DNA from: Candidatus Fermentibacteraceae bacterium
GTDB taxonomy: Bacteria; Fermentibacterota; Fermentibacteria; Fermentibacterales; JCC-6
Length of the DNA stretch: 22,082 nt
Assembly: GCA_041686025.1 (NCBI GenBank)
Contig: JAWLEP010000040.1
Coordinates: forward strand, 1-22,082
Direction of reading: 5' to 3'
Numbering within the stretch: the first letter of the stretch is position 1; every line of letters starts with the position of its first letter. Positions 1-22,082 of this stretch are shown piece after piece. The notes below the pieces were generated by a model. That model was given only the letters and a program-made list of their open reading frames with translations. It was not told the origin of the DNA and did not search any database. A program made the translations under genes and the position numbers.

Positions 1-138
1 GGCCTCCAGCTCGAACAGCCTCATCACGAAGTTCGGAGCGTTCTCCTCCGGTCCCGCCAGGACCCTCTTGGAGACGCCCTCCGCCCCCTCCATCTCCACT
101 GTCTTGTTATCGACTTCTCCGTAGTGTCTCGCAATCAT
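1..138 (-). CDS. Cupin domain protein, 5' part (runs off window start)
   Basis: Manual translation from ATG at 138: MIARHYGEVDNKTVEMEGAEGVSKRVLAGPEENAPNFVMRLFELEA, the typical N-terminus of small cupin_2 proteins (APNFxMRxFE); GGAGG SD upstream. Not in the ORF track. Confidence 0.8.
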   Translation of the reverse strand, partial: MIARHYGEVDNKTVEMEGAEGVSKRVLAGPEENAPNFVMRLFELEA

Positions 139-295
139 CGCAAAGCCTCCCTGCCTGCGGTGCCATTGACTCATTTTTCGTCTGGGTCTTATCCTCGTTC
201 TATGTAAGCTATCATCCGAAGAGAGGTGCTGCAATGATCGGCCCCGCATTATCCGCCGTTCATCTCACCCATCCAGATGGAGTAAGCGTGGAGAG

Positions 296-1178
296 TTGCA
301 TAAAGCTCTGAAGGATAATCCGCTTCTTCCGCAACGTCTCTCCCGCACAGCGCTGGGAGCGGCGGCATTCGCAGTTCCGCTGGTGCTGCTGCCGGCAAGT
401 ACTTCCACCACCCTGCCGAAATTGCTGACCATGGTGGTGATGTCGGGGACAATCCTTCTTCTGTTCGCATGGCGGCTGGCGGGCTCCGGGGCGGATTCCC
501 GGGGAGCCGGCTGGCCGCTGCTTGCCCTTCTGGTTGCAGTTCCCTTCTACATTCTCGTCAGGGTGCTCTGGGGCACGGTTTCGGACATGGCCGAGATCAG
601 GCTGCTGCTGGTGGCCTCCGGATGCCTGGGCCTGGCCTCCATGACGGTGCTGCTGGAAGGCCGGCTTCGGACCGGGGCAGCCTGGATGGTGCTGCTGGGC
701 GGCGTTTCGGGGCTGGCGGTCTCGGTCCTGACGGGTCTTGGGGCCATGGACTGGCTTGGAGCGTATCCCGCGGCCTCCCACCGGCTCTCCGGCAGCTTCG
801 GCAACGCCAACCTGCTGGGCAGCTGGGCTGGCCCTTCTGCTCCTGGACGGGAACAGCGTGATACGCCTCATGGATGCCTCCTGGCATCTCTACAAGGTCA
901 AAGTGGAGCGCCTGGAACGGGCCGGCCCGCAGGTTGGAGCTCACCGGCCGGGCGGTAGAGACCCCGCAGAGGGCCCTTCGGTCCAACCCCGACGACCTGG
1001 GAGGCATGTGCACACTCGGCAACGCCCAACTGGCCAGGCCCTCCATATTGGCCGCCCGGGGAGACGAGGAAGGTCTGCGGGGAGCCGCTGTCGAGGCGCA
1101 GAGGGTCCTGAATGCCTTCGACTTCCTGGCCCGGCTGGCGCCGGAGCTCTCGAAGATGCGTCTGAACATAGTGCACGC
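296..1178 (+). pseudogene. Degraded O-antigen ligase (Wzy_C)-like membrane protein with helical/TPR-like C-terminal remnant
   Basis: Several hydrophobic helices then RLSGSFGNANLLGSW (O-antigen ligase-type motif). Protein-like sequence continues in two other frames (LALLLLDGNSVIRLMDASWHLYK; ALRSNPDDLGGMCTLGNAQL...FDFLARLAPELSKMRLN) and is cut by the IS end at 1179. Confidence 0.55.
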
Positions 1179-1399
1179 TGAACCGCCCCGGTATTGCCGG
1201 AGACATCATCTTGTGAGAGGATGGTGTCATGAGCAGACAAGCGAGGTATCCGGCAGAGGTCCGGGAGCGGGCAGTCCGTATGGGGTTCGAGCACGCCGGG
1301 GATTACGACTCCCAGTGGTCGGCGGTAGTCTCGATAGTCGGCAAGATCGTGACGCATACCGGACAGACCCTGCTCAGGGTAACCGGGGCCGTAAGCTAG
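1179..1399 (+). mobile_element. IS3-family (IS51/IS629/IS6110-like) remnant: left inverted repeat plus truncated orfA
   Basis: TGAACCGCCCCGGTATTGCCGGAGAC at 1179 matches the IS629/IS6110-type terminus. ATG 1229 gives MSRQARYPAEVRERAVRMGFEHAGDYDSQWSAVVSIVGKI, like IS629 OrfA, then similarity is lost and it stops at 1399. No orfB. Confidence 0.85.
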
Positions 1400-1792
1400 A
1401 GCCTCGACATCCATTCGATGTGGGACCGCTGCAATTCCCCGCCATAGCTCATCTGGGCATAGCCGGCGCTCACTGATCCGCTCAGTCCGCACGATCCATC
1501 GCAGGCGGGATAGGTTCGCTCTCCGACTCCTTGATGGCTTCCAGACCCCTTGACTAACCTTACTCAAGGCACCTAAGACCGAATTTCAGGCCGCATTGAC
1601 TCGGGTATTCGCCAGAATGCATGCTCTCGGCAGATAAGGCCTGAAACACTTTTCGTCTTCCGTTGTTGTCTTTCCGCTGATTGGGTTCAAGGGCCGGGCT
1701 TGGTAGGGTGGCATAGCCGGCCGGTGGGCGCTATGCTTATTGCATGATCGTGGAAGAACGCTTCTATCCCGCAATTGCTGAGGAATGGTGTC

Positions 1793-3136
1793 ATGAAGGC
1801 CAACCGTCTTGTGAAGAGGGCCAATGGTATGCTTCTGATTCTCGCCCTTCTGGTTGCTCTGGCCGGTTGCGGTAGGGAGGACGGCAGGTCAGGGCCCAGC
1901 ATTGTCCTGGTGATCATAGATACTCTGCGCGCCGACCATGTCCATTGCTACGGGTACGTGAGAGAGAACACTCCGTGTATGGACAGCCTTGCGTCCCGGG
2001 GGACAATGTGGGCCAATGTACAGGCCCAGAGTTCATGGACGCTCCCGGCCATGGCCTCGATTTTCACCGGAACATCCGAGCGGAGTCACAGAGCGGGGAT
2101 GATAGACGAGTCTCATTACGGGGTCTCCGATTCCCTGGAGTTTCTGCCGGAGATCCTCGATAACAGCGGGTTCAGCACATGCGCCATATTCAACGTTGCC
2201 TTCATGTCTCCGAAGTTCGGGTTCGACAGGGGCTTCGACTTCGGGGAGTTCAAGGGATGCAGTCTCGAGGCCATGGATGCGGATGAGGTTGTTGACTCCT
2301 TCGTCGGCTGGATGGAGCGGAGGGATTCGTCCAACAGCTTCTTCGCAGTTCTCCACTTCTTCGATCCCCACTTCCCCTACGACCCTCCAGAAGGATTCCG
2401 CGGCTACAGGGATCCAGCCTATCGGGGGTATGAGTGGGGAGCCCGAACGGGCGAAGGGGAAGATATGATCGAAGCATTTCGAAGAGGCGAGATGGGTGAG
2501 GATGGCCTCCAGTACATGATCGACTCCTACGATGGAGAGATTGCATTCCTCGATAGTGAGTTATCTCGCCTGTGCTCTTGGCTCCGGGCGGAAGGGCTTG
2601 CGGACAGCACACTGATTATCGTGATAGCCGATCACGGCGAGGAGTTCGGCGAGCACGGCATGCTGTTACACGGAAACCAACTCTACAACGAGACCACGAG
2701 GGTCCCCCTGATTGCCTCGGGACCAGGAGTGCCGGAGGGCATTGTGGATTCGTCACTGGTGGGGCAAATCGACATACTGCCCACGATCCTCGCGTATCTG
2801 GATCTCCCAATCCCGAGCCAAGCAGAAGGATTGGATATACTGAGAGAAGAAGTGCCTCTAGACAGAGAACTCCCCTGCAGCGGCTTCAACAACGACATAA
2901 GCCACTACGTGGCCATTCGCAGAAACAACCAGAAGCTTTTCTGGCACATGGACTCAGATAGTGCCTATACGTTTGATCTGAGGCTGGATCCCGGGGAGAC
3001 ACAACCCGGCCCTCCGGACAGCACTCTGGTCGAAGCGGCCCTTGATTACTGGTCTCGTCCGTCGCTGTACACCGCCCCGGAGATCCCTGGAGGCGAGATT
3101 CACGCCGAGAAGCTCAGGGACCTGGGCTATATGTAA
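1793..3136 (+). CDS. Sulfatase-like (alkaline phosphatase superfamily) lipoprotein, Thr-type
   Basis: Lipobox LAGC; IDTLRADH, WTLPAMASIFTG, HFFDPHFPY, YDGEI, ADHGEEFGEHG, IDILPT, LRDLGY. Start placed at ATG 1793 after GAGGA. Confidence 0.9.
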   Translation: MKANRLVKRANGMLLILALLVALAGCGREDGRSGPSIVLVIIDTLRADHVHCYGYVRENTPCMDSLASRGTMWANVQAQSSWTLPAMASIFTGTSERSHRAGMIDESHYGVSDSLEFLPEILDNSGFSTCAIFNVAFMSPKFGFDRGFDFGEFKGCSLEAMDADEVVDSFVGWMERRDSSNSFFAVLHFFDPHFPYDPPEGFRGYRDPAYRGYEWGARTGEGEDMIEAFRRGEMGEDGLQYMIDSYDGEIAFLDSELSRLCSWLRAEGLADSTLIIVIADHGEEFGEHGMLLHGNQLYNETTRVPLIASGPGVPEGIVDSSLVGQIDILPTILAYLDLPIPSQAEGLDILREEVPLDRELPCSGFNNDISHYVAIRRNNQKLFWHMDSDSAYTFDLRLDPGETQPGPPDSTLVEAALDYWSRPSLYTAPEIPGGEIHAEKLRDLGYM

Positions 3137-3313
3137 TCCGCGCTCAAGCCAACAGAAGGGTATCGGAGCTTACTCCCGCAATCAGCCTAGTACCTTGCAA
3201 TCATGCTCTATCCATGTATCGCATAGGCTGAAGCAGACGGCCTTGATTGTCGCCGCTTGCTGAATGCCTTAGACTCAGCCGTGCGACGATGTACCGGGGT
3301 CGGTGCGGTAGGT

Positions 3314-3449
3314 TTGCGATAGCCCCGAATAGCGGATATATAGTCAGTATGAGGTAGTGAAACGCAATATGTTGTAAGGCTGCGGCCTGAAAGGACACTT
3401 AAGCACAACATGAAGAAAAAGTCGTATTCCATAACGCTACATGTGGTGG
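3314..3449 (+). promoter_or_regulatory. parE-parC promoter region with four NrdR-box-like 16-mers (3331, 3362, 3403, 3434)
   Basis: AGCGGATATATAGTCA, ACGCAATATGTTGTAA, GCACAACATGAAGAAA, ACGCTACATGTGGTGG versus consensus acaCwAtATaTwGtgt; spacings 31/41/31 bp; candidate TTGCGA-N17-TATATA promoter at 3314-3342. Confidence 0.6.
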
Positions 3450-3455
3450 TGATGA

Positions 3456-5267
3456 ATGGCTGACAGCGTTTCGGCGGGTGCCGCCGTATACGACGAGAGC
3501 AAGGTAAAGACACTCTCATCGATAGAGCACATCCGCCTGCGCACGGGGATGTACATCGGCCGGATCGGCGACGGCAGCCATCCCGAGGACGGCATCTACG
3601 TCCTCTTCAAGGAGGTGATGGACAACGCCGTCGACGAGTACATCATGGGCCACGGCAAGCGGATAAAGGTTGAGCTGTCCGACGGCCAGCTGAGCGTCCG
3701 TGACTACGGCCGGGGCATTCCCCTGGGCAAGGTGATCGACTGCGTCTCCAAGATAAACACCGGCGCCAAGTACAACACCGATGTCTTCATGTTCAGCGTG
3801 GGCCTCAACGGCGTGGGCACCAAGGCGGTGAACGCCCTGTCGGAGCACTTCCGGGTGGTGAGCCACCGCGACGGCAAGTGTTTCGAGGCGGTATTCAGCC
3901 GCGGAGAGCTGGTGAGCTCTGAGGAGCGGGCCACCAAGGCTCGCGACGGCACCCTGGTGGAGTTCCGGCCCGACGGCGAGATATTCGGCGAATACGCCTT
4001 CGACGCGGAGTACATGGTCAACCGCATCCGCCACTACGCAAACCTCAACGCCGGGCTGAAGATCTCCTTCGCCGGGGAGACCTACGTCTCCGAGAACGGC
4101 CTGCGGGACCTGCTGGAGGAGGAGGCTGGAGAAGACGCCCTCTACGACGTGATCCACTACCGGACCAAGGAGCTGGAGTTCGCCCTTACCCACACCACCG
4201 AGTACGGCGAGCGCTACCTATCCTTCGCCAACGGCCAGTACACAAGGGCGGGGGGAAGCCACCTCACCGCCTTCAAGGAGGGCATCACCAAGGGCGTCAA
4301 CGCCTACGCCAAGGACCACTACGCGGGATCCGACGTCCGGGAGGGCATCATCGCCTCCATATCGGTGCGGCTGAAGGAGCCGGTGTTCGAGTCGCAGACC
4401 AAGACCAAGCTGGGCAACACCGACATCCGCGGCTGGATCGTGAAGGCGGTGACCAAGGAGGTGGAGCAGGCCCTGCACCGCGACCCCGACCTGGCCGAGG
4501 CCCTGATGGACAAGGTGAAGTCCAACCAGCGCATCCGCACCGAGCTCCGGAACGTGAAGAAGAAGGCCCGGGAGCGGGCGAAGAAGACGGCCATCCGGGT
4601 TCCCGGCCTGAAGGACTGCAAGATCCACTACGGAGACGATGACGAGAGGGCCGAGGAGAGCACGGTGTTTCTGGTGGAGGGCCAGAGCGCAGCGGGGAGC
4701 ATGATAGCCAGCCGGGACGTGAACACCCAGGCGGTGTTCGCCCTGCGGGGCAAGCCCCTGAACTGCTACGGCCTTCGGCGCGACACCCTCTACAAGAACG
4801 CAGAGATCTACAACGTGATGCGGGCGCTGAACATAGAGAACGACCTGGAGGGTCTGCGCTACAACCGCGTGGTGATAGCCACCGACGCCGACGTGGACGG
4901 CATGCACATCCGCAACCTGCTTCTGACGCTGTTCCTGCACTTCTTCGAGGCGCTGGTGCTGGACGAGCACCTGTTCATACTGGAGACACCCATCTTCCGG
5001 GTCCGCAACAGGAAGAAGACCCTCTACTGCTACAGCGAGGCGGACAGGAAGGCGGCTATGTCCGAGCTGGGCAAGAAGGCGGAGATTACACGTTTCAAGG
5101 GGCTGGGGGAGATCTCGCCGGCGGAGTTCGGCCGCTTCATAGGGGACGACATCCGCCTGCTGCCGGTATCCATCTCCCGGCTGAAGGAGGTCCCCGAGAT
5201 GCTGCGTTTCTACATGGGCAAGAACACGCCCAAGAGGCGCGAGTTCATCATGTCCAACCTGAGGTGA
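3456..5267 (+). CDS. parE: Type IIA topoisomerase subunit B (topoisomerase IV ParE, Bacteroidota/Chlamydiota-like short form)
   Basis: HIRLRTGMYIG, EVMDNAVDE, DYGRGIP, GLNGVG (GHKL ATPase); EGQSA, LRGKPLN, TDADVDGMHI (TOPRIM); RFKGLGE; 603 aa. Confidence 0.88.
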   Translation: MADSVSAGAAVYDESKVKTLSSIEHIRLRTGMYIGRIGDGSHPEDGIYVLFKEVMDNAVDEYIMGHGKRIKVELSDGQLSVRDYGRGIPLGKVIDCVSKINTGAKYNTDVFMFSVGLNGVGTKAVNALSEHFRVVSHRDGKCFEAVFSRGELVSSEERATKARDGTLVEFRPDGEIFGEYAFDAEYMVNRIRHYANLNAGLKISFAGETYVSENGLRDLLEEEAGEDALYDVIHYRTKELEFALTHTTEYGERYLSFANGQYTRAGGSHLTAFKEGITKGVNAYAKDHYAGSDVREGIIASISVRLKEPVFESQTKTKLGNTDIRGWIVKAVTKEVEQALHRDPDLAEALMDKVKSNQRIRTELRNVKKKARERAKKTAIRVPGLKDCKIHYGDDDERAEESTVFLVEGQSAAGSMIASRDVNTQAVFALRGKPLNCYGLRRDTLYKNAEIYNVMRALNIENDLEGLRYNRVVIATDADVDGMHIRNLLLTLFLHFFEALVLDEHLFILETPIFRVRNRKKTLYCYSEADRKAAMSELGKKAEITRFKGLGEISPAEFGRFIGDDIRLLPVSISRLKEVPEMLRFYMGKNTPKRREFIMSNLR

Positions 5268-5277
5268 CACCCATTCC

Positions 5278-7461
5278 ATGACCAAGAAGAAAGCCCTCAA
5301 GCAGCTCTTCCGCGACAACTTCCTCAACTACGCCTCGTACGTGATCAAGGAGCGGGCCATACCCGACGCCCGGGACGGCCTGAAGCCGGTGCAGCGCCGC
5401 ATCCTCTGGTCGCTGCACGAGATGGACGACGGCCGCTACAACAAGGTGGCCAACGTCATCGGCCACGCCATGCGCTACCACCCCCACGGCGACCAGTCCA
5501 TAGGGGCCGCCCTGGTGAGCCTGGCCAACCGCGGCTACTTCATCGACCGGCAGGGGAACTTCGGCAACATCCTAACCGGCGACGATGCCTCCGCGCCGCG
5601 CTACATCGAGTGCCGCCTCACCGACCTGGCCCGGGAGACCATGTTCAACGACCGCATCACCGAGACCGTCCCCAGCTACGACGGCCGCAACGACGAGCCG
5701 GTGGTGCTGCCGGCCAAGATCCCGGCCATACTGCTGCTGGGAGTGGAGGGCATTGCGGTGGGGATGAGCACCCGGGTGCTGCCCCACAACTTCCAGGAGG
5801 TGCTCCGGGCGCAGATAGACTACCTCCGGGGCCGGGACTTCCAGCTCTACCCCGACTTCCCCCAGGGCGGCACCATGGACGTGGAGGACTACGACTCCGG
5901 CCGGGGCCGGGTGCGCAACCGCGCCCGGATCGATAAGAAGGGGAGCAAGGAGCTGGTGATCCGCGAGCTGGCCTGGGGCACCACTACCGAGAGCGTGATC
6001 CGGTCCATGGAGAAGGCCGCCCGCAAGGGCAAGCTGAAGATCTCATCCATAGACGACTACACCGCGGACAAGGTGGAGATACGCGTGAGGCTGGGCCGCG
6101 GCGTGAGCCAGGAGGAGGGCCTGAAGAGGCTCTACGCCCACACAGACTGCGAGATGTCCCACAGCGCCAGCATGATGGTGATCCGCGAGGGCGGGCCGGT
6201 GGAGTCCACCGTGGAGGAGCTGCTGCGGTGGTGCACCGACGGCCTGGTGGAGATACTCCGCGCCGAGCTGAAGCTTTCGCTGGGCGACCTCCAGGACCGC
6301 GAGCACTGGCTGACCCTGGAGCAGATCTTCATAGAGAACCGCATCTACAAGGAGATCGAGGAGTGCGATACCCTGGGGGCCATCCGCAAGGCGGTGCGGG
6401 ACGGCCTGGAGCCCTGGCTGGAGCAGCTTCCCCGTGAGCTGACCGAGGAAGACGTGGAGAGGCTCCTGAAGCTGCACATCCGCCGGATATCCCGCTTCGA
6501 CATAGAGTCGCACCGCGAGGAGGTCGGCGAGGTCCGTTCCCGGATAAAGCAGGTGAGGAAGCAGCTCTCCAACGTGAAGGCCTACACGGTCTCCTACATA
6601 GAGGACCTCCTGGAGAAGTACGGGTCCCGCTGGCCGCGGCTTACCAGCATGGAGAGCTTCAGCGACATCAACGTCCGCAAGATCGCCCGCCGCAACCTGA
6701 AGGTGGGATTCGACCCTGGCCAGGGCTACGTGGGCACCGACGTGAAGGGCGAGAGGACCTTCAGCGCCTCCGAGTACGACCGCATCTTCGTATTCCTGGC
6801 AGACGGTACGTACACGGCCATTCCCGTGGAGGAGAAGCGCTACGTGGACGGGGACGTGGTCTACTGCGGCGTAGCCGACCGCGACCGGGTCTTCACCGTG
6901 GTCTACCGCGACACCGAGAGCCGCCTGTCCTACGTGAAGCGCTTCACCACCGGCGGCTACATAATGGAGAAGGAGTACCGCTACATCCCCGAGGACGGCG
7001 AGCTGATGCTGTTCACCGAGCGGGAGAACATGCGGCTGGAGTTCTGGTTCAAGCGCACGAAGCGGATGCGGAAGTTCAAGGACTCCATACTGCAGTCGGA
7101 GGTCCGGGTCACCGGCTCCGACGCAAAGGGCGTCCGGCTGGGGGGGAAGAAGGAGATAAGCAGCATCAAGGCCGTGGAGCTGGATGAAGAGGAGGCCCAG
7201 GAGGAGGAAGAGTCCTCCGGAAACGGCTCCAGCGCTGAAGACGGCGGGGAGGGGACGGAAGACCCCGAAGACGCTGTCGCTTCGGACTCGGCTGAGGAAG
7301 CCCCGGAAGAAGAGCCATCCGCCGCGGAGGCGGATGAGGATGACGCCGAGCCGGGTAGCCTCGACGAGATAATCGAGGAGGCCGAGAGGCTGCGGAAGCG
7401 CTCCTCGGATGCGGTGAGAAAGGCCCGGGAGGAGAGAACGGGGGACCTCTTCGAGGACTAG
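5278..7461 (+). CDS. parC: Type IIA topoisomerase subunit A (topoisomerase IV ParC) with acidic tail
   Basis: RAIPDARDGLKPVQRR, YHPHGD, QGNFG, APRY (catalytic Tyr109), GIAVGMST, PDFPQGG; no GyrA-box seen; short CTD plus E/D-rich tail. Confidence 0.88.
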   Translation: MTKKKALKQLFRDNFLNYASYVIKERAIPDARDGLKPVQRRILWSLHEMDDGRYNKVANVIGHAMRYHPHGDQSIGAALVSLANRGYFIDRQGNFGNILTGDDASAPRYIECRLTDLARETMFNDRITETVPSYDGRNDEPVVLPAKIPAILLLGVEGIAVGMSTRVLPHNFQEVLRAQIDYLRGRDFQLYPDFPQGGTMDVEDYDSGRGRVRNRARIDKKGSKELVIRELAWGTTTESVIRSMEKAARKGKLKISSIDDYTADKVEIRVRLGRGVSQEEGLKRLYAHTDCEMSHSASMMVIREGGPVESTVEELLRWCTDGLVEILRAELKLSLGDLQDREHWLTLEQIFIENRIYKEIEECDTLGAIRKAVRDGLEPWLEQLPRELTEEDVERLLKLHIRRISRFDIESHREEVGEVRSRIKQVRKQLSNVKAYTVSYIEDLLEKYGSRWPRLTSMESFSDINVRKIARRNLKVGFDPGQGYVGTDVKGERTFSASEYDRIFVFLADGTYTAIPVEEKRYVDGDVVYCGVADRDRVFTVVYRDTESRLSYVKRFTTGGYIMEKEYRYIPEDGELMLFTERENMRLEFWFKRTKRMRKFKDSILQSEVRVTGSDAKGVRLGGKKEISSIKAVELDEEEAQEEEESSGNGSSAEDGGEGTEDPEDAVASDSAEEAPEEEPSAAEADEDDAEPGSLDEIIEEAERLRKRSSDAVRKAREERTGDLFED

Positions 7462-7586
7462 CTGATCACCCGGCCCGTTGCGGAAGCCGTATGGCCTCTG
7501 TATAGATTCCAGCGGAGCACTCCGCCCGTTTGCATATTCCGTCCGATTATCGCAGCCAGACTTGTACCACAACCACGGGAGGAACG

Positions 7587-8225
7587 ATGCCCAGATTCGT
7601 TGAGTGCCCCGAGCCTTTCGCCGGCCTCTTCGAGAACGCCGAGAGCATACTGGAGCCCATCTTCGATCAGATGGACATCGACCGCCAGAAGGGAGCAATA
7701 ACCATCGGCGGCGAGAGGTACGTAATGTACCGCGGCGACTCCATGGCGGTGGCCCTGAGGAAGCAGCTGGAAAAGGTCCTTGGAGCCAGCACGCCCACAA
7801 TCATCTACCAGTTCGGCAAGGCCTGCGGAGCCGCCGACGCCGGGTACATCTTCGAGAAGACCGGTGTGGAGGACCCCGCAATGAGGCTGGCCATGGGGCC
7901 GGTGGCCTTCGCCCTGGGAGGCTACGCCAAGGTGAAGATACTGCCCCAGAGCGCTCCCGCGCCCGACGACAGCTTCCTGCTGGTCTACGATCATCCCAAC
8001 TCCTACGAGGCCAGCGCTTTCATCAACGACGGCATAGAGACCGCCAAGCCCGTGGACCACATGAACGCCGGATACTCCGCCGGCTGGTGCGGAGAGGCCT
8101 TCGGCCTGAAGCTGGAGGCCAAGGAGATCCGCTGCCGGGCCAGGGGGGACGACCAGTGCCTGTTCGTGATGGCCCCTGCCTCCAGGATCAGGGAACGGGT
8201 CAAGGAGATAGAGGCCTCGCTCTAG
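7587..8225 (+). CDS. Stand-alone XylR-N/V4R domain protein
   Basis: ATG 7587 after GGGAGGA; GERYV, NAGYSAGWC, EIRCRARGDDQCLF (V4R Cys/Glu pattern). Confidence 0.8.
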   Translation: MPRFVECPEPFAGLFENAESILEPIFDQMDIDRQKGAITIGGERYVMYRGDSMAVALRKQLEKVLGASTPTIIYQFGKACGAADAGYIFEKTGVEDPAMRLAMGPVAFALGGYAKVKILPQSAPAPDDSFLLVYDHPNSYEASAFINDGIETAKPVDHMNAGYSAGWCGEAFGLKLEAKEIRCRARGDDQCLFVMAPASRIRERVKEIEASL

Positions 8226-8236
8226 CCCGCCTGCTC

Positions 8237-8266
8237 AGGGGGGCGGCGGATCACCGCCGCCCCTCT
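8237..8266. terminator. GC-rich hairpin between convergent V4R and purC genes
   Basis: GGGGCGGCGG-ATCA-CCGCCGCCCC 10-bp perfect stem, extendable; no clear U-tract. Confidence 0.55.
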
Positions 8267-8287
8267 GCCTTCCGCTGCAGCGTTCGG

Positions 8288-9250
8288 TCAGACCAGACTC
8301 GAGAGGTTCCTGCGCAGCCGCTCTATGGGATCGCCGGTGGCCGGGGAGAACTCCCTGCCGGTGATCATCTCGTAGAGCCTGATGTACCGTGTTGACAGCT
8401 CCACCACCAGGTCGTCCGGCGGCTGGGGAAGCTCCTCTTCGGCGTAGGGGTCGCAGCGCTCCCGGAACCACAGCCGCAGGAACTCCTTGTCTATGCTCTC
8501 GGGCTTCTCGCCGGCGGCGAAGCGCTCCTGGTAGGAGTCCGCCAGCCAGTACCGGGAGGAGTCGGGGGTGTGGATCTCGTCGATGAGGACGATGTTGCCC
8601 TCGTCATCGGTACCCATCTCGTACTTGGTGTCCACCAGTATCAGGCCGTTCCTGGAGGCCAGCTCCATTCCCCTACCGAAGAGGGCCAGGGCGATGGAGG
8701 AGGCCTTCTCCCAGTCCCCGGCCGTCATCAGGCCCTGCTCCACTATGCCCTCGGGAGTTATGGACTCGTCGTGCTCGTCGCTCTTGGTTGTGGGCGTGAT
8801 GATGGGCTCGGGGAAGCGCTGGTTCTTGCGCATTCCGTCGGGCAGGACGTTGCCGCAGATGTTGCGCTCGCCCTGGTGGTACAGGGTCCAGGCCGAGGTG
8901 CTGGTGCTGCCGGTGAGGTAGCCGCGCACCACGAACTCCACCGGGAATGGCCTGCACTTCTGCGCCAGGGTGGCGGTGGGGTCGGGCACGTCGATCACGT
9001 GGTTGGGCACGATGTCGGCCGTCTGCTCGAACCACCATGCGCTGACCAGGTTGAGCACCTGCCCCTTGAAGGGCACCTGGGCCAGTACCCGGTCGAATGC
9101 GCTCTGGCGGTCGGTGGTTATGAGCACCAGCCTGTTGCCCAGGTCGTATATGTCGCGGACCTTTCCCTCCACCCGTCCGGGGAGCCCCAGGCCGGTGGTG
9201 TCGGTGAGGCAGCTGTCGAGGTTCCGGCGTATCGTGTCCCTGGAAACCAC
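8288..9250 (-). CDS. purC: Phosphoribosylaminoimidazole-succinocarboxamide (SAICAR) synthase, long form
   Basis: GKVRDIY, TDRQSAFD, VEFVVRGYLTGS, TPTTK, LVDTKYEMG, DEIHTPDSSRYW, DKEFLR; GTG start with GAAGGGAAGG SD. Confidence 0.95.
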   Translation of the reverse strand: MVSRDTIRRNLDSCLTDTTGLGLPGRVEGKVRDIYDLGNRLVLITTDRQSAFDRVLAQVPFKGQVLNLVSAWWFEQTADIVPNHVIDVPDPTATLAQKCRPFPVEFVVRGYLTGSTSTSAWTLYHQGERNICGNVLPDGMRKNQRFPEPIITPTTKSDEHDESITPEGIVEQGLMTAGDWEKASSIALALFGRGMELASRNGLILVDTKYEMGTDDEGNIVLIDEIHTPDSSRYWLADSYQERFAAGEKPESIDKEFLRLWFRERCDPYAEEELPQPPDDLVVELSTRYIRLYEMITGREFSPATGDPIERLRRNLSSLV

Positions 9251-9414
9251 GTTACCTTCCCTTCTCCGTCGAGGCCTTGCGCGCGGGCGGCGCGCCCGCG
9301 GCTAGCGAAATGCACCATCTATCAATTATCATAGCACTTCTTCGGAAGCGGGGGTGGGCCCCCGGCTGTCCCGGAAGACAGTAAGCATACCAAAACGGTA
9401 CGGATTGGAGCAAG

Positions 9415-10035
9415 ATGGGCAAGCCATCACCACAGGACCGCAACCTGACCTGGCACTACCACGAGGTGACCAGGGATGACAGGCAGAAGATACTGGGCCA
9501 CAGGGGTGCCACCATCTGGTTCACCGGCCTCAGCGGCTCGGGGAAGTCCACGGTGGCCGATGCCGTGGCCTCCCGGCTGCACGACATGGGCGTCCTCACC
9601 GCCATACTCGACGGCGACAACATACGGCACGGCCTGAACAGCGACCTGGGCTTCTCCCCGGAGGACAGAACCGAGAACATCCGCCGCATCTCCGAGGTCG
9701 CCAAGCTGTTCACCTCCTTCGGCGTGGTGAACCTCCTGGCCTTCATCAGCCCCTACCGGGTCGGCCGGGACGGAGCCCGGAGGATCCAGGAGGAGGGCGA
9801 CTTCTTCGAGGTATACGTGAAGGTTCCTCTGGACGTGGCCGAGGACCGGGACCCCAAGGGCCTCTACAGGAAGGCCCGGGCGGGGGAGATAAAGTCCTTC
9901 ACCGGCATCGACGCTCCCTACGAGGAGCCCGAGAACCCCGAGCTGGTGCTGGACACCTCCAGGCTCTCCCCCGATGAGAGTGCCGAGAGGGTGATCGCCA
10001 TGCTGCGCGAGAGGGGCGTGATACCGGCGGAGTAG
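9415..10035 (+). CDS. cysC: Adenylyl-sulfate (APS) kinase
   Basis: WFTGLSGSGKST P-loop, LDGDNIRHGL, DRTENIRR, RDPKGLY, FTGIDAPYEEP. Confidence 0.96.
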   Translation: MGKPSPQDRNLTWHYHEVTRDDRQKILGHRGATIWFTGLSGSGKSTVADAVASRLHDMGVLTAILDGDNIRHGLNSDLGFSPEDRTENIRRISEVAKLFTSFGVVNLLAFISPYRVGRDGARRIQEEGDFFEVYVKVPLDVAEDRDPKGLYRKARAGEIKSFTGIDAPYEEPENPELVLDTSRLSPDESAERVIAMLRERGVIPAE

Positions 10036-10051
10036 CCGGTAGCGCAGGACC

Positions 10052-11338
10052 ATGAGGCAGTTCTTCCCCCAGCTGGGGCCGGCGGTGCGGCGCACCCGCG
10101 GCCGCCTGCTGCCCGCCCTGGACCCCCAGGAGAAGAGGACCTTCAAGCGTCACATCATGGCCTCCGCCCTGCAGGCGGTGGCCATGGGAGTGATACTCAA
10201 CCACGAGTACATCGCCGCCAAGGGCCTGGACGCCTCTCCCTGGCAGGTCACCATACTGACCATGATATGGCCGGTGGCCAACTTCATGTCGGTCTTCATC
10301 AGCCACTGGATAGACGGCAGGGGCTGCTACTCGAAGGCGGTTCTGCTGGGCGGGCTGCTGCGACTGGCCGTCTGCGGGATGTTCCTCACCGACAGCGTGA
10401 ACGTCCTGCTGGTGCTGCTGCTGTTCTTCTTCGGCTCCAACAGCATGGTCCTCCCGGTGCAGAACTCCATCATCCGCTACCGCTACGGCCCGGGAAAGCG
10501 AGGCAGCCTTTTCGGCTGGACCATGAGCGTCCTGAACCTGGTGAGCCTGCCCACCTCCATGATGGTGGGAGTCCTGCTGGACATCGACTTCTCGCTCTAC
10601 CGCTGGATCTTCCTGGCCGAAGGGGTATTCAGCTTCGGGCAGGCCGCTGTGCTCTCCTGGATTGCCCGGGGCATGGGGGTGGAAGGGCCGGGGGAGCACA
10701 CCAGGCAGGGAATGGGCCAGTTCGTACGCAGTCTGTGGGGCATATTCCGGCGCGACAGGGAGTTCGCCTGGTTCGAGACCTGCTTCATGATATACGGCAT
10801 AGCATTCCAGGCGGTCCTTCCAGCCATACCCTTCTTCGCCCGCGACCAGCTGGGGCTCTCCTTCGAGCAGTTCGCCACCGCCAAGGGGGTGATCGGCCAG
10901 CTGGGCCTGGTGGTCCTGGGGCCCTTCCTGGGGGCGGGGGTGGAGCGGATACATCCCTTCAAGTTCACCGGCGTGGTGGTTCTGATACTGGGCATGTACC
11001 CCATAGTGATGGCCACCGGAGCCTGGGTGCCCTCACTGGGGCTGGTTCTCTTCTACCTCTCCTTCGCCTTCTTCGCGGTAGGCATCGCGGGGATAAACAT
11101 CTCCTGGAACATCTCCAGTATGGCCTTCGCTCCCGAGGGTCAGACCGCCACCTACCAGGGGCTGCACATAACGGCAACCGCCATCCGGGGTCTGTTCGCT
11201 CCCGTTCTGGGTACAGTGCTGCTGCAGCAGGTTGGCTACACCGCGCCTTTTATCTTCTCCTCGGGGCTCTTCATGGTGTCCGGGGTCATGTTCATCGCCC
11301 ACTACCGGAAGAGGTGCCGGAGGGGCCTGGTTACGTAG
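10052..11338 (+). CDS. MFS transporter
   Basis: 428 aa with about 12 hydrophobic segments in two halves; YGPGKRGSLFG and YQGLHITATAIRGLFAP MFS-like loops; 16 nt after cysC. Confidence 0.8.
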   Translation: MRQFFPQLGPAVRRTRGRLLPALDPQEKRTFKRHIMASALQAVAMGVILNHEYIAAKGLDASPWQVTILTMIWPVANFMSVFISHWIDGRGCYSKAVLLGGLLRLAVCGMFLTDSVNVLLVLLLFFFGSNSMVLPVQNSIIRYRYGPGKRGSLFGWTMSVLNLVSLPTSMMVGVLLDIDFSLYRWIFLAEGVFSFGQAAVLSWIARGMGVEGPGEHTRQGMGQFVRSLWGIFRRDREFAWFETCFMIYGIAFQAVLPAIPFFARDQLGLSFEQFATAKGVIGQLGLVVLGPFLGAGVERIHPFKFTGVVVLILGMYPIVMATGAWVPSLGLVLFYLSFAFFAVGIAGINISWNISSMAFAPEGQTATYQGLHITATAIRGLFAPVLGTVLLQQVGYTAPFIFSSGLFMVSGVMFIAHYRKRCRRGLVT

Positions 11339-11339
11339 A

Positions 11340-11367
11340 AAGGGCGGCCCCGGCCGGGGCCGCCCTT
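11340..11367. terminator. 28-bp perfect palindrome, probable bidirectional terminator
   Basis: AAGGGCGGCCCCGG|CCGGGGCCGCCCTT between convergent stop codons at 11338 and 11388. Confidence 0.7.
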
Positions 11368-11387
11368 CATGTTGCGTGGTATTACCG

Positions 11388-11882
11388 CTAGATGTTGATG
11401 CCGGCGGTGGCCCCCAGCCAGAAGTCGTCGAAGTCGACCCAGTGGAGCTTGCCGCTGAGCTCTATGTCGTTCCCGCCCATGGGCAGTATGGTTCCGATGT
11501 TGCCGTAGGCTCCTATCTCGCCGTCGCTCTCATCGACGTCATCTCCACCTTCCACGTCCCAGCTGACGCTTGAGTGGTGATAGGCAAGGCCACCCCCATA
11601 GAAAACCTGTCCCATGTAGGTGCGGATGCCGGCGAGAACCGGGATCATGCTGGCCGAGAAGTTATCGTAGTCGTACTCCGAGCTGAGAAAGGCGTAGCTG
11701 ATACTGCCCTCGATGGCATACATGGGCATGTGGATCAGCACGTTGGCGCCTATCATCGGGCTGGCGTTGTAGGCGTCTCCGGCATCACCGGTGGGCAGCA
11801 GCAGGCCGCCGTGAAAGCCGAACTCGGTGCTGGCGAAGGCGGCCAGGGCCAGGACGGCCATCAGAACTAGAGCATACCTCAT
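11388..11882 (-). CDS. Small outer-membrane beta-barrel protein (OmpA-transmembrane-like)
   Basis: Signal peptide MRYALVLMAVLALAAFA; alternating amphipathic strands (IPVLAGIRTY, YGGGLAY, FWLGATAGINI); GGAGGA SD. Confidence 0.75.
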   Translation of the reverse strand: MRYALVLMAVLALAAFASTEFGFHGGLLLPTGDAGDAYNASPMIGANVLIHMPMYAIEGSISYAFLSSEYDYDNFSASMIPVLAGIRTYMGQVFYGGGLAYHHSSVSWDVEGGDDVDESDGEIGAYGNIGTILPMGGNDIELSGKLHWVDFDDFWLGATAGINI

Positions 11883-11918
11883 CGTGTCCTCCCTTTCGGT
11901 TGGTTTGCTATTGCTGAA

Positions 11919-11947
11919 ACGCTAGCCTATCGCAGCGCTTCGGTCAA
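11919..11947 (-). promoter_or_regulatory. Candidate sigma70 promoter for the beta-barrel gene
   Basis: Minus strand TTGACC-N17-TAGCGT; the -35 overlaps the HAD stop codon. Confidence 0.45.
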
Positions 11948-12630
11948 CTGCCGAGAACCAGGTCACGCACCTGTGGCAGCGAGGTGGCGTCCAGTACGCG
12001 CCGGCCCTCGTCGGGAAAGCCCCCATCCGGAGAGAGCAGTACGAAATCCACCCCTGCCGCTTCCGCCGCCGGCAGATCGCTTGACGTGCTGTCGCCGGCG
12101 AACAGCGTGGTCTGCGGCGATGCCTCCAGCAGCCTCATGGCCAGGCCGAGTATCTCCGGGTCGGGCTTGGCCATGCCCGCCTCGCAGCTGAGCACGATGG
12201 CGTCCAGGTACTCTATGATGCCCGACTCCCGGATCCTCGGCCTCTGGACCTCGCCTGGGCCGTTGGACACCAGGCCGATGGATATGCCGGTCTCCTTCAG
12301 CTTCCGAAGCGTCTCCAGCGCCCCCTCGACGGTGCCGTGGTGCATGGAGAGGTGGCCGTAGTAGCGGTTCAGGAACTCCGCGGGGTCGGCTTCCACGCCG
12401 CATCTGCGGAAAGCGTTCTCCATTCCGGGGGAGTCCTTTCCCGGCGCCCCCGGTCGGCAGGCCTCCAGCGCCTGCACCTCGTCGGAATCCACCAGCTCCA
12501 GCAGCTTCTCCTCGGGCACGTGCAGCTCCATCTCCGCGGCGGTGGCGCTCACCGCCTCGCGCTGCGCCGAGGCGTAGTCCAGCAGCGTCCCGTCCAGGTC
12601 GAAGATCACTGTCTCGTACTTGCGCTCCAA
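11944..12630 (-). CDS. HAD-family hydrolase (YjjG/subfamily IA-like)
   Basis: IFDLDGTLLD, VSNG, GMAKPDPEI, AGDSTSSDL; TTG start at 12630 behind AGGAGAGGGGGG, 28 nt after the cysK stop. Confidence 0.88.
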   Translation of the reverse strand: MERKYETVIFDLDGTLLDYASAQREAVSATAAEMELHVPEEKLLELVDSDEVQALEACRPGAPGKDSPGMENAFRRCGVEADPAEFLNRYYGHLSMHHGTVEGALETLRKLKETGISIGLVSNGPGEVQRPRIRESGIIEYLDAIVLSCEAGMAKPDPEILGLAMRLLEASPQTTLFAGDSTSSDLPAAEAAGVDFVLLSPDGGFPDEGRRVLDATSLPQVRDLVLGS

Positions 12631-12658
12631 GCGGCCCCCCTCTCCTGTGGAATGCCGG

Positions 12659-13564
12659 TCACAGGTAGTTGAAACCATGGTCGGGGAAGACGGTGGCGAC
12701 AACTCCCCCGCCCATCTCGGCCCCCAGCGTCATGGCCGCCTCCAGCGCCGCCCCGCTGGAGGGGCCCACGGGATGCCCCAGAGACGAGGCTACCCAGCGG
12801 GCCAGCTCCCGCGCCCTGTCCGCCGAGACCTCCGCAAGGGGGACTCCGGCCAGCCTTCTGTGGAGCGGGACATTCCGCGGGTCGGGCCTTCGGATGCCGG
12901 ATATGGCGCCCTCCCGCCGGGGCATGGCTCCCAGCAACGCCGGCTCGCCGCCCGCCGTGCGCAGGGCCTCGGCCACTCCCAGCAGCGTGCCCCCGGTGCC
13001 CACCGCGGCAGCGAAGCCGTCCACGGCACCGTCGGACTGACGCAGTATCTCCGGCCCCGTGGTAAGCGCGTGGGCAGTGGGGTTGAGCCCGGTGCCGTGC
13101 TGGTCCAGGTAGACGCAGCCGGGGCCATTCGCCGCAGCCATCGCCCTTGTCTGAGCCCCGGCGGTGCCCTCTTCGGAAGGTGTCACGGTGAGCCTGGCCC
13201 CCAGGCACCTGATCCTGGCCAGCCGGGCGCCCCCTGCGTTGCGGGGGACGAACAGCCAGGCCCGGACCCCCAGCCTCCCGGCGGCAAGGGCCAGGGCGAC
13301 GGCAGTGTTCCCCGAGGAGGCCTCCACGAAGGTGGCCTCTTCCAGTTGGGGTGCACGCCTGAGCCTCTCCTCGAGAACGAACGAGGCCACCCGGTCCTTC
13401 ACCGAGAGGCCGGGGTTCATGGATTCCAGCTTGGCCAGAATGGTCACCCCCGCCGGAGCCTCGGGGGGAGTCGCCTCTACCAGGGGGGTGGGCTGCCAGG
13501 CAGTGCGCTGCCCGGTCCGATCAGACCCTGCCGCCCTCTCTTCGCTTCTCGTCTTCGTGATCAC
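12659..13564 (-). CDS. cysK: PLP-dependent cysteine synthase family protein (CysK/CysM-like, divergent)
   Basis: PTPLV, KLESMNPGLSVKDR (PLP Lys), ASSGNT, TTGPEI, GTGGT, GPSSGA, FPDHGFNYL; GTG start 7 nt after GAAGGGA. Confidence 0.85.
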   Translation of the reverse strand: MITKTRSEERAAGSDRTGQRTAWQPTPLVEATPPEAPAGVTILAKLESMNPGLSVKDRVASFVLEERLRRAPQLEEATFVEASSGNTAVALALAAGRLGVRAWLFVPRNAGGARLARIRCLGARLTVTPSEEGTAGAQTRAMAAANGPGCVYLDQHGTGLNPTAHALTTGPEILRQSDGAVDGFAAAVGTGGTLLGVAEALRTAGGEPALLGAMPRREGAISGIRRPDPRNVPLHRRLAGVPLAEVSADRARELARWVASSLGHPVGPSSGAALEAAMTLGAEMGGGVVATVFPDHGFNYL

Positions 13565-13673
13565 GTGAGCATCCCTTCATCTGCACGTTCCATCCCTCAT
13601 CCACCGGGTCAGCCGGCGGGGGACAGGTGCAGGTGAAGGCTTGGGGCAGCGGCATCCCTTCCCTCACGGTCAT
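13521..13673 (-). CDS. Putative Cys-containing leader peptide 2 (50 aa) overlapping the cysK start
   Basis: GGAGGGAGAA-ATG; MTVREGMPLPQAFTCTCPPPADPVDEGWNVQMKGCSRDHEDEKRREGGRV; the CTCP codons lie in the 5' arm of the anti-SD hairpin. Confidence 0.6.
   Translation of the reverse strand: MTVREGMPLPQAFTCTCPPPADPVDEGWNVQMKGCSRDHEDEKRREGGRV
13574..13639 (-). promoter_or_regulatory. Long hairpin sequestering the cysK Shine-Dalgarno
   Basis: mRNA CCUUCACCUGCAC-CUGUCCC-CCGCCGG-[CUGAC]-CCGGUGG-AUGA-GGGAUGG-AAC-GUGCAGAUGAAGG: 12/13, 7/7 and 7/7 pairs (G-U allowed); the 3' end includes GAAGG of the SD. Confidence 0.7.
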
Positions 13674-13686
13674 TTCTCCCTCCATC

Positions 13687-13711
13687 AAAAAAGCCCGCCT
13701 CGAAGGCGGGC
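13687..13711 (-). terminator. Intrinsic terminator inside the cysK 5' leader (attenuator)
   Basis: mRNA GCCCGCCU-UCG-AGGCGGGC-UUUUUU; no full-length gene upstream on this strand for it to terminate. Confidence 0.85.
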
Positions 13712-13737
13712 CGTCCAGGCTGCGAGCTGCTGCGCAC

Positions 13738-13803
13738 CTAACCCGCCTGCGGATCACCTCCGCCTTCGGGACAGGTACACGCAACGGCCATTGATATATT
13801 CAT
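13738..13803 (-). CDS. Putative Cys-containing leader peptide 1 (21 aa, or 17 aa from ATG 13791)
   Basis: MNISMAVACTCPEGGGDPQAG*, starting 11 nt after the -10 box (near-leaderless). Its last codons (AGGCGGGUU) are complementary to the terminator 5' arm. Confidence 0.6.
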   Translation of the reverse strand: MNISMAVACTCPEGGGDPQAG

Positions 13804-13819
13804 GATCGCGTGCTAGACT
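13791..13819 (+). promoter_or_regulatory. sigma70-type promoter of the mrp-MBL-hydG operon
   Basis: TTGATA(13791-13796)-N17-TAGACT(13814-13819), with extended -10 TG at 13811-13812. Confidence 0.6.
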
Positions 13820-13843
13820 AACAGATTCCGGTTTGTTGGTCAA
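13815..13843 (-). promoter_or_regulatory. sigma70-type promoter of the cysK leader
   Basis: Minus strand TTGACC(13843-13838)-N17-TAGTCT(13820-13815), with extended -10 TG. Confidence 0.65.
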
Positions 13844-13906
13844 CCAGGACCGCGCGGGGCAGCTGCACCGCCGGCCCCACATAGATCCCACGGGAATCTC
13901 GAGAGG

Positions 13907-15124
13907 ATGGATATGAGCGCGGAGGAGAAGAAGGGCGGATTCCAGATAGAGAAGTCCCCGGCGAAGCACAACATACTCGTGCTTTCCGGAAAGGGCGGCG
14001 TAGGCAAGAGCACGGTGGCGGCCAACCTGGCGCTGTCTCTCTCCCTGCAGGGCAGGAGGACCGGACTGCTGGACGCCGACTTCCACGGCCCGAGCATCCC
14101 CAAGATGCTGGGGCTGGAGGGCAAGAGGCTGGCCATGGAGAATGATAAGATCCTCCCGGTATCCCTGGGGGACCTGAAGGTGATCTCCGTGGACTTCATG
14201 CTGGAGCAGCGCACCGACCCGGTGATATGGCGCGGGCCCATGAAGATGAACGTCATAAAGCAGCTGCTGGAGGACGTGGCCTGGGGCGACCTGGACTACC
14301 TGGTGATCGACAGCCCGCCGGGAACCGGTGACGAGCCCCTGTCCGTGGCCCAGCTTGTCCCCGAGCCCACCGGGGCCCTGATAGTCACCACGCCGCAGGA
14401 CGTGTCCACCTCCGACGTACGCCGCTCCATATCCTTCTGCCGGGCGGTGAACCTCCCGGTGCTGGGCGTTGTGGAGAACATGGCGGGACTGGTCTGTCCC
14501 CACTGCGGAGAGACCATAGACCTGTTCGGCCAGGGCGGGGGGGAGCGGATGTCCGAGGAGATGGGGGTGCCCTTCCTGGGGCGTATTCCCATCGACCCCG
14601 CCATCGTGAAGAGCGGCGACAGCGGCAAGCCCTTCTCCTACTGGGAGTCAGAAAGCCCCTCCGGCTCGGCCTTCACCGAGCTGGTGGAGAGGCTCTCCGG
14701 CAGGATCGAGTCCGGTAACGTCCCCGACAGTGCGCCCGAGCCTGCAGCGGAACCCGAGGCCGACGACTCCCCTGCGGATGAGACGGTTACCGCGGCCTTT
14801 CCCGTGGAGTCGGGCAGGGTCTGCGCCCACTTCGGCCACTGCAGGGAGTTCGTGTTCCTCACCGCCGACTGCGGCACCGCCGAGGTGAGGGAGAGGAGGG
14901 TGCTGGAGCCTCCGAAGCACGAGCCTGGGGTGCTTCCCCGCTGGGTCAGCGAGCAGGGAGCGAGCGTTGTGGTATCGGGGGGCATGGGCAGAAAGGCCCG
15001 GGACCTCTTCGAGAAGGAGGGCGTGCAGGTGGTCACGGGAGCCCCGGAGCGGGAGCCCGAGGAGCTGCTGAGGGACTACCTCGATGGCCGGCTGGAGACC
15101 GGGCCCAACGCCTGCTCCCACTGA
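13907..15124 (+). CDS. Mrp/ApbC/NBP35 Fe-S cluster carrier ATPase fused to a NifX/NifB-family domain
   Basis: GKGGVGKST, DADFHGPS, IWRGP, DYLVIDSPPGTGD, ENMAGLVCPHC; linker; C-terminal HFGHC...HEPGVLP...GGMG...NACSH. Confidence 0.92.
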   Translation: MDMSAEEKKGGFQIEKSPAKHNILVLSGKGGVGKSTVAANLALSLSLQGRRTGLLDADFHGPSIPKMLGLEGKRLAMENDKILPVSLGDLKVISVDFMLEQRTDPVIWRGPMKMNVIKQLLEDVAWGDLDYLVIDSPPGTGDEPLSVAQLVPEPTGALIVTTPQDVSTSDVRRSISFCRAVNLPVLGVVENMAGLVCPHCGETIDLFGQGGGERMSEEMGVPFLGRIPIDPAIVKSGDSGKPFSYWESESPSGSAFTELVERLSGRIESGNVPDSAPEPAAEPEADDSPADETVTAAFPVESGRVCAHFGHCREFVFLTADCGTAEVRERRVLEPPKHEPGVLPRWVSEQGASVVVSGGMGRKARDLFEKEGVQVVTGAPEREPEELLRDYLDGRLETGPNACSH

Positions 15125-15129
15125 TCGGC

Positions 15130-15939
15130 TTGAGACTCACCGTAGTCGTCGAGAACATGGCCTCCGGGAGGGGAATGCTCGCCGAGCATGGCCTCTCGGT
15201 CCTGCTGGACACGGGTGACGGCAGGCTGCTGTTCGACACCGGTCAGGGATTGGCCCTTTCCCGCAACCTGGAGATGCTGGGCGTAGATCCAGCCTCCATC
15301 GGAACCTGCGTTCTGAGCCACGGCCACTACGACCACACCGGGGGCCTGGAGTGGCTGCTGGGCCGCAGCCCCGGCTGCCGTGTGGTGGCCCATCCGGCCG
15401 TCTTCCGGCCCATGTGGTCGCTATCCGGGGGCAGGCATGCCGCGGGCTGCCCCTCGGGCAGACCGGAGGGAGCGGAGCTGGAACTGTCCGAGGAGCCGCT
15501 GGAGGTGCTTCCCGGCGTCACCACCACCGGGTTCGTGCCGCGGCGGACGGGCTTCGAGACGGTAGGGGAGCATTTCGTGGACGAGCGCGGAGACCGCGAC
15601 ATCATCCCCGACGACATGGGCCTGCTGGTCGGGGCCGGACAGGGCACGGTTCTGGTTACCGGATGCGCCCACGCCGGAGTGGTTAACACCGCCCGGCTGG
15701 CGGAGGAACTGACCGGATCGGCGCCTGTTTCCATACTGGGAGGATTTCACCTGCATTCCGCCGGCTTCGAGCGGGTGAAGAGGGTGGCCGAGGAGCTGTC
15801 GGAGATGGGAGTCCGGCGGCTGTACCCCGGTCACTGCACGGGGGAGAGACAGGTTTGCGAGCTGGCGGCCCTGTTCGGGGACTGCCGGAGAATACATACG
15901 GGCTTCACCCTCGACCTTTCGGGGGCACCAACGGAATGA
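15130..15939 (+). CDS. MBL-fold metallo-hydrolase (MJ0301/DHPS-like subfamily)
   Basis: EHGLS, LFDTG, SHGHYDHTGG, GCAHAG, GGFHL, GHCTG; TTG start. Confidence 0.88.
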   Translation: MRLTVVVENMASGRGMLAEHGLSVLLDTGDGRLLFDTGQGLALSRNLEMLGVDPASIGTCVLSHGHYDHTGGLEWLLGRSPGCRVVAHPAVFRPMWSLSGGRHAAGCPSGRPEGAELELSEEPLEVLPGVTTTGFVPRRTGFETVGEHFVDERGDRDIIPDDMGLLVGAGQGTVLVTGCAHAGVVNTARLAEELTGSAPVSILGGFHLHSAGFERVKRVAEELSEMGVRRLYPGHCTGERQVCELAALFGDCRRIHTGFTLDLSGAPTE

Positions 15940-15950
15940 TGGGGTAGCAG

Positions 15951-17423
15951 ATGGCCGAGCTCAGCGCCGCCGAGCGCACCTGGATGGACAGCGTCATCCG
16001 GGAGGACGAGATAGACCGGTACCTGGAGGACGGCAGGGACTTCATAGATTCCGAGCTGATCTGGGGCGAGCTGGAGCGGCAGCGGGACCCCTCGCCCTTC
16101 CGGATAAGGGAGATAGTCGCCAAGTCCAGGGAGCTGGAGAGGCTGGAGCCGAACGAGACCGCCGCCCTCCTGAACTGCGACGACCCCCAGCTGTGGGAGG
16201 AGATGTACGAGGCTGGCCTGGAGATCAAGCAGCACGTCTACGGCAGGCGGATAGTCACCTTCGCCCCCCTGTACATCTCCAACTACTGCGTCAACAACTG
16301 CGCCTACTGCGGCTTCCGGCGCGAGAACACCTCCGTGGAGCGCAAGTGCCTCAGCGAGGAGGAGCTGCGGCGGGAGACGCTGGCCCTGATCCGGAAGGGC
16401 CACAAGCGGCTCATCATGGTGTACGGCGAGCATCCCATGACCGGGGCGGACTTCATCGCCGACACCCTGCGTACCGTCTACTCGGTGAAGGAGGGGGCGG
16501 GGGAGATACGCCGGGCCAACGTCAACGCGGCCCCGTTCGGCATAGAGGACCTCCGGAAGCTGCACGAGGTGGGAATCGGCACCTACCAGGTGTTTCAGGA
16601 GACATACCACCCCGAGACCTACCGCCGGCTCCATCCCAAGGACACGCTGAAGGGCCACATGCGCTGGCGCCTCTACTGCATGCACCGGGCCATGGAGGCC
16701 GAGGTGGACGACGTGGGCATAGGCGCCCTCTTCGGCCTCTTCGACTACCGCTTCGAGGTGATGGGCCTGCTGCTGCACACCATCGACCTCGAGCGCCGCT
16801 TCGACGGCGTGGGCCCGCACACCATCAGCTTCCCGCGGCTGGAGCCGGCCGTGAACACCCCGTACGTGGAGAAGTCGAGCTACAGGATAGACGACGAGAC
16901 CCTGAAGAGGATCGTGGCCGTGCTGAGGCTCTCGGTTCCCTACACCGGGCTGATACTCACCGCCCGGGAGCCCGCGGAGGTCCGCAGGGAGGTGATTCCC
17001 GTGGGCGTCACCCAGATAGACGCCGGATCCAACATAGGCATCGGGGGCTACGCCGACGGCAACATCGTGGGGGAGAAGCAGCAGTTCATGCTTTCGGACA
17101 ACCGCAGCCTCGACGAGGTGATCGCGGAGCTGGTGGACATGGGTATGATCACCAGCTTCTGCACCGCCGGCTACCGCTGCGGCCGCACCGGCCACTACTT
17201 CATGGACATCGCCAAGGAGGGCAAGGTCCACACCCTCTGCATGCCCAACGCCATCCTCACCTTCGCCGAGTACCTGTCCGACTACGCCTCCGAGGAGACC
17301 CGGAAGAAGGGCTGGAAGCTGCTGAGCCGCGAGCTCGAGGAGCTTCCCGGCGAGGAGCTCCGTCAGCGGGTGGGCGAGCTTCTGAACAAGGTGAAGAGGG
17401 GGGAGAGGGACCTCTACCTCTGA
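15951..17423 (+). CDS. hydG: [FeFe]-hydrogenase H-cluster radical SAM maturase HydG
   Basis: FAPLYISNYCVNNCAYCGF (CxxxCxxC), YQVFQETYH, DDVGIG, GPHTISFPR (dangler-Fe His), C-terminal CTAGYRC-x19-CMPNA auxiliary cluster; 490 aa, longer than ThiH. Confidence 0.92.
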   Translation: MAELSAAERTWMDSVIREDEIDRYLEDGRDFIDSELIWGELERQRDPSPFRIREIVAKSRELERLEPNETAALLNCDDPQLWEEMYEAGLEIKQHVYGRRIVTFAPLYISNYCVNNCAYCGFRRENTSVERKCLSEEELRRETLALIRKGHKRLIMVYGEHPMTGADFIADTLRTVYSVKEGAGEIRRANVNAAPFGIEDLRKLHEVGIGTYQVFQETYHPETYRRLHPKDTLKGHMRWRLYCMHRAMEAEVDDVGIGALFGLFDYRFEVMGLLLHTIDLERRFDGVGPHTISFPRLEPAVNTPYVEKSSYRIDDETLKRIVAVLRLSVPYTGLILTAREPAEVRREVIPVGVTQIDAGSNIGIGGYADGNIVGEKQQFMLSDNRSLDEVIAELVDMGMITSFCTAGYRCGRTGHYFMDIAKEGKVHTLCMPNAILTFAEYLSDYASEETRKKGWKLLSRELEELPGEELRQRVGELLNKVKRGERDLYL

Positions 17424-17704
17424 TGCTTGCCGACAGGCGGAGGCTGGCCCGCAGGCTGGAGGACGAAGCCCGCAGGCTCTCTCGGGACCATTCGGGCCTG
17501 CACGTCCGCTTCGTCGAGGTGGTGGGCCGGCGGCTGTCGCACCTGGCCGGCCGGCCCGACGGGCTGACTTCAGCAGAGACCCGGGTGGAGATCACTCCCA
17601 GGCTGGTGGCCCTCCTGTCCGGACCCGGCCGCACCGAGCTGGACGCCGCAGACTGGGCCGGGCGGCTCAAGGAGGCTCTGGCCGAAGAGGGCCTGCTCCG
17701 CTAG
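17423..17704 (+). CDS. Hypothetical 93-aa protein translationally coupled to hydG
   Basis: TGATG overlap; MLADRRRLARRLEDEARRLSRDHSGLHVRFVEVVGRRLSHLAG...EALAEEGLLR. It is the tail of the 16193..17704 track ORF. Confidence 0.7.
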   Translation: MLADRRRLARRLEDEARRLSRDHSGLHVRFVEVVGRRLSHLAGRPDGLTSAETRVEITPRLVALLSGPGRTELDAADWAGRLKEALAEEGLLR

Positions 17705-17780
17705 CAACCACATCTTACTCAAGGTTTTCACAGTAAATTACCTCCGTCCCCATTTAGTGGGGGGGAGGGGGGATAATAGG

Positions 17781-18245
17781 TCAGAGGCGGTTCAGGTCCA
17801 CCAGCCAGCGGCCGTTCACCAGGACCACGTAGAACTCCACTGCCCGGTCCCCGGACCCGGTCACCACCCGGGCCTGCTCCGGACTCACGTACTCCACCGA
17901 CTCTATCTCCAGGTCGGGGTCGGCGGGCGGGTCCGAGGCCAGGGCTATGCGCCGGAAGAGGTCCCTGCCGTCGAGTCCCTCGAACTCCTCCTCCGTGATG
18001 GGTCCGGTGATGGCGTCGATGCTTCCCTCCACCTCGCTCCATCCCAGCTCATGGAGCCCGGCCGCGGCGGAGTCGTACCAGCTGCGCGTGTCCGGGGCCA
18101 GCAGGTCCCAGGCCCGCTGATAGCTGGAGTCGGAGAACGCCTCAATCAGCGCCAGCACTGCCTCCTCCGGCTTGGGCTCGCCGCCGCAGCCTGCCGCCAG
18201 CAGGAGCACCAGCAGCCCTTCCGCGATTCTGCGCACTCCCTGCAT
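17781..18245 (-). CDS. Hypothetical lipoprotein (NTF2-like/DUF4878-like)
   Basis: ATG 18245 after GAGAGGGA; lipobox LAAGC; PEEAV...AWDLL...VLVNGRWLVD pattern. Confidence 0.7.
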   Translation of the reverse strand: MQGVRRIAEGLLVLLLAAGCGGEPKPEEAVLALIEAFSDSSYQRAWDLLAPDTRSWYDSAAAGLHELGWSEVEGSIDAITGPITEEEFEGLDGRDLFRRIALASDPPADPDLEIESVEYVSPEQARVVTGSGDRAVEFYVVLVNGRWLVDLNRL

Positions 18246-18427
18246 AGTCCCTCTCTTCCTGCGGCGTGCTCTTCCAATATTGCGGCAGCGGACCCGGCCG
18301 AAAAGACCGCCCGGGGGACCCTCGGCGCCGCTTGTCAGCGGAGTTGGCCGGGCCCATATTGGCCCCATTGCAGGGGCAAGTGCAGCGGAGGGCTGCAGCC
18401 ACGCCCTCACAGACAGCTTGGGGCACC

Positions 18428-20230
18428 ATGCGTACAACTTCGCACATCCTCGCCGCGACATTGCTGGCCATCGCTTTCGCGTCTTCTGCGTCTACCGGGG
18501 ACGATGACGATATAGACAGCCTGTGGGGCGACTCCGGCGCGGAGGAGAGCTCCCGGGACGCCGATACCCACCAGTGGTACACCCCCGAGCCCGCCCCTCC
18601 TTCCAGCGAGGTGACCCTGCCCTCTTCCGGCACGGTCTGGGAGCACGGACAGACCGGGGTGAGAATCGAGTGGAGGGGCTTCGAGGGCGAAGAGGTGCGG
18701 ATCGAGCTGCTGGAGAGCGGCCAGAAGATCGCCGACCTCAGGCCCTGGCATGCCAGCGACGGCTCCTTCATCCGCTCGGCTCCGGTACCCGAGGCCTGGG
18801 GCAGCGGCGAGCACTTCCAGGTACGGGTCGCCGGCCGCAGCGGGGAGGCCGCCACCAGCGGGGAGTTCCAGATCCTGGCTCCCTTCACCGTCGTTACCCC
18901 TAACCGCCATACATTCTGGGCCCACAACCAGGAGTACCCCCTGGTCAGCTGGACCAGCATAGCGGGCCAGCGGGTGAGGATAGATCTGTGCAGAGCTGCC
19001 GACTCCTCCGTGGTTACCAGCGTGGGGGGCTGGATACCCAATGAGGGCTCCTACAGGGTTCCGCTGGTCTCCTCGGAGTGGGGCACGGGCGAGGACTTCC
19101 TGCTTCGAATAACCGACGACCTCGGCAACTACACCTACAGCCAGCCCTTTGCCATCTACGGCATTCGGGTGGAGTCACCCACGGCGGGGGACGTCTGGGA
19201 GGTGGGGCGGACGCCGCCGCAGATAAGCTGGAGCTGCATGGGCACCCTGGTGAAGGTGGAGCTGTACAGGGAGTCGGAGGCCGAGCCGGAGACCGTGCTG
19301 GCGGACTGGATGCCCAACACCGGATCCCTGACCATCGACCGCGACATCGACGGATCCGTCCTGGACGTAGGAGGCCGGTACTTCGTGAAGATCACCAACG
19401 ACATGGAGCAGGTGGGCTACAGCAGCTCCTTCGAGGTGGCGTACAGCGACAACGTGGTGCTGGGGGCCGGCCGGCTGGCGGGCACGGCCTCGGGCAGGAT
19501 CGATCCGGCGGGAGACAACGACTACTGGATGGTCTCGGTACCGGAGGGTAAGCTCAGCAGGGTCCAGGTGGAGTCGGAGATCCCCATGGAGGTCTCCGTG
19601 CTCACGGCCGACTCCAACCGGTCAACCGTTGCCTCCTCGGTCTCGGGAAGGGTGGAGTGGTTCTCTGAGACCGGAGGCGAGTACTACGTGAACGTCACCT
19701 CCACGTCATCCGAAGCGGAGGGAGCCTACGGGCTGGAGTACTCCTACTCAAGGCCCGTCAGCTCCGGTCACTCCTGGGTGTTCTCCCTGTCCGCGGGGGG
19801 CTCTCTGGGGGACTACCGCGACGTGGCCGACGGCAGGCTCACCATAGGTGTGGGCTGGCTCCCGTACGACTGGCTGGAGGTGGGACTCAGTCTCACCGCC
19901 CAGAGCATAAAGCCCGGCATATACGCAGCAGAGCCCTGCTCCACAAAGGTATACACCGGCCCATACGCCGGAGTGCGGACGGGGATATTCCGGGGTCTGA
20001 GCGGCTTTGCCGGCATCGACCTGATGATAGGCCTTGACAACACCGAGCGCGACCTGCTCCCCGAGTACCAGGAGTACGACGAGGCGCTGGCCGGCGGGGC
20101 CGGACTCTACCTGGGCCTGGACCACCGGCTGTTCAGCCTTGGCTCTCTGGGCATGTACCTGCAGGCCAGGTACATGACCTACGCAGACACCGACGGCCTC
20201 TTCGACGTCGGGCTCTACGGGGCCCTCTGA
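18428..20230 (+). CDS. Exported protein: three Ig-like repeats, PPC-like domain and putative C-terminal beta-barrel
   Basis: Signal peptide from ATG 18428; three ~90-aa repeats (VxxP..W..I.W..V.I.L..W..G...S..F.I); GRIDPAGDNDYW...GEYYVNV...GAYGL; amphipathic strands at the C-terminus. Confidence 0.75.
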   Translation: MRTTSHILAATLLAIAFASSASTGDDDDIDSLWGDSGAEESSRDADTHQWYTPEPAPPSSEVTLPSSGTVWEHGQTGVRIEWRGFEGEEVRIELLESGQKIADLRPWHASDGSFIRSAPVPEAWGSGEHFQVRVAGRSGEAATSGEFQILAPFTVVTPNRHTFWAHNQEYPLVSWTSIAGQRVRIDLCRAADSSVVTSVGGWIPNEGSYRVPLVSSEWGTGEDFLLRITDDLGNYTYSQPFAIYGIRVESPTAGDVWEVGRTPPQISWSCMGTLVKVELYRESEAEPETVLADWMPNTGSLTIDRDIDGSVLDVGGRYFVKITNDMEQVGYSSSFEVAYSDNVVLGAGRLAGTASGRIDPAGDNDYWMVSVPEGKLSRVQVESEIPMEVSVLTADSNRSTVASSVSGRVEWFSETGGEYYVNVTSTSSEAEGAYGLEYSYSRPVSSGHSWVFSLSAGGSLGDYRDVADGRLTIGVGWLPYDWLEVGLSLTAQSIKPGIYAAEPCSTKVYTGPYAGVRTGIFRGLSGFAGIDLMIGLDNTERDLLPEYQEYDEALAGGAGLYLGLDHRLFSLGSLGMYLQARYMTYADTDGLFDVGLYGAL

Positions 20231-20247
20231 CCGCCCCGGGCTCGTCC

Positions 20248-21639
20248 ATGGGCTTCACCCACCTGTTCATCGCCCATTCCTCCAGCGATGAGGACGCTGC
20301 CCACCGGATGCTCCGCTGTCTTGAATCCGAGGGCATAAGGTGCTGGATAGCCCCCCGGGACATACCCCTGGGCGTGCAGTGGGCCGAGGCCATACTGGAC
20401 GCCATCGAGGATTCCTCCGCCATGCTCCTGGTGTTCTCCCGCAGCGCCAACGCCTCCCCCCAGGTCCTGCGGGAGATAGAGAGGGCGGTGGACAGGAGGG
20501 TCCCCATCTACCCGGTGAAGATCGAGGACGTGGAGCCCTCCCGGGCCATGGAGTACTATCTCAGCAGCCACCAGTGGAAAAAGGTGGACCCCGGGCATCT
20601 GGAGGAGCGGATGGAGGAGCTGATCCCCACCATCAAGAGCCACCTGGGGCTGGCGGAGGGCCCGGCCGTCGAGGAGGACCGCATAGAGGGCTGGGGGCCG
20701 GCAGGTCCCGGGGAGGTCCGCCGGCCGCCCAGACGCAGATGGGTTCCGGGCGCGGCAGTTGCGGCGGCTGCCGCCGCGACCGCCGCCCTTCTCTTCGGCT
20801 TCGGGGTACTTCCACCGAGTGGAGACGACTCCGCCCCCTCGTCGCCGGATACGGCAGCAGTGGAGCAACCTGCCGACACCCTTGCACAACCCGCCAGGCC
20901 CTCCGCCGGAGACCTGTTCGAAGGCCCCCTGCCGGGCATGGTCTTCGCCCACGTTCCCGCAGGGAGCTTCACCATGGGGGCATCGGACTCCGGCCCGCCG
21001 GCGGACTCCGACGAGCTGCCCGCGCACAGGGTGGAGCTGGGCGCCTTCGAGATGATGACCACGGAGGTAACCCAGGAGATGTGGGTGGAGGTAATGGGTG
21101 AGAACCCCTCCTACAACCCGGGGGAGGGAATGCCGGTGGAATCGGTGTCATGGAGCGAATGCAGGCGATTCGCCGACAGCCTCAACTCCCGCGACCCCGG
21201 CCGTGGTTACCGCCTGCCCACCGAGGCGGAATGGGAATACGCCTGCCGGGCCGGTTCGGACGGGCCCTACTTCTGGGGTGCGGACACCACCGCCGCCGTG
21301 ATGGGCGGCTACTGCTGGTACTCGGCCAACTCGGAGGGGAGGACTCACCCAGTAGGCCTCAAGTCACCCAATCCATGGGGCCTGAGGGACATGGCCGGAA
21401 ACGTCCTGGAATGGTGCGCCGACGGCTACCATCCGTCCCACCGGGGAGCGCCGGACGACGGAAGCGCCCGTCCCCCGACAGCGGACTCCACCCGGGTGGT
21501 GAAGGGCGGAAGCGCCCGCAACAGCCCGGCTGGTTGCCGCTGCTCCGCCAGGAGCCTCTATCCCCCCGGCGGCCAGTCGCCCGGCATAGGCTTCCGCCTG
21601 GTTCGCAGCCCCCTTGAACCTGGCGGCGAGCCGGACTGA
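20248..21639 (+). CDS. TIR domain - transmembrane helix - FGE-sulfatase (SUMF1/CLec-fold) protein
   Basis: FIAHSSSD, CWIAPRDIP, SPQVLREIERA (TIR); RRPPRRR plus hydrophobic helix; FTMG, TEVTQ, PVESVSW, RLPTEAEWEYACRAG, NPWGLRDMAGNVLEW, KGGS, GFRLV. Confidence 0.92.
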   Translation: MGFTHLFIAHSSSDEDAAHRMLRCLESEGIRCWIAPRDIPLGVQWAEAILDAIEDSSAMLLVFSRSANASPQVLREIERAVDRRVPIYPVKIEDVEPSRAMEYYLSSHQWKKVDPGHLEERMEELIPTIKSHLGLAEGPAVEEDRIEGWGPAGPGEVRRPPRRRWVPGAAVAAAAAATAALLFGFGVLPPSGDDSAPSSPDTAAVEQPADTLAQPARPSAGDLFEGPLPGMVFAHVPAGSFTMGASDSGPPADSDELPAHRVELGAFEMMTTEVTQEMWVEVMGENPSYNPGEGMPVESVSWSECRRFADSLNSRDPGRGYRLPTEAEWEYACRAGSDGPYFWGADTTAAVMGGYCWYSANSEGRTHPVGLKSPNPWGLRDMAGNVLEWCADGYHPSHRGAPDDGSARPPTADSTRVVKGGSARNSPAGCRCSARSLYPPGGQSPGIGFRLVRSPLEPGGEPD

Positions 21640-21866
21640 CTGGCTACATCCCAGCAGATGGCCCCGCGCTGTGCCCTGCCCCCGTCACATTCTCCGCAGT
21701 CCATTCATGGCCTAGACAGGCCATAGGGCAGTATCGCATCTGCTCAATCCGGCGGGGCATCTTAACCGATTATCGAACTCAGACCGCTGCCTATTCGGTA
21801 GAGCACATGAATATGCTGAGTAATGTTACAGCGTAGCAGGTTGCTTTCGGCAGAAGCTGGTCAGCT

Positions 21867-22082
21867 CTATAGCTTGACCACGCTGATGGAGGCCAGCCTG
21901 CCATCGGAAGCCCCCCGGACGATGTAGGTGCCCGAGGACAGCTCCTCTCCCGAGCCGTCTGTCCCGTCCCAGAAGAAGGAGCCGTCTGCGGGATCGGCCA
22001 CCAGCGACCGGACCATCCGTCCGCTGATGTCGTAGACCGCGATCTGTCCCGGAGGGGGATCTGCATTGGTCGTGAATATCAC
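21867..22082 (-). CDS. C-terminal end of a secreted protein with FlgD-Ig/T9SS type A-like sorting domain (partial)
   Basis: IAVYDISGRMVRSL...WDGTDGSGEELSSGTYIVR...VVKL*; the ORF is open at the window end. Confidence 0.85.
   Translation of the reverse strand: MIFTTNADPPPGQIAVYDISGRMVRSLVADPADGSFFWDGTDGSGEELSSGTYIVRGASDGRLASISVVKL

Follow-up and report, generated by a model that had tools for sequence, protein, structure and literature searches.

A candidate two-tier cysteine attenuator, with two leader peptides in series, upstream of a CysM-like gene in Fermentibacterota

The question raised by this locus is whether one mRNA leader reads the supply of charged Cys-tRNA twice, at a transcription terminator and again at a ribosome binding site. 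The window, which is the whole stretch of DNA that was analysed, comprises 22,082 nucleotides of contig JAWLEP010000040.1 from a Candidatus Fermentibacteraceae bacterium. A preliminary description had assigned a set of leader elements to the minus strand between 13843 and 13521, and all of them were present at the sites assigned. Read along the minus strand, they are a promoter, a first upstream open reading frame (uORF1), a terminator, a Shine-Dalgarno sequence (SD), and a second frame (uORF2) overlapping a hairpin in which the next SD is predicted to be paired, followed by a CysM-like gene. The features are as follows:

13815..13843, minus strand: predicted sigma70-type promoter, TTGACC (13843–13838), 17 nt, TAGTCT (13820–13815)
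13808–13806, minus strand: approximate transcription start, as placed from the predicted promoter
13738..13803, minus strand: uORF1, 21 codons, MNISMAVACTCPEGGGDPQAG, with Cys codons at 13779–13777 and 13773–13771
13726..13785, minus strand: predicted 1:2 (anti-antiterminator) hairpin, with the Cys codons in its 5′ arm
13704..13748, minus strand: predicted antiterminator, AGGCGGGU (13748–13741) paired with GCCCGCCU (13711–13704)
13686..13712, minus strand: intrinsic terminator, a 9-bp G+C stem (13712–13692) and a U-tract
13677..13684, minus strand: SD of uORF2, hybridisation −9.8 kcal/mol
13521..13673, minus strand: uORF2, 50 codons, containing FTCTCPPP, with Cys codons at 13631–13629 and 13625–13623
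13574..13639, minus strand: predicted SD-sequestering hairpin, with the uORF2 Cys codons in its 5′ arm and a 3′ arm that ends in the SD of the gene
12659..13564, minus strand: CysM/CysK-like PLP enzyme, 301 aa, GTG start at 13564 (PF00291, TIGR01136)
11944..12702, minus strand: HAD hydrolase (YjjG-like), start approximate, with a TTG at 12630 after an SD-like run

Relatives were collected from 70 genomes of the phylum at a match threshold of E ≤ 1e-30, and 20 of the 70 gave a match. Nine of the 70 genomes make up the clade of the window (L001–L009; 42–78% identity, seven genera, all three families), and 11 make up a second, more canonical cysteine-synthase clade (32–35% identity). Metagenome and genome-contig scans returned, among the matches listed, distant homologs of no more than about 42% identity, except for ortholog L116, which stands outside the nine-locus count. 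A protein search produced 28 members of the clade, all without DNA context. The comparison is therefore based on the nine loci, and because the nine genomes are kin, the p-values given below overstate the significance. A protein 99% identical to the product of the CysM-like gene came from Candidatus Fermentibacteraceae bacterium, and an ortholog with 46% identity came from Ca. Aegiribacteria.

The promoter that had been claimed is supported as a prediction by its sequence match and by like hexamers in other loci. Its −10 box, TAGTCT, is preceded by a TG extension and agrees with the consensus at only three of six positions; a consensus scanner made no call at 13815..13843. When the orthologous loci were read by eye, TTGACN-17-TANNNT was found at the corresponding place in eight of nine, the exception being L005, in which it was not evident. 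A 214-nt contig from an RNA library is identical to 13470–13683, with zero differences, and spans uORF2 and the start of the gene. We gave this contig no weight as evidence of transcription, because a single contig says nothing about ends or level.

Sequence variation was examined in a read comparison that took in 4 of the 21 listed runs, all contigs. None of the substitutions listed for the read-derived contigs lay inside the leader, and the indels listed for two related contigs were all outside uORF1 and uORF2. Between the window and its congener there was one indel, at the U-tract. A coarse scan of the genome itself, covering 84 terminator-like sites, revealed no other convincing amino-acid leader. 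The leader with both uORFs is a real, conserved feature.

The start codon of uORF1 lies 11 nt past the −10 box and has no SD (hybridisation +1.0 kcal/mol), so that uORF1 would be near-leaderless; its SD is absent in the congener as well as in the window. Counterparts of uORF1 with 2–4 Cys codons were present in all nine loci, in peptides that are otherwise unrelated (MAICCCGRTG, MLYSCCERMD, MYLQTECQICTETGFR). Counted by frame across these nine kin loci, 24 Cys triplets were in the uORF1 frame versus 1 and 4 in the other two (p = 6e-8). The uORF1 stop codon is 27–34 nt ahead of the terminator core in every locus, and the core itself, CCCGCC..GGCGG-U, was found in 9/9. In the window the terminator is the sole terminator-like site between 13300 and 14400.

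To model the first tier, the nascent RNA was folded while a ribosome footprint was walked along uORF1. The segment AGGCGGGU consists of the last codons of uORF1, and GCCCGCCU belongs to the 5′ arm of the terminator. In the window, the AGGCGGGU:GCCCGCCU pairing formed when the modelled ribosome was on the Cys codons, and the terminator formed when it was at the stop codon; naked RNA folded into the long 1:2 hairpin plus the terminator. In silico, the terminator 5′ arm paired with upstream RNA clearly more with the ribosome on Cys than at the stop in seven of the nine loci, and its capturing partner was a G-rich segment at or just past the uORF1 stop. The pairing values, Cys versus stop, were 1.00 and 0.70 vs 0.49 for the window, 0.68–0.77 vs 0.03 for L005, and 1.00 vs 0.20 for L008; the contrast was absent in L007 and marginal in L003. 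RNAalifold recovered only the terminator in this region, whose core is nearly invariant and thus leaves no covariation to test.

We consider it very likely, given this conservation and the modelled folding, that the first tier is a classical Cys-codon transcription attenuator. With ample Cys-tRNA, a ribosome that had reached the uORF1 stop would cover the antiterminator arm and the terminator would form. If uORF1 were left untranslated, the 1:2 hairpin would hold the same arm, again with termination as the outcome. With a ribosome held up on the Cys codons, this arm would be available to the terminator 5′ arm for pairing, and RNA polymerase would then read through.

For the second tier, uORF2 was chosen blind to its Cys content, as the start codon with the best SD within 50–60 nt after the terminator. 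This rule opened an out-of-frame uORF in all nine loci, 29–78 codons long and with SD energies of −5.8 to −11.5 kcal/mol. In the second clade the same rule picked out the start codon of the gene itself at 9 of 11 loci, the other two having long inserts; the extra uORF is thus specific to the clade of the window. In the window, uORF2 is out of frame with the gene and ends 44 nt past the GTG.

Cysteine codons were enriched in uORF2. Between its start and the RBS of the gene, the nine loci together have 17 in-frame Cys in 309 codons compared with a shuffle mean of 6.2, and 0 of 5000 dinucleotide shuffles matched this number. All nine loci have at least one Cys (P = 0.0014 in shuffles), and CxC or CC occurs in five, against 0.2 expected. 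The TGY triplets of the region were distributed over the three frames as 17/10/4, with p = 0.011, or p = 0.033 with one locus per genus, both among kin. A narrowed interval gave 17/5/4 (p = 0.0008), and is not relied on because it was picked after the data had been seen. All 17 Cys codons sit 53–88 nt ahead of the gene start, those of the window at 67 and 61 nt, and the later 235 uORF2 codons contain only 2 Cys. A T-C-T-C run is present in L001, L004, L005, and L008, which represent three families, and L006 has four alternating Cys with different spacer codons.

The expectation that both CxC uORFs would recur in relatives was borne out for uORF1, which is Cys-rich in 9/9 loci, and for the presence of uORF2, also in 9/9, but not for its CxC motif, found in 5/9 only. 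The shared cassette that had been pointed out, TGY ACC TGT CCC, is indeed in both uORFs of the window; no other locus has it in both, and it is not conserved beyond the genus. In the congener, uORF2 has lost one Cys codon and its ATG has become ATC, while a GTG remains.

The predicted hairpin would pair the GAAGG of the gene SD, GAAGGGA (13578–13572). In the window its z-score is −1.8 over 191 nt and −2.25 over 115 nt. The congener keeps the stem by a compensatory change of U-A to C-G; the same change destroys one Cys codon, and so it supports the stem more than the codon. When a footprint was placed on the uORF2 Cys codons, the modelled energy for opening the RBS fell by 2.6–5.2 kcal/mol in eight of nine loci. 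With another folding window the gain was 1.5–2.0 kcal/mol in the window's locus, about 0–0.5 in L002, and nil in L003. Ranked against other codons for RBS opening, the Cys codons were modestly ahead (0.35–0.37 vs a mean of 0.5). The RBS was more closed than in shuffled sequences in only four of nine loci (L001, L002, L004, and L005, reached by 5, 1, 1, and 2 of 60 shuffles, respectively); a 100-nt window was used, which leaves the L008 arm outside. RNAalifold gave no pairs and no consensus structure for this tier across genera. The check by stem covariation that had been proposed thus had no shared structure to work on in the second tier and a nearly invariant core in the first.

We regard the second tier as a probable Cys-codon translational attenuator, a reading that draws on the SD-led, out-of-frame uORF and on its Cys enrichment. 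On a read-through mRNA, the strong SD that closely follows the terminator would load a ribosome. If cysteine sufficed, uORF2 ribosomes would pass over the start of the gene in another frame, after which the hairpin would fold back onto the SD. With a stall at the uORF2 Cys codons, some 60–70 nt upstream, the 5′ arm would stay open and the SD would be free for a second ribosome.

Taken as a whole, the leader is fairly likely to be a uORF1 transcription attenuator and a uORF2 translational attenuator in series, so that full expression would occur only when charged tRNA-Cys is short. We infer that both uORFs are translated and that ribosomes stall on them when Cys-tRNA is lacking. The two-tier cysteine sensing put forward in the preliminary description is thus strongly supported for transcription, by conservation and by footprint folding. 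For translation it is favored by the SD-led uORF in every locus and by the Cys enrichment, and weakened by the four single-Cys loci, by sequestration above that of shuffles in only 4/9, and by the missing consensus structure. Its comparison with an AND gate does not apply: one input acts twice, and the result would be a sharper switch for that one input, not a gate that combines two. Because both tiers would read one signal, the response is expected to be steeper and the leak lower, and mRNA already present should remain under control.

An unlikely though still sizeable alternative is that only the first tier senses cysteine. The downstream part would then be an anti-SD hairpin with a CCUGU-type arm that incidentally encodes Thr-Cys, and uORF2, if translated at all, would merely unfold the hairpin or dampen initiation, irrespective of cysteine. 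Pairing alone could favor these letters, as xCC-UGY sets CCU, which is complementary to AGG or GGG, across the codon boundary. This explanation is helped by the congener, which lost a Cys and yet kept the pair; by L002, L003, L007, and L009, in which uORF2 has a single Cys, at 59–68 nt; by the ten TGY in the +1 frame; and by L003, in which the SD-pairing arm is well upstream of the Cys codon. Pairing, however, predicts no frame, and yet the uORF2 frame contains 17 of the 31 TGY and, within an interval chosen post hoc, 13 of 17 CTGY. In L006 the Cys periodicity is kept with other spacers. Moreover, a constitutive brake behind an attenuator would have no obvious use, and the sister clade has none.

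It is improbable that the second tier is an ancestral Cys sensor now decaying or lost in L002, L003, L007, and L009, and perhaps weak in this genome. The patchy Cys number across loci would agree with decay, as would the congener, with its lost Cys and ATG, and L003, which is without a modelled switch. Against this, an SD-led uORF persists in those four loci and has its single in-frame Cys at 59–68 nt, the presence of at least one Cys in 9/9 is rare in shuffles, as given above, and the window has two Cys and a strong hairpin.

We think it very improbable that the effect of uORF2 is exerted by its peptide or in some other way, whether as a CxC metal- or sulfur-binding peptide, as a reinitiation booster, or as a source of an N-terminal extension made by frameshifting at hungry Cys codons. 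The recurrence of T-C-T-C in three families would suit a peptide; however, at 29–78 aa it had no Pfam match and no conserved residues outside the Cys patch. Reinitiation between leader and gene has been proposed elsewhere with a gap of 10–11 bp, as described in PMC4833913, whereas the uORF2 stop is 44–134 nt past the gene start in 8/9 loci. In 6/9 loci the +1 frame of uORF2 is that of the gene, which would favor a frameshift, but in the window the frame of the gene is closed by a stop codon four triplets ahead of the GTG (open frame 305 aa), and this blocks a fusion made at the Cys codons. The in-frame stop, the overlap geometry, and the variable peptides led us to reject, respectively, a fusion by frameshifting, reinitiation, and a small protein under conservation.

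That the whole leader is chance, a ligand-binding riboswitch, or a T-box is scarcely credible: GC-rich DNA folds readily and the naked-RNA z-scores are only −1.8 to −2.5, but the Cys codons keep their reading frame in loci whose nucleotide sequence is not conserved, neither the window nor any of 11 related loci matched an Rfam family at its gathering score, and SAM and T-box models had no match even at E ≤ 10, with just sub-threshold hairpin matches, so that the exclusion of these families that had been called for was obtained.

The two-tier attenuator would act on a gene that had been labelled cysK, and this label had to be changed. The product is a divergent CysM-like protein, scoring 177 bits against the TIGR01136 cut-off of 344 and falling under all of the NCBIfam cysteine-synthase cut-offs (TIGR01136, 01138, and 01139). 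Five clade members that were scanned gave 144–203 bits against the same 344. Its best PDB matches are CysM. The motifs SVKDR, SSGN, and GTGGT were invariant in a nine-sequence alignment and aligned to CysM 2jc3; we take the SVKDR lysine to be the one that binds PLP, and SSGN and GTGGT to be CysK/CysM motifs.

No cysE above cut-off was found in the 11 of 11 genomes searched, and this absence may point to a different acceptor substrate. A leader that turns its gene on when Cys is short nevertheless implies a biosynthetic enzyme. Fermentibacterota (Hyd24-12) are described as anaerobic fermenters with few predicted amino acid syntheses, that of cysteine included (PMC5030696). On balance we lean slightly toward a phylum-old leader in which Cys-tRNA is read twice by separate leader peptides, controlling a CysM-like enzyme that makes cysteine without serine acetyltransferase. 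The HAD hydrolase gene is probably co-transcribed with the CysM-like gene. It is outside the conserved unit, as it lies 3′ of the CysM-like gene in 4/9 loci only.

If both tiers work, the leader would offer a small natural experiment on what is gained by reading the tRNA again at translation, be it steepness, lower leak, or shut-off of existing mRNA, and one-tier and two-tier versions coexist side by side in one phylum. It would also extend cysteine attenuation, reported as experimentally shown in mycobacteria, to an uncultured phylum of the FCB group. From the regulatory logic, a divergent CysM-like clade is predicted to act in biosynthesis, and the leader pair could serve as a low-leak cysteine biosensor.

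Similar tandems were sought in 169 of 180 loci, the other 11 having insufficient upstream DNA. Among the 169, a Cys leader with a terminator was found outside both Fermentibacterota clades only in L106, L160, and L170, and none of these three had a second Cys uORF (L170 by eye). The scan missed L005 and thus is not exhaustive. In the full-text literature searched, with subscription papers mostly outside it, we found neither an attenuator in Fermentibacterota nor a description of a leader-peptide pair, specific for one amino acid, in which the first peptide controls a terminator and the second an SD.

The first tier resembles the trp/his-type attenuators and the uORFC-8-2 motif, a predicted element before cysS in Rhodobacterales with two Cys codons and a terminator (PMC8632094). 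All have a short cognate-codon uORF, an antiterminator overlapping its end, and a terminator with a U-tract. As described there, uORFC-8-2 has a single tier and belongs to another phylum and gene, whereas in the present clade two loci have a near-leaderless uORF1, and there is a further uORF behind it.

The second tier resembles the mycobacterial Ms5788A polycysteine sORF, a translational attenuator in which Cys codons are reported to pair the SD region and stalling to release the SD (10.1101/834739); the arm predicted here to pair the downstream SD region likewise contains Cys codons, and stalling would free that SD. Ms5788A is described as leaderless, first in its transcript, with a long poly-Cys run and no upstream terminator, and the cys leaders predicted in Actinobacteria are likewise presented without terminators (PMC1262725). 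Unlike Ms5788A as described, uORF2 is SD-led and internal, contains 1–4 Cys, and runs into the gene in a different frame.

Salmonella mgtCBR also has a leader with a pair of translated uORFs, of which the second controls a stem holding the downstream RBS; its tandem attenuators mgtM and mgtP respond to ATP and Pro-tRNA (PMC3641672). That system differs in having two distinct signals, in being described as transcription attenuation, and in serving a virulence operon. The vmlR leader of B. subtilis combines transcription and translation attenuation for antibiotics (PMC9226507), and ermB has two leader peptides (PMC8274638). They are alike in combining both attenuation levels or two leader peptides, but their signal, as described, is antibiotic-induced stalling and not amino-acid supply, and vmlR is described with one uORF.

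The tandem architecture had been thought to be undescribed, which is correct in part. Two-level tRNA sensing is known from anti-TRAP, while an all-leader-peptide pair, or any Cys pair, was not found in the literature searched. The anti-TRAP leader peptide contains three Trp codons. In B. subtilis anti-TRAP (rtpA/yczA), uncharged tRNA-Trp is reported to be sensed at transcription and then at translation (PMC10327191, PMC4027176; leader work of Chen and Yanofsky 2003 and 2004, as cited in PMC10327191). The likeness is that the charging of one tRNA is read twice in series, by termination and then by ribosome stalling on a leader peptide. As described in those sources, the first tier of anti-TRAP is a T-box and the amino acid is Trp, whereas here two leader peptides would be read by ribosomes, for Cys. 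An anti-TRAP-type leader has a T-box as its transcription tier and this leader has none; it would work alike without being a member of that type. As a tandem sensor, the leader would correspond to that of anti-TRAP with ribosomes doing the reading in both tiers, and the sister clade, whose Cys attenuators have a single tier, would provide a natural control.

The second Cys codon of uORF2, the second short Cys-codon reading frame of the leader, is followed in the window and its congener by a run of Pro codons:

Window 13622-13614, minus strand: three Pro codons after the second Cys of uORF2.

Judged from the sequence, this triplet could contribute a further pause in these two leaders; the run was not conserved in the remaining seven of the nine loci of the clade. 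At L007, a locus of the same clade, uORF2 starts at 1352 on the plus strand, and one additional base in a C run makes the difference between a single-Cys and a Cys-Thr-Cys reading. This base is either a natural indel or an assembly error.

The promoter scan predicted a promoter on the strand opposite the leader:

Window 13791-13819, plus strand: predicted sigma70-like promoter, TTGATA-17-TAGACT.

Directed toward the Mrp/NUBPL-NifX gene at 13907, it overlaps both the promoter of the leader and the beginning of uORF1. Because the −10 boxes of the two predicted promoters overlap on opposite strands, the promoters may compete.

No cysE above the TIGR01172 cut-off was found in any of the 11 genomes searched (G000, the genome of the window, and 10 relatives; completeness 80–98%). 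The sole further PALP enzyme found in G000 was TrpB2-like, and ARAGORN identified one tRNA-Cys (GCA) and one tRNA-Sec.

The second cysteine-synthase clade of the phylum (L010 and L026–L035, genera g9 and g2) is more canonical than that of the window, and the L026 protein scored above the TIGR01136 cut-off. All 11 of its loci have a predicted single-tier attenuator of their own, consisting of a Cys-Cys leader of 25–29 codons and a terminator; most of these leaders are leaderless, judged by promoter spacing. In L010 and L030, long A/C/G-rich repetitive inserts with AAGCAGC-like units lie between terminator and gene and extend the leader at both loci, at L010 by several hundred bases.

Among the matches listed, poly-Cys leader peptides with a terminator were also found upstream of distant cysteine-synthase homologs, at L106 and at L170 (labelled Salinivenus), the latter by leader scan and reading of the sequence:

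L170 about 2231-2395: poly-Cys leader peptide and terminator.
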